Under the pieces are notes generated by a model that saw only the letters and a list, made by a program, of their open reading frames with translations, was not told the origin of the DNA and ran no database searches. Shown here in pieces: positions 1 through 64,000 of a stretch of DNA of 64,000 nt. Positions within the stretch are counted from its first letter, which is position 1; every line of letters begins with the position of its first letter. Source of the DNA: Lepidodermella squamata (lineage: Eukaryota > Animalia > Gastrotricha). The translations under genes were made by a program, and so were the position numbers. The stretch covers positions 248,001-312,000 of the forward strand of contig JBLDXI010000042.1 in the NCBI GenBank assembly GCA_047495785.1, given 5' to 3'.

Positions 1-867
1 AGCATCGCTTGTCTTTTTAGGAGCCAATCCACTCGTCATCGAACCTACCAATTGCTTCTTAGCCCTTCTGATACAATCGTAGATTTTGTAGTAGTTCATA
101 GCGAGGAATGAAGCTGGAATGTAAACGGCAGCTGCGTAGTACATCATGATGATGAAGCCCGAGTCCAAATTGCCGACCAAACGGAAGTGATACGGCGCGC
201 AGACCCAAGCAACCCTGCCATCAGGGAACGACAGTAATTCCCGCCGCCATGTCGCATGAGGCCACAAACCGATGAAGACAGGGAGGATAATGCAAGCTAC
301 AACCATCCCAGCGACCACCCCAAGCAGTTTCTTTGTATTAGCTCGGTAATTGGGGCTGTTTGATAGGATGCAAAGCCGGCGTTCGTAGGAAATCAACATC
401 TTCGTGAATGTTCCGAACGCCCCGGTTGCGTAGAGCAGCCAATAGACGCCCTCACAGGTTCGGTCACCCAGGTCCCAGGATCCTGTATTAAGGGTCATCA
501 ATAGCCCTACAGTCTGATCACATGCGAAGAGAATGTTTCGAACGCCATCAATTGTGACCAGCATTAGAAGCTCGCGCTTCACCCCGCGTTTGAAGTAAAT
601 GTAACAGCTCATTGCAGTAGTGAAAATCACAATTATTGATGTAAAGAGGTTCAGCAGAACCCAAGGTAGACGGCTTTCGAAGGTTTCGAGGTAGAAGTTG
701 TGGTACCAGCTGATGAACTGCGGCCGGGGTCCGTTGTAGCCAGCATCGGGCAAGTAAATGCTTATCCAACCATTTTCCAAAAATTCCACTGGCCTTGCAG
801 TTTGATTCAATGCAGCGCGAATCTGCATGGATGTAAAGTTAAAAGTAGAGTTCTGAGTTGAATTCAT
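1..867 (-). CDS. Orphan class A (rhodopsin-like) GPCR, 5' part; 3' end lies beyond window start
   Basis: ATG at 867 (MNSTQNST...). Colinear with no net indel against the intact paralog 11070-12275 (867 maps to 12275, 1 maps to 11409). No stop before the window edge. Confidence 0.85.
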   Translation of the reverse strand, partial: MNSTQNSTFNFTSMQIRAALNQTARPVEFLENGWISIYLPDAGYNGPRPQFISWYHNFYLETFESRLPWVLLNLFTSIIVIFTTAMSCYIYFKRGVKRELLMLVTIDGVRNILFACDQTVGLLMTLNTGSWDLGDRTCEGVYWLLYATGAFGTFTKMLISYERRLCILSNSPNYRANTKKLLGVVAGMVVACIILPVFIGLWPHATWRRELLSFPDGRVAWVCAPYHFRLVGNLDSGFIIMMYYAAAVYIPASFLAMNYYKIYDCIRRAKKQLVGSMTSGLAPKKTSDA

Positions 868-2280
868 TGCGGGAAATAAAAAAACCGGGAATTGAAATGA
901 TCGTCAACTTTCGAGACCTAACAAGGCAGTAAAGCTTATCTGATGCTACGCAAGTGCGTCTAGAGCACTGATCTACTCGAGCTGCGAAAATCCAATTTTT
1001 TTATTAGCCATCTCACCCTAAGATCAGTTTAGCATTGATTTTACGAGAAAGTCTTAATCTTACAGAAATTGTCGTAGCAAAAAAGAGGGAACTTACTTTT
1101 GGCGTAACCAAATTTGACTGTAACGAAACCAAATTTTGGAATCTTCAACGGGCATAAAGCCCATTTTCGAAGCTTTTAGGAATGTCGGCATTTGAGTACC
1201 GAAGTAAACATGATAAGAGTGTGCAACCACATACACGAACAACTCACTTATTATACACGGTCATAACCGGATTTTACAGCTTTGAAAATCGCTTTGAAGT
1301 CGTCCTCGATCTGGAAAAATCCGTCGAAGAGAGTCAAGGATTCAGATTCACGGTGAAAACTTGAACTCCTCTGAAAAATTAACTAGTGGCTGGGGGGAAT
1401 CGGGGGATTTCTACTGTTTTATGACCTATTGTCGATCCTATTATTATTAGACAGAACCCATGGGCATCGATCGTGCGTAGGTCCAAATTTTACCATACGA
1501 TCTACGTACTTATATGGTAAAAGGTGCGATAAGGTCGAGCTCATACAATCTACCCCAGTGTTAAATTGAGATAAAGCCAGGGTCTACTTTTTTAAGACTG
1601 GGCAATGATGTCGTTTGCCAGGCGTGCCTTTCTTCTTGTGGCGAATTCAACGCCGCAATGTGGCAACGCCGTTCGCTAAGTGCTGTCGTTGCGTGAGGAT
1701 GTGTAGACATAGACAACACTGTAACAGATAGGACACCAACGATCTTTCCATAGTGAATTTATTCGAGCTGAATTTGCAAAGAGTGCGGCACGCGATTAAT
1801 TTCAAAGATAATAAAAAAAAAAGCCACAGGTACCACTTTCGAAAATTTCGGGTTTCTGCTCATCAATACTAGAAGCAGCCCTCTTTTCAATGATACCAGG
1901 TACACCTGGTAGTCCCTTATGGATAATTTTCTAAAATTCGCTAAAAAGTGCTATATTCGGTGTTTTTGGCCAAAATTGTCATTCTTCTGCCACGGTTGGC
2001 TCTTTCGGAAAAATTGTGAAACATTTGAAAACGACTTCTTTAAAAGTGAAAATAAATTACAAGAAACGGTGCGCGAAACCCGGCGTTTTAGGTTTAGAGA
2101 TGAAGATCGAGGTCTTGTTGTCGCTGCAAAAAATTGATCTTTGCGTAAACGTGCTTTTTGTGAATGAGATTTTTTGCTGATCGCTGCTAATGAAGATATT
2201 TTATGACCTCCGCACCTCATTAAAAATAAAACGAAAATCAGCCGTTTTATTCGAGCCCCGGCGTCCTAGTACGTCTCATG

Positions 2281-2400
2281 CGGATAGCGGGTAGGGCAGT
2301 CGTTGCTCGATCGATGTGGCGCTCAGGTCGCGGAACCAGCCGATGAAGTACGGCCATTGAGCCATTGAAACCACGGTCCGGCAAATCAGCCGGAATCCTC
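2281..2400 (-). pseudogene. Relic N-terminal fragment of a class A GPCR paralog
   Basis: Aligns by eye to 4850-4960 (gctcaggtcg..gccgatgaagtacggcc..gagccattgaa..c.cggtc); no flanking ORF. Confidence 0.6.
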
Positions 2401-2654
2401 GAGCTCGTGAGTGGCATTTGAGCGAGTGAAAAATACCGGCCAGTGTTTTCAGTCGACTTCTATTGCTGCGGATGATGTTTGTATCTCACCGCTTTTCTTG
2501 TCGCTTCTCAAATCGTATCTTTCACGACTCCGCTATAATTTCCAGATGAACATCACTCGTACCGCGGGGATTTTCTTATTTTTGTTTAATTAAAAGTTCG
2601 CTTTTCAAGTCATAAAAGTCTACAAGTCAACAAAAATGTTAGCGAAAACATTCG

Positions 2655-5047
2655 TTACTTTCGTCTAATCCGAATGACTTTGACCGAATTCAAAGTCGTT
2701 GCGTTTAGCCGATCATTTGCGCCACCCATTGTTTTCATTGTTTTAGTCGCACCTGGTGGCGTTGCAATGGCTACGCGGTTCGACGGTTTTAGCGTGCGAA
2801 CTATAGCTGAAGCTGCGATCTCGAACAAGATAACCGCGTGGCTGTACTTGGTCAAGTCGCCTGTCGCAAATCGAGGCCCAATCTCAGCGTAGCCCAGCTG
2901 CAAAGCAATGTGAACAGCCATCGGCAGTTGGCACACGTTGTACACGAGAACAGCAGCGACGGATTGTTTGGCGAAGAATAACTCGCGCTGGTACCACTGC
3001 GCCTCCCGATCGGTACCTTGCAGCTTTGAACGCCAGCCCAAACGAACGGAACGAATTTGAGAAAATATTTTCCTTCAATCAAACATACATAGACTGCTAT
3101 AAGGATCGCAAAACTGTTTAGGAAGGTACTTACCAATAGTTGAAAGCTAAACCAAAAGTTGTTGCTTGGATGATGATGCAGAAAACAACGAGTACCAGGA
3201 CGAGAACGTCCGAGGAACCGACGAAGCGATGCGGGAACACGCCGCACAGGTCGATGGCTGTGTTGTTGTTGACGCCATCGACCACCAGCCGCTAGTGGGC
3301 CATTATCGGTAACGGAGCAAACGTAAATATTACATTAGCGACTGCGCAAATGACGAACGAACAGGCGGCGAGAATCATCAGCTAAAACAAATTCAAATTA
3401 TAATTTAAAAACAATTCTCGTTAACGACAGCCGCTTTTATACCAAATTCGAGGCTAGCGTGTGCGTCGTTAATTAAGCCAGTGGTTCTCAAACTATTTTC
3501 GCTCCCGGCTCCCGGTCAAAAATGGCGGCCGGCTCGCGACCTTTCCGGCCGCATTGCCACTTGAACCCTCTACCGGCCGCTTGTAATAATAAAATAGGAC
3601 CTTCCCGGCCGCACGCCACTATAATCGAGAATTGAAGTTTTCGAGTGCGCTTTTAAGCGGATTGTTTATTAAATTAGGGTTTGAGCAGTGGTTCTTCACT
3701 GAATGTTTACGCGACCCCTGATTGGTCATTCAAATGAAGTCGCTACCCATCACTCTCAAAAATTCGAAAAGTGAAAGATATGTTGTGTAACATTTTGGCC
3801 AATAAATATTTGGCCTCCAAACTCCAAACTCTTAACCCGTGAATTACTTAACCTTTGCGAGCGAAGCGAGCTTTAGCTGACGATATTTTTCCAGAATTCC
3901 TTCTGAAAATGGGCTAAAAATGCGTTGAAAGGGGATTTGAGTGTTTCTCGCCGCAAGCTAGGCTAGGCCGTAAGCGATTCGTGCAGTAGACATTTCGAAG
4001 GGGAATCTAGAGCTGCGCAATTGCCTTGCAGGCTGTTCGTGAACAAGTTGGTAATTGCGTCTGGGGCTTCTCCTTATATTGACAGATTTCAAAGTGAATC
4101 AGCGAGCGAAGCGAGAAACGTTTAAGAAAATTATGGCTATTTATCTTTTGGATACGTCGAATTTTGCTGGAAACTGGAAATGAGCACAAATTATGTGAAA
4201 CCCTGGACTATTTCCCTCGAAAGAGCCGTCCGGCCGCACGCAATGCAAGAGATAGGCGGACCTCTGCCGGCCGCCAAAATGGGCCTCGCCGGCCGCATGC
4301 GCCCGGAAAAACGGGGTTTGAGAACCACTGAATTAAGCTATTTTTTTGTTCCGCTGCTATGGGAACAAAACAAAACATGACCAACTATTCCTCCGGAGAG
4401 CATAAATGCTGTTTAAACAGCCCTTTTTAGCCATTTTTAGCGATTAATTCGAGGATGTGGCATTATTAGCGACATAATGAGCGAGGAAATATCCTAAGAA
4501 GATCGCTATTTGCAAATTTTACTTTAGCCGAGGTGGGTCGATACATGCTTGACGATGTGACGCACAGCCGCCGTTCGTAGCTGATGAGAAAGTAGACAAA
4601 ATTGCCAAAAGACCCCACCGAACTCGTAATCCAGTACAAGAGCGAACAAGCGACCGGGCCGGCTTCCCAGTAGCCAGTTGGCAAAGGGATCAGCATGCCG
4701 ACGCAACTATTCAGGGCGTAGATGATGTTGCGAACGGTAAGCATGCAGCACAACAAGATGAAACTGCTGTTGACGCCGCGTTTGTAGTAGACCACCAAGT
4801 TAGCGATGCTGGCTGCTATCGCTAAGACAGCTGTTATGACAATGGTCAGTGTATACGGCAGTCGATCTTCGATTGAAGGTCGGCTCAGGTCGTGGAAAAA
4901 GCCGATGAAGTACGGCCGCGAGCCATTGAAGCCGCGGTCTTCGATGTCAGCCGAGATCCAAGCCCCGCCTCGCAGCAAATCTGCTGCTGCTGCTGCTAGC
5001 TTCGATTGAGCTGCTGCCGCTGCCCGATAAAGAATGCTGTCGTTCAT
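2655..5047 (-). pseudogene. Divergent class A GPCR paralog, intron-containing, probably pseudogenised
   Basis: Exon 5047-4523 covers the N-terminus to TM3 (ISYERRLC). Intron 4522-3382 (GT..AG) contains a MITE. The next exon LMILAACSFVICAV... has an in-frame TAG at ~3293 where the paralog has Trp. TM6/7 region (RELFFAKQSVA) lies in 2655-3041; the last splice junction could not be put in frame. Confidence 0.7.
3479..4330. mobile_element. Non-autonomous hAT-type DNA transposon (MITE)
   Basis: TIRs cagtggttctcaaac / gtttgagaaccactg; perfect 8-bp TSD aattaagc (3471-3478, 4331-4338). Confidence 0.9.
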
Positions 5048-5953
5048 CTGATGTCTTTCGGAAAATATTGTCTAGTGCTGAAATCCCAACAGCAGATCGG
5101 AGGCTTTCAACTGTCAATTCGTTCGACAGGCTACTTCCGCCGCCGCCGCGTGCTCGAATAACAGCACAGATATCCGCCCCAAGCAATCATATAGCTTGCG
5201 AATATACACGATACAGCCCAATATTCCGGAAAAAATTAAAACGTTGCTGTTTGGGCGTCACATTTCGGCTTGCTCGATTAGAGGGAAACGAGTGGGAAAA
5301 TTGAAGTTGACAGCTTTAGCTGTAAGATGATTCATTTGGACCTTGAGTAATGCTTTCGTCCGACTTCGTCCTCATTCATGCACGGCAAATATTAAGAAAA
5401 AACAGCGATTTATCGAGGTTGTCCAGGATTGCGAGCCTGAAAGCTGCCGCATTCCGTCCCGTTGGTTAGTTGAAAGGTTGGTGCTTCGTTATTTAAGCTC
5501 ATGTTATCTGCTAATTTTAGTTATCGATTGATTAAATACTGGCCAATATTTGTGAGCTATCGAGTCTTCAGCGCTGATATTTCACTTTGTCATACCTGAT
5601 GGCAGAATTGAAAGCAGGATTTGGAGTTTTCCGCTGACTATCGAGTCGCCATGATAGCGAAATGAAAAATTAAGACTGAATTTTTTGTTCGAAAACATTG
5701 TTCGGGACTTTTATTAAAATTTACACAAATACTGGCAAGATTTTAAACCGGAGACGAATGTCAATGATCTGAAAAATGCAAAGCAGAACGACATGTAGAG
5801 AAAATATTTAAACAATAAACATTAACACTTTTCATTAATGCTATTGCTTACTTCACACCAGGTCATACGTTGGTTCGATGGACCATTTTTATGAATGATA
5901 GTGATATAAAAAAAATCAAGAGAAGATCTCTATTTTCATGGTTCCTTGTATTT

Positions 5954-6113
5954 TCAAATTCCGAATTGAATAGACAAATTCAGAAGAGCTGCTGCAATTA
6001 ATGACCCTGAGACGTGGGGCGAAGAAGATGTTGCAGCTCGATCTGACGTAGGTGATGGTGCAGCAGATGCTTTCACAGAAGTTGTCGTTGCCGTTGTAGT
6101 TGCCGTTGTAGTG
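5954..6113 (-). pseudogene. 3' half of the interrupted Ly6/three-finger gene: Thr/Ser-rich stalk and GPI-signal-like tail
   Basis: Frame from 6112 reads TTTATTTATTTSVKASAAPSPTSDRAATSSSPHVSGSLIAAALLNLSIQFGI*. In frame with 10030-9288 once the element and one TSD copy are removed. Confidence 0.8.
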
Positions 6114-6154
6114 CATTATGTTTCCGATTTTCCGGGTCAAAGTCCATCGTCATC
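6114..6154 (+). repeat. Left TIR of the RAG1-like transposon, heptamer-like terminus CATTATG
   Basis: Exact reverse complement of 9242-9282. Confidence 0.95.
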
Positions 6155-6273
6155 AAGAGATGAAAGCAGCAGAAAAAAACATGGCTGCGTGGTGACTTGG
6201 TCACTTGTCTGATTCGACGCCTGTTATTGTTAAATAAAAAATCTTTTGCTCCTTTGTATAAATTTTCCGATAC

Positions 6274-7016
6274 ATGTCCGAAAAGAAACATCCTCAACAC
6301 AAACCCGGTCCCTCCGACCTCGGCGATACCGCTAGTAGGCGCAACTCTGAGCATGCGAACATCGCTTCTCAGCAGCAAAGCGCAAGGAGCTTGGCTGTTG
6401 AAAAGAACCGGCACAATTCCGCGCCAGTTGTAACACAAGATATACAAGAAGAGCCTGTGACTCCCGAGGACACAGCGATGGCATCGGCATCGTCATCAGC
6501 TGCATCTTCTAAGTCTACGAATGCTGGAAGAGCTGCGCTGAGAAAAAATCGGCAACATTCCCTAGAAGTGATTGATAATGGCAACATTGATCAGCCGAAT
6601 TTCGAGCCATCTCTGATTGACCGTATTGAGGCGACTGCGAACGAATATAAGAAGTGTAAGCTTTGTTTAATTCCATCCGACTTATTTAATATTTCTGAAA
6701 TTCAGATCACGCTCATCGTGAAAAAGTACCGTGGATATTCGATGAAGAAAACCATTTGCGCCATGCCTTCACCTCGCTGGTTAGGATGAAGAGGATCGAA
6801 GGCTGCACAGCAACAGCGCTGAAATTTTACCTTCGCGAGAACGAGCCGGGATTGTCGAGTAGTCTAGGGCGCACCGAAACAGCCATTGCTAAGCACATCA
6901 GGGTAATCGACGAAAAATTCAAGGCTGGAAAATTTGCTTTCAAATTCTATCGCGAAGATGGCTATGAACTTGTATATGACAGCGAGAGAATGCGTTACAA
7001 AGTCAACAAATTCTGA
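6274..7016 (+). CDS. Transposon ORF2: ~230-aa protein with disordered N-terminus and Myb/SANT-like domain
   Basis: Exons 6274-6655 and 6706-7016 (50-nt GT-AG intron, gtaagc..ttcag) join in frame. Motifs KVPWIFDEENHLRHAF and GRTETAIAKH resemble Myb helices 1 and 3. AATAAA at ~7043 and ~7054. Confidence 0.7.
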
Positions 7017-7130
7017 ATACTTCAGACTGAAGACGAGCATCCAATAAAGAAACAATAAAAGTGATTGATGACATTTCTCTTTTCTCTTTATTTATCTTTA
7101 ATTGGAATTGAAATGATAAGCGCACATTTA

Positions 7131-9007
7131 TCAAAAGAACAAGCTTTCCCGAATATTTACGAGGCCCAGGATTTGTCGCGGAATGGCTGAAGCATTAGTA
7201 GTATTATTCGCAATATCAGAACGCTGCTGTTTCAACATGATTTCTATCGATTCTGTCGACAAGGCGTAAAGATCGATACCTTGATCAAGATATTCGTACA
7301 CGTGCCTGGCAAGAAGATGCGCGTAGGAGGTGACTGGCCCAACAGTTCTTTGCCATGTAGATTCGAAGTTGTAAAGCATCAGTTTTCCTGCTCCAGATCT
7401 CGCCTTTCGCACATCGTCGAAAACCAGTTGCGCCGCGATGAAAAGCCTTCGAACACCGGCTAGCTTTTTCAAAAATCGGTTCTCAGGTTTAGACGAATCG
7501 CGAATGCGGTACATTTTACGAATTTGGCCACGCCAGTCGTCAGGCACAAAAAAAGCTTTCATCAACGGCTCTTGGGCAAGTCTGGTTGAGAAAGCCTTGA
7601 AAGCCTGAAAATTCAATATTTTCAACAGGTATTTCCTCAAGCTCAGAGCTCACCTTGGCAAATCCGTGATGATTGGTATTTTTTATTGTGACGCAAACCT
7701 TGGATCGAACGGTTCTCACATCAACAGTAATATTCGAGGCTTTCACTGACTGTTCAATAAAGCTTTTCAACTGGCGGATTGGGCCTTTCATCTTGAAGTC
7801 ATTCAAATTTTCGAACATCTAATCAGCAAAGTTAATAATAAATTTTATCGTCACAAGTATTCACAAACCGCTTGAAACAGTTTCCTACCAATGTTGATCT
7901 GCATGTGCAAAAAGTCGGGAATAATTATCAACTTTGGGGGGCTCAAATTAATCATTGGTTTGAAGTCTTTGGACCATCCAACTTTCCCTTTCTGATCTGG
8001 CGTGTAAAGATCAAATCGACGTTTTTTCGTTTCTCCAGTAGCGAACTCTGGAATTTTTCGAATGTCCTGAGTGCAAATAACGCAACGACAATGGCTGTTT
8101 TGATGACCACAACCTAACAATTTAACAAGAGCGGGATAGTCCGCGCAAATTATCAACCGAAACAGGTAAGCCGTATTTTTTTCCATCTCGATACCATTTC
8201 TTACGAGATTAACCAGTTCATCGACAGTGGGTTGTAGGTAATTGCGGAAATTTTCACTGGATTCCTTTCCTTTGAAGACTGCCAATTGGTACTCACCATC
8301 GCTGCCCAATTTTCGCTTTCTAGATGGCAAGCAAATATTGGCAGAGATATAACCTTCCGCCATGCTGGTTCTACCACCCATTCCGTCTATTTGAAGTCTG
8401 ATGTCATTGACGCCATTCGAGTTCACCAGGCCTTTTTCGATCCATCCCTTTGCAATTGAGAAAGCTGATCGAAAGGCTACAGCACCGTTATTTAGCTCAG
8501 TTATGTGATGCAAGGCCGATAATTCATTACGCTGCTGGAAGAAGGCTTTTCTCGGAACATCACCAAAGCCGAGCAAGGCTTTCATACCCAACACCTGCCT
8601 GACGTTTAGATTAAATTCCATACCGATTTTCACGAGGCTAAACATGTTTCCTTTAAATTTCAAATAATTGATAAATCGGCGTTCTACCTTCTAGCCCTGT
8701 TCCGTTTTTCCTCAGCTTTGTTGTGATTCTGCTGCAAAAATGGAAACACAATATCAACTGTGCCTATCGACTCATATTCGATTTGCAAACGCGCATTTTT
8801 TATCACTGCGCCATCCATCACACAGCTGAATGGCCAGGTGTGTGGAAGTAGTTCCAGAACTAAACGCTGAGCCAGCTCCGCTCGATTTCTCGCGTGTTTC
8901 TTCGTGAGGCTCGAAACAGGGCCTTTTATACGAGAAATTCTCGCTCTGCAGGTGTAGACTAAATCATCTTGATTAACGCCTTGATCACCTGAATAACGCG
9001 CAGGCAT
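7131..9007 (-). CDS. RAG1/Transib-like DDE transposase (spliced, ~560-570 aa)
   Basis: NBD-like VSSLTKKHARNRAEL; IDGMGG (D at 8385-8387, cf. RAG1 CDGMGD); KGKESSENF; ICADYPAL (D at 8139-8141); CRCVIC; PDFLHMQI; TSYAHLLARH; STESIE (E at 7242-7244). Introns at 7868-7819 and 7653-7605 are in phase. The intron at 8687-8651 needs an extra ~40-nt intron near 8770-8731 (or a frameshift) to stay in frame. Confidence 0.85.
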
Positions 9008-9241
9008 ATTGGATCGTTTAATAAACCTATAAATCGTAAACCGATAAAACACCTCAGCTATTGTATACAACTGCGATCGAGAGAATAACGCTTTCCCTAG
9101 AAATCGGCCAACGAACGGAATTACTACTCTACTATAAATGAATGGGATTAACACTTTTTTGGCACAAATTAATGATTGCGACTCAGCCGCCAGGCGACCA
9201 AGCGACCAAGTCACCAAGTCACCAGCTGCAATTTTTTGCTG

Positions 9242-9282
9242 GATGACGATGGACTTTGACCCGGAAAATCGGAAACATAATG
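9242..9282 (-). repeat. Right TIR of the RAG1-like transposon
   Basis: Exact reverse complement of 6114-6154. Confidence 0.95.
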
Positions 9283-10030
9283 TGGTGGTTGTAGTTCCGC
9301 AATCTACCTTGTTTGCAAGTGCCAAGTCCATTCGCGCGTCATTGCACAAATTACCGCAGCACGTGAAAGTAGTTTGTGACATATAGCCACGGCTGTCTGC
9401 CCGCTTCGCAATATTCGTCCCACAGGTAATATTGCCCAGCGTGCTACAACCCCACACGTAAGTTGAGGCAGGTCCCCTTGAGGTTACGCTGAAATTCGCA
9501 GAAACATCGCCGTAGGCCTTGATGCAAAGCTGTGTCTTTGTACAGTCGACATTAATCGTGTTGTCGGACGGCAAATTTGGCGACATCGAGTCGCCAGTTG
9601 ATACGTAACTCTTACATTGATGCGTGAACACCGGTCGGTCGTTGCAGCGCTGGTCCATCTGCGCGTCGTTGCAGTTATACCCACAGCAGAAGCATGTTCG
9701 CGAGTAGGCCCTTACAACAGTGCCAGCTTCGTTAGTTGCAACTGAGGTTTCGTAAATTCCGTCACAATCTGGCGCGTTTGGCAAGATGCTGACGTCAGTT
9801 GCGTTCCAAACGTAGGAAATCGTTGATATTCTCAACCCGAACGATCCTTGAATATCGACTTGAGCGAAGTTCTTCGAACACAGGAAACCAGTTGACGGGA
9901 AAGTGGCGGAAGAAGAGTCATAAGACAGGCTCGAAGTTCTTGACAGTCCTGTATAGCATTGCAATGCATCTGCAGCAGGAATAATAGCTAGGATTGCAGA
10001 AGCGATGAAACACATTTTAGAAGTATTCAT
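9283..10030 (-). pseudogene. 5' half of a transposon-interrupted Ly6/uPAR-like (three-finger) protein: signal peptide plus two Cys-rich domains
   Basis: MNTSKMCFIASAILAIIPAADA-LQCY signal peptide. Two domains ending CFCCGYNCND and FTCCGNLCND (CCxxxCN-type hallmark). Broken in the Thr run. Reconstructed ORF is 300 aa. Confidence 0.8.
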
Positions 10031-11069
10031 TTTTTCAAAATATAGGTATTGTATACAATGGAGAAAACCTGACACGAATATCTGTAAATAATGATTTTGT
10101 AGGAATGAATGATCCAAGACAAATGAAAGGCTATGTTCAATAGGATATCTCCTAATGAATAGGTTGGATGATCCATTGAGAGGCAACTCATAGTACTAGC
10201 AAACCAAGTCTCCGAAAACTGCCCACTGCTGACAGCTCATCTTGGCACTGAATCAAGTTTACACAGCAGTTTCCTAAGAATAAGAAGCAATCCAATGTAC
10301 CGTATTTTACAAATTATTAGGCGCGGGGCCCAAATATAGGGCAGAATCGGAATAAAGGGCAGAGGGCAATGGTAATTTGAAATGAATAAGCAAGGTATCA
10401 GGATGAAATTAGAAACTGCTTTAATTCGGACTTTCTTTGATAAAGGCCAGAACCGTATTAATAGGCAGAGCCTTGTATGTAGTGGTTTACATGAGCGCCT
10501 GCTGGTTAAGTGGTTAGAGTTTGATAGATTGCGATTTTTCGTCAGCAAGTGCACTAATCGTCCCTTATCCACCTTAATCGACTTGAGCAAACACTAAAAG
10601 TAAAACCATGCTAGGAAATTAATTTGGTTCATTTTGGCCGCTCTGCTCGTTCTTCTCATTTTCGCTTGAGAAATTTGTCGAATTGGTCGCTCTAACGCCA
10701 TTGACGCAATGGCTATAAGGCTCTATATATAGCTCTCTAGAGAGACCTGTTTTAAAGCCACGCTCGTATAATCTGTCGTATAACTCCCAACATTATTATA
10801 ATATCCCTAAAGCCTGCATTTTTGTCGCTTGCTGGAATGTCGCACGCCAATGAATTAATAGATTGGTAGTAATAAAGTAGGTTAGAATGTTTGGACCTTT
10901 TTATTGCCGTGGTTTATTTTTTTAATTAACGTTACGTAGGCCGTGAGCAAAAGTTTGAAAATAGCTATTTAGCCAAAATTTTCACAAAAACTGTAACATC
11001 CTCACAATATGAACCTGAAATCGGTTCAAGGTTTCAGTCGTAATTTCTGGAAAATTGGGCCGGTCTATT

Positions 11070-12275
11070 TTAAGCAGGGGCTACAAGCGAGCGATTAACA
11101 AATCTGTAGTATTTCCGCTGAAGCCATTCCATAATCGGTTTTGTCCAGCCGGGCTTGATCATGAGCACGCAATTTCCAACAACCATTTCCAAAATAATAC
11201 AATACGGCGATACTTTTCCCAAAATTGGATCGACCAATTGCAGCCCGAAATCATACCAAAAATGCTCCATGACAAACGCGAATAGCGCTGGAATGTGGAA
11301 TGTTACGTAGATGAAGAAAACAGCTACAGATTGCTGGGCGAAGAACACCTCACGAGCCCGCCATTCCGCTAGCTTTTCCGCCAGAGATTTCTGCTGCAAG
11401 TTCGAAGAAGCATCACTTTTTTTAGACGGAGCCGATCCACTCGTGTTCGAGCCAACCATTTGCTTCTTAGCCCGCCTGATACAATCGTAGATTTTGTAGT
11501 AGTTCATAGCTAGAAATGAGGCTGGGATGTAAACTGCAGCGGCGTAGTACATCATTAGGATAAAGCCCGAGTCCAAATTGCCGACCAAACGGAAGTGATA
11601 CGGTCCGCAGACCCAGGCGACCCGGCCATCAGGGAATGACAATAATTCCCTTCGCCATGACGCATGAGGCCACAGACCGATGAAAACAGGGGTGATAATG
11701 CAAGCTACAACCATTCCCGCCACCATTCCTAATAGCTTCTTGGTATTAGCTCGGTAGTTAGGGCTGTTTGATAGGATGCAAAGCCGGCGTTCGTAGGAAA
11801 TCAGCATTTTCGTGAAAGTACCGAATGCGCCTGTAGCGTAGAGCAGCCAATAAACCCCTTCGCAAGTCCGGTCGCCCAGATCCCAGGATCCTGTATTTAG
11901 GGTCATCAATAGCCCTACAGTGTGGTCACAAGCGAAGAGAATGTTTCGAACTCCATCGATTGCGACCAGCATTAGCAGCTCCCGTTTCACCCCGCGTTTG
12001 TAGTAGATGTAGCAGCTCAATGTAGTAGTGAATATCACGATTATCGAAGTGATGAGGTATAGCAGAACCCACGATAGGCGGCTTTCGAAAGTTTCGAGAT
12101 AGAAGTTGTGGTACCAGCTGATGAATTGCGGTCTAGGTCCGTCGTAGCCTGCATCGGGTAGGTAAATGCTTACCCAACCATTCTCCAAAAACTTCACCGG
12201 CCTCCCAGTTCGATTCAATGCAGCGCCTCGCTGCACGGATGTCGAGTTTAGAGTAGAGTTCTGAGTTGAATTCAT
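11070..12275 (-). CDS. Orphan class A (rhodopsin-like) GPCR, intronless, 401 aa
   Basis: N-glycosylation-rich N-terminus, seven hydrophobic segments, ECL1 GSWDLGDRTC, TM3 end ISYERR (DRY-like), ECL2 Cys. Confidence 0.85.
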   Translation of the reverse strand: MNSTQNSTLNSTSVQRGAALNRTGRPVKFLENGWVSIYLPDAGYDGPRPQFISWYHNFYLETFESRLSWVLLYLITSIIVIFTTTLSCYIYYKRGVKRELLMLVAIDGVRNILFACDHTVGLLMTLNTGSWDLGDRTCEGVYWLLYATGAFGTFTKMLISYERRLCILSNSPNYRANTKKLLGMVAGMVVACIITPVFIGLWPHASWRRELLSFPDGRVAWVCGPYHFRLVGNLDSGFILMMYYAAAVYIPASFLAMNYYKIYDCIRRAKKQMVGSNTSGSAPSKKSDASSNLQQKSLAEKLAEWRAREVFFAQQSVAVFFIYVTFHIPALFAFVMEHFWYDFGLQLVDPILGKVSPYCIILEMVVGNCVLMIKPGWTKPIMEWLQRKYYRFVNRSLVAPA

Positions 12276-12874
12276 CGCTGGAAATTAAAACCTGACTGAG
12301 ATGTCTTTGACCTGCTGATCGTCAGGTCTTTCGAGGTCTAATTAGGCGTAATGCTTATCTGGTGCTACGCAAGTGTGTCTGGAGCACTGGCTAACTTGAG
12401 CTGAGAAAAATCCATTTCTTGATTAGCTATACCTAACCTAAATAACAGTATTGGCATTGATTTTACAAAAACAGCCTCTCACGAAAATTGTCGGAGAAAT
12501 AAAAAGAAACGGAAACATCTTGCTTTCAGATTGGATAAGGTGAACTCGAATGGTCGACTCAATTTCGAAAATGCAGTGTTCATAAAACAAGAACCTGGAT
12601 TCTTTTGAACTAAAAAATCGAGTCTCACGCCAATCGAAATTTGTCTATTCTCCGCGAGACTTTGGCGATGATCGATAACTAATTGATCTGCGGAGTCTCA
12701 GGATTAAGGCTGTTTTCCCAATCAGTTTGAAAGTCGCTCCTCTGAGCCCTGATAAACGCTGACTCGGGGCTCGGATATCCTGCTTTATACCTCAAAGGTC
12801 CATAAAGAAAATCATTCAGTCTCGAAAATAGTTGCTATATATTTTTTATTTGATATTCTGGTAACATCACGGGG

Positions 12875-14849
12875 TCACGAAAAATTGATTCGCCAGCGGC
12901 CGAATTTTTTAACAGGCGGATGTTTGAACGTGAAGATTGAATTTTTGGAAAAGCTCGCAAGCGCTGACGTCAGAATGACAATCGGGCATATGACGGCAAT
13001 TACCGGTATGAGCTCTGCGCGGAAGCACGTCGATTTCTTGTCGCCACTACCGCAAACCACGCCGCTGTGATGGATAATCTCGAACATGCAGAAACCGAAT
13101 AGAATCGTCGCAACGGCTAGCACAGCACACCAACTTCGCAAATAGCACGAATACTGCAAGCGCATGCGGAAGTTGTAGAAAATGTGGCAATTGTACGACA
13201 GCTGGCAGTAGTCGCACGTCAAATACGGCCAGTCTAATCGATCGGTTAGGCTTAGTTTATCTCGTAACAGCCGTTCGAAGCATAGGTGGTGAACGAAGCC
13301 TTCACATCCGCAAAAGTCTGAGTACACTGGGGCGATCTTGCTTTCGCCTAGGAAGCGGTGCCTACGGCATAGGCTGCATGTTGGTTCGGATTTTTCGTAG
13401 ACTATGTTAAGTCCGACTTCGAGGTGCTGCGATACGTTTCGGTGGAATTTGAAGACGCGACGGCGGGCTAGCAGGGCGCTGAAAAGAATGATTAGCATTA
13501 CGAACCAGATTAGGCCGAGGAATGCGACTAGACCACTGAAAATAGCTCCTGAATTGCAGTCATGGCACCAGGGTATCCAAGAGTGGTGGAAAGCGTGGTA
13601 TCGGAAGATGAGGGCGACTTGAACTGAGGCAGGTATGAGGATCAGTGTCGTGAGGACGAAGATGATGCAGAAAATGTGGCGTAGTGCTGAGTTGGATGGC
13701 CAGCATCCTTGGAACCAGTTGACGTTTCGCCAGAAAAAGTCACTAAATTAGGAATAATTATAAAATTTCTTAGAATTTGGATAACAAATTCGAAATTATT
13801 CCTTATATCACATAAGGAATTACGCTTGTATTTGATTTTAATCTGAAAAAAACAAAAATCCCCAGTTTCGAATTTGGAGAGTTGAAGTTAAAATAAATCC
13901 TGTTTTCCATTCAGTTGATAGCTTTTGATTGGATGCCACAAAGACACAGCAACAAGTATCGGCTCAATAGTCAATAGCCAACTATTTACAACTATTTCTG
14001 GACATTCCTTTCTCTTAAATCTCATGATCGAATTTAGAGAAAACGTCGCTGCGAGCCAAATACTTATCGGGTGTGAAATATGATTATCTCATTTGTCGGG
14101 GATTTTAGCAAAACGCGATACCCCAGGGAATTATCCCCCAGTTTTAATGTTCATAGCGCAAATCGATATCATTCATAGTTATTTCTGAAGCGGGAAATCA
14201 AATTGTCTGAAATTCGAAGATTTTTTAAATTTCACTATTTCGAGTGATACGGTACTTTTTGAGGTTAAAGTTATCGAAATAACGATTCCACTACAGGATT
14301 TATGATATCTTGGTCCCTTACAATTTATCGATAAAAATCCCAGATTTTTCAAATCGCCGTTGATAGATATAAATAGAAATCGCATAAAAATTTCAGATTT
14401 ATTTGAGGATAGAAATTTTGGGCAGCGGGTTAAGTTGAGCCCTAATACTTCGTAGTTTGAGGGTTGAGAAACTCTGTTTTCATGCTTAGCATTGGGATTA
14501 CTGAAAAAATAACTCAACATGCAGCTGTAATTCAGGCTTTTTACCTATTGAAAGGCCGATTGCATTTCGGGCAGCAAATTCTGTTGTAAATATCAACCGT
14601 GAGTTCATCCTTTTGCCGCCGCAGATACTTGTCGAAACACGGAGCGTGGACGTAACTCTGCGCTGCCGGGCACAAGCAAACATTGCCGAACAGCGGAACA
14701 GTGTGAGTCCTGCGGAGAAAAACGAGGAACGACGTCTCATACTGGTAGACGCCGTGGCCACAAAGGCGGCACCGCGGCTCCGCGGCCTCGGCCATTTCGA
14801 CTGCACCCAGCAGCGCTGTGTGGCCTGTTCTGGCTAGCGCTGAAATCAT
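12875..14849 (-). CDS. MARCH-like membrane E3 ligase with two RING-CH (C4HC3) + 2-TM modules (~390 aa)
   Basis: Exon 1 14849-14545 (CRLC..CLC..VHAPC..CPKC). Intron 14544-13743 (gtaaaa..tttag, phase 2). Exon 2 13742-12875 is open: 2 TM, then CSLC..CGC..VHHLC..CDYC, then 2 TM. Start could be the later Met (MAEAAEP). Confidence 0.7.
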
Positions 14850-15077
14850 GACGGCGCAAAATGCTTATACTGCAGTGATATTGCAGTATAATAAAAAGTC
14901 TGATAATACACGCATACTCAATCACTCACGCGCGAGTGATAACAAGACTGATCGCGCTTCATTTTATTGCATACTTGGATATATAGCATGACCGCCACCA
15001 CCAATTATCATTATACCAGACACATAAGTGCCGTGTTTGTTTTTCGCCCTCAACAAATTCGATGTTGCTGCTTTTTT

Positions 15078-16701
15078 TTACAAACTGAAGCGATCGGAGA
15101 AAAATTTGCGCATTCGGTCCAGGAAATAAGGACGGCCTCCGTTTGATTTCTTTGATTCAACAGCCTGGTTTTTGGTTGATGATGGCTTTTGATTAGATTT
15201 GCCAGAATTAGGTCGGGTCACCTTGGACATTCGCGAGTTTGTATTTTTCGCTTGTTTGACGGTCTTCTGAGGCTGCTTAGCTCTACCTACATTTTTCTTG
15301 CCATTTTTACCCCCTTGTGAAACTGGTTTCACGGCCTTTTTCGGGTATTTGGTCGCCTCTTTCTTTGGCTTTGAAAGTTTTGCCGGGGTTTGCTTCGATT
15401 TAACTTTTTTCACCGGTTCCGCTTTCGCAACTTTCTGGGTCTTTGGTTTAACAGTAGAGGTTTGCGGTTTGATGGGAACCGCGGCAACGGGCTTGGCTTG
15501 GGCTGCCTTGTTAGTTTTCTTCGCAGTTGGGTTGAACTTGACATCGATATGGGGCGGCGTTTTCTCGAAAGTATAGGTATAACCGTCTCCATTGGAATAC
15601 TGCTCATCGCCATTGCTCAACTTGCCAATGTATTTGAACTGATTTTTCACGAGCTTTTCCAATCCAGGATTTTGTGACAGGCTGTAGTCAATTTTGTACC
15701 CGGTTGCGTGGGAATATTCGCCGGATTTATGCCCGATTTCAGTGCCGCCGGTTACAACCAAGGTTCGGCCGTAGAGCTGGCGTAGATTTATAGCTGATTG
15801 AACAACTTCAGGCCGCATGCCGTCCAGAGACGTGCACCGCTTGTTAGTTTTATCATTACAATTGCCACTGCTGCTTAGTTTGATACCTTGAAATCAAAAT
15901 GGACACTAGATTTTAGTGAGTTGATAGGTCTCTAAGGAAAATTCAAAATTTATCGATTTTCGACATTTTAGAAGAAAAATTCTTCGAATTTCCGTTTCCT
16001 TTTTTTATTAGCTAAGAGCTAAGAAATGAAGTTTTTAGGATTTTAGATAACGAGAGGATTTGTCTATTTTTTCACGATTTTCTATGTTTTTTTCTAAATT
16101 TACTAAAATATCAGACAAAAAAAGCAAATTAATCTTATAATTTCCGTTGTTCTTCAAAAAATCATAACTTGCCATTTTGTCGAAAAATTTCGTAATTATT
16201 TGAATTTCCCTTTGTTGGAGGTTTCGGCGCAGTTTGAGGGCTTGACACTGGCTTTGCTGGGCTTTGGATAGCGTAAGGCGTTGCAGCCATGCGAGATTGT
16301 ACTTTCGCCCAGTATTTAACGGTAGATTCTGCTCTACAACCTCGCGGGCCTCCGTTGTGGATCCTCGCGAAATCCTGACAAGTCGGCTGGCGATCACTGC
16401 CAACACACCGCTGAGCGTATCGTTTCATATAGTTTTGCACGCATCGCTCGCTGCACTGCATTGAAGCGGCGCATTTCTTCCAGTCTGGATCGACCCCACC
16501 GCCGGGCAGACAGTCTTTATGGTAGTCTTCCTTGATTTGATACGGCCCGCATGACAGCGAATTGACATCATATTTACAACCGGTTTGAGCCGCGTTGCAG
16601 CCGCTTTCTTGAACGCAGATGGCCTTCAGGCAAGAGCCATCAACATCGGCATTTGCTATGGCTAAAATAGCTGATAAAATTATCGAAAAAATCCAGACCA
16701 T
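15078..16701 (-). CDS. Secreted i-type lysozyme (destabilase-like) fused to an M15/LAS-like Zn-peptidase domain and a Lys-rich tail (~445 aa)
   Basis: Exon 1 16701-16173: signal peptide, CLKAICVQESGC, SLSCGPYQIK, FARIHNGGPRGC. GC-AG intron 16172-15887 (gcaagt..ttcaag, phase 1). Exon 2 15886-15078: GIKLSSSGNCND..CTSLDG..VTGGTEIGH..SHATGYKID..PHID. Both domains are well supported; the fusion depends on the GC donor. Confidence 0.72.
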
Positions 16702-16971
16702 GTTGATATGGGAAAATAATATTGTAAATTCTCGCAGCTGCGGGCAATTTTCAAAGGGGCGTGGGTGTTTAGCCATATTTTTGTCCTTCCCACGAATTTT
16801 AACAGCTACATATACAACTTTATCACGGCACCTGAAGTCTCTCAGCTTACAAAAAGAAGAATAATCATGAAAATAACGCATTTACAAACATTCTTTTTTA
16901 TTTGATAAAAACGGTACTTGTGCTATATTTCAATGCTAATATTTGTGAATCTGTCAAGTGAAAGTGGGTAA

Positions 16972-17541
16972 TTATAATTGAGAGACTAAAATGGAAGCTT
17001 TTGCTGTAGCAGATTCAAAATTTCGTCTATCCAGCTTTTTCACGTCTTTATGAAGAGTTAAAATAGGAAGGTTGCCACATAGTCCTGGTAAGAAGGCGCA
17101 ATTCGCAAAAAATGTGAAAGCGCATTGAAATACAATGATAATCAAGGAAAAAATGCAGAGAAATAGCTCAGGTGATATGGGGAAAAAGTTGCCCGAACTT
17201 GACACACAGCAATATGAGTACAGCGTATAAACTGAAGGAGCGAGGATGATATTAGCGATCAGCAACAGTAAAGCCGATTTTGAATGAAAAAAACGAACAG
17301 GTAAAGTGTGAAAAATCTTGCATTTAAACGGCTGGTCACACTCTCCACAAACTGGCGGCAAATTAGATGGGTTTGATCGAATAAAATTCTCGAAGCAAAT
17401 TCGATGAATATAACAGGCTTCGCATGAACAAATGCTTTCGTATAATTCACCAGTATTAGTAGCTAAATTGCTGCCAGGTCTCATGAAAGTTTGATTCGGA
17501 CCCAACTTGCAAAATCGGCAAACAGGCTCTAAAAGGGCCAT
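16972..17541 (-). CDS. RING-CH (MARCH-like) protein with two TM segments, 189 aa
   Basis: MALLEPVCRFC..CSC..YIHRIC..CGEC followed by two hydrophobic segments; paralog at 20105-20662. Confidence 0.8.
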   Translation of the reverse strand: MALLEPVCRFCKLGPNQTFMRPGSNLATNTGELYESICSCEACYIHRICFENFIRSNPSNLPPVCGECDQPFKCKIFHTLPVRFFHSKSALLLLIANIILAPSVYTLYSYCCVSSSGNFFPISPELFLCIFSLIIIVFQCAFTFFANCAFLPGLCGNLPILTLHKDVKKLDRRNFESATAKASILVSQL

Positions 17542-18073
17542 TTGAAATAAGCTGAAAGATTGAAATTCTGTGTGGATCAGCCATCGTGCCACATTTATAG
17601 GCATGAGGTAATGCGAAAATCAATAAGCGGAACCTCGCGTAGTGTGCGTCTAGACCGTACAAAATCAAAACATGCGAGTGACCTCACGCAATGAATCATC
17701 GTCTTACGCACTTGCGCACCTGAAGTCTTGCAATAAAATGAATTATTTTATTATTTTATTATTTTATTATTTATTCGTTATCGCAAGTGCACTTTTCATG
17801 CGTATGCAATTAGCCAGCCAGGCGCCTCACTGAGGATAAAAGATATTCGTCTAAATTACATAATGTTCGCTAAAAAGATGTTCGCTAGCATAATTTGATT
17901 TCGAAAATTCATAGAAGTCGTCAAAATTGACATCATAGAAGTGGTGATATAGCTTATAAGTTAATTTCAAATCATTTTTAAAGCGACGCTTTTCCAAGGA
18001 GTCCATCCCACTAGGTTTTAATAAACACTCATAAGTAATATGGGATTAACGAGGTATATAAATGTAGGAAATA

Positions 18074-18269
18074 CGGCTGTTAACTGTGACATAAACAAGC
18101 TACAGCGAGTTTATAAGGTCGCCAGCGAAGCTGGTGCGCACCAGATGTGGCGAGCCCAGGCGAGCCACACAGTCGAGCTCTAGCGAGACTGTTTCTGGTG
18201 CGCGACAGCTTTGTTTGCTGGCGACCTTATGAATGAGCTATCGCTCGTTTTTATTACACTTAACAGCCG
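18074..18269. mobile_element. Palindromic non-autonomous element (possibly Crypton-like MITE)
   Basis: Long imperfect inverted repeat (cggctgttaa..ataaggtcgccagc / gctggcgaccttat..ttaacagccg) around a cgagcccaggcgag core; no clear TSD. Family assignment is tentative. Confidence 0.6.
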
Positions 18270-18708
18270 CATTAGCTATTTATGCGTTGCACTCGGTCTT
18301 TTCTTCTGAAAAAATTTAAATGAAAATGAAAATGATTTGAATATTTAGAAGTTTTTATATCGGATTAATCATCGGATGTGATCATAAATTAATACTGGAA
18401 ATGAACCCTTTCGAATTCCGTATCAGGGGAATTCTGATTAAATTAATAACACCACAAAAATGGTGCGATTGGCGATAAAATAATTTTATGACTAGCTACG
18501 AGATGGGAGCATTGCTTTTCTTGGCGGAAAACTTATGAATTTAATGGGTTGAACCAAAATCTTATCAATGGTAATAGGTACCTATCTACACTCTAAATAA
18601 TAATTGTAATTGTAGCAGTTAGAAAACATAGCAAAGAGCAGCTGGGACAGTTTAATTTAGTTTAAAGGAAAAACACTCTTAAACCACTATAGCAGTGTGT
18701 GTATTATG

Positions 18709-18870
18709 GCTGCGGCCGTGGTCTTGTTGGTTAGATCGCAGCAGTCCAACGCAAGGATGCAGGTTCGACTCTCAGTAAGCACTTTCATTTGATGAAATCT
18801 TTCTTTTCAGATCGCCAACTGACCGTATAAACTCGGCCCATGCAAAAGCATTGGGAGTTTATAAGGCGTC
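18709..18870 (+). mobile_element. tRNA-derived SINE-like element
   Basis: A-box-like tggtcttgttgg and B-box ggttcgactc at tRNA spacing; no complete cloverleaf; nested in the LINE. Confidence 0.5.
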
Positions 18871-19091
18871 CTGCCTAGCTAGCAGCCGTATAAACTCGAC
18901 CTTCGAAAATATAGGGCGCGAAAAACAATGGTGAAAAGACCGAGAAAACGTATAAAAGGCTCTTTTGAGAAAATTAAATTGCAATTTTTCTAGTGATTCT
19001 ATGACCGTTAGCAAGTATGGTGAATATACGGATGAACAGTAATCGATTATAGGAAGGACATACACACGGTAGGCTTCAAGTCTGAAGGAAG

Positions 19092-19639
19092 CGTCGTCGG
19101 TGCGGCCAAAAGTAATATGTCCAAGAGTGATAATTTTGAGATAAATCGTAAAAACAGCTTTATTTTCGAAATTTTCAGTAAAATATGTCCCCGAAATGAC
19201 CAAGGGGGTAATTGATTACGGCGGATCGAATGGCGCCGGCCATTTCTACCGGTGATGCACCGTTTTTGCGCCATTGAGACATTCGTTGGACATATTACTG
19301 TTTTGTACTTTTTTGTTATTTTGTTATGGCGTTTTAACATAGGCTGGTTCGATTCCTCGTGCACACATCCATTTGTTAAGCTATTTTATGTTTAAGCGTG
19401 AAGAAAGAGAATTATTTTTCACTTGGCATCAACATCGCGCTGCTGTGGTTCGATCCCTGCTGCGTGCATCTATTTTTTCGGCGATTTTTACACGAAAGTG
19501 GACATATTACTTTTGATCCCTGGCGAATTTTGAGATGCGGTTTTCAGAATAATGACCGGCGTTAAATTCTGTGTTCGGAACTGAAAAAATCTCATTTTCG
19601 ATTTTGGATGGACATATTACTTTGGCCGCACCGACGACG
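19092..19639. mobile_element. Non-autonomous TIR element with 4-bp TSD, nested in the LINE
   Basis: TIRs cgtcgtcggtgcggccaaa(a)gtaatatgtcca; TSD gaag on both sides. Removal restores the LINE frame (RAFTNTS-FRLEAYR). Confidence 0.85.
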
Positions 19640-20104
19640 GAAGTATTAGTAAAGGCTCTACAAATCAATCCACATAGTTTAAGACATTTTGTTTTAAGAT
19701 TATCGCAGTGAACTCTGAAGTCCAATTTTTTGTCAACAACTATACCTAAATCACGAGTAAATTCAACAACGTCAATTTCATGCGAACCGATACGATAATT
19801 AAAATTGAATTTGTAGTTTAAACGTAAAACGCAACATTTTGACGAGTTAATAGAGAGACCATGTTGTTCAAACCACCTACAAATGTTATTTAGGTCTTCC
19901 TGCAGTTTCTCACAGTCATCTTGAGATTCAATAATTTTAAATAATTTCGTGTCGTCGGCGAAGTACTTGGCCAGAGAATGATAACCATGAAAATAACTTT
20001 GAGGAATTACTCCTTTACAAACATCCCTTTTTATTTGATAATAACTTTATCTGTGCTGTATATTAAAGCTAATTTTTGAAAATCAGTCAATTGAAAGTGG
20101 GTGT

Positions 20105-20662
20105 TTATTGTCGAGAGATATATTTGGAAGCTTGCGCCGAAGCAGAATCAAAATTTCGCCTATCGACTGTTTTCACATCTTCATGAAGATTCAAAATTGG
20201 AAGTTTTCGATATAAATTCGGTACAAATATTATGTTGGCGAATAATGTCAAAGCAAATGGAACTATAATGATGATGAATGCTAAAGCGCAGGGCACAAGT
20301 TGATGCCATGATGCCACACAGCAGAAATAGAACGACGTAACTACTAAAGGAAGGAGCAGGAAATTAGCAAACAGCAAGATTCGTGCCGATTTTGAATTCA
20401 ATAACCGAGCTATAACATTGTGGAGAATCTTGCATTTGAATGGCGTATTGCAGTCTCCACATATCGGAGGCAAGTTACCGCGATCTGATGCGTTTGATCG
20501 TATAAAATTCTCAAAGCAATCTCGATGAATGTAATTGGCTTCGCATGAACATATGTTTTTATATAATTCACCAGTGTTACTAGCTATGCTGCTGCCAGGT
20601 CTCATGAAAGTTTGATTAGGACCCAACTTGCAAAATCGGCAAACAGGCTCTAAAAGGGCCAT
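20105..20662 (-). CDS. RING-CH (MARCH-like) protein with two TM segments, 185 aa (duplicate of 16972-17541)
   Basis: Same C4HC3 pattern; flanks 19981-20848 align with 16861-17716. Confidence 0.8.
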   Translation of the reverse strand: MALLEPVCRFCKLGPNQTFMRPGSSIASNTGELYKNICSCEANYIHRDCFENFIRSNASDRGNLPPICGDCNTPFKCKILHNVIARLLNSKSARILLFANFLLLPLVVTSFYFCCVASWHQLVPCALAFIIIIVPFALTLFANIIFVPNLYRKLPILNLHEDVKTVDRRNFDSASAQASKYISRQ

Positions 20663-21022
20663 TTGAAATGAGATACAAATATGAAATTATGTGCGGATCA
20701 GCCATCGTGACACATTTATAGGCATGAAGTAATGCGAAAATCGATAAGCGGAACCTCGCGTAGTGTGCGCCTAGACCGTACATAATCAAAACAGACTATG
20801 CGAGTGACCTCACGCGATGAATCATCGGAATGCGTCTTACGCACTCTCGCGTGAAAAAATTGTCAAGTATGCTTTCAGCAATCAGCCAGCAATTAAAGCG
20901 ATGAATTTTAATAATTTATTATATCAAGGCCAATCAAGGCCGTGCAAATTTCTCCTCGGGCTCAATTGCTGGTTCATTTGCGAGACATACAACGGATTTT
21001 TCTCACTAAATTGTCTTGAAAC

Positions 21023-22099
21023 ATGACGACAGTTTTAACAAGAAATCTTGTACCGATCCAGCCAGTTTCGCAACGGGGCAAAAAGTCACCCGAAAGTTAC
21101 TTGGAGGAGGGTAGGCCAAGACATTTCTTATACTCATTTTTGCCTCACTTTATCCAATTTTAGCCCGCCAAGTTGTTGCTTTGCTGTACAGCGCTTCTCG
21201 GGGCGATGTAAATGCCCTGCGAGATCTGAAATCAAAAGGCTACAACATGGGGAAAGCTGACTATGACGGCCGGACTTCACTACACGTGAGTGCGGCGGAG
21301 GGACATATTGAGGTTGTGCGGTACCTGGTTGACGAGTGCCATTTGAATCCGTTCCCGCGGGACCGTTGGAATTTTACGCCTCTGGACGATGCAGAGAAAT
21401 TCGAACGGGCTGAGGTTGTGGAATTTTTGAAACTTCGAGCTGCTCATGGATCAGTCGAAGAAACAAACGAAGGTAACTTATATTGTGTAATCTTAACACT
21501 TAAATTATTAATTTTTTAAATAGCCGAAATAATAAAAAAATTCAAGAAATTACTTAATAGCTCAATTTTTAAACCAAATTTTAATTTCATTATTTATTCA
21601 TAAAATTTCTCACTTTAAGCAAATTATTCTAGCCTTATGATTTTTCGTTTTTTCAGATACTAAAGTAGTAGCTGTACTGTTTGCTGCCTCGAAGGGTGAC
21701 ACAACAGCTTTGAACCAATTTATTGGCAAAGGCTACGACATAACGAAAGCAGACTATGATGGGCGAACAGCTCTTCACCTGGCAGCTGCCGAGGGCCATT
21801 TGGATACCGTGAAGTTCCTAATTGAAGAGTTTCGCGTTGAAAGGACTCTAAAGGATCGATGGGGGTTCACAGCTTTGGATGATTCGGTGAAATTTGGCCG
21901 TCGTGAGGTGGCTGCTTATCTTCATGGGAAAGAGCCAATGGCTAAGCTGAGTTCGTCTCATCCACCCGAAGGCGAGATCACTATGGAAATCATCGAGAAA
22001 GTAATTCCGATTGAAGCTGAGCCGATTGAAATTGCAGCTAAGACTGAATCACCCGCAATCGCCGAGGAGCCTCAGAGCGAGAAATTAGCTGATGAATGA
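21023..22099 (+). CDS. Stand-alone protein of two glutaminase-type ankyrin modules (~279 aa)
   Basis: Exons 21023-21110, 21164-21472 and 21657-22099 are all phase-compatible GT-AG. Each module has ADYDGRT(S/A)LH.(S/A)AAEGH..DRW.FT.LDD, the signature of the glutaminase C-terminal ankyrin region. No catalytic domain is visible. Confidence 0.7.
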
Positions 22100-22298
22100 G
22101 GGAGTATGTTCAACTTCATCTAGATCCTGGGACATCAAAGAATTCTAGACGCCCGAATAATCTGATTTAGTCTGACATTAGGTTAGGAAATTATGCCTTC
22201 ACTGCACTTCAGCTGTAAAACCATGAGTAAATTTGTCCTTGGAGAATTAATGTGAAATTTTGTTAAATCTAATACGGCTTCAAAATAAAGGATTCGAA

Positions 22299-22774
22299 GG
22301 GATGTCTGTACTTGCACAAACGATTTTGCACAAAAGCTTTTGCACAAATGCAGTTGCTCAAAATATTTTGCACAAACTGCATTTTTCAAGCGGAATCAAG
22401 TTTAATAAGAAAAGTGAATATACCAAATTGAAGACAAAACCCATGGGCATCAAATACTGATTTCGAGCACTGGTTTCTGAGATATTTTAATGCGTCCAAT
22501 TCGAGTTTAAATTACAAGGGGTGGCGAGTTTCACGTTCGGACGTAGGGCAATGATGAATTGAAGAAATGAAGCTGAAATCAATCAATCAACGATACCATG
22601 TCCATTTTTTCTGCTACTATCACTCAAGACTGCGCTGCCCTTGCATTAGACAGCTTTTCTAGGCATTGAATGATGAAATCCGCGATGAAAATGGAGTTTC
22701 TGCAAAATTGTTTGTGCAACTGCATTTGTGCAAATGCTTTTGTGCAAAATCGTTTGTGCAAGTACAGGTAAATC
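22299..22774. mobile_element. Foldback MITE (Mutator-like) with repetitive TIRs
   Basis: ~85-bp inverted repeats built of ttgcacaaa units; flanking direct repeat gattcgaa (22291-22298, 22775-22782). Confidence 0.75.
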
Positions 22775-23957
22775 GATTCGAATTCTCTGAGGTTGAGAGA
22801 TAGAGAAAGGATCATAATTTTGTTATAGGATTCTTGCTATTGTCTTGTTACTTGTTAGTTTGCGAGAATTTTCCGCCATATTTTGAACGTCTTTGCTACG
22901 TCATCACTTTGTTGAATCAGTTGCTATCAATGCGGCAAGTTCTTCTGACGTCAGACACATACGCCCATATTATGCTTATTATTTGCTCAGCAGGCCTGTA
23001 GCAGCTCTCGAGAAGAATACGCAGGGACAGCTCATTATCTTCTTTTCAATTACTCTACAAATTTAAGGAATTTGCTCCAACTTCTCAGAACTTTAATGGC
23101 GAAACTCACCATTTTATTCGCTGCTTTATTGGTATAATACTTCATTTTCTTCAAATTATAATACTTAAGCCTAAACAAATTTCCCGACAGGTTATCGTTG
23201 CTGTGAGTGTTGTGGCGGCGTATGATTACAGCATAAGAGTTGGAGATCCATGCGAAGTTGACAATCGCAAGGGCCGTTACGAGCGACATTTCATGACTGG
23301 AAGGTGGATGTGTCTCCTTGGTTCTGGGCGAGAGCAAGCGGCGCGCGAAATCCAGCACTTCATAGCCTGAGGAGATCGGCGTTGTGACGAGAAACATCTG
23401 AAACCCGTGAATATGCATCTATCAAAAACTGTTGCGGATTGCCTAACTGATGGTTTAAGGGATATATTTTGCAATATGTGCAATATGGTGTTGGTGGCTT
23501 AAAATCAATCTTTAATTAGGAATATTTCGCTTTAACCTGTCGACTTTCTTTCCACTAAAATTGGTATATTTCACATAATTTTCCTATAATTTGAAAAAAT
23601 ACAAAATTTTGGATCCAGATCATGGATTGCTAAAATTACGTTCATACCAGACCTAAGTTCAGTCTTTCTCTTGCTGTCATAATAGCTATTGAGAAATTGA
23701 TCAATTAAATAAAATAAATACTTATTCAATTACCAAATTTGCGGTCACGATTATTTCAGGATTATTTCACCGTTATTCATGAATGCAAAACACCTATCCT
23801 ACATAGAGTGCAATGATGCATTAATATCTCGCAGCCGTCTCGCGTTCAAAAGGCTTAGAGCGTAAAAAGCCAGCTTAAAAATCACGAGCCGGCTTTTTCA
23901 TCTCGCAACAAATTACACTCAATACTACGACCATTACAAAATGCTGCCATTGAAAAT

Positions 23958-24638
23958 ATGGCTGATACAAAATTGCTCGTGACACTAGTCGTTGTAGTAT
24001 CTACAATATCGCTTATACACGGTGACGCATGGCTCGATTTCGACGTGTATTACTTTGAATATTACCAGAAAAAATTATCGAATTTCTGCGCGATTGGCAA
24101 TTCAACCGAAGTCGGACGGCTTTTGCTTGGAGAACCACAGCTTAATGTTAACTGGCGATGGCCGGCTCGATTAACGTGTTCCAACGGCTGTTTTTGCCTG
24201 CAGAATGCTACACCCCTACTTCGAGTTTCGGCCTGTAGGAACAACGCGAAATTTCGATATGCTACAGCCTATCTTTTGATAAATCACGGCGCAGATCCTA
24301 ATCTCAGCGAAACGTCAAGTGGTTTTACTCCGCTTTTCCTCGCCTGTTCGAACGGCCTGGTTTCTATTGTCCGGCTTCTTCTGAACAACAACGCCGCAAT
24401 TGAGGAGCGAAATATCTATGGAGAAACGGCGCTGATGGCCGCGGCGGGTGATGGTAGTTTGGAAATTGTGAAATTGCTGCTAGATCGAGGGGCTGAAATC
24501 GATGCGGTGGATGATAGTGGGAATTCGGCCCTAATTCATGCTGCCTTCCACGAAAATACTGTTGTTGTTAGGGAACTTCTTAGTCGAAATGCTTCATTTG
24601 ACAACTGCCTTTTCCCTGCTTGCTACGGCATCGCCTAA
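23958..24638 (+). CDS. Ankyrin-repeat protein with N-terminal signal peptide, 226 aa
   Basis: Hydrophobic leader LLVTLVVVVSTISLIHG; ankyrin repeats GFTPLFLAC, GETALMAAA, GNSALIHAA. Confidence 0.8.
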   Translation: MADTKLLVTLVVVVSTISLIHGDAWLDFDVYYFEYYQKKLSNFCAIGNSTEVGRLLLGEPQLNVNWRWPARLTCSNGCFCLQNATPLLRVSACRNNAKFRYATAYLLINHGADPNLSETSSGFTPLFLACSNGLVSIVRLLLNNNAAIEERNIYGETALMAAAGDGSLEIVKLLLDRGAEIDAVDDSGNSALIHAAFHENTVVVRELLSRNASFDNCLFPACYGIA

Positions 24639-25499
24639 TTTTATGAAAATAAAAAAAAGTAGACAGATTATGCAATATTTTTTGTTTTATTCAGCACTTC
24701 TTCTTCACTTTTTATCTCCGGACAATATTTGACAGCAAAAATTTTTGGCGATTTGTAGCGGCTGCGCAAAACGCGGTCGAATTCGTGTAATATTGGCGAT
24801 TTCCACTAGCCTTATGTCCGATTACTAAATCGTACCCTTTCAACATAGGATTTCCGGGTTCTTATTTACTCCCATGAAGGTTCCTAAAGTTTTCCCCTTC
24901 ACTCATAACACCTGACCAGAGTAGGTGTAAAAATATTCAGAAGTCGGTATTCAGATTCAGCTTTTCCGCGAAATAGTTTTGGAGCTCAAAAATAATCACT
25001 TCTATATCTAAAAAATGTCCGCGATTGTTCAGAAAAAAGCACAAAAAACCCCACTTGACAGAGAACAACCCACAAATTTCAAGATTTTATTAAAAATCAC
25101 AAAAATCAAAATTGGGCGAAATTCCGGAAGAAGAAGAAGCGCACGACTCAGGCCGAAATGTCATCCTTCAGGCTAATATAAAGCCATTTATCCTTCCTGT
25201 CTTCCATATATTATATAGAATTTCCCCTCGCGATATGAAAACGCATAGTACGTGATGTTATACAATTTCTTTGCAAAAATTCTTCGCCCACGGCTCAATT
25301 ATCTACCGCCTCGCACGCAGAAAAATGAAATAAGACAAGATTATTTGGTTCTGATACCCTGGCAGACCCTACCTACAGGCTATGTAATTAGGATTCAAGA
25401 TATAAGGTATAAAGTTACACGCAAACCTCTTGCGTCTGCACTTCAGGATCCATAGGGTCCTCAATAAAATTTTCTGACACGCAGCATATTCTACTAATA

Positions 25500-27765
25500 A
25501 TGAAACCAACGATTTCTCAATTCGCGACATTGCTTGCTATTTTCATCGCGAATTCAGTTATTGGAGAAAATACCAAGTTCGAAATATTCTTTGGAACCTC
25601 TCCAATTCAAGCTGCCGATGGTGCCGGTGATATTTGCCCGCATGTTCAAAAGCTGATGTTCGACGTTGTCAACAAACGGAACGACATCTTGCCCGGCTAT
25701 GATTTGGTCGCCTACAACCAGGACGAAGGACCAGGAAGTGTTCTGCTAACCAGGCGCGTCATAGAATTCTATAGGAAACCGTCAGCTAATAATTCAGTAA
25801 AATCGCCCGTTGTTATCGCAGGAGGCTACACTGCTGGATGCAGAACTCTGGCTCAAATTGCCCACCATTCGAATTTGGTTGCTATTGCCCCTATTTGCCT
25901 CTCTCCTTCGTTCACTGCCAATCGGGCATTGTTTCCGAATTTATATCGCATCCGTCCTTCCGGGGAGGCACTAGCCCTGCCGAGACTGAATTTTATCAAA
26001 AGAATCGGTGGTTGGCGAAAAATAGCGATACTAGCGAATGCCGGCACAACGATTCTGAATTATCAAGTTGCTACGTACTTCTACAATTTGGCCGTCAAAA
26101 ATGGCTTGGAAGTTGTTCGCTACGACGCTGCTTTCGATGTGAACGCCGACATGTTATCTGGATTGAAAATTTCAGGTGCTAGAGTGATAGTTTATGAAAT
26201 TTCTGATTTTCCAAACGCCATGCTGTTTCTTTGCAAATGCTTCAGTATCGGCTTGACAGGACCTCGGTACGTTTTCATTATGGCTGGGCTCGCCTATGAC
26301 GATCCGAATACAAGACCCGAATCTATACCTCCGGGGTGTACCAAGGCCACGGTCTCACAACAGTATAGATCTACAGTTTTTATCGGATCTATAATGACAA
26401 GTTTTGGCGTTGAAAACACGGGCAAAACCAGTCTCGGGTATGACGCGAAGCAGTTTGATGAAATGCTTGATAAAGCGGTTCCCGATGCAAGGAACCTTTC
26501 CGGCTACGGAAGGCGATACCTCTGCCATGATCAGTATCTTCAGACCATTCTAACGCTAGACGGCGCTGAGAATATTCTTAACATGAAGAATCTAACACTC
26601 AGAGATTACGACAATTATCCGAGAATGGTCATGGACGCCGCGAATAAAAGTGCTGCATCTATCAGAGTTGTAGGCTTCAGGCAGGGCGTCATCAAATATT
26701 CTTCTAGGCTTGAACAGGACTCGGAACCACAGTACGTCTATCAGTGGATACCAGAGGAAAATAGGGCCCGGATCAACTACGGAATGACTCCACTGCCGAA
26801 CATAACAAACGGGAGTGATGTCTCGAGCTACGGTTTTCGTAGTTTCGAACCTTATATCTGGTACACGGAGACTAAGCAACCCCCTGCTGATTGGCCAAGA
26901 GAGGAAATCGAGGTAATCCACGTCCCAGATGCTTTTCTCATATTTGCTTGCGTCTTCAGCGGGGTAACAACCCTCGCCCAAGTGCTGGCTTTAATCTCGA
27001 AGTTGGAAATTGATTATATTCACCCTGGCTTGCATCCTACTCAACGCAACTTCAATCCTATTCGCCCTGAATGTTCATTCTGCAGCCATTTGTAGTGCAA
27101 AATATATTTTTCTTGTTATTGGAGCAACCGTCATTCATTTGATTCTTTATCGAAAGTTGGCTTCCTATGTCTTTTCGAACCATCGCACCACTACTTTGCC
27201 TCATAATAACACGAGCTTCTCAGTATTTCCAAGGTTCAAAGTTGAAAAAGTGGTGAAGAAGAAAGGCTCCAGGCGGTTGCAATTATTGTTCGCTTATTTT
27301 GCCCCCATCCTCCTCCTAATTATCAGCATATCAGTATTAGCAGCGTGGCTAATCGAAAATCCCATGGAGTCACGTCTTACCGACGTCCGTAGCAATTACG
27401 ATGCAGATCGTGACATTTTACGCCATTTTTATGTTGAATTATGCGAAGCTAGCGAAATTGAGGGCATGAAATACAAGACAACACTAGCTGCTATGGATCT
27501 GATTCCTGCAGGCGCAGCTGTTCTCTTATCCATATCCATCGCCAAAGCCCGAGAGCCGGAAATCAAACGTTATCGTATGGCCTCCCTCAGCAACCTGCCC
27601 TTAGTCATCGGGGCGGTTTTCATGGTTGTAGCGTCGACCGGTTCTCATGTAACCCAGCAAATTGTCGCATCAATCGCATGTTTGAGTATTTCAGGTCTGA
27701 CCAGTGTTTTCGTACTGTTCTCAGATAGATCTGTTGTGACTGTTCGTCGATTGATTGCATTTTAA
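25500..27765 (+). pseudogene. GABA-B-like class C GPCR copy 1, frameshifted
   Basis: Venus-flytrap ectodomain (25500-~27000) and 7TM region (27010-27765) are in different frames; 4-bp deletion at ~27014 relative to paralog 28421. Confidence 0.8.
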
Positions 27766-28420
27766 AGCAAAATGAAAGTGAACGCCGAGGATGTATGAAT
27801 GAAAATAAAATTACTTTTTCAATATTATGGTCTTTTACAATGTACTAAGGAAGAATATGGTTGCGAGGTTAGGAAAATTAGGAATGACGTGATGCGGCAA
27901 CCCCTCGATCTTGCTTCTCCATGTTATTCTCTAATAGGGGACCGAGCAGCGAGTCTCTGAGCCAAATCTATTACAGCGTGTCACATCTATAACATCTTCT
28001 AACCGCCGTCTGCGGATCGCGCGTTTCCGCGGGCGTGAATTTGCGCCTCTAGGTCTTACTTGCGGCTGCGTAAACTGAGAATGCGTTTTTCGTATCAATT
28101 AAATTGGATTTTCACGCTTTATCACCTGCTCCATAATATTATTCCTCACATTGGTAGTACGTGATGGATGATAGCGTAAACTCCTTCTTTGAAATTCTCC
28201 GCCCACCGCTCAATCAACCACCGCCTAATCAGGAAAATGTGAAGACACAGTTTGGGTGAATTCTGATACCCCGCTAGACGCTGAATAACAACGTACAGGC
28301 TATGTAATTAGGCTTCACGGTGTACAGCTACGCGTCAACAACGTGCGTCTGCATTACTGGGTCTAGAGTGCTTGATAAAATCGAAGGAAATTCGCTGACT
28401 CTCAGCATTTCCTACTAATA

Positions 28421-30709
28421 ATGAAACTTACGTGTCCTCAATTCGCGGCAATTCTCGTCGTCTTCGTTGCACACTCAGTTCATGGGCAAAATACCAAGTT
28501 GGAGATATTTTTCGGCACAACTCCAATTCAAATTGCGGATGGTGCAGGTGACATTTGCCCGCATGTTCAAAAACTGCTGATCGATATGGTCAACAAACGG
28601 AACGACATATTGCCCGGCTATGATTTGGTCGCCTACAACCAGGACGAAGGGCCAGGGGGTGCTCTGCTAACCCGGCGGGTGATAGAATTCTACAGGAAAC
28701 CCCTAGCTAATAATTCAGCAAAATCGCCCCTTGTTTTCGCTGGTGGCTACACTACAGGATGCAAATCTCTAGCCCAAATTGCTCACCATTCAAATTTGGT
28801 CGCTGTTTCCGCCGTTTGTTTATCACCCATTTTCACGGCAAATCGGGCAATTTATCCGAATTTCTATCGATCTCGCTTATCGGGAGAGGCTGTAGCCCTG
28901 CCAAGGCTCTACTTCATCAAAACGCTCGGTGGCTGGCGGAAGATAGCAATACTAGCGAACGCCGGCACTTCGATTTTCAATTTTCACGTTGCATCCTACT
29001 TTTACGATTTGGCTGTCAAAAATGACTTGGAAGTTGTTCGTTACGACGCAGCTTTCGACTTGAATGACGAATTGATTTGGGGCTTGAAGCATTCGGGGGC
29101 AAGGGTGATAGTATTTGAAATTTCCGATTTCCCAAATGCCATGCTTTTTCTATGCAAATGCTTCAGTATCGGCTTGACTGGACCTCGCTACGTTTTCATT
29201 ATGGCAGCTAACACTTTTTGGGATCTAAGTACAAGACCCGACTCTATCGCCCCGAGTTGTACCAAGGCCATTATCATTCAGCAGTATAAATCTACAGTTT
29301 TCATCGGATCTATATGGACGAGCTTTGGCGTTGAAAACACGGGTGAAACCAGTCTAGGCTATAACAGTAAGCAGTTTGATGAAATGCTGGACAGAGCTGT
29401 TCCATACGCGAGAAACTTGTCCGCCTACGGAAAGCGTTACATTTGCCACGATCAGTACCTTCAAGCCATTCTAACGCTAGACGGCGCTGAGAAGATCCTT
29501 AACATGAAAAATATGTCTCTAAAAGATTACGGCAACAATCCGAAGGTAGTAATGGAAGCCGCGAATAAGAGTGCTGCCACTATCAGATTCGTCGGCTTTA
29601 GGCAAGGCGTTATCGAGTATTCGAGAAGGCTGGAACAGGACTCGGAACCACAGTACGTCTATCAGTGGATACCAGAGGAAAATAGGGCACGGATTAGCTA
29701 CGAAATCACTCTGCCACAGAACAAAACAAACGTGAGTGATGTCTCAAGCTATGTTGTTCGCAGTTTCGAACCTTTCGTCTGGGCCACGGATAATGAACAG
29801 CCACCAGCTGATTGGCCTGGCGAGGAAGTTGAGATAATCCACGTCCCAGAGGCTTTTCTCATATTTGCTTGCGTCTTCAGCGGGGTAACAACCCTCGCCC
29901 AAGTGTTGGCTTCAATCTCAAAGTTGGAAATTGATAGGATTATCTTCACCCTGGCTTGCTTGCTACTCAACGCAGCTTCCATCCTCTTCGCTCTTAATGT
30001 ACATTCTGCAGCGGTTTGTAATATGAAGTATATTTCTCTTGTTATTGGAGCAACCGTCATTCATTTGGTTCTTTATCGCAAGCTCGCATTTTACGTGACC
30101 TTTAAGCGCCGTGTCACTATTTTGTCCTATAATAATTCGAGCAACTCAGCATATCCTAGGTTACAAGCTGAAACTGTGATGACGAAGAGGGGTTCTAATC
30201 GGTTGCAATTACTATTCGCTAATGTTGCACCCATCGTTGTCCTTATCATTAGCGTGTCTTCATTAGCTGCGTGGCTCTTCACTAATTCCATGCAATCACG
30301 TATGAAGAACGTCCACAGTGAGTACGTTGCAGAACGTGACATCTTTCGCTACGTCTACATGGAAATTTGCGGGGCAAGTGGAGCTGATGACCTGAAATTC
30401 TTGATGACGCTAGTCGTGGTCGACTTAATTCCTGCGGGCGCCGCAGTTCTCTTGTCTATAGCCATAGCAAAGATCGAAGTGCCGGAAATAAAGCGTTATC
30501 GCATGGCCTCTCTTATCAACCTGCCCTTAGTCATCGCAGCGATTTTCATCATTATAGTGTCTACAAATTCACACGTAAATCAGCAAATCGTCGCATCAAT
30601 CGCATGTTTGAGTATATCGGGTCTGACCAGTGTTTTTGTACTGTTCTCAGAAAGATCTGTTGCGATTGTTCGTCAATTAATTTCATTTATAAAGGTGACT
30701 TGTAATTGA
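28421..30709 (+). CDS. GABA-B-like class C GPCR copy 2, intact and intronless, 762 aa
   Basis: Signal peptide, VNKRNDILPGYDL, YPNFYR, GWRKIAIL, GLTGPRYVFI ectodomain motifs, no Cys-rich domain, seven TM segments. Confidence 0.88.
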   Translation: MKLTCPQFAAILVVFVAHSVHGQNTKLEIFFGTTPIQIADGAGDICPHVQKLLIDMVNKRNDILPGYDLVAYNQDEGPGGALLTRRVIEFYRKPLANNSAKSPLVFAGGYTTGCKSLAQIAHHSNLVAVSAVCLSPIFTANRAIYPNFYRSRLSGEAVALPRLYFIKTLGGWRKIAILANAGTSIFNFHVASYFYDLAVKNDLEVVRYDAAFDLNDELIWGLKHSGARVIVFEISDFPNAMLFLCKCFSIGLTGPRYVFIMAANTFWDLSTRPDSIAPSCTKAIIIQQYKSTVFIGSIWTSFGVENTGETSLGYNSKQFDEMLDRAVPYARNLSAYGKRYICHDQYLQAILTLDGAEKILNMKNMSLKDYGNNPKVVMEAANKSAATIRFVGFRQGVIEYSRRLEQDSEPQYVYQWIPEENRARISYEITLPQNKTNVSDVSSYVVRSFEPFVWATDNEQPPADWPGEEVEIIHVPEAFLIFACVFSGVTTLAQVLASISKLEIDRIIFTLACLLLNAASILFALNVHSAAVCNMKYISLVIGATVIHLVLYRKLAFYVTFKRRVTILSYNNSSNSAYPRLQAETVMTKRGSNRLQLLFANVAPIVVLIISVSSLAAWLFTNSMQSRMKNVHSEYVAERDIFRYVYMEICGASGADDLKFLMTLVVVDLIPAGAAVLLSIAIAKIEVPEIKRYRMASLINLPLVIAAIFIIIVSTNSHVNQQIVASIACLSISGLTSVFVLFSERSVAIVRQLISFIKVTCN

Positions 30710-30946
30710 ACACCAAAAATTGAATTATTTGAATAAAATGAACACTTTCATCAGAAAAACTGGTTCGTCAGCTGGGACCCCCTAACACCTCATAAATTAA
30801 GGCATAAACTAAGCTCGAAATGCTTTGTTTGACAACTCTGCCTTTTTCCAGCTAGCCAGAATCGCCTAATTTTCAAAAATAAAAAACTGTAAAAAATTAT
30901 ACAAAACTTGTGTTTTTATTCAGCATTTCAATAGGGTTTCAAGTTT

Positions 30947-31693
30947 TTAATCCCAATCATCATTTGGGTTATCATCAGCCGCACTTGGGCTTTCAACGTA
31001 AACGATTTTATAATTGCTTCTAAATAGGCGAATCGCATGTTCAATATTTGAAGGTTGCTGGTACAAGTTAGCCGAAGCTCCCAAATGCCAATTTCGCTGG
31101 TTTGGGTTGTTCGCGATGTCGATGCGGTCCTCGCGTATAGTGATGACCTTGTTAAAGTTAGGATCGCCCGGTTGTACGTAGACAAATTCGCATTTTTCAA
31201 CCTTTGGATCGTTGAGTTCACCGCCTTTTGATATAGCTACAAAATGGCGCGTTGTTCTCAGAGACCTAGACCATGGGAAAAATAAGGATAAAATGAAAGT
31301 CCGAATCCATGAGGCGGGAAAAATCAGTCTCGAATTTTCTCAATTTTTCTCGAATTTTTTGGATTTGTTCCTAATTTGATATTTAATGTTGGACCTGAAT
31401 TTTGTTTGAAGTCGTCTAGCGATAGCTTCACGGGGTGCGAGAATAACCGGTCTATCGGCGTTGTAAAATTCAAGACTTTTATCGCCCTTCAAATCGCCGA
31501 ATTGTAGCTGAATCGGGGAGGCTGTTAGATTTTCGAAAACAACGTGATACACGTCGTTGAATTGTTTAACAGCCCGAGTTATCGGATCTTGGTTGACCAT
31601 AGCTAGGGTTGTTGAGCCAACGTAACCCGCCGCTGAGAAAACTAGGGCACTCAAAAATTTGGAGTGGCTTTTTATATACTCGAATATCGTCAT
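30947..31693 (-). CDS. Probable spliced gene of unknown function
   Basis: ORF 31693-31340 with a hydrophobic N-terminus, plus an open frame from ~31238 to the stop at 30947 after a ttttgtag acceptor, followed by AATAAA. No in-phase canonical donor found. Confidence 0.35.
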
Positions 31694-31998
31694 ATTTTAG
31701 ATACAGAAATTAGGCTGCTATCAATGCAGACTGTTAATATTATGGATATCAACGGCCTACTTTTTGCTTACCTGGTATATCCTATGTATAACCACGCTCA
31801 GAGCTCATCCATTCACCTGTCAAAAGAGCGGGGTTTCTTTTTGCCTTACAGCATGAAAGACTCAATGGGTGGTTTAGCAAATAGGTATATAATCCAAATG
31901 CTGCTCGTAATCCTTGCAGATGTATCAATCAGACAATTATTGAACAATATCAAATTAATGCCTGAAAAAAACTTGTAACTGCAACTGGCAACCGGAAC

Positions 31999-32149
31999 CA
32001 GTGTGCGAAATAGGATCCGGGAACTGAGGTGTTTTCTCGGTTTCTTCGACACCTAGCCGAAGAACCCTGTGGTTTTTCAGCATTCTTCTGGTTGGAGTAC
32101 CGGAGCTGAGGTGTCGCGAAACCCCAGCACCCCTGTACTTCGCACCCTG
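31999..32149. mobile_element. Small hAT-type MITE (family A)
   Basis: Termini cagtgtgcgaaata / tacttcgcaccctg; perfect 8-bp TSD accggaac. Confidence 0.85.
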
Positions 32150-32831
32150 ACCGGAACAGATTGTATAAATTTGTTCGGAAAATAGCATCGAAATCCCCGA
32201 AGTACTCGCATCTTTCCGCCGCGCGAAAAAACTTCCATGATTCATTTTCGAGATTTTAGTCGGTGTTTAGGCCAAAATACAACTGTTGCTTATCTCTGTC
32301 GAATATTGTTCAAAATTTTAAAGGGAGGAAACATGTTTACAAGCACTTCAAAGCGCTTTTGGTGTTAGTGTGTGTGTTAGCTATTTTACCTCAGATGGCG
32401 AAGAACATCCCTTGAACTCCTTTGAAATAATTCGAGCGAGAGCTCAATCGAGGGAGGAATGCGAGAACTTCGTTACGTCCAAAAACCAACAAAATTTAAG
32501 AAAGTTCACCTTTGAAGAAATATGAGTAACTTCCCAGCGGTTATCAATTTTTAAATGACCAGAGCTTCAAAATGGTTTGAGATAGCGGTCTGTATGTTTT
32601 AAATTCGTGTAGCCAACATCGAAAAGTAATGTTGCTCAAAAGGGCTCAAAAATCGCCTACCCCGCCTTGAAAAGCTTTATAAGATTATAATATCATTGCA
32701 TTGAGCATCAAGATCGATGGGAAGGAGTTAAATCTGTTATCGGATTATTATCTACTAAGTATGATTTATGATTCAGGTAAGAATTCACAAAACACCAGAC
32801 AGGACAGGTTGGTAGTTTTATTAGCATCGCT

Positions 32832-35105
32832 TTAATTATGCGCAATCAAACGTCGGAACATGACTTCAGCTTTATCAGAGAATAACACGAAAACACTGGT
32901 CAGGCCCGAAATGGTCATACATGCGACTGATGCAACCATTTGCTGAGTTACAAGGGAATTTGTAGACACTACAATGATGAAAATCGCCCCGATGACCAGG
33001 GGCAGGTTGATGACGGAGGCCATTCGACAGCGCTTGATATCCGGCTCTTGAACTTTGGCAATGGGTATGGATAAGAGTACAGCAGCGCCTGCAGGAATTA
33101 GATCGACAGCCGCTAACGCCATCATGAACTTCACATTATCAACATCACTTGCTTCGCATAATTCAACGTAAAAATGGCGTAAAATGTCACGTTCTGCATC
33201 GTAATCGCTACGGACGTTGGTAAGACGTGATTCCATAGGATTTTCAATTAGCCACGTAGCTAATAATGTCACGCTGATAATTAGGAGGAGGACGGGCGCA
33301 AAATAAGCGAACAGTAATTGCAACCGCCTAGAGCCTTTTTTCTTCACCACTTTTTCAGCTTGGAACCTTGGAAATACTGAGAAGCTCGAATTGTTATGCG
33401 GCAAAACAGTCGTACGCTTGTTCGAAAAGACGTAAAAAGCTAACTTTCGGTAAAGAATCAAATGAACCACGATTGCTCCGATAACGAGGGAGCTATATTT
33501 CAGATTACAAGCCCTTGCTGAATGAACATTCAGAGCGAAAACGATAGAGGCCGTGTTGAGTAACGTGCAAGCCAAGGTAAAAATGATCCTATCGATTTCA
33601 AACTTCCAGATACAAGCTAGCATTTGGGCGAGGGTTGTTACCCCGCTGAAGACGCAAGCAAATATTAGAAAGCCATTTGGTACGTGGGTTAGTTCAATTT
33701 CCTCGCCTGGCCAATCAGCTGGGGGCTGCTTAGTCTCCGTGTACCAGACGTATGGCTCGAAACCTCGAACAACGTAGCTCGAGACATCACTCACGTTTTT
33801 TTTGTTCTGAGGTAGAATGATTTCGTAGCTGATACGGGCTCTATTTTCCTCTGGTATCCACTGGAAAATGTACTGAGGCTCCGAGTCCTGTTCCAGCCTA
33901 CTGGAATACTCGATAACGCCCTGTCGGAACCCGACGAACCTAACAGAGGCAGCACTGCTATTCGCGGCTTCCATAACTGTTTTCGGATAATTGTCGTAAT
34001 CTTTGAGAGACAGATTCTTCATGTTAAGGATCTTCTCGGCCCCATCTAGAGTTAGTATGGCTTGAAGATATTGATCGTGACAAAGGTACCGCTTTCCGTA
34101 GTTGGACAGGTTTCTCGCATTGGTAACTGCCTTATCGAGCATTTCGTCAAACTGTGTTGTGTCATACCCGAGACTGGTTTCTCCCGTGTTTTCGACCCCA
34201 AAGCTTGATCCTAACGATCCAATGAAAACTGTAGATTTATACTGTTGTTGCACAATGGCCCTGGTACACCCCTGATCGATGACTTCAGGACTTGTACTTA
34301 TATCCCCAAAGGCGCTACCACCCATGATGAAAACGTATCGCGATCCAGTTAAGCCGAAACTGTAGCTTTTGCAAAGAAAAAGCATAGCAGTAGACGGATC
34401 GGAAATTTCAAATACTATCACCCTTGCGCCTGAATTCTTTAAGCCCAATATCAAATCATCATTCAAGTCGAAAGCTGCATCGTAATGAACAACTTCTATG
34501 CCGTTTTTGACAGCCAGATGGTAGAAATAGGATGCAACGTGAAAGTTGACAACCGTAGAGCCGGCATTTGCTAATATCGCAATCTTCCGCCACCCACCTA
34601 GCGTTTTTATGAAATTTAGCCTAGGCAGGGCTAGCGCCTCTCCGGACGGACGTATGCGATAGAAATTTGGGAAAATTATTCGATTAGTGGTAAAAGAGGG
34701 AGATAGACAAACTGGGGCGATAGCAACTAAATTGAAATGGTGGACAATTTGCGCGAGAGATTTGCAACCAGCAGTGAAACCCCCTGCGATAACGACCGGA
34801 GACTTTACTGAGTTGTTAGCTGGCGGTTTCCTGTAGAATTCTATGACGCGCCGGGTTAGGAAAACACTTCCTGGTCCTTCGTCCTGGTTATTGGCGACCA
34901 AATCGTATCCGGGCAAAATGTCGTTTCGCTTGTTGACCATGTTGAACATCAGCTTTTGAACATGAGGGCAAACGTCACTAGCAGGATCGAGAGATTGAAT
35001 TATCGTGGTGCCGAAGAACATCTCCAACCTGGTGTTTTGCCCATAAACTGAATGCGCAATGAAAAGGGCGATAATCGCCGAAAATTGATAAATCGATGGT
35101 TTCAT
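32832..35105 (-). CDS. GABA-B-like class C GPCR copy 3, intact
   Basis: Uninterrupted ORF; likely start MKPSIYQ at 35105 by comparison with paralogs. Confidence 0.88.
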   Translation of the reverse strand: MKPSIYQFSAIIALFIAHSVYGQNTRLEMFFGTTIIQSLDPASDVCPHVQKLMFNMVNKRNDILPGYDLVANNQDEGPGSVFLTRRVIEFYRKPPANNSVKSPVVIAGGFTAGCKSLAQIVHHFNLVAIAPVCLSPSFTTNRIIFPNFYRIRPSGEALALPRLNFIKTLGGWRKIAILANAGSTVVNFHVASYFYHLAVKNGIEVVHYDAAFDLNDDLILGLKNSGARVIVFEISDPSTAMLFLCKSYSFGLTGSRYVFIMGGSAFGDISTSPEVIDQGCTRAIVQQQYKSTVFIGSLGSSFGVENTGETSLGYDTTQFDEMLDKAVTNARNLSNYGKRYLCHDQYLQAILTLDGAEKILNMKNLSLKDYDNYPKTVMEAANSSAASVRFVGFRQGVIEYSSRLEQDSEPQYIFQWIPEENRARISYEIILPQNKKNVSDVSSYVVRGFEPYVWYTETKQPPADWPGEEIELTHVPNGFLIFACVFSGVTTLAQMLACIWKFEIDRIIFTLACTLLNTASIVFALNVHSARACNLKYSSLVIGAIVVHLILYRKLAFYVFSNKRTTVLPHNNSSFSVFPRFQAEKVVKKKGSRRLQLLFAYFAPVLLLIISVTLLATWLIENPMESRLTNVRSDYDAERDILRHFYVELCEASDVDNVKFMMALAAVDLIPAGAAVLLSIPIAKVQEPDIKRCRMASVINLPLVIGAIFIIVVSTNSLVTQQMVASVACMTISGLTSVFVLFSDKAEVMFRRLIAHN

Positions 35106-35889
35106 TATGCAAGAGTATGAAATGCGGATTATCTGAAACGCGCTCTTGATTTTATAGGGCAACCTCAAAATCCTACGTATTCATACCCTAACTGGTGTCG
35201 CATTACTGAATGCCGGCAAAGCTAATTAATGAGGATTAATTAACTTACTGTCCGGGGTTCTCCCGGGGTATCACAATCCGTTCTTTTGCATGTTTATCGC
35301 TGGAGGGTAATCAAGCTCAGGACTGAGAATGCTCAGAGAACATGCTACACCATCGTCTCGCGAGCGAATAATTGGCGCTCTCTTATCCTCAGATCGATGT
35401 CCCCAAATACTTGAGAGCAGCAAAATTAGTGATAGTCCATAAAGAAATTCCTTTTGGGAACATTATGACGTCATATTTTTATATCTCAAGAATTATCTTG
35501 GTTTCACCTCGGTGGAAGAGGGAAAAGGAGAAAGACCATAATACAAAGACCGCGGTAGCAGTCTATGAGGTATTAGGTCTCGTATTGGGCTTTGGCTATT
35601 AATCTGCTCAATTTTTTATCGGTCGAAATTTGCTGCTTTAGTCACGCTGTCAGAAATGATTAGCCTGACTTTAGCCTCAAAGGAAAAACTATCCTAATAA
35701 TTAGGAATTATGCCCACATCTTGCATTTTTCATTTCGCCGATTTAAGTATTCCCCTGATTTCGTTGAAAGTCATTTGATAAATTGACGGGAATCTAAATA
35801 AGGCTAGTATTAATTATCCAGTTCAAGGTTCGTGTTGTTGTTCGATTTTAAGAAATCACGCTCAAAAGGCCCGGACTTTGATTTCCGAT

Positions 35890-36960
35890 ATTAGGTTCAT
35901 GACGTAACGCTAATCGCAGCTCTTGCCCTCAATTCAGCAGATCAAATTTTGTCGAACAAAAGCATGTCGCTTAAAGACTTTAGATCCCACCATAAGGCTG
36001 TCATTTCAGCAATCAAACAAGCTTTTGGGAAAATTGATATTCTTGGGCTTCGAAATTCTAGGATAAGGTTCAATGAAAACGGATCTTCTTTCAACAGTAT
36101 GCTGGTTAACATAAACTACTGGACGCCTAACGAAGGGTTTCGCTAGATCATCGCGATTGACTCTCAGAAGTGTTCTATTAGAAAGTTGGGTCAACAAATT
36201 CCGTGGCTTACTAGTAACGGTAGCCCTCCGTACTAGATACTTCCTACGATCCCCTTGGAGGCTGAAATATCGGTTCAAGTCATCAACCTCATTGTCAGTT
36301 TACTTCAAATCGCAGGCCTCATCTTAACATGGAGATTCCGGTCTTGCAATGAAAATTTCAAATTAAATGTTGCGGAATTATCGGTTGTATAGTGTTGAAC
36401 ATAGCTTCTTGCCTTTGCTTAAGCTTTAATATGCCTACTGTGATCGCGGCGTCTTCGTAGTTGGTTTAGCCTTCGTCTCTTGGGCAAGTAGGGTAAGAAT
36501 CGTAATTGTTGGTATTGTCATTTCCTCGAATATCTACGGCCTAGGCTCTACGATGGTTTTCTTCTTGATTCGAAATGCGAAGCGAATTTGGAGGAGGAAA
36601 AAGAGTGGAATGAAAGCCAGTATTGACGTGCGTGGACATCCTTGCCTGGCGTATATTTCGCGAGGTTTTTCTAGTAGGCCGGGAAAGCTTCAAAATTTTG
36701 CCGTTTTTCATAATAACGCAAATTGCCTGGCTGGTCAAAGCTCCTTTCGATTGCTTCTCAAAGCGATACCGGTTATGCCCTGAGTTTAATGTTTAATCAC
36801 AATGTGTGCCTGATACTCATCGATCTGGCGATTTATTTCATCACTTTGTTCGCTTTATCATCTTAAAAGATCCGTTGATGCGGCTTGAAGTTGTAGCAAC
36901 TCTCGGCCTGGTTTTATCAATATTGTCGAGAGCAGCGTGGATTCTACCTACCTTGCCTCT
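35890..36960 (+). pseudogene. Highly degraded divergent class C GPCR relic
   Basis: LIAALALNSADQILSNKSMSLKDF..IDILGLRNSRIRF resembles QAILTLDGAEKILNMKNMSLKDY..IRFVGFRQGVIEY; many stops downstream. Confidence 0.55.
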
Positions 36961-37342
36961 GATTCGAGAAAGGATTTCAAATTGATCTTGGGTCAAGTTT
37001 TTGCAAAAAGGAATATGTGGACCGAATTCTTGGAATTCGTTGCAATATTCGGATTTTAATCATTCGAATCGTTTTTGCCCACGCATGAGCGAATACCATT
37101 TAAAACCCTTTATTCCTCGATTCAAAAATATCGATGAATGATGAATTTTCGCTCATAGCTATTCGTTCAGCTGTAACTGTGCGGCGAGTCATAAATTGAG
37201 GAATTAGGTAAGATTCGTAATATAACAATTGGGAACAGAATTTTACCTCTGCGTGGCACTATAATCAATAAAAATCACTGTATAAAACATGCTTATATGA
37301 TCATTGTTTACATATTTATTTTGATGAACATTTTCAATTACA

Positions 37343-39623
37343 TTTAACTATGAATGTGCGAACAAGTGGCGAACAACCATTACAGCTTTATCTGAAAATA
37401 GTACAAAAAACTGGTCAAACACGATATATTCATGCATGCGACTGATGCGACAATTTGCTGCGTCACATAAAAATTAGTTGACGCTACAACCATGAAAGTC
37501 GCCCCGATGACTAAGGGCAGGTTAATGAGCGACGCCGTGCGATAGCGTTTGATTTCCGGGTCTTTGACTTTAGCAATGGCTATGGATAAGAGAACTGCCG
37601 CGCCTGCAGGAATTAGGTCGACCGCCGCTAACGTCATCATGAACTTCAAATCATCAACATCACTTGCCTCGCATATTTCGACGAAGATATGGCGTAAAAT
37701 GTCACGTTCAGCCACGTACTCGTTAATGACGTTTTTGATACGTGATTTCATTACATTGCTGATGAGCCACGAAGCTAATGATGACAGGCTAATAATTAGG
37801 ACAAGGATGGGCGCAACAATAGCAAGGAGGATTTGCAACCTATTAGAGCCGCTCATCATCAACCGTTTTAATTCAGCTGGAAACCTACTTAGGGATTACT
37901 GCGTTGTTCTCATAATTGCAGAGCAAAAATGTGACGCGTCGCCTTGAAGTTACGAAAAAAGCCAATTTTCGATAAAGAATCAAATGAACGACGGTTGCTC
38001 CGATAGCAAGGAAAATAGACAAGGAAAATAGCAAGGAAAATTACAAACCACTGCAGAGTGAAAATTTAGGGCGAACAGGATTGAAGCTGCATTGAGCAAC
38101 AAGCAAGCTATAGTGAAGATTATCCTATCAACTTTCAACTTCGAGAACAAAGCCAGCAGTTGAGCGATGGTTGCTACCCCACTGAAAACGCATGCAAACA
38201 TGAGAAATGCATCTGGGACGTGAATTAGGTCGATTTCCTCGCCTGGCCAATCAGCTGGGGGCTGCTTAGTCTCTGTGTACCAGACGTGAGGCTCGATACT
38301 GCGAATAGCGTAACTCGAGATATCGTTCACGTTTGTGTTATTCGGTGGTAGAGTGATTTCGTAATTTATCCGTGCTCTATTCTCCTCTGGTATCCACTGG
38401 AAGATGTACTGAGGTTCCGAGTCTTGTTCAAGCCTAGGCGAATACTCGATTACGCCCTGCCTAAAGCCAACGAACCTACTAGAGGCAGCACTTTTATTCG
38501 CAGCGTCCATTACTATCTTAGGATAGTTGTCGTAATCTTTGAGAGATAGATTCTTCATCTTAAGAAGCTTCTCAGCTCCGTCCAGCGTTAGAATAGCCTG
38601 AAAGTACTGATCATGGCACAGGTATCGCCTTCCGTAGCCGGACATGTTCCTCGCATCGGGGACAGCTTTTTCAAGCATTTCGTCAAACTGCTTGGTGTCA
38701 TAGCCTAGACTGGTTTTCCCGGTATTTTCAACCCCAAAGCTGGACCATATTGATCCGATCGAAATAGTAGATTTATACTGTTGCAGCACAATGGCCTTGG
38801 TGCAACCCGGGGCGATAACGTCGGATTGTTTACTTACATTTCCATAGCTGAGCGCAGCCAAAATGAAAACATACCGAGGTCCAGTCAAACCGTACCTAAA
38901 ACATCTGCATAGAAACAGCATAGAACCCACGAAATCGGAAATCTCGTATACTATCACTCTTGCACCAGAACGTTTCAATCCGAACAAAAAGTCGCCGCTC
39001 AGGTCAAAAGTAGCATCATAATGCACAACTTCGATGCCATTCGTGACGGCCAGATCGTAGAAGTAGGATGCAACGTAAAAGTTGAGAATTGTAGAGCCGG
39101 CATTTGCTAATATCGCAATTTTTCGCCACCCACCAAGGTTTTTGATGAAATTAAGCCTAGGCAGGGCTAGCGCCTCTCCGGATAAACGGGTGCGATAGAA
39201 ATTCGGATACATTGCCCGGTTTGCGGTGAACGAGGGGGATAGACAAACGGGTGAAACGGCTACCAGATTTGTGTGGTGAAGAATTTGGGCCAGAGGTTTG
39301 CATCCAGCAGTGTAGCCTCCTGCGAAAACAACGGGCGACTTTACTGAGTTGTTAGCTGGCGGTTTCCTGTAGAACTCTATCACCCGCCGGGTTAGCAGAA
39401 AACTTCCTGGTCCTTCATCCTGGTTAAAGGCGACCAACTCATAACCTGGCAAGATGTCATTCCGTTTGTTGACTGTTTCGATCAGTAGATTTTGAACATG
39501 TGGACAAATGTCCCCGGCAGTATCGATAACTTGAATTGGCGTGGTGCCAAAAAACATCTCCAATTTGGTAGTTTCACCTTGTACTGAGTATACCAGGAAT
39601 AATGTAAAAAATGTTGATTTCAT
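37343..39623 (-). pseudogene. GABA-B-like class C GPCR copy 4, frameshifted
   Basis: Intact ectodomain, then a local triplication of caaggaaaa at ~38007-38040 and further indels disrupting the 7TM region. Confidence 0.82.
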
Positions 39624-40315
39624 TGTGGGAGTATAGATTGCTGAAAATCGCAAAAGAAATGTCGAGTTAATTGAGCACACGCTATGAACATTTACAGGAT
39701 TTACAGACGAAAGAGGGCGTCGAGTAACTGCACAGCGAGATACCTAATTACTTACCCCGATGCGTAGATTTGCAGTAAGAATTTCTGTAGATCCTGACTT
39801 TACGTCAGGTACCAGCATGCCGCCTAAATTAGGTGTATACATTTTTGCAATCATGGGTGTTAATTATATTCAGAAAACGTACATCATCACGTACTACGTG
39901 AATATAGAATGGCCAATGCCCGAACGAGGACCTGAAATAAATGACAGCAGCCAACTAACCGTTCTCTATGATTGGTACTATATTATATGGTTTTAGTTAT
40001 AGAATTGATCTCTTCCATTTTTTCCAATCGATCGACAACAGCAACAACTTCGACAAAATTATTCAAAAATTCGCCAAAAATAGGAAAATCACCCGAACTG
40101 GCTGAACAAGGTTTGCTGGCATATTGAAATGACGGGCTATCGAATGACACCAAGCTCGAGGACGTGGGCCTTACAGTTGCTTAGATGCTGTTCAACAGAG
40201 GTGTTTTACTATCTCGAAAAGGTAAAGGCGGGTTTGGAATTTTTTATTGTTGCCTTCGGCAAATTCATTTTTTTCGGCACCACTCATCCAGTCGGGAAAA
40301 AGTAGACCTTGTCTT

Positions 40316-40458
40316 CAGTGAGCGAACCTCGAACCTCGATTCTCGAACTCGGGCCCTAATTTTATGACCAAAGGGTCCCACCTGTGGTTTTTTGGTGGTT
40401 TTTCCACTTCGGCACGATACACCTCATCCCCCCCCCCCCCCCCGTACTTCGCGCCCTG
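40316..40458. mobile_element. Small hAT-type MITE (family A), older copy
   Basis: cagtgagcgaa..gtacttcgcgccctg; degenerate TSD cttgtctt/cttggcta; internal similarity to 49097-49255. Confidence 0.65.
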
Positions 40459-43400
40459 CTTGGCTAGACCTACTCGGCTTATTTTAAGTAGGCCCCAATC
40501 CTGTACGTAGTGTGGTACCAACTGTGGTACGTAGATCTAGCGGTACGGGATCAACAATTAAGCCACATGTCAGAATCGCTAGGCTTCAAATATTCAAATA
40601 GCTACTCAGCATTTAACATTTATTTATTAAAATGTATTAAATTTATTAAATATTAAATTAAATTTATTAAAAACTATGCGAAACAATTTGAAAATGGTTA
40701 TTGTCAGTCCAAAATCCTGAGTTATAATTTCTTCCTAATTAAATAGCAATTATTGATAATAAAAAAATATTATGCAGAGAGTGAGAGATCAGCTATTAGC
40801 TACTTAAACTATTAGGGTAAGGTTACCTAAATATGCATACAAAATTTCCTTTTTTTTCATTCCTTCAACGCTTGTCATTCCATAAGCATGAGGTTCTCCG
40901 GGCTCATATTGTGACCATAGACAGTCAGAACCCATTTCAGTAAGCTCAAAAAATCTCATGAGCCATTCCTCACCGTTAGGAAGTCATCGATGCTGAAAGT
41001 CAAAAAAGGCAAAAATTTGAAATCGCTCGAGGGTGCCATCAATCTGCATAAAAGCTTCACTTCTGTCCCAAAAATTGAGCGAGTATTCAGTTTAGGTTCA
41101 GAAGTGAAGCTTTTATGCAGATCAGGAAAAAATCACTCTGGGCGAGTTGTTATCTTAAAATATATGGAGGTATTCTGACATCTGATGAATCAACAAGGGA
41201 CTCAACAAACATTTTGCCCACGCCCCACCATCCGGAAAAATTGTCAAAAAAGAAATGTTGTGTATTTCTCTAGATTGATGTCTTTCAAACTACGGGTGGT
41301 GCAATACTCACGGAAGGTGTAACACACAACTATGTTTTCCGTTAAATTGTGAAGCATTTTTAGGCTTATTCTGAGGCAAAAATGAAATAAAAGCGTTAGC
41401 TAAAGCTCGCTTCGGTCGCGAGTGGTTCATCGTTGAACCACTCGTTATGTTTCTTTCTCTATGGTTACAGCTTACAGTGGGGTCGCTAATATTTGTGGGA
41501 TCGCGGAAGGCTTGGAATAGGGCCGCAGAAGGTTAAAAGTCGGAGGAAAAATGTATCACTTCCAAAATTTATGGACAAGCCTGCCATTACACTATTTACA
41601 CTATTTTCAGCTCGAATTTTGAGAAATACCGCTATAGCTAAAGCTCGCTTCGCTCGCGTTGTTAAGTTATTTAGTATTTGGCTGGTTGATGACTAGATGA
41701 ATGTTGAATGTTGAATGTCATAGTTTTAGGAGGTTTTGAAGTATTTTTTCAAGATCTCGCTTCGCTCGCGTTTTGGTTCTAAGTAATTCTCACCAATACA
41801 GCAAACAAGTATTTTTCCATCACTGATAGCTCCAGGATCCTTGAGCGCATGAAAATATAAGCCGGTACTCACTCATGCGGGATTTGTTCAAATTCATTCG
41901 ATTTAGCATTAACTTTGCGTACGGGCAGTATTTGAATCGACCCGAGCTCGGACAGGCAAAACACTGCTTTCAAGTCAGGGTAGGGCATGCCATAATGCGA
42001 ACGGGTGCGTTTCAGACTCGGGCCCCAACATAGCCTTGTTTCGAGGAAGTTGATTGGTAAATACATGTTGATCATGAATGACCATATTGACCTCGCGCAC
42101 TCAAAATGCTCTACTATAATATGAGTTCAATGGGTTCGCTAATGCTACTTGTCTGTGATGTTCTATCAAGGGATGGGACATCACGAATAAATCACGACTC
42201 AGTACGTGAGGGTGTAAGTATCTTTCTGAAAATTCGTCACGCGTCGCTCAATTAGCCACCATGATTGCATAAAAACATAATTTTGGGTGGATTTAGGTAA
42301 CCTGGCATGATGTCTAAATCAGAAAAACAGACAAGTTGTATATTTAGACTTCGCGGTATTCAGTCACACGACAACCTCGTGCGTCTACACGCTTGCTACA
42401 TAATAACGAACTTCCTGCATATAAAAAGGGCAAACAAGTTTTTAAATCTCAGCATTTTATACTTTATCAAATAATGAAACCAACGTTTCCTCAATTCGCG
42501 ACATTTCTCGCTGTTTCCATGTTTTCAGTTTATGGGAAAAACACCAATTTGGAGATGTTTTTTGGCACCACCGTAATTCAAGTTCTCGATGCTCCTGGTG
42601 ACATTTGTCCACATGTTCAAAAGCTGATGATCGACATGGTCAACAAGCGGGACGACATCTTGCCCGGCTACGAGTTGGTCGCCTTCAACCAGGATGAAGG
42701 ACCAGGCAGTGTTCTGCTAGCCAAGCGTGTCATAGAATTCTACAGGAGACCGCCGGCTAACAATTCAGTAAAGTCGCCCGTTGTTTTCGCTGGAGGCTAC
42801 ACTGCGGGATGCAAATCTCTGGCCCAAATTCTTCACCACACCAATCTGGTCGCCATTTCCCCAGTTTGCCTGTCTCCCTTGTTCACTGCCAATCGAGTAT
42901 TGTATCCGAATTTCTATCGCATCCGTCCGTCTGGAGAGGCATTAGCACTGCCGAGACTGAATTTCATCAAAAAGCTCGGCAGGTGGCGTAAGATTGCGAT
43001 CCTTGCCAATGCCGCCACCTCGATTCTCAACTTTCACGTTGCTACCTACTTTTACGGTTTGGCCATCAAAAATAGCTTAGAAGTTGTTCGTTACGATGCT
43101 GCTTTCGACTTGAACGACGACTTGCTATACGGATTGAAAATTTCAGGTGCTAGAGTGATTGTATATGAAATTTCCGATGTCCCAAACGCCATGCTGTTTC
43201 TATGCAAATGCTTCAGTTACGGTTTGACTGGACAGCGGTACGTTTTCATCATGGCAAGCAACAGCTATGGGGATCTAAGTCTAAGACCCGACATTCTCGC
43301 CCCTGGGTGTACCAAGGCCATTATCATAGAACAGTATAAGTTCACGGTTTTCATCGGATCGGTATGGTCAAGCTTTGGGATCGAAAACACCGGGAAAACC

Positions 43401-44362
43401 AGTCTAGGCTACGACACAAAGCAGTTTGACGAACTGCTTGATGAGGCAGTTCCCAACGCGAGGAACATGTCCGGTTACGGAAAGCGTTACCTCTGCCACG
43501 ATCAGTACCTTCAAGCCATACTAACACTGGACGGGACTGAGAAGATTCTTAACATGAAGAACTTAACTCTTAAAGATTACGACAACAATCCTAAGATATT
43601 AATGGACGCTGCGAATAAAAGTGCTGCCTCTATTAGGTTCGTTGGCTTTAGGCAGGGCGTAATCGAGTATTCGCCCAGGCTTGAACAAGACTCGGAGCCT
43701 CAATACACCTTTCAGTGGATACCAGAGGAGAATACGGCACGGATAAACTATGAAATCGCTCTACTTCCCAATAAAACAAACGTGAGCGATATCTCGAGTT
43801 ACGCTATTCGCAGTATTGAGCCTCACGTCTGGTACACGGAGACTAAGCTACCCCCAGCTGATTCGCCAGGCGAAGAAACTGAGGCACTCCATGTGCCAGA
43901 TGCTTTTCTCATCTTTGCATGCGTCTTCAGTGGAATAGCAAGCCTCGCCCAACTGCTGGCTTTGTTCTCGAATTTGAAAATCGATAGGATCATCTTCACT
44001 ATAGCTTGCATGTTGCTCAACGCAGCTTCAATCCTGTTCGCCCTAAATGTTCATTCTGCAGCGGTTTGTAATGCGAGGTACATTTTCCTTGTTATCGGAG
44101 CAACCGTCGTTCATTTGCTTATTTATCGAAAGTTGGCTTTGTTCGTGACTTCAAAGCGACGCGCAACTATTTTGTCCTATAATTTGAAAATGAATGTATT
44201 TCCTAGATTGCCGTCTGATGCATCAAAACGGCATCTGAAGAAGAGAGGCTCTTCGCGATTGCAATTACTGTTCGCTAATGTTGCTCCTATCCTTGTCCTT
44301 ATCGTTACTTTATCATTATTAGCTGTGTGGCTGCTCCTAAATCCAATGGAATCACATATTAA

Positions 44363-44540
44363 TGAAAAACGGCATGAAAAAAAACATATAAAAATATCCT
44401 GTTTTATATATAATTATAACATATGTGATGAAATATTGTTATGGCTTTTATATTTTTATGAAAGCACAGTGCGGGCATGAGTTAACGCGCCGCGAGTGCC
44501 GAGAGGCAAAGGTTGTAAAATAAAATCTTTTTCATGCCAA
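44363..44540. mobile_element. Short palindromic insertion in GPCR copy 5
   Basis: ggcatgaaaaa / tttttcatgcc inverted ends; removal restores SHIKVVFSEFVAQRD. Confidence 0.7.
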
Positions 44541-44766
44541 GGTCGTCTTCAGTGAGTTCGTCGCCCAGCGTGACATTTTACGACATGTTTATGTTGAAAT
44601 ATGCGAAGCTAGTGATGGCGGGGACTTGAAATTCATGATGACGTTAGCGACGGTCGACCTGATTCCTGCGGGCGCAGCTGTTCTCTTATCCATAGCCATT
44701 GCTAAGGTCGAAGAGTCCGAAATGAAGCGTTATCGCTTGGCCTCGCTTATCAACTTGCCCTTAGTC

Positions 44767-45556
44767 CAGCGGTTCTCATGAGGGGGTTTGCGACCCAAAA
44801 TTGGGTCGCAGAGGCTTTTCTGATGGGTCGCTAGGTGGACCGCGGGTCGCATGGGTCGAAAGGCAAAAACATGTAAAAAACTAAATAAATGATGAGATGA
44901 AATAAATAAATGAGATAAAAGTGGAAAAATTACTTATTATCGAATTTTCCAGTGCTATAGAACATGCTTTTTCAACACTTTTAGCTCTGAAACTTAACTT
45001 TAGCCTACTTTTTAGTCAATTTTAACAGGTTTTGGAGCGTTTTTTAATGAAAAATCTTCAAAATGTCTTCGCTTCGCTCGTTTATTGGTTGAAATCAGAG
45101 CGTTGACAGAGTGGGGGGTGGGGGATCGGGAATAAAACACCCCCAAAGAATTCCTGAAAGTGGTTTCCAACTACAATTTTCCTATGAATCCTCCATATTC
45201 CACTGCATTTTAAGCCCATTTTCGGGTTAAAAATGCCAAAAAAGCGTCAGCTAAAGCTCGCTTCGCTCGCGAGCCCGAGGGTGAAAACTATCACCCCCAA
45301 AAAAATATCCTGGCTACGCCACTGGTTGAAATCACTAGTCATTTTGGGTAATATATAGCACACAATTTTTTTCAGCCTCGACGGCTGCAGGATCCATGTT
45401 CCAAGCGTTTCCAAAATTGATGCCTAAAAATAGTATAAAAAAGAAGAAAAATAAAGAATGTACCCCCCAAAATTGAAAATTATAAGCGCCAGGGTCGCAC
45501 AATTTTCTTGAAAACCACTTTTAGGGTCGGGAACTGCCCAGTCGTGAGAACCACTG
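44767..45556. mobile_element. hAT-type MITE inserted in GPCR copy 5
   Basis: TIRs cagcggttctca / tgagaaccactg; perfect 8-bp TSD ccttagtc. Confidence 0.9.
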
Positions 45557-46998
45557 CCTTAGTCATCGGGGCGATTTTCATCATTATTGTGTCAACTAAT
45601 TACCATATAACCCAGCAACTCGTAGCATCACTCACGTGTTTGATCATTTCGAGTCTGACCAGTGTTTTTGTACTATTATCAGATAATGCTGTTGTGGTTT
45701 TTCGTCAATCAATTGCATTTATGAAGTAAGATCTTATTAAAAAATGTTATCAAAATAAATCTGCGTTATGCGCCTAGCAGGGAATTCGCACATCCAGTGT
45801 TACGGGCGAAAAACAGCGCGTTATTTTTAATTTTTAAATAGGGTAAGCTATGTACGAATATAGACTTCAATTATAGTCCAATGTAGAGTAGCGCAATAAG
45901 CGCGTGAAAGATAATACAAGCGCACCAATGAGCGCACGCGGTCAGTTTAGGTACGGATATTGACTATCCGAACTTCGGATAGCCGAGAAGCTCATCTTGG
46001 TGCGGATGGCTCCGGTCCGATCCGAACTCATCCGAACCGTACTTTCTACACGTGAGTAGAGCACAGATCTCTTGATTTCCGCGTTTCTAGCATGTGAAAA
46101 TGTTATTTGTGTGTAGCCTAAGGAATTCGATTGCGTTCTCTCATCGAATGGATACTCGCTTTTAAGGCCTCTCATTTTCGCTTCGACTCAATGCGTGGTT
46201 TCGCCACAGCGCGGGTTAGTACATAGTCCAAATGCTTCTCATTACAATCCTTACAGATGTTTCAATCGGACAATTATCGAGAAATAACAATTTCATGGCT
46301 TAAAGACTATTTCCATTCTGGCATCTTTCACAGGTAAACTTTAGAGTTAAGATAACTAGCTCAGATAACTAGAAACCTTCTTTTTATATTGTTCTACTCC
46401 TCGTTCATATCTTGAAACCGGCATCTAAAAAAAGATCTCGCCTAACCCAAACTTTCAACTTGATGAGGGTTATTCAGCTAAAGGGTCGTTGACATCTTTG
46501 TATAGAACACCGAACAGCAAACAAAAAGCAAAAGCTTCCTTCTACCACCACCATGGAACACTTTTATTTGGAACAAATATATACAAGCTAATATTGAATA
46601 TTGACGATAAGCATAGGTATAAGCGATTATAGCACAAAGTTATTTGTTATTTCAAAATGCAAGTATGGAACAAAATGAATTGAACACTAACCCCAGCCAG
46701 CATAGACATAATTGCTATCAACATCTGTGGCGTTCACTCGGCATATCGGAAAGTCTTTCGGATGGGTTATTGCCGTATGTATCAAGGCCCAGTACGACAG
46801 TTTGCTGACATTTTTGATACTCCGCCATGGGTAGCTCAAGCAAAGTTCCTGCGAGTCCTTGAAGTAGCTACTGCATACTATGATAAAATGGTCAAGGACG
46901 ATTGATGGACGTCGAAGTAACACTTACCACGTTTAACATTTTCAGGCAACGCTTCTATGACGATATAATTAAATTTAAAATGAACGATAGGTATAGGT

Positions 46999-47519
46999 CA
47001 TAGAGAAAAAAGTGACCAGAGTTAGCACTCAAGCTAAAATGTTGATCTGCATTATTAAATCGAGTGCTTCTCAAAACGTACCGTAAATTGGGGCAAAACG
47101 GGCGCGGGAAAAAAATGACCCCCTGTTTTTTTCACATTTTTACACGTTTCAGAGGGCCCTGATTCCGATTTTATATGAAGCTCATTTTGCCCCAAATGAC
47201 GGTATATCTCCGTTTTTCACCAAATTTTGCATGCATATGGAACGCGAGCTGCTCTTTCACGTGGTATAAAATTTGAGGTGGGCAATTGCTGCTCAGTCTT
47301 GATCTCATCAAAATAAATGAAACCATAGTGTTGTATCGTAACAATGGTTTGGTTGCCAAACTCAAATATTATACCACGTGAAAGAGCAGCTCGCGTTCTA
47401 TATGAAAAATTTGGTGAAAAAACTGAGACATCCGTTTTGAGAAATTCAACTTTGCATAAAAATATGGAGATTCTGAAATTTTAGCTTGAGTGCTTACTCC
47501 GGTCATTTTTTTCTCTATG
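46999..47519. mobile_element. MITE with CATAGAG termini and 8-bp TSD (P-element-like)
   Basis: ~40-bp TIRs catagagaaaaaa.tgacc.gagt.agcactcaagctaaaat; perfect TSD gtataggt. Confidence 0.8.
47081..47202. mobile_element. Nested Tc1/pogo-like MITE with TA TSD
   Basis: ta|ccgtaaattggggcaaaa ... ttttgccccaaatgacgg|ta (16/18 TIR match). Confidence 0.6.
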
Positions 47520-48920
47520 GTATAGGTATTGAAATATTAGCACTTACTTGTCACAGTTGCAGGATTAGCTACTAAGACGGGACACAAACTGGGCCCCTTC
47601 GCAGGAGAAGCTGTGAAGTAATAATTCAGTTTAGAAATTTAGGCCTTGAGATCTCACTTTAGGAAACCCATAAATTCACGGGCTTCATCATCTTTGTTGG
47701 AAATCGATGCTGTCTCTTTGAACAAAATACGCTGACAGCATGATTTGCAAGGATAGGTGAGAGAACCTGTGTTTTTAAGCCACTTGGCGCCCCAAGCTTC
47801 GTAAAAAAATTATCAATGTTGGGTTCTAAAACGGCAGATACTGCGGAAAAATCTTATGATTTGTAAAATCGATACTTGGAATCGATATCAGCTCTGCAGG
47901 TTGAAGCGTAAATCATGAACTGACCGCTAATAGCCCAAAATGCGCGTAATATGAAGACTTCTCGGTTATGCATGATAACAAAAAAAAACAAAAAAATTGA
48001 GATTCCAGAGAAGACAATAAATTATAAAAAAAAATATATTTAAGGGAAATCTAGTGCTGGAGTCTTAAATTTTGTACTGGAACCTTAAATTTGAGAGCTG
48101 AGAGCCCGTGCAGAAGTTATTTTCAGAGTTCAGGTGTTCGCGTAAAACTTTGTTGCATCAACTTCTTCTCGCGCGAAAACCCCACAGTCAACCGATAGAG
48201 AATTGTCTGAATTATGTTATGGTATTAAAACCGACGCGATATTTAAAAGGAATTGTTTTACGCAAATTTACGCGAAAGACCCCCGAATTGCGCTAGTGGT
48301 CCTGGCCCAAAAAGAACCCGAAATACTACAGCTGAGACCGTTTTTTCAGATAAATTTGGGGCTGAAAATACCGACACGTACCCTTGAGGATCCTACTTTA
48401 TCCACTGCTAATCTGTAAAATTGTCTACGGGTAAATAACACTTACTTGTAGTCGATTTGATGCTACCAGTAGCTAAGATGGAACAATTCAAGTTATGAAA
48501 GGTTAGAAGGCATTTTTATAATGGTTACATGTTGGCTGAGATGAGGCGAGCTTTTTCGTTACCTCAATTTGCGATTTACCGTTCACAAGAGCGAGGCAGG
48601 ATAGTACTGCGATCGAGGAAATAACGTTCGTATACATCGTGTCAAGTCTGCAAGTGGATATTGAAATGATAATCGCTCAATGAGCTGGGAGCTGGTCACG
48701 CTATAAGCCCTGTGAGGCTGATATCAGCTGGCTCGATATCAAACGGAGGCGATGTGTTTTTCGCGTGATCATCGAAACGCTCCGGCACTAAATAAATAAA
48801 CAACTTCGACAAAGCCATGACGCATAGCGGCAAAGACAATGTCGAAAGGGGAGAATGGAGTCGAAATAGATATAATGATATCCATCTTAAAGCTGAAGAA
48901 AGGCTCAAGATCCTCTAAAC

Positions 48921-49528
48921 CAGTGACTTTGATTAGATATCTTTAGTGAATCAAAGGCCTTTGTAAATAAACATGTCTTGTCAAATAAATTCCGCAACAA
49001 ATCAATGGTAAATCAATCAAGTAAAATCATCAGGCCAGTTTAAATCATATCAAATAAAATCTTTCGCCCAACATTGCAAATTTCTGGAGATTCTTCCAGT
49101 GCGCGGAGTAGGATCCTCGAGCTAGGGGGTATTTTCGGGCCCAAATTTTATGACCGAAGCGTCCCCCCCCCTGTGGTTTTTTGGGGAATTTTCCACTTTG
49201 GCCTTGTGAACTGGGGGGTACGATACCCCTCATTCCCCCCGTACTTCGCGCACTGGATTCTTCCAATTGTATGGTTGGGTTCTATCTAGTCTAAAAGGGG
49301 AGGAATAGCTCCAGGCTTTGAAAACAGGTGTTCTCAAGGCAACTGTGGGTTCTCGTATTTAGTAACAGGGAATTCCGAGAGTTCTGATTTCTCTAAATCA
49401 GCAGTACATCATGTGGGCCAAATCAAAATCAAAATCAAAATCAAATCAAATCAAATCATCCTGCAATTTTGAAATAAAAAAATCAGTAAATCAAATAAAA
49501 AAATAGCCTAAATCAAATCAAAGTATCT
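48921..49528. mobile_element. hAT-like MITE with (AAATC)n subterminal repeats (family B), degraded
   Basis: Starts cagtgactttgatt; colinear with 54498-54979; carries a nested family A element. Confidence 0.7.
49097..49255. mobile_element. Small hAT-type MITE (family A) nested in family B
   Basis: cagtgcgcggagta / tacttcgcgcactg; perfect TSD gattcttc; empty site visible in the family B copy at ~54686. Confidence 0.88.
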
Positions 49529-49623
49529 TCTCTAATGGCGTAAAATATATTTCACACATTTATTCGGCCGCATCTCAGAAGACTTCATCACATAATTAGT
49601 TCAAACATAGGTAAAGCCAATAG

Positions 49624-51900
49624 TCAATTTCTTTTTATATGAGCAATCAAACGTCGAAAAATCCCCACAGCTTTGTCTGAAAATAAAACAAAAACACTGG
49701 TCAGACCCGAAATGCTAATACAAGCGACTGATGCTACGATTTGCTGAGTTACATGAGAATTACTCGTCACTATAATAATGAAAATCGCCCCGATGAGCAA
49801 TGGCAAGTTGATGAGGGAGGCCATGCGGTAACGCTTGATTTCCGGTTCTTTGACTTTAGCAATGGCTATAGATAATAGGACCGCCGAGCCCGCAATAATT
49901 AGATCGATCGCAGCTAGCGTCGCCATATATTTCAGGTCCTCAATTTCGCTAGCTTCGCATAATTCGACGTAGAAATGGCGTAAAACGTCACGTTCAGTGA
50001 TATACTCGCTACGAACAGGCGCAATATGTGACTTCAGAGGATTTTCGACTAGCCACGCAGCTAATAACGCCACGGTGATAATTAGAAGAAGGATGGGCGT
50101 GATATGAGCGAACAGAAACTGAAACCGTCTAGAGCCTTCCTTCTTCAGCATCACTGTTTCTGCTGGTAATTTTGGGAATACAGAGAAGCTCGAGTTGTTA
50201 TGAGGCAAAACAGTGGTACGCTGGTTCGAAAAGACGTAAAAAGCCAACTTTCGATAAATTATCAAATGAACGACGGTTGCTCCAATAACGAGGGAACTAT
50301 ATTTCAGATTACAAACCGCTGCAGAATGAACGTTCAGAGCAAAAACGATTGAGGCCGCGTTGAATAACATGCAAGCCAGGGTGAAAATGACCCTTTCAAT
50401 TTCCAACTTCACGGAACAAGCCAGCAGTTGGGAGATCGTTACAATTCCACCGAAGACACATGCGAAGATGAGAAATTCATCTGTGACGTGAATTACTACG
50501 ATTTCTTCGCCTGGCCAATCAGTTGGGGGCTGTTTATTATCCGTGGACCAGACAAAAGGTTCAAAGCTCTGAATCGCGTAGCTTGAGATATCTTTTACGT
50601 TTGTTTTGTTAGGCAGTAGAGTGATTTCGTAGTTGATCCGGGCCCTATTCTCCTCTGCAATCCACTGGAAGATGTACTGAGGCTCCGAATCCTGTTCCAG
50701 TCTACTCGAATACTTGATAACGCCACGTCTGAAGCCCACGAACCTGATAGAGGCAGCACTTTTATTCGCGGCCTCCATTACTACTTTCGGATTGTTTTCG
50801 TAATCTCTGAGAGATAGATGCTTCGTCTTCAGAATCTTCTCGGCCCCATCTAGCGTTAGGATTGCCTGAAGATACTGATCGTGGCAGAGGTAACGCTTGC
50901 CGTAGTTTGACAAGTTTCTCGCACCGGGAACCGCCCTATCAAGCATTTCATCAAACTGCTTAGTGTCATAGCCTAAGCTGGTTTTGCCCGTGTTTTCGAC
51001 GCCAAAGCTTGATCCTAACGATCCAATAAAAACTGTAGATTTATACTGTTGTTGCACTATGGCCTTGGTACACCCCTGATCGATGACTTCAGGACTTGTA
51101 CTTAGATCCCCAAGGGCGCTGCCACCCATGATGAAGACGTACCGAGGCCCAGTCAAGCCGATGCTGTAGCATTTGCAAAGAAAGAGCATAGCAGTGGTCG
51201 GATCGGAAATTTCGTACACAATCACCCTTGCCCCTGATTGCTTCAAACCCCATATCAAGTCGTCATTCAAGTCGAAGGCTGCATCGTAATGAACAACTTC
51301 AACGCCATTTTTGACAGCCAGATCGTAGAAATACGATGCAACGTGAAAGTTGACTATCGTAGAGCCAGCATTAGCCAGTATCGCGATCTTTCGCCACTTG
51401 CCGAGGTTTTTGATGAAGTTAAGCCTAGGTAGGGCTAGTGCCTCCCCGGAGGGGCGGATACGGTAGAAATTCGGAAACAAAGCTCTGTTAGTGGTAAAAG
51501 AGGGCGATAGACAAACAGGAGAAATAGCGACCAAATCGGAATGGTGGGCAATTTGAGCCAGAGATTTGCATCCAGCAGTGAAACCTCCTGCGATAACAAC
51601 GGGTGATTTTACCGAATTATCAGCTGCTGGTTTCCTGTAGAATTCTATCACTCGCTTAGTTAGCAGAAAACTTCCTGGTCCTTCGTCCTGGTTATTGGCG
51701 ACCAAGTCGTAGCCGGGCAAGATGTCGCTCCGCTTGCTGACCACGTCGAACATCAGCTTTTGAACGTAAGGGCAAACGTCACTGGCAGGATCAAGAGATT
51801 GAATTATCGTTGTTCCGAAAAACATCTCCAACTTAGTGTTTTGACCACTGGCTGAATGCGCAATGAGAAGGGCGAGAAATGCCGAAAGTTGAGGCTTCAT
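49624..51900 (-). CDS. GABA-B-like class C GPCR copy 6, intact
   Basis: Uninterrupted ORF; closest to copy 3 (TTIIQSLDPASDVCP); likely start MKPQLSA at 51900. Confidence 0.88.
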   Translation of the reverse strand: MKPQLSAFLALLIAHSASGQNTKLEMFFGTTIIQSLDPASDVCPYVQKLMFDVVSKRSDILPGYDLVANNQDEGPGSFLLTKRVIEFYRKPAADNSVKSPVVIAGGFTAGCKSLAQIAHHSDLVAISPVCLSPSFTTNRALFPNFYRIRPSGEALALPRLNFIKNLGKWRKIAILANAGSTIVNFHVASYFYDLAVKNGVEVVHYDAAFDLNDDLIWGLKQSGARVIVYEISDPTTAMLFLCKCYSIGLTGPRYVFIMGGSALGDLSTSPEVIDQGCTKAIVQQQYKSTVFIGSLGSSFGVENTGKTSLGYDTKQFDEMLDRAVPGARNLSNYGKRYLCHDQYLQAILTLDGAEKILKTKHLSLRDYENNPKVVMEAANKSAASIRFVGFRRGVIKYSSRLEQDSEPQYIFQWIAEENRARINYEITLLPNKTNVKDISSYAIQSFEPFVWSTDNKQPPTDWPGEEIVVIHVTDEFLIFACVFGGIVTISQLLACSVKLEIERVIFTLACMLFNAASIVFALNVHSAAVCNLKYSSLVIGATVVHLIIYRKLAFYVFSNQRTTVLPHNNSSFSVFPKLPAETVMLKKEGSRRFQFLFAHITPILLLIITVALLAAWLVENPLKSHIAPVRSEYITERDVLRHFYVELCEASEIEDLKYMATLAAIDLIIAGSAVLLSIAIAKVKEPEIKRYRMASLINLPLLIGAIFIIIVTSNSHVTQQIVASVACISISGLTSVFVLFSDKAVGIFRRLIAHIKRN

Positions 51901-52489
51901 TATCTGAGATTGTAGAATGGAGATTATCAAAAAACGCACCCGATTTTATAGAGCGCCCTGTGACCCTACGTATCCATACGCTAATTGGTGTAGCATTACT
52001 GAATGCCTGCAAGGCTAATTATTATCAAGTAACTGACGTTGACTAATTAAACAACTGTCTGTGGTTCGGCGTTCTGCCCGGATATCACTATCCGGTCTTA
52101 CTAATGCTTCGTCGGGAGGTTAATTAAGCTGAGGAATAAGAATGTTAAAAGAAAGGGGTACACCATCGCCTACCGTGAGAATAATTGGCAACTAGTCTCC
52201 CCCGATCGTTTTTAGTGATAGCCCATAGAGAAAGTCGTTTTGAGAACATCTTGACGTCATATTAAAAAAAATAATTACAGTCTCATTTAGTGGACAGACT
52301 AGCGTTATGCAAAAAACCGCATTAGATTAGCATTAGCGCCCTGTATTTCGGCGAGAAATTTCTATCGAGAAGTATTGAAATGTTGGCACTATTGCATAGT
52401 TCGCAACTTGCAACCTTTCTAACTTCACATTCATTAAAGCTTTTGCGCTCCCAGATAAAATTCGAAACATAATTGATTTTATTGAAAAG

Positions 52490-53130
52490 TCGATGAGTTG
52501 TTGTTCGATTTCAAGAAATCCAGCTCCTCAAAAGCAAAAGGCTCGGGCTTTGAGTATTGATTCTTGATGTAAAGCTGTTCGCAGCTCTAAATTCGGCCGA
52601 TCCAATCCTATCGGGTCAAAATATGTCCCTAAAAGACTTGACGCCTCCCCTAAAACTGCCCTTTCAGCAATCAAAAAAGCGTTTGAGAAAAGATTGAGTG
52701 TATCGGAATTAAAATTCGACGCTAGAGTACGACGAGAACGGATCTTTGTAAGGCATGGTGCATGGTGGTCAACATAAATTATTGGATACCCACTGTTACA
52801 CACTGCATTATATTGTTGGACATGACATCTTGCCTCTGTTAAAGGTTTACGGTCTTCATAGTTGCTTTAACCTTCGATTCATGGCTAGTTGGTTAGTTGG
52901 TTAGTTGAGGTAAAATTGGGATTGCTTGCATCGCGATTTCCTCGAGCCTCAGATCTGCACTGGCCTTGCTCTTTTTCGAAATCGAGTGTACGGGGATTTA
53001 TCAATTCGCAAGTCAACTATCAAACCGTTACGGTCTTGCCCTGAGTTTAACCATGTGTGCCTGATGTGGCAATTAATTCATTTGTTCGCTTTGCTCGTCT
53101 TCAAAGAACCTAGGCTCTGATTCAAGCAAG
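52490..53130 (+). pseudogene. Degraded class C GPCR relic, duplicate of 35890-36960
   Basis: Shares gttgttgttcgattt.aagaaatc, tcagcaatcaaa.aagc.tttg and gccctgagtttaa..atgtgtgcctgat blocks with the relic region near 35.8-36.9 kb. Confidence 0.5.
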
Positions 53131-53347
53131 GCATTCAACTATGTTTGAAGCTTAAAAGAAGTTTGCTGGGTAAATTTGAGTCCAAAATAGGTTTTCAGCA
53201 TTGATCCTTACTTCTGCGCATTTCAATTCCGTGCCCTCCCTCAAAAAAGTGAAACCTGCCAGTTAGCAAAGATTTAATATCTGAATGAATCCAAATTTTA
53301 TAATAATTATAATTACTTTTAAATTCTACACAAATAAGTATCGTTTG

Positions 53348-55851
53348 TCACTTTAAACGTGCAATGAATCGCCGAAACTTCACGACAGCTTTATCCGAGA
53401 GTAACACGAGGATACTAGTCAGACCCGAAATGCTCAAACAAACGAGAGAAGAAACGATCTGCTGGGTTACATGCGAATTCCCCGACGCAACAACCATGAA
53501 AATCGCCCCGATGAGCAATGGCAAATTGATGAGGGAGGCCATGCGATAACGCTTGATTTCGGACTCTTTCACTCTAGCAATGGCTATTGATAATAGGACA
53601 GCTGCGCCCGCAGGAATTAGGTCGACCGCCGCTAGCGCCATTAAAAATATCAGATCCCTGACATCGCTTTCCCCGCATATTGCGATATAGGTCTGGCGAA
53701 AGATGTCACGATCTGCAACGTACTCACTCTGGATGATCTTAAAACGTGACTCCATTGGATATTTTACCAACCATGCAGCTAATAGCGATATACTAATGAT
53801 AAGGACGAGGATGGATGCAACATTGGCGAGCAGGAATTGCAATCGCGAGGAGCCATTCCTCATCATCTTTCTTGCTTTAGCTAATGACGTTGGAAATGCC
53901 GCAGCTTTCATTTTATTGAAACCACGTCGCTTTGAAGTTACGTAAATTAGCAATTTTCGATAAAGAACCAAATGAACAATTGTTGCTCCGATAACGAGGA
54001 AAATGAACTTGGAATTGCAAGCAGCTGTTGAGTGAACATTCAGGGCAAACAGAATTGAAGCTGCGTTGAGTAGCATGCAAGCTAGGGTGAACATGAGTCT
54101 AGAAATTTCGGACTTCGAAATTAAAGCCAGCACTTGGACGAGGGTTGCTACTCCACAGAAGACACATGTTAAAATGAGAAAAGCATCTGGGACATGCTAT
54201 CCATCAGTTTCCGTTCCAGGCCAATCAGCTGGGGCGTTCTTGGATTCAGTGTACCAAACGAAAGGGTCGAAACAGCGAACAAAATCACTTACATTTGTTT
54301 TGTTCTGTGGCAGAGTTATTTCGTAGCTAATCCATGCTCTATTCTGCTCTGTTATCCATTGAGATGTACTGAGGTTCCGAATCCTGTTCCAGCCTACTAG
54401 AATACTCGATGACGCCCTGCCTAAAGCCGATGAACCTGATGGAGGCTGCACTCTTATTCGCGGCTTCCATCACTACCTTCGGATTGTTGCCGTAATCCAG
54501 TGACTTTGATTTGATTTGATTTGATTTATTCAGTAAATCACAGGTCTTTGTAAATCAATCATTTCAAATCAAATCCCCAAAAAATCGATAGTAAATCAAT
54601 CAAATCAAATCACCAGGCCCGTTTAAATAAAATCAAATCAAATCTTTCGCATAGGGAAACATGAGTATCATGGTAAAATTCTGGGGATTCTTTCAAATTT
54701 CAAGCTTGATTTTGGCAGAATGACTATGCAAGGGCATGAATAGCTCCAGGCTTTGGAAAACAGTTGTTTTCAACGCAAATGTGAGTTCTCATGTTTAGTA
54801 ACTGGGGAATTCCGAGAGTTCTGATTTTTATAAATCAGCAGTAAATCAAGTGGGCTAAATTTAAATCAAATCAAATCATCCTGAAATTTTCTAAATCAAA
54901 TCATCAGTAAATCAAATCATCAAAAAATGGCCTAAATCAAATCAAATCACAATCAAATCAAATCAAATCAAAGTCTCTGCCGTAATAATATTCTCAGCAC
55001 CGTCCAGAGTTAGAATGGCTTGGAGGTACTGATCGTGGCAAAGGTATCGCCTTCTGTAGCCGGACATGTTCCTCGCATCGGGAACGGCTTTATCAAGCAT
55101 TTCGTCAAACTGCTTGGTGTCATAGCCCAGAGTGGTTATTCCTGTGTTTTCGACGCCAAAGCTCGACCAAATTGATCCGATGAAGACTGCGTAATTATAC
55201 TGTTGTTCGACGATGGATTTGGTACAGCCAGGAGCGATGACGTCAAATCTGAAACTCGAGCTTATATTTCCAAAGGCATTACCAGCCATAATGAAGACAT
55301 ACCGTGGTCCAGTCAATCCGAAACGGAAGCATTTGCATAAAAACACTAATGAACTCGGGAAATCTGAGATTTCATAAACTAACTTGCGCCTGAATCCTTC
55401 AATGCGAGCAAGAAATCATCATTCAAGTCAAAAGCAGCATCGTTATGCACAACTTCTATGCCATGTCTTATGGCCAGGTCGTAGAATTGGGATGCAACTT
55501 GAAAATTGACAATCGATATGCCGGCATTCGCAAGTATTGCAATTTTTCGCCATCCACCGACCTTTTTGATGAAATTCAGCCTGGGCAGCGCTAGCGCCTC
55601 TCCAGACGGACGGATGCGATAAAAATTCGGAAATAAGACTCGATTTTCTGTGAAATAGGGAGAGAGACAAACTGGGGCAATGGCGACCAAATTTGAATGG
55701 TGCGCAATTTGAGCCAGAGATTTGCAACCGGCTGTGAAACCTCCTGCGAAAACAACTGGCGATTTTACTGAATTATTAGCTGATGGTTTTCTGTAGAATT
55801 CAATGACGCGCCGGGTTAGCAGAACACTCCCTGTTCCTTCGTCCAGGTTGT
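53348..55851 (-). pseudogene. GABA-B-like class C GPCR copy 7, 5'-truncated, frameshifted and MITE-disrupted
   Basis: Homologous fragments in several frames; homology stops abruptly at ~55851. Confidence 0.85.
54498..54979. mobile_element. hAT-like MITE family B
   Basis: TIRs cagtgactttgatttgatt / aatcaaatcaaagtctctg; TSD ccgtaatc/ccgtaata (7/8). Confidence 0.85.
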
Positions 55852-56794
55852 ATTATTGGTTCACTCTCGGTAGTGAATCACTCTCGGTAGTGAATCACAG
55901 TGTTACTACCCATTATGCGGGTGACATCACCATTCATTTTGCTTCCACCTGGGGAAATTAACGACGGGATTCGAAACTCGTTCAGAAGATAAGAAACATA
56001 ATATTGTTATGTACTTTACACCATTGCTTCATGGCTTGAGAACGTGTAGAACGTGTTTTCGTCAAAAATTCGCCCAAGAAATATAATTTGAGACCTAAAA
56101 ATTGAATTAGCCAGTCCGTTTGAAATGCTATTTCTGTTGCTATCAGTTTTTAAATAATTTGCTAATTTGCTGAAAATAATGTGCGACTTTGCTATTTATA
56201 ACCCACCAAGCGTGAAAGTTATATTTTGATATCCACTATGGCTGAGTAATTCGTCCATTTGTCCAAGGCAAATCAACATTTCTTCGCGATATTTTCCCCC
56301 GCTGTTTCTACACACTGGGAACAATAATATTTAAGATTATGCGGATTTTCCTATTTATACGATTTCGATTTATACGTTGAAATTATATGTTTCTTGACAT
56401 CGGTCGTTTATTTTGATGTTAAATTACCTCACGCACTTGAAGTGCCCTTAAAATTTCAACTTCTCATGAGTTCATCGAGTTCGTCTGTGGCGGTGTTTAA
56501 TCAGGGGATGGGACGCGACGCTAAATGACGACTTAGTACGTGACCGGGGCACGTTTCTTTGTGATGATTCGTCATCCGTCCACAATTAGCTGCCGCCTTT
56601 GCATAAAAATGCAACGACATAATACCGGCTGGTTTTCATTGCCCTGGCGTGATGTGGAGATCTCCAGAAAACAGACAAATCGTTAAATTAGACTTCACGG
56701 CATTCAGTCACACGACAATCTCATGCGTCTGTACAAACTTGTTAAATAAAAGCACAAAATTGCGTTTTGTATCTCAGAGTTTCTTAGCGAAATA

Positions 56795-58494
56795 ATGAAA
56801 CCAATCTTTCCTCAATTCGCGGCATTTCTCGCCGTTTTTATCGCACAGTCAAATGCTGGACAAAATACAAAATTGGAGATGTTTTTCGGCACCACCGCAA
56901 TACAGGTTCTCGATCCAGCTAGTGACATTTGCCCTCATGTTCAGAAGCTGATGATCGAAATGTTGAACAAACGGAGCGATATCTTGCCTGGCTATGAGTT
57001 GGTTGCCTTTAATCAGGATGAAGGACCGGGGAGTACTCTGCTAACCCAGCGAGTGATAGAATTCTACAGGAAACCGGCCAATAATTCTGTGAAATCACCC
57101 GTTGTATTCGCAGGAGGCTACACTGCGGGATGCAAATCTCTGGCGCAAATTGCCCATCATTCAAATTTGGTCGCTATCGCCCCGGTTTGTCTCTCTCCCT
57201 CTTTCACCTCTAATCGAGTATTGTTTCCGAACTTCTATCGCATCCGTGCGTCCGGAGAGGCACTGGCCCTCCCGAGGTTGCATTTCATCAAAGCCCTCGG
57301 TGGTTGGCATAGGATAGCGATATTAGCTAATGCCGGTTCTACGATCGTAAACTATCAAGTTGCATCCTACTTCTACGAACTGGCCGTTAAAAATGGCGTA
57401 GAAGTTGTGCATTACGATGCTGCTTTCGATGTGAATGACGACTTGTTATCTGGATTGATACTCTCAGGCGCAAGGATTGTCGTTTATGAAATTTCCGATT
57501 CTACCAATGCAATGCTTTTTCTTTGCAAATGCTTCAGTTTCGGATTGACTGGACCTCGTTACGTGTTTGTCATGGCCGGAAACTCTTTTGGGGATCTCAC
57601 TCTAAGACTCGATGTAATCGCTCCGGGATGTACCAAGGCAATTGTCTCGCAACAGTATAAATATACAGTTTTCATGGATCAATCTGGTCAAGCTTTGGGG
57701 TCGAAAACACTGGTAAAACCAGTCTAGGGTATGACTCGAAGCAGTTTGACGAAATGCTTGATAAAGCCGTCCACGATGCGAGAAACATGTCCGGCTACAG
57801 CAGACGCTACATCTGCCATGATGCATACCTTCAAGCTATCCTAACGCTAGACGGGGCTGAAAGGATCCTTAACTTGAACAACCTCACACTCAGTGATTAC
57901 GAGAAATATCTTCAGATAGTCATGGACGCCGCGAATAAAAGTGCGGCTGCTATCAAGTCTGTCGGCTTTAGGCATGGCTTTATCGAGTATTCGAGTAGGC
58001 TGGAACAGGATTCAGAGCCTCAGTACATTTTCCAGTGGATACCTGAGGAAAATAGAGCACGGATCAACTACGAAATCACTCTGCAGCCCAGCAAATCAAA
58101 TTCGAGTGATATCTCTATTTCGATTCGCAATTTCGAACCTTTCGTCTGGTATACGGAGACTACGCAGCCCCCAGCTGATTGGCCGGGCGAGGAAATTGAG
58201 GTTATTTACGTCCCAGATGCTTTTCTCATTTTCGTTTGTGTCTTGCTCGGAATAGCGACCTTGACTCAAATGCTGGCTCTAATCTCAAAGTTGGATATCA
58301 ATAGGGTTATTTTCACCCTGGCTTGTCTGTTACTGAACGCAGCTTCCATCCTGTTCGCACTGAATGTTCATTCAGCTGCAGCTTGTAACTTGAAATATAT
58401 TTTCCTCGTCGTTGGAGCAACAATCGTCCATCTAGTTCTTTATCGTAAACTGGCAATTTTTGTTACTTCAAAGCACCGAGCCACCATTTTACCC
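56795..58494 (+). pseudogene. GABA-B-like class C GPCR copy 8, frameshifted and interrupted by Copia
   Basis: 1-bp deletion at ~57676 (ttcatggatc vs ttcatcggatc); coding homology ends at the LTR start. Confidence 0.85.
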
Positions 58495-58692
58495 TGTTGG
58501 AAATAATCGCCCACGATTTGCGTCATATGGATTTAACTTAACTTTTATTGCGTTGTCGTGTATAAAAGATTAGTGGCTAATGGCCATTAAGGTATTAGGC
58601 TAATGGCTTTGATCCTATATAAGATGAGTTAAATTAAATAAATGTTTATCCTTCTCCAGAATCTGAGTGGACTTTTTACCTTATTTTCTATA
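58495..58692 (+). repeat. 5' LTR (~198 bp)
   Basis: TG start, immediately followed by the PBS; ends TA rather than CA. Confidence 0.7.
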
Positions 58693-58745
58693 GGTTATGG
58701 GCCTATAGCTGCGCTATTTGTCTTCATTTTTCGCTTTTACTCTAA

Positions 58746-59450
58746 ATGACTTCAACCCGTAATTTAGAGTTTACCATTAAGCTCACCAGCGCGGAAGAAT
58801 TTCCGCACTGGAAGCGTCGTTTGCGCGCGATTGCTCTCAAAGCGAATTGCTGGGAGGTAATGATAGATGAGACTAAGTCTAAAAATTCGGCTAACGCGGA
58901 GCTGTGTAAAACGGCTTATGCGATGATCATGACGTCTGTCTCTGACGATTTGTTGCATCTAATACCTGAAGATATTGACAATCCTCAGGTCGCCTTCAAA
59001 GCGCTTACCGACCACTTTCAGCCCTCTACTAATGTAACCAAAAGTACGCTGAAACAACGCTTAACGGTTACGCGGATGCGAGCGAGCGATCGTATTGATG
59101 AGCACGTTTCTCGCTTAAAAATTTTATTTTCGCGACTTGGCGCAATAAATTCTCCTGTTTCTGAAGATGATAAATTGCTTGCTCTCACGTCTAGCGTGCA
59201 CCCAAAATATTGGCACGTACTGACCGCCATCGAAATGGCCAAAGGGGAGTCGCTAACGTTTGATGGGTTGTATCAAGCGCTAGTGGCAGAGGAACTCCGC
59301 CTCAATCTCCGGGTCGGATCGAAGACGGTCGGGGAAGGTTCTCCGCTTTCTGACGCTGCCACAGCATTCCGTGCGACTTATGCTCGAAAATTTCAAGGCA
59401 CTTGTAATTTCTGTGGTATCTATGGTCACAAGGAAGCGGATTGTTTCAAA
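58746..59450 (+). CDS. gag: Copia Gag (to the CCHC zinc knuckle)
   Basis: F..WK..L..I N-terminus; CNFCGIYGHKEADC knuckle; coding continues in the -1 frame. Confidence 0.88.
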
Positions 59451-62400
59451 AAGAGATCCACTCAAATTCAAAAAATCGGAACCATCAAAATCGATATCAA
59501 AATTCGTCCCCGTCCCGTTCTCATTCCCAAGGCAACAGAAGGAACAATGGCAAAAAGCATTTCAAATCTCCAAAGAATGCACACTTTGCGCAAAACCAAA
59601 ACGTCGGTTTAATGATGATTTCGGGATTAATCGGATCAACATATGGTGGGGATTTCAAGCACTTGTGGGTGGTTGATAGTGGGGCTTCCGATCACATGAC
59701 GAACAATCGCGAAAATTTGCTTGATTATCACCCATTTTCTTCACCAAAATTGATCACCATTGGGGACGGAAATTCTGTTGAAGCACTCGGTGAGGGCAAA
59801 ATTCAATTTCAAGCTGGCAAGAAAGAGATTACCCTGAATCGTGTTTTGTACATTCCTAACATTGCAGCCAATCTGATGAGTGTCCCATCGGTTATGCGTT
59901 CCGGGGGCTCTGTTAAATTCAAGGGGTCAACTTGCCATGTGAAGGGACCCAGTGGGGCCTTATTGGTGGTAGCTAAACTGGATGGGGGTTTGATGGTTCT
60001 CCCATGGTTACCCAAGACGAATTTTTCTTTTGTGGCAAATGATAATTCTCATAATTTGTTGTGGCATCGTCGTCTTGGCCATACTAACCATGCTACTGCT
60101 CGTTTCATGTGTGATCACGACTGTGTGGAGGGACTTGAATACAAGAAACAAGAACTTGGTTTCTGTGAAAGCTGTGTAAAAGCTAAAATTCATCGTTTGC
60201 CGCATCCTCCACGCGAAATACTTGCCGCGCGAAAATTTGAACGCGTTCATTCCGATATCTGTGGACCCATGCCGGTCGAATCTTTTGGTAGAAAACGCTA
60301 TTTATTGATTTTCATCGATGATTATTCGCGCTATGCATTCCCATATTTTATTCGCTCCCGCTCTGAAGTTTTTGCGAAGTATAAAGAGTTTGAAGCGATG
60401 GTACAGCGTCAATTCGGTTGCCAAATAGGCATTTTTCGCTGCGACGGCGCAAAAGAGTATCTTTCCGAAGAATTCTCGGCGCATCTTAGAGCTCAAGGCA
60501 CGCTTAGAGAATACACTGTTGCCCATACTCCGCAGCATAACTCTGTCGCCGAACGCTATTTTCGCACTGTTACTGAAATGACGCGCGCTATGCTTATTCA
60601 CGCCTATATGCCAAAACGTTTTTGGGCTGATGGCTATGCTGTTGCTGTGTATTTGCGGAATCGCATTTTGACGCGCGCTACGGGTAAAACGCCCTATGAA
60701 CTGCTTTATGATGCTGTTCCCAGTTTGAAGCATCTTAAGGTTTTTGGCTGTAAAGCATTCGCGCATGTTGTTGAACGTTTTCGTGATCGTTTTGATGCTA
60801 AAGCTCGCGAGATGATTTTTGTTGGATATGCCACCGAACAATTCGGCTACAGATTGTTCGATCCGACTAATTCGAAATTTTATGTGCGACGGGACGTCAC
60901 ATTCAATGAAGATGATTTCTATTACAAGCCTGATGAGCCTACTGTTGTTGTGACTCCGAATTATCTCGATGATTTTGATGATTTTCCACCCGCCGGTGCG
61001 GCTTCCGGGGGTGATACTAACGATTTGAATGCCACCACGGCAACAACTCCTGCTGAACTTAATGCTTCTGATCTAACATCTCGTGATTCTGCTTCAGGGG
61101 ATGATTTTGATTTCGTTCCTACTTCTCATTTGTCGAATTCAACCGACAATATTGCTGAACTTGAGCGCGATGTAGCCAACACTGTGATTGTGTCTGCGCA
61201 ACCCGAGGGGCTTCCTGATCCTCCTCGGCGCAAACCAGGTCGTCCGCGCAAGATTCCTCCTGGCCAGAGGTCCGTGCATGACGTTTATGTGAAAAAGAAG
61301 GCGGCAGCTAAGCCTTCCCTGCGCGTACAGCCTGCTCGTACTTGCAAGAAATCTTCCTCGGTGTCCCCTGCCGAGGCTACTAACCATTCATTTAACCATG
61401 TTAACGAAGATGACGATTTACCTTCGGCTCATGCTTTTCTTACCGTTGCTTGCCCTGAAGAGCCACGTACGTACGCTGAAGCGATTGCTAGCCCTGATTC
61501 TGATAAATGGCTTGCGGCTATGCAAGACGAAATGCGTTCTCACGCTGAGCATGGTACCTATGTTTTGATTCCGCGCCCTTCTGGCGAATCTACCGTGGGG
61601 TGTAAGTGGGTACTGCGTATCAAGCGCAAAGCTGATGGCACTGTTGAGCGCTATAAGGCTCGGCTCGTTGCGCAAGGATTCACGCAGCGCTACGGCGAAA
61701 ATTATCTGGATACTTACTCTCCCGTTGTGCGTTATGCTTCCATTCGTGCTGTTATTAGTTTTGCGATTTCCCAGGATATGATTCTGTGGCAATGCGATGT
61801 TAAGACTGCGTATTTAAACAGCGATGCCGATTTTCGCATTTTAATGGAGCAGCCACCCGGTTTTATTGAGGGTGATCTTCTTCCTAATGGCAAAACTGCT
61901 CTTTGTTGCCTAATCCGTCGCGGAATTTACGGCTTACGCCAAAGTGGTCGCCTATGGCACCTCAAATTTTCCTCTGTCTTGTTATCTCTTGGTTTTACTC
62001 GTTCTATGGCTGACCCATCCGTTTTTATTTACCGCGTGGATGGTCTTTGCATTTTGACCGTGTTTGTGGATGATATTTTGGCTGCTTGTTCTTCTCAAGA
62101 GGTTCTTGATAAGCTGAAATCCATGCTTACCGCGCATTTTTCCATTTCTGATCTTGGTCCGCTCTCTTTTTTACTTGGCGTGCATTTTACTCGCTCGAAA
62201 GATTGCATTTACCTTAATCAACGCCAATATCTCCTCAAGATTCTGGAGCGTTTTGGTCTTGCGGATGCTAACCCTGTTTCTACTCCTTGCGATACTAACC
62301 ATTTGTTACCGAGCGATGCTTACGCTCGTTCCGTCGACAAAAAGCTTTTCCAGCAGATGGTTGGAAGTTTGCTCTATGCGTCGACATCTACGCGGCCTGA

Positions 62401-63235
62401 CATTGCGTATGCTCTTAGTAACGTTGCGCAATTTGCCGCGAATCCCAACACTCACCACAGGACTGCTCTCAAACGCATATTTCGGTACCTAAAAGGTACG
62501 CTCGATTTTTCGCTGTGCTATTCCGCTACTCAGCCTGCACAACTCACTGGCTTCTGCGATGCGAGTTGGGGGGGTGAGGTTGATCGCCGTTCGACCACCG
62601 GTTACGTCTTTACATTTAGCGGTGGTCCGGTCGCTTGGTGCTCCAAGAAACAGCGCTCTGTTGCCCTCTCATCTGCAGAAGCAGAGTACATAGCTTTTGC
62701 ATCTGCGTGCCAAGAAGCCATGTGGTTGCGACAACTGTTTTTTGATTTTTCTCCACTCTCGTCGCCTACAATAATTCACACCGATAATCTGTCTGCTAAA
62801 AGTATTGCAGAAAATCAAGTTGTAAGCGCTCGATCCAAGCATATTGACATTCGTTTACATTTTTGCCGCGATTTGATTGAGAAAAAGGTGATCAAGCCTG
62901 AATGGATGAGCACTCAAGAAATGCCCGCTGATTTACTAACAAAAAGTTTGCCAAAAGCCCGATTTTCCACGCTCTCTTCACGTTTACTCGAAAAATCTAT
63001 GAAAAGTTTTTTGATTTTTGCGTTTCTAACAAGTTTCATGTTCTTACCTGTTGCATCTCAGAACATGACGATGCAGTACATAACGAACACAATTAACACA
63101 ACTAATAGCGCTCCTAGAAGCGCCCATTTCGCTTTTCTCACACTATCCGACACAACGACTACACGTGGTAGAAGTTGCACAAGTTTACACAAGTTGCATC
63201 CTACTTCTACGAACTGGCCGTTAAAAATGGCGTAG
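59441..63235 (+). CDS. pol: Copia Pol (PR-IN-RT-RNaseH) with a C-terminal extension
   Basis: WVVDSGASDH, LWHRRLGH..CESC, VHSDICGP, YKARLVAQGF, FVDDIL, ADLLTK. Confidence 0.93.
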   Translation: MFQKEIHSNSKNRNHQNRYQNSSPSRSHSQGNRRNNGKKHFKSPKNAHFAQNQNVGLMMISGLIGSTYGGDFKHLWVVDSGASDHMTNNRENLLDYHPFSSPKLITIGDGNSVEALGEGKIQFQAGKKEITLNRVLYIPNIAANLMSVPSVMRSGGSVKFKGSTCHVKGPSGALLVVAKLDGGLMVLPWLPKTNFSFVANDNSHNLLWHRRLGHTNHATARFMCDHDCVEGLEYKKQELGFCESCVKAKIHRLPHPPREILAARKFERVHSDICGPMPVESFGRKRYLLIFIDDYSRYAFPYFIRSRSEVFAKYKEFEAMVQRQFGCQIGIFRCDGAKEYLSEEFSAHLRAQGTLREYTVAHTPQHNSVAERYFRTVTEMTRAMLIHAYMPKRFWADGYAVAVYLRNRILTRATGKTPYELLYDAVPSLKHLKVFGCKAFAHVVERFRDRFDAKAREMIFVGYATEQFGYRLFDPTNSKFYVRRDVTFNEDDFYYKPDEPTVVVTPNYLDDFDDFPPAGAASGGDTNDLNATTATTPAELNASDLTSRDSASGDDFDFVPTSHLSNSTDNIAELERDVANTVIVSAQPEGLPDPPRRKPGRPRKIPPGQRSVHDVYVKKKAAAKPSLRVQPARTCKKSSSVSPAEATNHSFNHVNEDDDLPSAHAFLTVACPEEPRTYAEAIASPDSDKWLAAMQDEMRSHAEHGTYVLIPRPSGESTVGCKWVLRIKRKADGTVERYKARLVAQGFTQRYGENYLDTYSPVVRYASIRAVISFAISQDMILWQCDVKTAYLNSDADFRILMEQPPGFIEGDLLPNGKTALCCLIRRGIYGLRQSGRLWHLKFSSVLLSLGFTRSMADPSVFIYRVDGLCILTVFVDDILAACSSQEVLDKLKSMLTAHFSISDLGPLSFLLGVHFTRSKDCIYLNQRQYLLKILERFGLADANPVSTPCDTNHLLPSDAYARSVDKKLFQQMVGSLLYASTSTRPDIAYALSNVAQFAANPNTHHRTALKRIFRYLKGTLDFSLCYSATQPAQLTGFCDASWGGEVDRRSTTGYVFTFSGGPVAWCSKKQRSVALSSAEAEYIAFASACQEAMWLRQLFFDFSPLSSPTIIHTDNLSAKSIAENQVVSARSKHIDIRLHFCRDLIEKKVIKPEWMSTQEMPADLLTKSLPKARFSTLSSRLLEKSMKSFLIFAFLTSFMFLPVASQNMTMQYITNTINTTNSAPRSAHFAFLTLSDTTTTRGRSCTSLHKLHPTSTNWPLKMA

Positions 63236-64000
63236 AAGTTGTGCATTACGATGCTGCTTTCGATGTGAATGACGACTTGTTATCTGGATTGATACTCTCA
63301 GGCGCAAGGATTGTCGTTTATGAAATTTCCGATTCTACCAATGCAATGCTTTTTCTTTGCAAATGCTTCAGTTTCGGATTGACTGGACCTCGTTACGTGT
63401 TTGTCATGGCCGGAAACTCTTTTGGGGATCTCACTCTAAGACTCGATGTAATCGCTCCGGGATGTACCAAGGCAATTGTCTCGCAACAGTATAAATATAC
63501 AGTTTTCATGGATCAATCTGGTCAAGCTTTGGGGTCGAAAACACTGGTAAAACCAGTCTAGGGTATGACTCGAAGCAGTTTGACGAAATGCTTGATAAAG
63601 CCGTCCACGATGCGAGAAACATGTCCGGCTACAGCAGACGCTACATCTGCCATGATGCATACCTTCAAGCTATCCTAACGCTAGACGGGGCTGAAAGGAT
63701 CCTTAACTTGAACAACCTCACACTCAGTGATTACGAGAAATATCTTCAGATAGTCATGGACGCCGCGAATAAAAGTGCGGCTGCTATCAAGTCTGTCGGC
63801 TTTAGGCATGGCTTTATCGAGTATTCGAGTAGGCTGGAACAGGATTCAGAGCCTCAGTACATTTTCCAGTGGATACCTGAGGAAAATAGAGCACGGATCA
63901 ACTACGAAATCACTCTGCAGCCCAGCAAATCAAATTCGAGTGATATCTCTATTTCGATTCGCAATTTCGAACCTTTCGTCTGGTATACGGAGACTACGCA
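63190..64000 (+). repeat. Exact duplicate of GPCR copy 8 segment 57356-58166
   Basis: Offset 5,834 bp; appears identical by eye, including the 1-bp frameshift. Confidence 0.9.

Follow-up and report, generated by a model that had tools for sequence, protein, structure and literature searches.

The locus described here lies within a 64,000-nucleotide stretch of Lepidodermella squamata DNA (contig JBLDXI010000042.1, positions 248,001 to 312,000), which we refer to as the window, and consists of a single-exon host gene interrupted by a 3169-bp transposon (6114-9282) with 44-nt inverted ends. The features, in window coordinates, are as follows:

5954-6113, minus strand: 3′ part of the host gene, with the rest of the Thr/Ala stalk, a Ser-rich spacer, a 15-residue hydrophobic tail and the stop (from the translation and the tails of paralogues)
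6112-6113: left copy of the target-site duplication, TG, 2 bp
6114-6157: left terminal inverted repeat, starting CATTATG
6190-6223: left subterminal block, the inverted partner of 9191-9224
6274-6655, plus strand: partner gene exon 1, convergent with the transposase
6706-7016, plus strand: partner gene exon 2
7131-7604, minus strand: transposase exon 4, with HxxxxH, the candidate catalytic E and the stop at 7131-7133 (open reading frame and intron model)
7654-7818, minus strand: transposase exon 3 (intron model)
7869-8637, minus strand: transposase exon 2, with the first D, the second D and CxxC (Pfam Transposase_21, relatives P0001-P0012 and AF2 model)
8688-9007, minus strand: transposase exon 1, ATG at 9007 (phase-consistent GT..AG intron model)
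9191-9224: right subterminal block with ACCAAGT repeats, pairing with 6190-6223
9239-9282: right terminal inverted repeat, ending in CATAATG
9283-9284: right copy of the target-site duplication, TG, 2 bp
9285-10030, minus strand: 5′ part of the host gene, with the ATG at 10030, a signal-peptide-like segment, two Cys-rich domains and the start of the Thr stalk (open reading frame and translation)

The transposon sits in the exon encoding the Thr-rich stalk, and both host halves are free of stops by open-reading-frame analysis and translation, as an earlier note on this DNA had reported. The 3′ half reads TTTATTTATTTSVKAS...SLIAAALLNLSIQFGI from 6113 to 5957, followed by the stop at 5956-5954, and is the true continuation of the host gene, since three intact paralogues (286-315 aa) on contig C32 have matching tails; the 5′ part shares 79-86% amino acid identity with the intact paralogues L030-L032, of which L030 spans 1501-2445. 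Removal of the element together with one TG restores an open frame, as had been claimed, although of 301 rather than 300 aa, whereas retention of both TG copies breaks the frame (905 nt, two more than a multiple of three). The further claim that a net loss of 2 or 5 nt brings the tail back in frame follows from frame arithmetic, and the stalk would probably tolerate the resulting footprints, as was also proposed, since stalk length among the paralogues varies from none to about 30 residues. The rebuilt protein would retain the Phe that the window copy carries at residue 222, a position occupied by Cys in 26 of 27 aligned relatives; the Phe finds no support in run X1, whose only contig at this site has the Cys base and probably derives from paralogues.

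The two domains of the host protein end in CCGYNCN and CCGNLCN, variants of the box CxCCGxxCN. Mean Kyte-Doolittle hydropathy is 2.4 for the N-terminal segment and 1.9 for the last 15 residues, which follow small residues (SGS); by these heuristics the N-terminus is signal-peptide-like and the tail GPI-signal-like, and the protein is probably surface-anchored. The earlier description of a Ly6/three-finger gene holds insofar as it denotes a secreted, Cys-rich product with a signal-peptide-like start and a hydrophobic tail, but the family name finds no match in Pfam or the PDB. The window protein and 10 paralogous exons hit none of the UPAR_LY6, Toxin_TOLIP and related Pfam profiles at E up to 1, no relevant sequence match emerged between PDB chains and the host domain profile, and word searches for homologues of the protein and the family profile returned none. 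For the host protein, AF2 gave a model with a mean pLDDT of 30, unusable for fold. The host shares with CD59-like, GPI-anchored members of the Ly6/uPAR family a signal-peptide-like start, Cys-rich CC...CN modules, a Ser/Thr stalk and a hydrophobic tail, and differs from them in the box CxCCGxxCN, which has three residues between CC and CN where Ly6 has four, and in modules of about 105 aa that lack an N-terminal CxxC. The Cys pattern is kept within the host family, with a spacing that differs from that of Ly6, whose three-finger fold has 4-5 conserved disulfides, and the nearest named ESM-Atlas clusters belong to the uPAR/Ly6/toxin/activin-receptor clan (scores 0.78-0.87). Alongside the three intact close paralogues there are dozens of distant ones, and dN/dS among paralogues is 1.0-2.3. 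We read the family as a large, fast-evolving, lineage-specific set of secreted Cys-rich proteins.

A segment of contig C36, at 588-664 kb, is colinear with the window flanks on both sides of the insertion and carries a single TG at the empty site, and so does the corresponding position in the C32 paralogue; this C36 copy is a pseudogene that lacks its 5′ end, has changes of +2 nt and -70 nt and is without the counterpart of 9318-9387. Taken together, the paralogues, the dN/dS values, Phe222 and the C36 pseudogene make the host locus look dispensable. Two run X1 contig ends at 9282 continue with TGCCGTTGTA, resembling a precise empty site. We take them as a sign neither of excision nor of an empty allele, since this 23-mer occurs exactly in both the C32 and the C36 copies. 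An X1 joint between 6069 and 9296 with 13 extra letters is of the type of the stalk-less C32 paralogue. Among the contigs of this one run, no excision joint was found. Contig depth in X1 is about 47-63 in the flanks and about 102 in the left interior of the element, values that settle neither zygosity nor the status of C36 as haplotig or duplicate.

The element itself is well delimited. Its inverted ends are complementary at 43 of 44 positions (98%), and the right subterminal block contains 30 bp common to 1.4-kb non-autonomous copies. Four such copies, which carry these ends too, share 98.6-99.3% identity among themselves, each flanked by a perfect 2-bp duplication, and they indicate that the transposon family has been mobile recently. 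The duplication at the present locus had been given as 5 bp; that length is rejected because the two flanks, TAGTG and TGGTG, do not match and because perfect 2-bp duplications of varied sequence accompany 8 of 10 other copies bounded by terminal inverted repeats. The near-identity of the ends, together with the open frames of both host halves and both element genes, marks the insertion as young. The element is apparently intact and autonomous, and may still be active.

Both genes of the element keep open frames once four introns, each of 49-50 nt, are modelled. The exon translations of the transposase contain, in order, LQIDGMGG, IICADYPA, CVIC, HLLARH and STESIE, motifs that we compared with those described for the CACTA-Mirage-Chapaev-Transib (CMCT) clade (PMC12730594); the D, D, CxxC, HxxxxH and E residues are the putative catalytic set. 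The exons of the partner gene together encode 230 aa and gave no Pfam match, Kelch or other. A word search for homologues of the transposase exon found none, and an exhaustive search with exon 2 recovered only 12 relatives, mostly fragments, among 1.8 billion representative proteins, on which count the transposon is a rare lineage.

The best 47 PDB fold matches of the AF2 model of the catalytic region are all RAG1, BbRAGL or HzTransib, with Foldseek E values of 3e-5 to 1e-2. Plant CACTA clusters match the transposase model equally well (TM 0.59-0.60 versus 0.58 for RAG1), and clusters of the Pfam family Transposase_21 (PF02992) match its shape at TM 0.54-0.60, so that, as far as these models go, the RAG1/Transib fold match is not specific to RAG/Transib. 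At the sequence level, the transposase matches PF02992 at E 7.4e-5, although its 22.5 bits lie below the 28.6-bit cut-off, and the 681-aa relative P0010 has weak matches to PF02992 and DUF4218. No RAG1 family appeared in the Pfam search at E up to 1, and a PDB sequence search with exon 2 and its profile, run to E 10, brought up no chain of RAG1 or Transib.

The ends of the element were searched for a layout like that of recombination signals and showed no CAC, no heptamer-spacer-nonamer arrangement and no 12/23 asymmetry: the CATTATG end is followed after a spacer of 12 by CGGGTCAAA and after a spacer of 23 by CCATCGTCA, neither of them a nonamer, and the two ends are alike over 44 nt. CMC elements have 5′-CA...TG-3′ termini and target duplications of 2-4 bp (PMC12730594, PMC6004678), as the element does with CA...TG and 2 bp, and 2-bp duplications have been described among animal CMC elements (ENS1_Cis and CMC-NA; PMC6004678). 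The wider CMCT clade has common CxxC and Hx(3-4)H motifs, CA..TG ends and duplications of 2-5 bp (PMC12730594). With Mirage, ENS1_Cis and CMC-NA the element further shares subterminal repeats, a DDE transposase with CxxC and HxxxxH, the weak Transposase_21 match and non-autonomous companions; it differs from CMC elements in ends that begin CAT rather than CAC and in a small, convergent second gene with no recognisable domain. With Transib, ProtoRAG and RAG1-RAG2 it shares the catalytic fold and the order D-D-CxxC-HxxxxH-E, and with ProtoRAG the arrangement of two tail-to-tail genes between inverted ends. Transib and RAG-like transposons follow a 5-bp duplication rule (PMC1131882), in contrast to the 2 bp seen here, and the 230-aa partner is too small for a RAG2-type propeller.

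The earlier label of a RAG-like element holds for the fold and motifs of the transposase; a Transib/RAG identity is rejected on the 2-bp duplication, the CAT ends, the lack of 12/23 asymmetry and of a sequence match, and a partner without Kelch repeats. Given the equally good fold of plant CACTA and the lean of the sequence to Transposase_21, we place the element within the CMCT clade, probably on its CACTA-Mirage-Chapaev side. Excision by RAG, Transib and hAT leaves hairpinned flanks. As the element is not Transib/RAG and its fold is equally that of CACTA, the hairpin chemistry proposed for its flanks is an assumption carried over from RAG.

We favour, at a probability of about 0.85, a recent chance insertion of this CACTA-Mirage-Chapaev-side two-gene transposon into the stalk exon of a decaying family member, a possibility that the earlier note had kept as its null and that we find a better reading than its excision switch. 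On this reading, a cut-and-paste element whose DDE transposase has a RAG1-type fold entered the Thr-rich stalk exon and separated both extracellular domains from the stalk and the GPI-like tail, leaving a null or tail-less allele that presumably serves no evolved function; the element could excise, as transposons do at other mutable alleles, but only as a by-product. That a mis-join put the element into the host gene is very improbable: although no listed X1 contig bridges either insertion junction and several positions within the element differ between X1 and the window, a mis-join would not produce an exact 2-bp duplication at exact ends, as found at nine other insertions, and the flanks are colinear with C36 on both sides. 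It is unlikely, though well short of negligible, that the allele is incidentally mutable, the element still excising in soma or germline and some repairs restoring an anchored protein without selection. The open element genes, the near-perfect ends, the recent mobility of non-autonomous relatives and the 301-aa frame left by exact loss all fit this account, and a precedent exists in Tgm9, a CACTA element in soybean DFR2 and exon 10 of St8 that leaves an exon precisely, with function restored (PMC4773125). Tgm9-type alleles resemble the present one as autonomous CMC-type elements in a coding exon whose precise excision restores the frame; they differ in that the host here is an invertebrate gene family and the case is known from sequence alone. 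Against mutability stand the X1 contigs, with no excision joint and with empty-site-like ends accounted for by the C32/C36 23-mer, the out-of-frame product of a simple rejoining with both TG copies, and the Phe222 that a restored protein retains.

The evolved somatic switch that the earlier note envisaged, in which programmed, RAG-like excision with junctional diversity would convert a secreted into an anchored protein as an analogue of the split receptor of V(D)J, strikes us as very improbable. The RAG1-type fold, the ProtoRAG-like tail-to-tail gene pair, a surface-protein-like target in a family whose dN/dS is at least 1, and the variable stalk length of paralogues speak for it. Yet the insertion stands alone, with empty sites in the paralogues and in the C36 counterpart; duplication length, ends and sequence all set the element apart from Transib/RAG; hairpinned flanks are assumed for this group by analogy with RAG; and the locus has signs of decay in Phe222 and the C36 pseudogene. 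We give equally little credence to the proposition that an intact, recently active element with a RAG1 fold excises somatically to yield variable, re-anchored proteins of a rapidly diversifying family, as an analogue of the first step of V(D)J that would have arisen on the CMC side and not from Transib.

The locus offers a well-resolved transposon insertion allele, in that its ends and 2-bp duplication are exact and the one genome also contains the empty homologous site. It also illustrates that a fold match to RAG1 does not mark out an ancestor of RAG, since the whole CACTA-Mirage-Chapaev-Transib clade gives such matches. Should the element prove active, it would make this locus a convenient natural reporter of a poorly studied group, and repair joints in the tolerant stalk would reveal whether the flanks had been hairpinned.

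One feature of the arrangement points away from chance insertion: an intact element within a tolerant stalk is the layout that an excision switch needs.

We read the locus as a genuine insertion, young in age, of a rare, RAG1-fold, two-gene transposon of the CACTA/EnSpm-Mirage-Chapaev (CMC) type in the stalk exon of a host gene that is redundant within its family and probably decaying. The host gene, a single exon on the minus strand, is interrupted by an element that carries two convergent genes:

6114-9282: element, 3169 bp, bounded by 44-nt inverted repeats, 98% complementary
ATG at 10030 to the element, minus strand: host gene 5' part, with a signal-peptide-like start followed by two Cys-rich modules that end in CCGYNCN and CCGNLCN, then GTTTT
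6113-5957, minus strand, one frame: host gene 3' part, translation TTTATTTATTTSVKAS...HVSGSLIAAALLNLSIQFGI, then a stop
9007-8688, 8637-7869, 7818-7654, 7604-7131, minus strand: transposase exons, phase-consistent GT..AG model with introns of 50, 50, and 49 nt
6274-6655, 6706-7016, plus strand: partner gene exons, 50-nt intron, 230 aa

An earlier note had proposed that the element splits one gene in its Thr-rich stalk, and comparison with paralogues confirms this reading, since three intact copies on contig C32 of the same assembly (286-315 aa, 79-86% identical to the host gene) run continuously through the same modules, a variable-length stalk, and the same tail. Both halves read open in translation, neither containing a stop, as the note had stated. 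Without the element and one TG, 903 nt remain, which make 301 codons; if both copies of TG stay, the length is 905 nt, out of frame, and the arithmetic by which a net loss of 2 or 5 nt would restore the frame checks out.

The 5-bp target-site duplication first proposed does not hold. At the flanks (...GTAGTG/CATTATG...CATAATG/TGGTGG..., slashes marking the element boundaries), the candidates TAGTG and TGGTG mismatch at one base, and the actual duplication is 2 bp. A single TG lies in uninterrupted sequence in one C32 paralogue (L030) and in a colinear segment of contig C36, and perfect 2-bp duplications flank 8 of the 10 other copies in the genome bounded by these inverted repeats (ct, ta, at, aa, gg, ga, aa, tc). 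Duplications of 2 bp are documented for animal CMC elements (PMC6004678), whereas Transib is defined by 5-bp duplications, ends starting CAC, and a heptamer-spacer-nonamer layout (PMC1131882). The element differs from Transib in that its ends start CAT and both are identical, with a mismatch at 1 of the 44 positions; a nonamer was absent from the ends at both spacings.

The transposase exons sum to 1728 nt and, under the predicted intron model, encode 575 aa without a stop. Their translations contain LQIDGMGG, IICADYPA, CVIC, HLLARH, and STESIE, giving the order D, D, CxxC, HxxxxH, E that is described for RAG1 and for the entire clade uniting CMC and Transib (PMC12730594). The partner exons, joined as modeled and checked for stops, also form an open frame, and a Pfam search with them gave no match. 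Sequence and fold searches used single exons as queries; the transposase results that follow are for exon 2. Exon 2 matched Transposase_21 in Pfam (E 7.4e-5, under the curated cut-off) and not the RAG1 family; PDB sequence searches with the exon itself, and with a profile, recovered no chain of RAG1 or of Transib. When 1.8 billion representative proteins were searched exhaustively, only 12 relatives came up, and the one of 681 aa has weak matches to Transposase_21 and DUF4218.

The AF2 model of exon 2 (pLDDT 70) had RAG1, BbRAGL, and HzTransib as its only first 47 PDB matches; against ESM-Atlas, DUF1280 (TM 0.62), plant CACTA transposases (0.59-0.60), and RAG1 fragments (0.58) scored about equally, and a feature search gave the same mixture. 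Because these three match about equally, the modeled fold is a marker of the clade, not of RAG ancestry. With duplication length, ends, sequence, and fold all re-examined for this copy, we assign the element to the CMC side of the clade, in a rare lineage. Elsewhere on C42, the contig of the window, two loci match Transposase_21 above the cut-off, within long frames that stay open for 578 and 495 aa (C42:58506-58910 and C42:1366028-1366432, respectively) and are, by sequence, further CMC-type transposases.

Both genes of the element are open, and it is the sole full-length copy in the 121-Mb assembly. A 1.4-kb non-autonomous family shares with it nothing beyond the 39-43-bp ends and one subterminal block of 30 bp:

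C54:639959-641358, C42:109835-111240, C30:1069956-1071363, C20:1960644-1962050, C19:2198879-2200277, C73:55197-57579, C4:623995-629333: non-autonomous copies, shared ends

All of these copies (L013-L019) have perfect 2-bp duplications, and two contain nested insertions. Since four are mutually 98.6-99.3% identical, sequence identity indicates that the family moved recently, and the window copy would be the obvious candidate source of its enzyme. The sole contig from the public run X1 over 8837-9216 has seven differences from the window and about 4x the flank depth; apparently, X1 contains either extra copies of the right part of the element or other copies that are missing from the assembly.

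Public data for the window comprise this one run, as contigs only, with no RNA run listed, and no locus-specific empty joint was found among its contigs over the window. Two contig ends resembling an empty site were rejected, because the C32 and C36 copies contain the identical sequence; the remaining joints come from paralogues or from copies of the element with internal deletions. Contig depths do not discriminate between zygosity states. Hairpinned flanks are an established feature of RAG and Transib; to our knowledge, they are not for CMC enzymes, so the hairpin step of the proposed excision switch would be carried over by analogy. Precise CACTA excision from an exon, restoring function, is documented (PMC4773125), and on that basis the best parallel among known systems is the transposon-induced mutable allele; likeness to the hypothetical split-receptor ancestor is in layout only. 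Sequence, X1 contigs, and paralogue comparisons gave no evidence of a function for the insertion.

The host gene belongs to a large lineage-specific family. Its dozens of CxCCGxxCN-box exons, many of them followed by a Thr-rich stalk and a hydrophobic tail, form tandem arrays on several contigs, C25, C26, and C45 among them:

C25:1296000-1338500, C26:584000-590500, C25:2298000-2304500, C45:472000-477500: CxCCGxxCN tandem arrays (L049-L055), one module per exon

No family member searched matched Pfam, the family profile recovered no PDB chain, and word searches found no relatives in other species. The AF2 model of the host protein (pLDDT 30) is unusable. The nearest named ESM-Atlas clusters belong to the uPAR/Ly6/toxin/activin-receptor clan (0.78-0.87, rated leads only); the Ly6/three-finger identity is a reasonable guess from architecture.

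Several observations suggest that the locus is dispensable. Among four close paralogues (L030-L032, C32:2921759-2954670, versus window 9284-10030; Nei-Gojobori), dN/dS is 1.0-2.3, and the three intact ones keep all Cys residues, which is indicative of a surface-protein family that is diversifying or under relaxed evolution. In the window copy, residue 222 (codon 9367-9365) is Phe (TTC), at a position occupied by the first box Cys in 26 of the 27 relatives aligned; the single X1 contig covering 9366, probably of paralogue origin, carries the Cys base, so Phe222 is uncorroborated. Over its full 64 kb, the window aligns colinearly with C36:588-664 kb (88-96% nucleotide identity, many insertions and deletions), a segment that represents a divergent haplotype left unpurged or else a recent duplication of large size. 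The host gene on C36 has an empty site, is missing its first 196 nt, the start among them, and carries a 2-nt insertion and a 70-nt deletion. Both gene copies are damaged, and the insertion is not shared and is younger than the split, whether of haplotypes or duplicates. C36 also has an extra 1.5-kb segment (L046, 7363-8918) where window 5646/5647 matches.

On the minus strand, the transposase frame is open without any ATG for 92 codons from the element end to the transposase start (9007-9282); 58 of 20000 composition-preserving shuffles were stop-free in a fixed frame. The C10 copy (87%) does not keep this open frame, and the C38 copy (98% identical) does. In the window, the frame is in phase with the host ORF, giving a 500-aa ORF at 8684-10186, and a read-through transcript, if made, would encode a fusion of host domains and transposase.

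What the first reader, a model, noticed from the sequence alone, without database searches (positions are those of the whole stretch)
6114..9282. Complete two-gene RAG1/Transib-like transposon with heptamer-like ends and a 5-bp TSD
Seen: perfect 41-bp TIRs, 5-bp TSD (4/5), and a spliced transposase carrying the full RAG1-core motif set in order: NBD-like SLTKKHARNR, DGMG, second Asp in ADY, CxxC, DFLH, HxxxxH, STESIE. Established: these correspond to mouse RAG1 D600/D708/E962 and Zn ligands C727/C730/H937/H942; RAG/Transib make 5-bp TSDs; ProtoRAG ends begin CACTATG and its two genes are tail-to-tail. Here the ends begin CATTATG and the two genes are also tail-to-tail, 114 bp apart. Inference: a young, possibly active and possibly undescribed lineage of the RAG/Transib radiation.
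Basis: partly seen in the sequence, partly recalled or inferred. Interest (0 to 1): 0.92.

Follow-up and report, generated by a model that had tools for sequence, protein, structure and literature searches.

The report
Young two-gene RAG1-fold DNA transposon
A real, intact and recently mobile 3.2-kb cut-and-paste jumping gene sits inside a surface-protein gene. Its enzyme shares the fold and catalytic/zinc motifs of the antibody-gene recombinase RAG1, but the whole CACTA-Mirage-Chapaev-Transib clade has those. It duplicates 2 bp rather than 5, and its partner gene is not RAG2-like, so it is a rare new lineage of a known kind and not a shown RAG/Transib element.

Summary
The element is real: 3,169 bp (6114-9282), 44-nt TIRs (41 perfect, 43/44), CATTATG...CATAATG ends. 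It carries an intact 575-aa transposase in four exons (- strand) and an intact 230-aa partner gene (+ strand), tail-to-tail and 114 bp apart.

The 5-bp TSD does not hold. An element-free contig in a public run reads exactly as left flank plus right flank minus one TG, so the duplication is 2 bp.

The enzyme's best solved-structure matches are RAG1, HzTransib and BbRAG1L (Z 9.6-7.4, next 5.8). Predicted CACTA and Chapaev-type models match equally well. The motif set is the published signature of the whole CMCT clade. No direct sequence hit to RAG1 or Transib exists; the only Pfam hit is sub-threshold Transposase_21 (CACTA).

The nearest full-length relatives are an unannotated mollusc/cnidarian/sponge family (hhalign E 1e-16). 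That family does hit RAG1 and RAG1L by sequence, and a bona fide CMC control family does not. Placement inside CMCT therefore stays open.

The partner is a small helical protein, conserved in a 40%-identical relative, and not RAG2-like. Near-identical copies, deletion derivatives and the empty site show recent mobility. The scan has already found sister elements elsewhere in this genome.

The parts
6112..6113 (.). left copy of the 2-bp target-site duplication (TG)
   Evidence: flank letters; element-free contig lacks exactly one TG
6114..6157 (+). left terminal inverted repeat, begins CATTATG
   Evidence: 44 nt, 98%; first 41 identical
6190..6223 (.). left subterminal repeat block (8-mer CCAAGTCA-like units, inverted relative to the right block)
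   Evidence: pairs I2/I5; kept in the ~217-bp deletion derivative (joint 6226->9179)
6274..6655 (+). partner gene exon 1 (low-complexity, Ser/acidic-rich N-terminal half)
6656..6705 (+). partner gene intron, 50 nt, GT..AG
6706..7016 (+). partner gene exon 2 with stop; conserved C-terminal domain (4 helices + 3-strand sheet)
   Evidence: (30% id to convergent gene in L005, E 7e-9)
7017..7130 (.). 114-bp spacer between the two stop codons, AATAAA at 7043 and 7054 (+) and 7087-7092 (-)
7131..7604 (-). transposase exon 4 with stop: HLLARH (ZnH2-type) and catalytic Glu in STESIE
7654..7818 (-). transposase exon 3
7869..8637 (-). transposase exon 2: DGMG (Asp 1), CADY (Asp 2), CVIC (ZnC2-type), PDFLH
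8688..9007 (-). transposase exon 1 (start ATG at 9007), family-specific N-terminal region
9190..9224 (.). right subterminal repeat block (four tandem 8-mers CCAGGCGA / CCAAGCGA / CCAAGTCA / CCAAGTCA)
9239..9282 (-). right terminal inverted repeat, ends CATAATG
   Evidence: three other copies leave the window sequence exactly after 9282
9283..9284 (.). right copy of the 2-bp target-site duplication (TG)
9285..10030 (-). host gene, upstream part (signal peptide, Cys-rich domains, start of Thr stalk)
   Evidence: joining to 6113 restores a 301-aa ORF
5954..6113 (-). host gene, downstream part (Thr/Ala stalk, hydrophobic GPI-like tail, stop)

Best explanation
This is an autonomous, recently active cut-and-paste DNA transposon. 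It belongs to a rare two-gene family that is a lineage of its own within the CMCT clade (CACTA/EnSpm, Mirage, Chapaev, Transib+RAG1).

The 575-aa transposase has an RNase H-like DDE core: the Asp in QIDGMG, the Asp in CADY and the Glu in STESIE. It also carries a C2 (CVIC) plus H2 (HLLARH) zinc module inserted as in RAG1.

Inferred mechanism: the transposase binds the 44-bp TIRs, which have CA...TG termini, and excises the element. It reinserts it with strand transfers staggered by 2 bp, which gives a TG duplication here.

The 230-aa partner protein is encoded tail-to-tail and conserved in a relative whose transposase is 37-43% identical (partner 30%). It is most likely an accessory DNA-binding or assembly factor. 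It may read the inverted 8-mer blocks about 80-110 bp inside each end, much as TnpA does for En/Spm. This role is inferred, not shown.

This copy landed in the Thr-stalk exon of a secreted Cys-rich surface-protein gene and is polymorphic.

The family's nearest detectable relatives are an unannotated mollusc/cnidarian/sponge transposase family. That family carries a weak direct sequence link to RAG1/RAG1L. The branch may therefore lie nearer the RAG1 side of the clade than CACTA does, but it is not shown to be Transib or RAG-like.
For: 2-bp TSD and recent mobility:
- an element-free junction lacking exactly one TG;
- 153 contigs laid, 81 of them >=99% identical;
- three other flanks beginning right after 9282;
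- deletion derivatives at 6226->9179, 8448->9202 and 8558->9151.

Family rarity and conservation:
- 12 hits in 1.84e9 proteins;
- full-length collinear relatives at 37-43% identity, with introns 1 and 2 in the same places;
- a convergent partner homologue in L005.

Fold:
- Foldseek finds RAG1 at E 3.5e-4;
- VIA gives RAG1 Z 9.6 (211 residues aligned, RAG1 473-812), HzTransib 8.2, BbRAGL 7.8, and the next unrelated chain 5.8;
- predicted models of Chapaev-type (DUF1280), CACTA (Transposase_21+DUF4218) and RAG1 clusters match equally, TM 0.61/0.58/0.55.

Sequence:
- Pfam gives only Transposase_21, E 7.4e-5, below its cutoff;
- hhalign of the family against the marine-invertebrate family A2 gives E 9.8e-17 over 233 columns, and 2.6e-15 over 393 columns for the full length;
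- hhalign against the bona fide CMC family A3 gives 6.2e-10 over 111 columns;
- the A2 profile hits RAG1 at 3.5e-8 and BbRAG1L at 1.8e-5, whereas the A3 profile and the family's own profile hit nothing.

Against: - No RNA evidence exists for the splice model or for expression.
- The empty-site reading rests on two short contigs with only 10 unaligned letters, in a repeat region. They could come from an allele or a paralogue.
- No second copy with both flanks was recovered, so the family-wide TSD was not measured here.
- The partner's function is unsupported by any fold or family match.
- No phylogeny with named Transib, Chapaev or Mirage references could be built, so 'lineage of its own' is an argument from profile scores.
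Confidence: 0.6

Rival explanations
1. The element is a true member or sister of the Transib/RAG lineage, a RAG1-like transposon whose TSD has shifted to 2 bp and whose partner stands in RAG2's place. It would cut by nick and hairpin as HzTransib, ProtoRAG and RAG do.
For: - The best solved-structure matches are RAG1, HzTransib and BbRAGL, with a clear gap to the next fold.
- The catalytic and zinc residues have RAG1's exact spacings: D->C 19 and 22, H->E 20.
- The nearest full-length relatives (A2) hit RAG1 and RAG1L by plain hmmsearch, and 4 of 21 hit Pfam RAG1. The CMC control family does not.
- ESM features put RAG1 clusters at 0.96 for exon 2 and RAG1_ZnH2 at 0.93 for exon 4.
- A 2026 preprint reports 3-bp and TA TSDs inside a Transib sub-lineage, so TSD length alone cannot exclude Transib (10.64898/2026.08.26.747230).
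Against: - No direct sequence hit to RAG1, RAG1L or HzTransib was found at E<=10 with the protein or its family profile. No Pfam RAG1 hit was found either. The only Pfam hit is CACTA-type.
- A2 itself does not hit HzTransib.
- CACTA and Chapaev-type models fit the fold equally well, and the CMC family has the same D->C spacing.
- The TSD is 2 bp.
- The terminus is CAT, not the conserved CAC (PMC7204232).
- The partner is a 230-aa helical protein with no Kelch or propeller signal.
- The ESM recognition score for exon 4 is below the reliable range.
Confidence: 0.2
2. The element is a divergent member of the classical CMC group, Mirage- or CACTA-like. It would be a 2-bp-TSD element with a transposase plus a TnpA-like end-binding second protein and subterminal repeats.
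For: - The 2-bp TSD and CA...TG termini fit the CMC range of 2-4 bp (10.64898/2026.08.26.747230; PMC12730594). A 2-bp TSD is the Mirage value in Repbase (own knowledge).
- The only Pfam hit is Transposase_21.
- hhalign to an arthropod DUF4218/Transposase_21 family gives E 6.2e-10.
- The nearest single full-length HMMER hit, P0010, is of that family.
- The two-gene layout and subterminal repeats recall En/Spm (own knowledge).
Against: - Profile similarity to the CMC family is weaker and shorter (111 or 74 columns) than to A2 (233 or 393 columns).
- No member hits DUF1258 (Mirage) or DUF4218. DUF1280 (Chapaev) appears only at E 0.037 in one member.
- The Pfam score of 22.5 bits is under the 28.6 cutoff.
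Confidence: 0.15
3. This copy is an immobile relic or a domesticated gene pair, not a working transposon.
For: No transcript evidence. Activity was not tested.
Against: - The TIRs are nearly perfect, and both ORFs are intact with poly(A) signals.
- It interrupts a host coding exon that is otherwise intact.
- An element-free version, many >=99% copies and internal-deletion derivatives occur in the same run.
Confidence: 0.05

Closest known systems
CMCT clade of DNA transposons (CACTA/EnSpm, Mirage, Chapaev, Transib, plus Plavaka, ESTA, Lanisha; Kojima 2025, PMC12730594)
   Same: It has a DDE core with C(2)C and H(3-4)H between the second Asp and the Glu. It has 5'-CA..TG-3' termini and a TSD within the 2-5 bp range. 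Profile homology to both a CMC family and a RAG1-linked family is significant.
   Different: It fits no named lineage by Pfam or HMMER, and only 12 relatives turned up in 1.84e9 proteins. It carries a conserved small partner gene.
Transib transposons, RAG1, and RAGL transposons such as ProtoRAG (PMC1131882, PMC7204232)
   Same: The fold of the pre-RNase H, RNase H and ZnC2 region matches at Z 9.6-7.4. The DGMG motif is identical, and the spacings of the catalytic and zinc residues are identical. It has two convergent genes between TIRs, as in RAGL transposons.
   Different: The TSD is 2 bp, not 5. The terminus is CAT..., not CAC.... No direct sequence similarity was found. The partner is a 230-aa helical protein, not a Kelch-propeller RAG2L. 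The claimed NBD-like motif is not conserved within the family.
Mirage (DUF1258) and CACTA/En-Spm (Transposase_21, DUF4218) elements
   Same: The TSD length of 2 bp is the Mirage value (own knowledge). It gives a sub-threshold Transposase_21 hit. It has subterminal short repeats and a second protein, as in En/Spm (own knowledge).
   Different: No DUF1258 or DUF4218 hit was found. Homology to a bona fide CMC family is weaker than to the A2 family. The second protein comes from a separate convergent gene, whereas in En/Spm it comes from alternative splicing of the same transcript.
Unannotated transposase family of molluscs, cnidarians and a sponge (A2; P0011 and 74 relatives)
   Same: This is the best profile match: E 9.8e-17 to 2.6e-15, collinear from upstream of Asp 1 to beyond the catalytic Glu, with all motif columns aligned.
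   Different: Identity is about 20%. A2 proteins are single long ORFs of 600-860 aa, often with a C-terminal SAP domain. No partner gene or TIRs were seen in two contigs. A2 hits RAG1 and RAG1L directly; the window family does not.
Sister two-gene 'RAG1-fold' elements noted by this scan elsewhere in the same genome (s1-365904, s1-398000, s1-373975, s1-410272, s1-421954, s1-421454)
   Same: By those notes they share CAT...ATG or CATTATG ends, a 2-bp TSD, a tail-to-tail small partner gene and a CMCT-type verdict.
   Different: They lie at different loci and have different sizes (3.3-4.9 kb). I could not compare the sequences, because the look-up by sequence returned nothing.

Membership tests
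Transib / RAG1-RAGL transposons | Transposase significantly similar in sequence to RAG1 core or Transib (Pfam RAG1, or solved RAG1/RAG1L/HzTransib chains) | tested here: not met
   No Pfam RAG1 hit for any exon or family member at E<=1. phmmer and the family profile found 0 RAG or Transib chains in the PDB at E<=10. The only link is transitive, through family A2.
Transib / RAG1-RAGL transposons | 5-bp target-site duplication | tested here: not met
   The element-free junction lacks exactly one TG, so the TSD is 2 bp (flanks). Caveat: one locus and short contigs. A preprint also reports non-5-bp TSDs in one Transib sub-lineage.
Transib / RAG1-RAGL transposons | TIRs beginning with the RSS-heptamer-like CAC (CACAATG / CACTATG-like) | tested here: not met
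   The termini are CATTATG: the third base is T, and 5 of 7 match CACAATG. PMC7204232 states that the first 3 bp, CAC, are conserved.
Transib / RAG1-RAGL transposons | RAG1-type fold: pre-RNase H + RNase H DDE + ZnC2/ZnH2 | tested here: met
   RAG1 Z 9.6, HzTransib 8.2, BbRAGL 7.8, next 5.8; Foldseek E 3.5e-4. The feature is not exclusive: CACTA and Chapaev-type models fit equally well. Only exon 2 was folded.
Transib / RAG1-RAGL transposons | RAG2-like (Kelch propeller) partner gene, convergent (RAGL transposons only) | tested here: not met
   The convergent layout is present. The partner, however, is 230 aa with no Pfam hit. Its conserved domain is 4 helices + 3 strands with no PDB or atlas match.
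Transib / RAG1-RAGL transposons | Phylogenetic placement within the Transib+RAG1 clade | not testable with these tools
   No Transib, RAG1 or Chapaev reference sequences could be obtained.
Transib / RAG1-RAGL transposons | Cleavage by nick and hairpin on the flanking DNA | not testable with these tools
   This needs biochemistry or excision footprints.
CMCT clade (PMC12730594) | [quoted passage not shown] | tested here: met
   CADY..CVIC..HLLARH..STESIE are conserved across the family. They align column for column with A2 and, through A2, with RAG1.
CMCT clade (PMC12730594) | 5'-CA..TG-3' termini and a 2-5 bp TSD | tested here: met
   CATTATG...CATAATG ends and a 2-bp TG duplication.
CMC proper (CACTA / Mirage / Chapaev) | Pfam Transposase_21, DUF1258, DUF1280 or DUF4218 at or above the gathering score | tested here: not met
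   Transposase_21 scores 22.5 bits against a 28.6 cutoff. DUF1280 appears at E 0.037 in one relative. There is no DUF1258 or DUF4218 hit.
CMC proper (CACTA / Mirage / Chapaev) | Profile-level homology to a bona fide CMC transposase family | tested here: met
   hhalign against the arthropod DUF4218/Transposase_21 family gives E 6.2e-10 over 111 columns. This is weaker than against A2.
Autonomous, currently mobile transposon | Intact genes and ends, near-identical copies, insertion polymorphism | tested here: met
   (intact genes and ends). (81 contigs >=99% identical, other flanks, empty site, deletion derivatives).
Autonomous, currently mobile transposon | Transcription and correct splicing of both genes | not testable with these tools
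   No RNA run holds the element.

The most novel reading that the evidence does not exclude
Together with the unannotated mollusc/cnidarian/sponge family, this two-gene family may form a so-far unnamed deep branch on the RAG1/Transib side of the CMCT clade. It would be a RAG1-fold transposase that works with a small sequence-specific partner and makes 2-bp staggered insertions. That would be an independent example of a RAG1-type enzyme recruiting an accessory subunit, and a living intermediate between CMC and Transib/RAG.
Probability: 0.2. Interest if true: 0.75.

Novelty: new variant of a known kind. Interest (0 to 1): 0.45.

Why it matters
RAG1's origin is traced to Transib-type transposons, but the deeper links between Transib/RAG1 and the CACTA-Mirage-Chapaev group are poorly sampled.

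This is a young, intact and apparently mobile element. Its transposase has RAG1's fold and residue spacings, and it carries its own conserved partner gene. That offers a tractable system for three questions:
- how RAG1-type enzymes use accessory subunits;
- how the stagger of strand transfer (2 versus 5 bp) is set;
- what lies between CMC and Transib.

It also shows that the RAG1 motif set and a best PDB match to RAG1 do not identify a RAG/Transib element. That matters for reading the many similar calls in this genome.

Tried and rejected
- **Word-indexed search.** The protein search with exon 2 gave nothing (a length filter applies).
- **PDB by sequence.** Searches with exon 2 and with the family profile gave nothing.
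- **Spliced protein.** The full 575-aa protein has no reference, so it could not be handed to the fold or search tools. Only the exon-2 ORF and the partner's exon 2 were folded.
- **RNA support.** No RNA run was found.
- **More copies or relatives with both ends.** Relatives' contigs are cut before the far TIR.
- **A2 elements.** No TIRs were found in L009 or L010.
- **Findings look-up by sequence.** It returned nothing.
- **Partner as Myb/SANT.** This rests only on ESM-feature leads (0.88). Pfam gave nothing. Foldseek gave E>=0.3. The best VIA Z was 5.5, among generic three-helix domains. Atlas TM was <0.5. I left it as an unproven lead.
- **'NBD-like SLTKKHARNR'.** Relatives read L-K-K-A-N-A, L-V-K-K-A-A and L-T-E-R-S-I at this position, and the N-terminal 140 aa align with neither A2 nor RAG1. 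I rejected it as evidence.
- **X2 contig ending at 6113.** Only 33 aligned bases lie in the repeat, and the contig's continuation differs from the right flank. It is probably a paralogue and was not used for the TSD.
- **Subterminal 8-mer.** It is not enriched window-wide (11 against 6.9 expected). Only its clustering at both ends is notable.
Full report
**Observation**

The element is as described, except for the duplication.
- Inverted repeats lie at 6114-6157 and 9239-9282 (44 nt, one mismatch). The first 41 bases are identical.
- The terminal 32-mer occurs only at these two places in the window, against 0 in shuffles.
- The ends read CATTATG...CATAATG.

On the - strand, four exons (9007-8688, 8637-7869, 7818-7654, 7604-7131) join into an uninterrupted 575-codon frame. 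The introns are 50, 50 and 49 nt, all GT..AG.

On the + strand, 6274-6655 and 6706-7016 give a 230-aa protein with a 50-nt intron.

The two stop codons are 114 bp apart. The spacer holds AATAAA on both strands.

No RNA run holds the element, so the splice model is not confirmed by transcripts. However, tblastn against relatives on metagenome contigs breaks at the same residues (106/107 and 364). The four-member family alignment is collinear across the junctions.

**Target-site duplication**

The flanks are ...GTTGTAGTG | element | TGGTGGTTG.... A 2-bp pair (TG/TG) is perfect.

The target is a Thr-codon repeat, so chance resemblance is high and an empty site is needed.

Reads were laid once, on 4,401 bases. 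Two contigs of run X1 align from 9282 rightward and carry TGCCGTTGTA just before it. The contig therefore reads as the left flank through 6113 followed by 9285 onward.
- Between the two GTTG landmarks, the filled site has 10 bases and this contig has 8.
- A 2-bp duplication predicts 8. A 5-bp duplication predicts 5.

Removing the element and one TG also restores a 301-aa ORF. That protein has a signal peptide, Cys-rich domains, a Thr/Ala stalk and a hydrophobic tail. A 3-nt difference would keep the frame too, so the base count is the discriminating fact, not the frame.

Caveats: only 10 unaligned letters are seen, from two contigs, and they may come from an allele or a paralogue. Another X1 contig shows a diverged, element-free version of the gene (joint 6069->9296 with 13 other letters). 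A contig of run X2 that stops at 6113 was judged too weak to use.

**Recent mobility**
- 153 X1 contigs lie on the stretch, and 81 are at least 99% identical.
- Three contigs leave the window sequence exactly after 9282 into unrelated flanks, which fixes the element's end.
- Word depth over the right TIR bin is about four to six times that of its neighbours.
- Internal-deletion derivatives exist (8448->9202, 8558->9151).
- A roughly 217-bp derivative (6226->9179) keeps only 113 and 104 bp of the two ends.

These retained ends include the TIRs and, about 80-110 bp inside, inverted blocks of an 8-mer. The right block holds CCAGGCGA/CCAAGCGA/CCAAGTCA/CCAAGTCA, and the left block has the matching reverse-complement units. 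The 8-mer is not enriched window-wide. Only its clustering at both ends is notable.

**The transposase**

An exhaustive HMMER search of 1.84 billion representative proteins with the exon-2 ORF found 12 hits.
- Six are close fragments (39-49% identity) on short metagenome contigs.
- Two are distant full-length proteins, P0010 and P0011.

Pfam gives only Transposase_21 (the CACTA tnp2 family) at E 7.4e-5, under its cutoff. It gives no RAG1 hit for any exon or relative. Neither the protein nor its family profile matches any solved chain by sequence, even at E 10.

An AlphaFold model of the exon-2 ORF (pLDDT 66.8) matches RAG1 first.
- Foldseek gives E 3.5e-4.
- VIA-align gives RAG1 Z 9.6 with 211 residues on RAG1 473-812, HzTransib 8.2 and BbRAGL 7.8. 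The next, unrelated chain is at 5.8.

No CMC transposase has been solved, so this test cannot separate RAG/Transib from its sister groups. Against predicted structures, the model fits three kinds of cluster equally: a DUF1280-bearing cluster (TM 0.61), plant Transposase_21+DUF4218 clusters (0.58) and RAG1 clusters (0.55). Language-model features give the same picture: DUF1280 0.97, RAG1 0.96, Transposase_21 0.93. By Majorek et al. (PMC3985635), DUF1280 is Chapaev, DUF1258 is Mirage and Transposase_21 is CACTA.

**Placement by profiles**

P0011 belongs to an unannotated family of 75 proteins from molluscs, cnidarians and a sponge (alignment A2). P0010 belongs to a large arthropod family that UniRef names DUF4218 or transposase-domain proteins. 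It is a bona fide CMC family (alignment A3).

| Comparison | Result |
|---|---|
| Window family vs A2 (hhalign) | E 9.8e-17, 233 columns |
| Window family, full-length spliced alignment, vs A2 (hhalign) | E 2.6e-15, 393 columns, from upstream of Asp 1 past the Glu |
| Window family vs A3 (hhalign) | E 6.2e-10, 111 columns |
| A2 vs A3 (hhalign) | E 4.2e-10, 343 columns |
| A2 profile vs PDB (hmmsearch) | RAG1 3.5e-8, BbRAG1L 1.8e-5, not HzTransib |
| A2 members vs Pfam | 4 of 21 touch Pfam RAG1 |
| A3 profile vs PDB | nothing |

All three families are therefore homologous. The window family is nearest to A2, and A2 is the one with a direct link to RAG1.

The printed alignments combined with hhalign map the residues as follows:
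- QIDGMG onto RAG1's Asp-600 motif;
- the Asp of CADY onto Asp 708;
- CVIC onto Cys 727/730, with the same 19 and 22 residue spacing;
- HLLARH onto His 937/942;
- the second Glu of STESIE onto Glu 962, with the same 20-residue spacing.

The CMC control family has the same Asp-to-Cys spacing, so this too is clade-wide.

**The partner**

The C-terminal 100 residues are 28-30% identical to a convergent gene downstream of the transposase relative in L005. That relative's transposase is only 37-43% identical, so the two-gene layout is conserved and under constraint.

The domain is modelled as four helices plus a three-stranded sheet (pLDDT 77). It has no Pfam family. It also has no convincing structural match: Foldseek E 0.3 or worse, best VIA Z 5.5 among generic three-helix DNA-binding domains, atlas TM under 0.5.

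A Myb-type reading rests only on feature scores of 0.88. It is not RAG2-like.

**Comparison with what is known**

Kojima (PMC12730594) states that EnSpm/CACTA, Mirage, Chapaev, Transib and RAG1 all share C(2)C and H(3-4)H between the second Asp and the Glu. They also share 5'-CA..TG-3' termini and 2-5 bp TSDs, and he names this the CMCT clade.

RAGL transposons are defined by four features (PMC7204232): convergent RAG1L-RAG2L genes, TIRs beginning CAC, 5-bp TSDs, and clear RAG1/RAG2 sequence similarity. Here only the convergent layout and the fold are met.

A 2026 preprint (10.64898/2026.08.26.747230) shows 3-bp and TA duplications within one Transib sub-lineage. It argues that TSD length should not override transposase phylogeny. 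The 2-bp TSD therefore lowers the Transib reading but does not exclude it. A tree with named references could not be built here.

**Verdict**

This is a real, intact, recently mobile two-gene DNA transposon of a rare, apparently undescribed lineage within the CMCT clade.
- It works like a RAG1-fold DDE transposase.
- It is not shown to be a Transib/RAG element, and it fails three of that group's defining features.

The scan has already reported sister elements with CAT...ATG ends, 2-bp TSDs and small partners elsewhere in this genome. My results agree with those notes.

My results add three things:
- an empty-site test for this copy;
- the deletion derivatives that define the retained ends;
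- the finding that the nearest full-length relatives are a RAG1-linked marine-invertebrate family, not classical CMC.

Noticed in passing
window 5954-6113 and 9285-10030 (- strand): The interrupted host gene encodes a 301-aa secreted, Cys-rich protein with a Thr/Ala stalk and a hydrophobic GPI-like tail. The ORF is restored exactly when the element and one TG are removed. It has no Pfam family.
   Followed up: partly
window 25500-51939, both strands: Six long ORFs (531-778 aa) each carry an ANF_receptor ligand-binding domain. They form a tandem receptor gene family with very long exons.
   Followed up: no
window 59441-63235 (+): A 1,264-aa Ty1/copia-type pol ORF (gag_pre-integrs, rve, RVT_2) appears intact.
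   Followed up: no
window 11070-12275 (-): A 401-aa ORF with a rhodopsin-family 7TM receptor domain.
   Followed up: no
proteins P0011, P0014-P0087 (alignment A2); loci L009, L010: This is a large transposase family of molluscs, cnidarians and a sponge that Pfam does not annotate. Some members have a C-terminal SAP domain. Its profile hits RAG1 (3.5e-8) and BbRAG1L (1.8e-5) by plain hmmsearch but not HzTransib. Its named lineage, TIRs and TSD are unknown.
   Followed up: partly
window 9274-9282, another copy in run X1: One contig continues after 9274 as CATAATTTTATTT..., so that copy's terminus reads CATAAT+T where this copy has CATAATG. Unresolved.
   Followed up: no
L005:1233-3167 (-) and 426-1016 (-): Beside the relative's transposon lie a 644-aa and a 196-aa ORF with no Pfam family. 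They are presumably host genes of an unidentified soil animal.
   Followed up: no
run X2 (organism B), on window 6129-6352 and 9309-9483: A second sample or organism holds the element's left end at about 96% identity and the host gene flank at about 98% identity. The family therefore occurs in a close relative or another strain.
   Followed up: no

Follow-up and report, generated by a model that had tools for sequence, protein, structure and literature searches.

Animal i-type lysozymes (PF05497) have a signal peptide, a Cys framework, a catalytic Glu/Asp pair and an HNGGP motif, and all of these recur in the protein described here. The solved i-type lysozymes that it matches are chains of 122-124 residues, whereas in this protein the lysozyme is followed by a linker, a further domain that is putatively catalytic, and a cationic tail of 153 amino acids. 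The second domain is predicted to have the LAS fold (clan MD), the same fold as the M15 enzymes VanX, VanY, LdcB and YcbK, the M74 enzyme MepA, the phage L-Ala-D-Glu peptidases and the Hedgehog N-domain. LAS enzymes have in common with it an H-x6-D motif, a distal Glu...His (presumed in the present domain) and cell-wall contexts. Its family has a signature of its own, SSGxC...CTS followed by TGGTExGH and HWD. The M15A-type motif at the place of TGGTExGH is SGYR, and other LAS enzymes have H-x-H at the place of HWD; Shh likewise has H-x-H there. Hedgehog shows that the LAS fold can serve binding, a point that weighs against cutting. Bacterial antibacterial genes have also been domesticated in eukaryotes. 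The transferred GH25 lysozymes are one case; the dae genes of ticks and mites, which reportedly derive from T6SS Tae effectors, are said to be another.

The window, that is the whole 64,000-nt stretch of Lepidodermella squamata DNA analysed here, contains a single expressed animal gene for a modular protein with predicted secretion (Table 1). The spliced ORF has 1338 nt and encodes 445 amino acids, and its sole stop is the terminal one. The transcript contig ends on the 3' side at 14954 (the first X1 record covers 14954-15318). An in-frame ATG upstream, at 16881, was considered as the start; the X1 bin 16694-16807 is empty, which argues against it, and RNA-like X1 coverage begins near 16701. 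The gene has animal genes on its flanks, a rhodopsin-family GPCR lies nearby, and its G+C (0.42-0.47) resembles that of the adjacent DNA. A paralogue search found no second copy of either domain within the 64 kb. The scan for bacterial promoters and terminators has no relevance here, as the gene is eukaryotic.

Table 1. Features of the fusion gene (positions in the window)
Feature	Position	Strand	Basis or content
Exon 1	16701-16173	-	signal peptide and intact destabilase/i-type lysozyme
ATG and 18-aa hydrophobic signal-like peptide	16648..16701	-	inspection of the sequence
Destabilase/i-type lysozyme, residues 23-135	16297..16635	-	Pfam PF05497; PDB 8bbu, 3ab6, 2dqa
Pro-rich linker, about residues 138-165	16207..16290	-	composition of the translation; without family match
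Last 11 or so residues of exon 1, aligning to the N-terminal helix of the LAS-like family	16173..16206	-	extended HMM
GC-AG intron, 286 nt, phase 1	15887..16172	-	joint in X1 contig and matching loose end in X3 contig
Exon 2	15886-15078	-	115-aa domain and 153-aa Lys-rich tail
LAS-fold (Hedgehog/DD-peptidase-like) domain	15540..15886	-	HMMER relatives, AF2 model, VIA, Atlas
TGGTEIGH, domain residues 45-52	15729..15752	-	nearly invariant in 91-sequence family alignment
H59-x6-D66 (SHATGYKID), presumed zinc ligands	15687..15710	-	nearly invariant in family alignment
E107-x4-H112-I-D114, presumed catalytic Glu and third ligand	15543..15566	-	family alignment
Lys/Pro-rich, probably disordered tail, 153 aa	15081..15539	-	composition
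Stop codon	15078..15080	-	sequence, spliced ORF
AATAAA, probable poly(A) signal	14963..14968	-	sequence

The lysozyme module is of animal type and intact, with its catalytic Glu and Asp kept. Its match to PF05497 has an E-value of 9.2e-29 and 100.5 bits, where the cut-off is 26.2. Among solved structures it comes closest to leech destabilase (8bbu, 1e-33), followed by bivalve lysozymes, 3ab6 (1.6e-29) and 2dqa (3e-26); in the Atlas it lies nearest to a cluster labelled "Invertebrate-type lysozyme", mainly from Mollusca (score 0.96). The ESG Glu, the downstream Asp (in KYDV) and HNGGP all align to the solved i-type lysozymes. We take the Glu and the Asp to be the muramidase catalytic residues, as in the Tapes japonica lysozyme. 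A first-pass annotation, made from the letters alone, had named this destabilase domain and its motifs, and the Pfam match and the alignment to 3ab6 and 8bbu bear it out. The Pro-rich linker that it placed after the lysozyme is evident in the translation.

The motifs of the second domain, SSGNC..CTSL, TGGTEIGH, SHATGYKID and HID, were noted in the same annotation. They are present, and they fall on nearly invariant columns of an alignment of 91 family sequences. W113, replaced here by Ile (W113I), is the sole departure from the invariant and nearly invariant columns. E49, H52, H59, D66, E107, H112 and D114 are retained, with H112 or D114 as the candidate third zinc ligand. Most family members have the spacing E-x2-H-W-D, where this protein has E-x4-H-I-D; the family pattern is E-x2/4-H-W-D, and the two-residue insertion before the His is also found in several bacterial members. 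The H-I-D variant is found in a phage tail protein (L087) as well. When the family profile is compared with the PDB, TGGTEIGH aligns with TEGWDEDGH of Shh and Ihh, and SHATGYKID with LHYEGRAVD of Shh; Hedgehog is the only match, and at E of about 1 it is not significant alone. The H-x6-D residues of Shh are zinc ligands.

The AF2 model of the domain built with the alignment has a pLDDT of 93, and the model from the single sequence (pLDDT 42) is useless. The top VIA match is ShhN (91 residues aligned, rmsd 2.8) with a Z of 7.0, in the range that VIA itself calls common. LAS proteins fill 14 of the 23 top VIA rows: besides ShhN these matches include VldE, Hh, the S. albus DD-peptidase, MepA, LdcB and DacB, then Ply500, LysB4, VanXY, VanX and the T5 endolysin. 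Atlas gives TM 0.87-0.90 to family members, 0.62 to YcbK/M15_3 and 0.61 to VanY clusters. Foldseek, proposed earlier as a check against M15- and Hedgehog-like folds, gives a mixed answer: its matches are enriched for LAS proteins, yet against the PDB none reaches E<=0.001 and all are weak, and the matches to viral models are likewise weak and LAS-enriched. A sequence search of the PDB with the query has no match. The first reading had called the domain a LAS/M15 zinc peptidase. The fold part of that call is upheld by AF2, VIA and Atlas; the M15 part is not. Neither Pfam nor NCBIfam has a model that the exon 2 domain matches, and the unmatched models include PF08291, PF05951, PF02557, PF13539 and PF01427; none of the 91 family members matches the Pfam M15 or HH models even at E<=1. 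Since the Pfam M15 models are unmatched by the query and its 91 relatives, the domain is not filed as M15. As modelled, it represents an unnamed LAS-fold family of its own, outside Pfam M15.

This family is large. Word-based protein searches with the domain alone and with region 1-115 of exon 2 had no match, so an exhaustive HMMER search was needed; it returns 761 representatives at E<=1e-3, the best at 1e-21 with 46% identity. Run on the spliced protein, the family HMM reaches 5.5e-43. A scan of bacterial reference genomes with a 13-sequence alignment finds at least 590 loci, and the top identity to any bacterium is 48%. Named members come from two bacterial groups, Actinomycetota and candidate-phyla (CPR) bacteria, from fungi of four phyla, and from bdelloid rotifers. 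The first reading's statement that the TGGTE family is mainly bacterial and fungal holds, with bdelloid rotifers added. Bacterial members are fused to PG_binding_1, PG_binding_3 or WXG100 domains. CPR members carry T4SS_pilin according to Pfam; a C-terminus resembling SLT appears in their Atlas features and is supported neither by Pfam nor by a PDB sequence search. Seven partial phage relatives are present in IMG/VR, and tblastn against phage GenBank records has no match. In three phage proteins resembling tape-measure proteins, a related core lies just downstream of a glycan-cutting domain, a different one in each (Phage_lysozyme2, Glucosaminidase or SLT), and this pairing matches that of the present protein. 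Among the top 150 relatives of exon 2, none carries a destabilase domain.

Eukaryotic members include Adineta steineri P0221, Rotaria P0227, Coprinopsis CC1G_05638 and sequences from Ceratobasidium, Xylariaceae, Poronia and Gryganskiella. These standalone proteins are 44-49% identical, and all have a signal-like hydrophobic start; they differ from the present protein in being single domains of 151-163 amino acids, with neither lysozyme nor cationic tail. A table in PMC4082614 that covers defence loci places CC1G_05638 among those specific to vegetative mycelium, 67-fold up. Literature searches yielded neither a biochemically characterised member of the family nor a published account of the present fusion.

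A domain of this kind might bind rather than cut. It could be a targeting module that holds peptidoglycan stems and steers the lysozyme, a use like that of Hedgehog. We regard this as unlikely, although the fold has non-enzymatic members, ShhN is the top VIA match, and the query deviates from its family at W113I and by the insertion before the His. All the presumed ligands and catalytic positions listed above are kept; many bacterial members share the insertion, and a phage tail protein also has H-I-D; and the partners of the bacterial and phage relatives are those of catalytic lysin domains.

The boundaries of the LAS-like module are not those of exon 2. When the family HMM is lengthened on its N-terminal side, its alignment begins at spliced residue 166. 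The stretch of about 11 residues in exon 1 adds 8.8 bits, more than in all of 300 shuffles and all of 100 other 20-mers, and a conserved Gly codon is split by the intron. Because homology to the family continues for about 11 residues upstream of it, the intron lies inside the microbial-type module and not at the fusion point. Exon 2 had been proposed as the acquired piece; the microbial type of its family stands, and exon 2 as the whole piece does not.

The LAS-like module is likely to be of horizontal origin. Its gene sits within host DNA, with an intron, transcription, host-like G+C and animal neighbours. The named eukaryotes with the family are fungi and bdelloid rotifers only, against at least 590 bacterial loci. 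Bdelloid rotifers are the only animals among the named relatives, so a broad vertical set of animal orthologues is absent. The phylogeny proposed as a check answers in part: the distribution is bacterial and fungal, and the trees give the query no supported sister. On 119 columns it lies on a long branch (0.9-1.0) outside any supported set and without a bacterial sister, and a clade of query and rotifers is not rejected (p-AU 0.65). The acquisition may be shared with rotifers. The same clade, the absence of a supported bacterial one around the query, and the presence of the module in several fungal phyla, rotifers and this animal would also suit an ancient module, inherited vertically in eukaryotes and lost in most animals. 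That history is improbable: it has to set a handful of eukaryotic lineages against the bacterial loci, other animals are absent among the named matches, and in the tree, sequences from eukaryotes are interspersed with those from bacteria. Rotifers and fungi, moreover, receive bacterial genes.

Splicing joins the two parts. X1 and X3 are sets of transcript-like contigs from two runs of two studies; X2 is DNA, since its contigs cover everything, intron and flanks included. The intron has a GC donor (ATG|GCAAGT) and an AG acceptor, and it joins 16173 to 15886 in phase 1. An X1 contig omits exactly the 286 nt, with a slack of 2 nt for which GC..AG is the sole near-canonical reading. An X3 contig begins at 16172, and its 16 loose letters, once reverse-complemented, read as the start of exon 2. 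The joined form is thus found in both runs, as the first-pass annotation had predicted for this junction and phase. Two GT-AG pairs would keep the frame (donor 16169/16168 with acceptor 15873 or 15870); they are rejected because both RNA-like contigs have the 16173/15886 junction. Repeats in the intron are AT-rich and weak only.

It is very improbable that the lysozyme alone is the main product, made from an unspliced message ending at 16162, with the spliced fusion minor or accidental. An unspliced reading would meet a stop at 16164-16162, only three codons past the donor, and that donor is GC rather than GT. X1 depth in the intron is low yet non-zero, 2.5-3.4 against 34-65 in the exons, or about 5-8% where contig depth is taken as a rough measure of abundance; X3 depth in the intron is zero. 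Both sets cover the exons, exon 2 as much as exon 1, and leave intron and intergenic DNA almost or wholly uncovered. The homology to the family extends across the junction. The reads also reveal a second, diverged copy of the gene. Change in exon 2 is mostly synonymous: of the differences listed between the two copies in the LAS domain, 11 are synonymous and 4 conservative, and no indels fall inside the CDS. An assembly chimera or bacterial contamination is effectively refuted by the spliceosomal intron that links both parts in RNA-like contigs of two studies, by X2 DNA contigs spanning intron and flanks, by G+C matching neighbouring DNA, by the 48% ceiling on identity to any bacterium and by the flanking animal genes.

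The tail was described at first reading as long, Lys-rich and cationic, and it is so. It has 36 K, 7 R and 5 acidic residues, a pI of 11.2 and a short end segment that looks amphipathic; no Pfam or NCBIfam model matches it.

Taken together, the protein is probably a secreted endolysin-like enzyme made of an i-type lysozyme, a horizontally gained LAS peptidase-like domain and a cationic tail. The lysozyme would cut the glycan strands of peptidoglycan. The zinc-peptidase-like module, from an overwhelmingly bacterial family that would have reached this lineage by horizontal transfer, would most likely cut peptide stems or cross-links. The strongly cationic and presumably disordered tail probably anchors the enzyme on anionic bacterial envelopes or aids in crossing them. 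Glycan and peptide cuts together would dissolve the wall better than either alone, and bacteria would be killed or digested. We infer zinc binding, peptidase activity, the bond cleaved, the role of the tail and the biological use of the fusion protein. A more specific history can be proposed tentatively, with less than even confidence. A bacterial peptidase of an undescribed LAS family, of the type of interbacterial weapons or phage tails, would have been captured, given an intron and joined to a native i-type lysozyme and to a polycationic tail that binds the envelope or breaches the outer membrane. The outcome would be a home-made endolysin, one secreted protein acting simultaneously on glycan, peptide and envelope.

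That eukaryotes have gained cell-wall hydrolases from bacteria is known; here a probably foreign domain, rather than being used alone, shares one polypeptide with a native lysozyme. Like the dae and GH25 genes, the LAS-like module would come from a cell-wall-degrading bacterial family, partly fused to WXG100, which is patchy and expressed in eukaryotes. Those genes belong to other enzyme families and are used alone, whereas this module is fused to a native immune or digestive enzyme. The locus draws attention to a large LAS-fold family without a Pfam model, whose members include bacterial proteins linked to WXG100, pilin fusions in CPR bacteria and tape-measure proteins of phages, besides proteins of fungi and rotifers. 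Being small, easily expressed and predicted to be secreted, the animal protein could be a convenient entry to the bond that the family would cleave; engineers of lysins with cationic tails may also find in it a natural template. Modular endolysins of phages and lysins associated with virions share with it the architecture of glycosidase plus peptidase and, presumably, the logic. They differ in that the present glycosidase comes from an animal, a spliceosomal intron interrupts the gene, and an animal would secrete the product. The pairing of two enzymes known from phage lysins would thereby recur in an animal protein; if the home-made endolysin reading is true, it has converged on the glycosidase-plus-peptidase layout of phage tail lysins.

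The gene, on the minus strand, is almost certainly real and expressed. The fusion described in the first-pass annotation is confirmed and its reading supported, with the qualifications given below. Its spliced open reading frame is 1338 nt long (445 codons), with the sole stop at its end. Two other pairs of splice sites, both GT-AG, also keep the frame, and sequence alone leaves the splice site undecided; both combinations are ruled out by the junctions in contigs of two sequencing runs, X1 and X3. The same contigs bear out the GC-AG intron of the first-pass annotation, which joins 16173 to 15886 in phase 1. The X1 contig lacks 286 nt between 15885 and 16172; two letters are ambiguous, three placements of the gap are possible, and only 16172..15887 has near-canonical ends (GC..AG). 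An X3 contig begins at 16172, and its 16 unplaced letters, once reverse-complemented, are identical to the start of exon 2. Runs X1 and X3 belong to separate studies and look like RNA by their coverage pattern (the run record does not label them as RNA). At the gene, X3 covers the two exons only. X1 depth is 20-65 over the exons and neighbouring genes, 2.5-3.4 over the intron and 0-9 over intergenic DNA; all three runs were compared as contigs, and depth is a rough guide only. The third run, X2, covers everything, in contigs of up to 130 kb, and is therefore genomic DNA.

Features of the locus (window positions) and related phage proteins (positions on the named contigs)
Feature	Position	Strand	Remarks
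Exon 1	16701 (ATG)-16173	minus	leader, destabilase domain, Pro-rich linker
Intron	16172-15887	minus	GC-AG
Exon 2	15886-15078	minus	115-residue domain, 153-residue tail
AATAAA	14968-14963	minus	just ahead of X1 contig end at 14954
Small single-exon ORFs	12875-13498, 14541-14849, 16972-17604, 20105-20662	minus	around the lysozyme gene
Intronless ORF, 401 aa	11070-12275	minus	rhodopsin-family GPCR (7tm_1, 3.2e-8)
Ankyrin-repeat-like ORFs	21181-22099, 23958-24638	plus	by appearance
Phage contig L082	1685-4519		tape-measure-like; glycan hydrolase, then shortened LAS-like core
Phage contig L084	1697-4558		as L082
Phage contig L086	1799-4747		as L082

Exon 1 opens with an 18-residue hydrophobic leader, followed by a destabilase (i-type lysozyme) domain (PF05497, E 9.2e-29; 100.5 bits, where the cut-off is 26.2). 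The best PDB matches are leech destabilase 8bbu (1e-33) and the bivalve lysozymes 3ab6, 4pj2 and 2dqa. The ESG Glu, the KYDV Asp and HNGGP, noted earlier as retained, all align with these solved structures. By language-model features, the closest Atlas cluster is 'Invertebrate-type lysozyme', mostly from Mollusca. The family match, the aligned residues and the Atlas cluster thus indicate an ordinary animal i-type lysozyme, apparently active.

The exon-2 domain has no match in Pfam or NCBIfam, none in the PDB by sequence search, and none in a word-indexed protein search. An exhaustive HMMER search of 1.84 billion representative proteins yielded 761 at E<=1e-3, of which 198 reach E<=1e-10; the top match is at 1e-21 with 46% identity. 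In a 91-sequence family alignment, invariance or near-invariance is seen at S5, G7, C9, C17-T-S, T45-G-G-T-E49, G51-H52, G55, S58-H59, G62, K64, D66, G92, E107 and H112-W-D114. The window protein departs from these only at W113, replaced by Ile; a phage relative (L087) shares the resulting H-I-D. The spacing in most of the family is E-x2-H; the window protein and several bacterial members have E-x4-H, with a two-residue insertion. No Pfam M15 or HH model matches a single one of the 91, even with the limit at E<=1, and the domain is therefore not one of Pfam's M15 families. Five of the 91 show weak Hom_end (PF05204) matches (best E 0.0011), taken to be chance.

By structure prediction, the domain very probably has the LAS (Hedgehog/DD-peptidase) fold. 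An AlphaFold model from the single sequence is useless (pLDDT 42); with the family alignment, pLDDT rises to 93 and pTM is 0.84. A Foldseek search of the PDB with this model gave nothing at E<=0.001, the best rows above that value being VldE, Indian and Desert hedgehog, and MepA. In an exhaustive VIA-align search, LAS-fold proteins fill ten of the first eleven rows: ShhN (Z 7.0, rmsd 2.8, 91 residues aligned, 23% identity), VldE (5.8), Drosophila Hedgehog (5.5), the Streptomyces albus Zn DD-peptidase (4.9), MepA (4.7), LdcB (4.5), and DacB, Ply500 and LysB4 (4.1-4.3). VanXYg, VanX and VanXYc follow at ranks 16, 17 and 23 (Z 3.6-3.8), and the T5 L-Ala-D-Glu peptidase at rank 47 (Z 3.3). No single one of these Z values is more than modest; the persuasive point is how consistently LAS proteins recur. 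By Atlas structure search, TM is 0.87-0.90 with actinobacterial clusters of the family itself (one of which always contains PG_binding_1 and PG_binding_3), 0.62 with a YcbK cluster (Peptidase_M15_3/M15_2) and 0.61 with a phage VanY/M15_4 cluster.

The family profile aligns with Sonic and Indian hedgehog on TEGWDEDGHH...SLHYEGRAVD, at a non-significant E of about 1; this stretch holds H-x6-D, residues which are zinc ligands in Hedgehog. The exon-2 domain carries the same motif, with H112 or D114 as candidate third ligand. Of the LAS/M15 peptidase first proposed, the predicted fold and the H-x6-D motif stand. No biochemical characterisation of any family member was found in the literature. On balance, the module would seem to be a working peptidase acting on peptidoglycan.

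At least 590 family loci are present in bacterial reference genomes, 41-48% identical to the window protein. They are mostly from Streptomyces, Nocardioides, Kutzneria and Kitasatospora, with others in a Paceibacterota genome. Further named proteins belong to Candidatus Sungbacteria, a Verrucomicrobiae genome and two MAGs, one of Polyangia and one labelled 'Pseudomonadota bacterium'. Partner domains are PG_binding_1 and PG_binding_3 in actinobacteria, and in other members WXG100, a hallmark of type VII secretion substrates. CPR-type proteins carry T4SS_pilin; the C-terminal region of some is SLT-like by Atlas features only, unconfirmed by Pfam or PDB sequence search. Named fungal members come from Ceratobasidium, Coprinopsis, Xylariaceae, Poronia and Gryganskiella, and Zoopagomycota appear in an Atlas cluster. 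Coprinopsis cinerea CC1G_05638, which has a signal peptide, is tabulated among defence loci specific to vegetative mycelium, 67-fold up (PMC4082614). Bdelloid rotifers contribute Adineta steineri (151 aa, 569-kb contig) and Rotaria sp. (154 aa, 8.8-Mb contig). Fungal and rotifer members are all short and standalone, with signal-like leaders. The first-pass statement that this TGGTE family is mainly bacterial and fungal holds, with two rotifers to be added.

No animals other than bdelloid rotifers occur among the named members, and the destabilase domain is absent from all 150 best relatives of exon 2. This distribution favours horizontal transfer, and the domain was probably acquired in that way. 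Phylogeny supplies no supported donor: in the quick tree and the careful one alike, the window protein has a long branch (0.9-1.0 changes per site) and no partner with support. Forcing it into one clade with the rotifer genes is not rejected (p-AU 0.65), and gives a likelihood above that of the quick free search. Either one old transfer common to rotifers or a separate transfer would fit. In the careful tree the rotifer genes fall in a supported five-row set (98/87), with P0032 and P0036 nearest by path; in the quick tree the same rows group with another relative, P0056. P0032, P0036 and P0158 (L001, GCA_037189345.1) look eukaryotic and have an N-terminal region of Cys-rich repeats. The window gene is well established in its host, as seen from its G+C (0.42-0.47, similar to surrounding DNA), its spliceosomal intron and the rhodopsin-type GPCR gene in the vicinity.

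The intron had been read as the seam between animal and microbial parts; this does not hold. With a family HMM extended N-terminally by 30 residues, the alignment begins at spliced residue 166, some 11 residues ahead of the junction, and the intron splits the codon of a conserved Gly in the family's 'aGI' (Gly in 93% of members). The 20 residues ahead of the junction add 8.8 bits to the family HMM score, more than any of 300 shuffles of the same residues (mean 2.0 bits, sd 1.3) or any of 100 other 20-mers of the protein. Family homology crosses the junction, which puts the seam inside exon 1, in the Pro-rich linker. It follows that the stop at 16162, just past the donor, is probably incidental and not an old lysozyme stop. 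The intron was either gained within the acquired sequence or arrived with it.

A second version of the gene is present in all three runs, which points to strong heterozygosity or a recent duplicate. In X1 it diverges by about 1% in the lysozyme part, 6% in the LAS domain and 10% in part of the tail, the tail differing most. Divergence of 1-10% by region is seen at 15289-15788 and elsewhere in 14500-17700. Eighteen of the 26 listed coding differences are synonymous; in the LAS domain 11 are synonymous and four conservative (K/R, Y/F, N/S, I/V), and there are no indels within the coding sequence. Such a pattern is what purifying selection leaves, here on the LAS domain. Nearby, the small ORFs form a dispersed or tandem family with an N-terminal Cys/His-rich CRFC...C.C...H..C...C..C (RING-variant-like), then hydrophobic segments; none of the four has a Pfam match. 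Those at 16972 and 20105 are clear paralogues, and RNA-like X1 contigs lie over 14528-14755 and 16922-17605.

The Lys-rich tail described earlier is confirmed: its 153 residues include 36 Lys, 7 Arg, 14 Pro and 5 acidic residues (pI 11.2), ending in a short amphipathic-looking segment, and it has no family match. Cationic extensions on some phage lysins and cationic antimicrobial peptides are analogues; by that analogy the likeliest role would be binding or permeabilising anionic envelopes. The protein would most likely act as a secreted three-part bacteriolytic enzyme (muramidase, putative zinc peptidase and cationic tail), which may serve in defence or in digestion of bacterial food.

IMG/VR phage contigs encode a related core near the C-terminus of proteins of 950-1900 residues. 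It consists of a helix, TGGTExGH, SHxxGYKxD, then H-Y/I/L-D, and matches the family alignment at local E 2.5e-15 to 2.7e-6 (five-sequence set). A PHROGs scan of two of these proteins (L082, L086) gave tape-measure and lytic-tail family matches. The core looks like a lysin module of phage tails that has so far escaped annotation. In three phage proteins a glycan-cleaving domain precedes it: Phage_lysozyme2 (8.8e-21), Glucosaminidase (5.5e-10) or SLT (7.5e-10). With three different partners, the pairing of a glycosidase with this domain therefore arose repeatedly. The gastrotrich gene has the same arrangement, with an i-type lysozyme as its glycosidase; its foreign half belongs to a large family without a name or known chemistry. 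Horizontally acquired cell-wall hydrolases in animals are a known kind, on which endolysin-like fusion to a native lysozyme is a variation.
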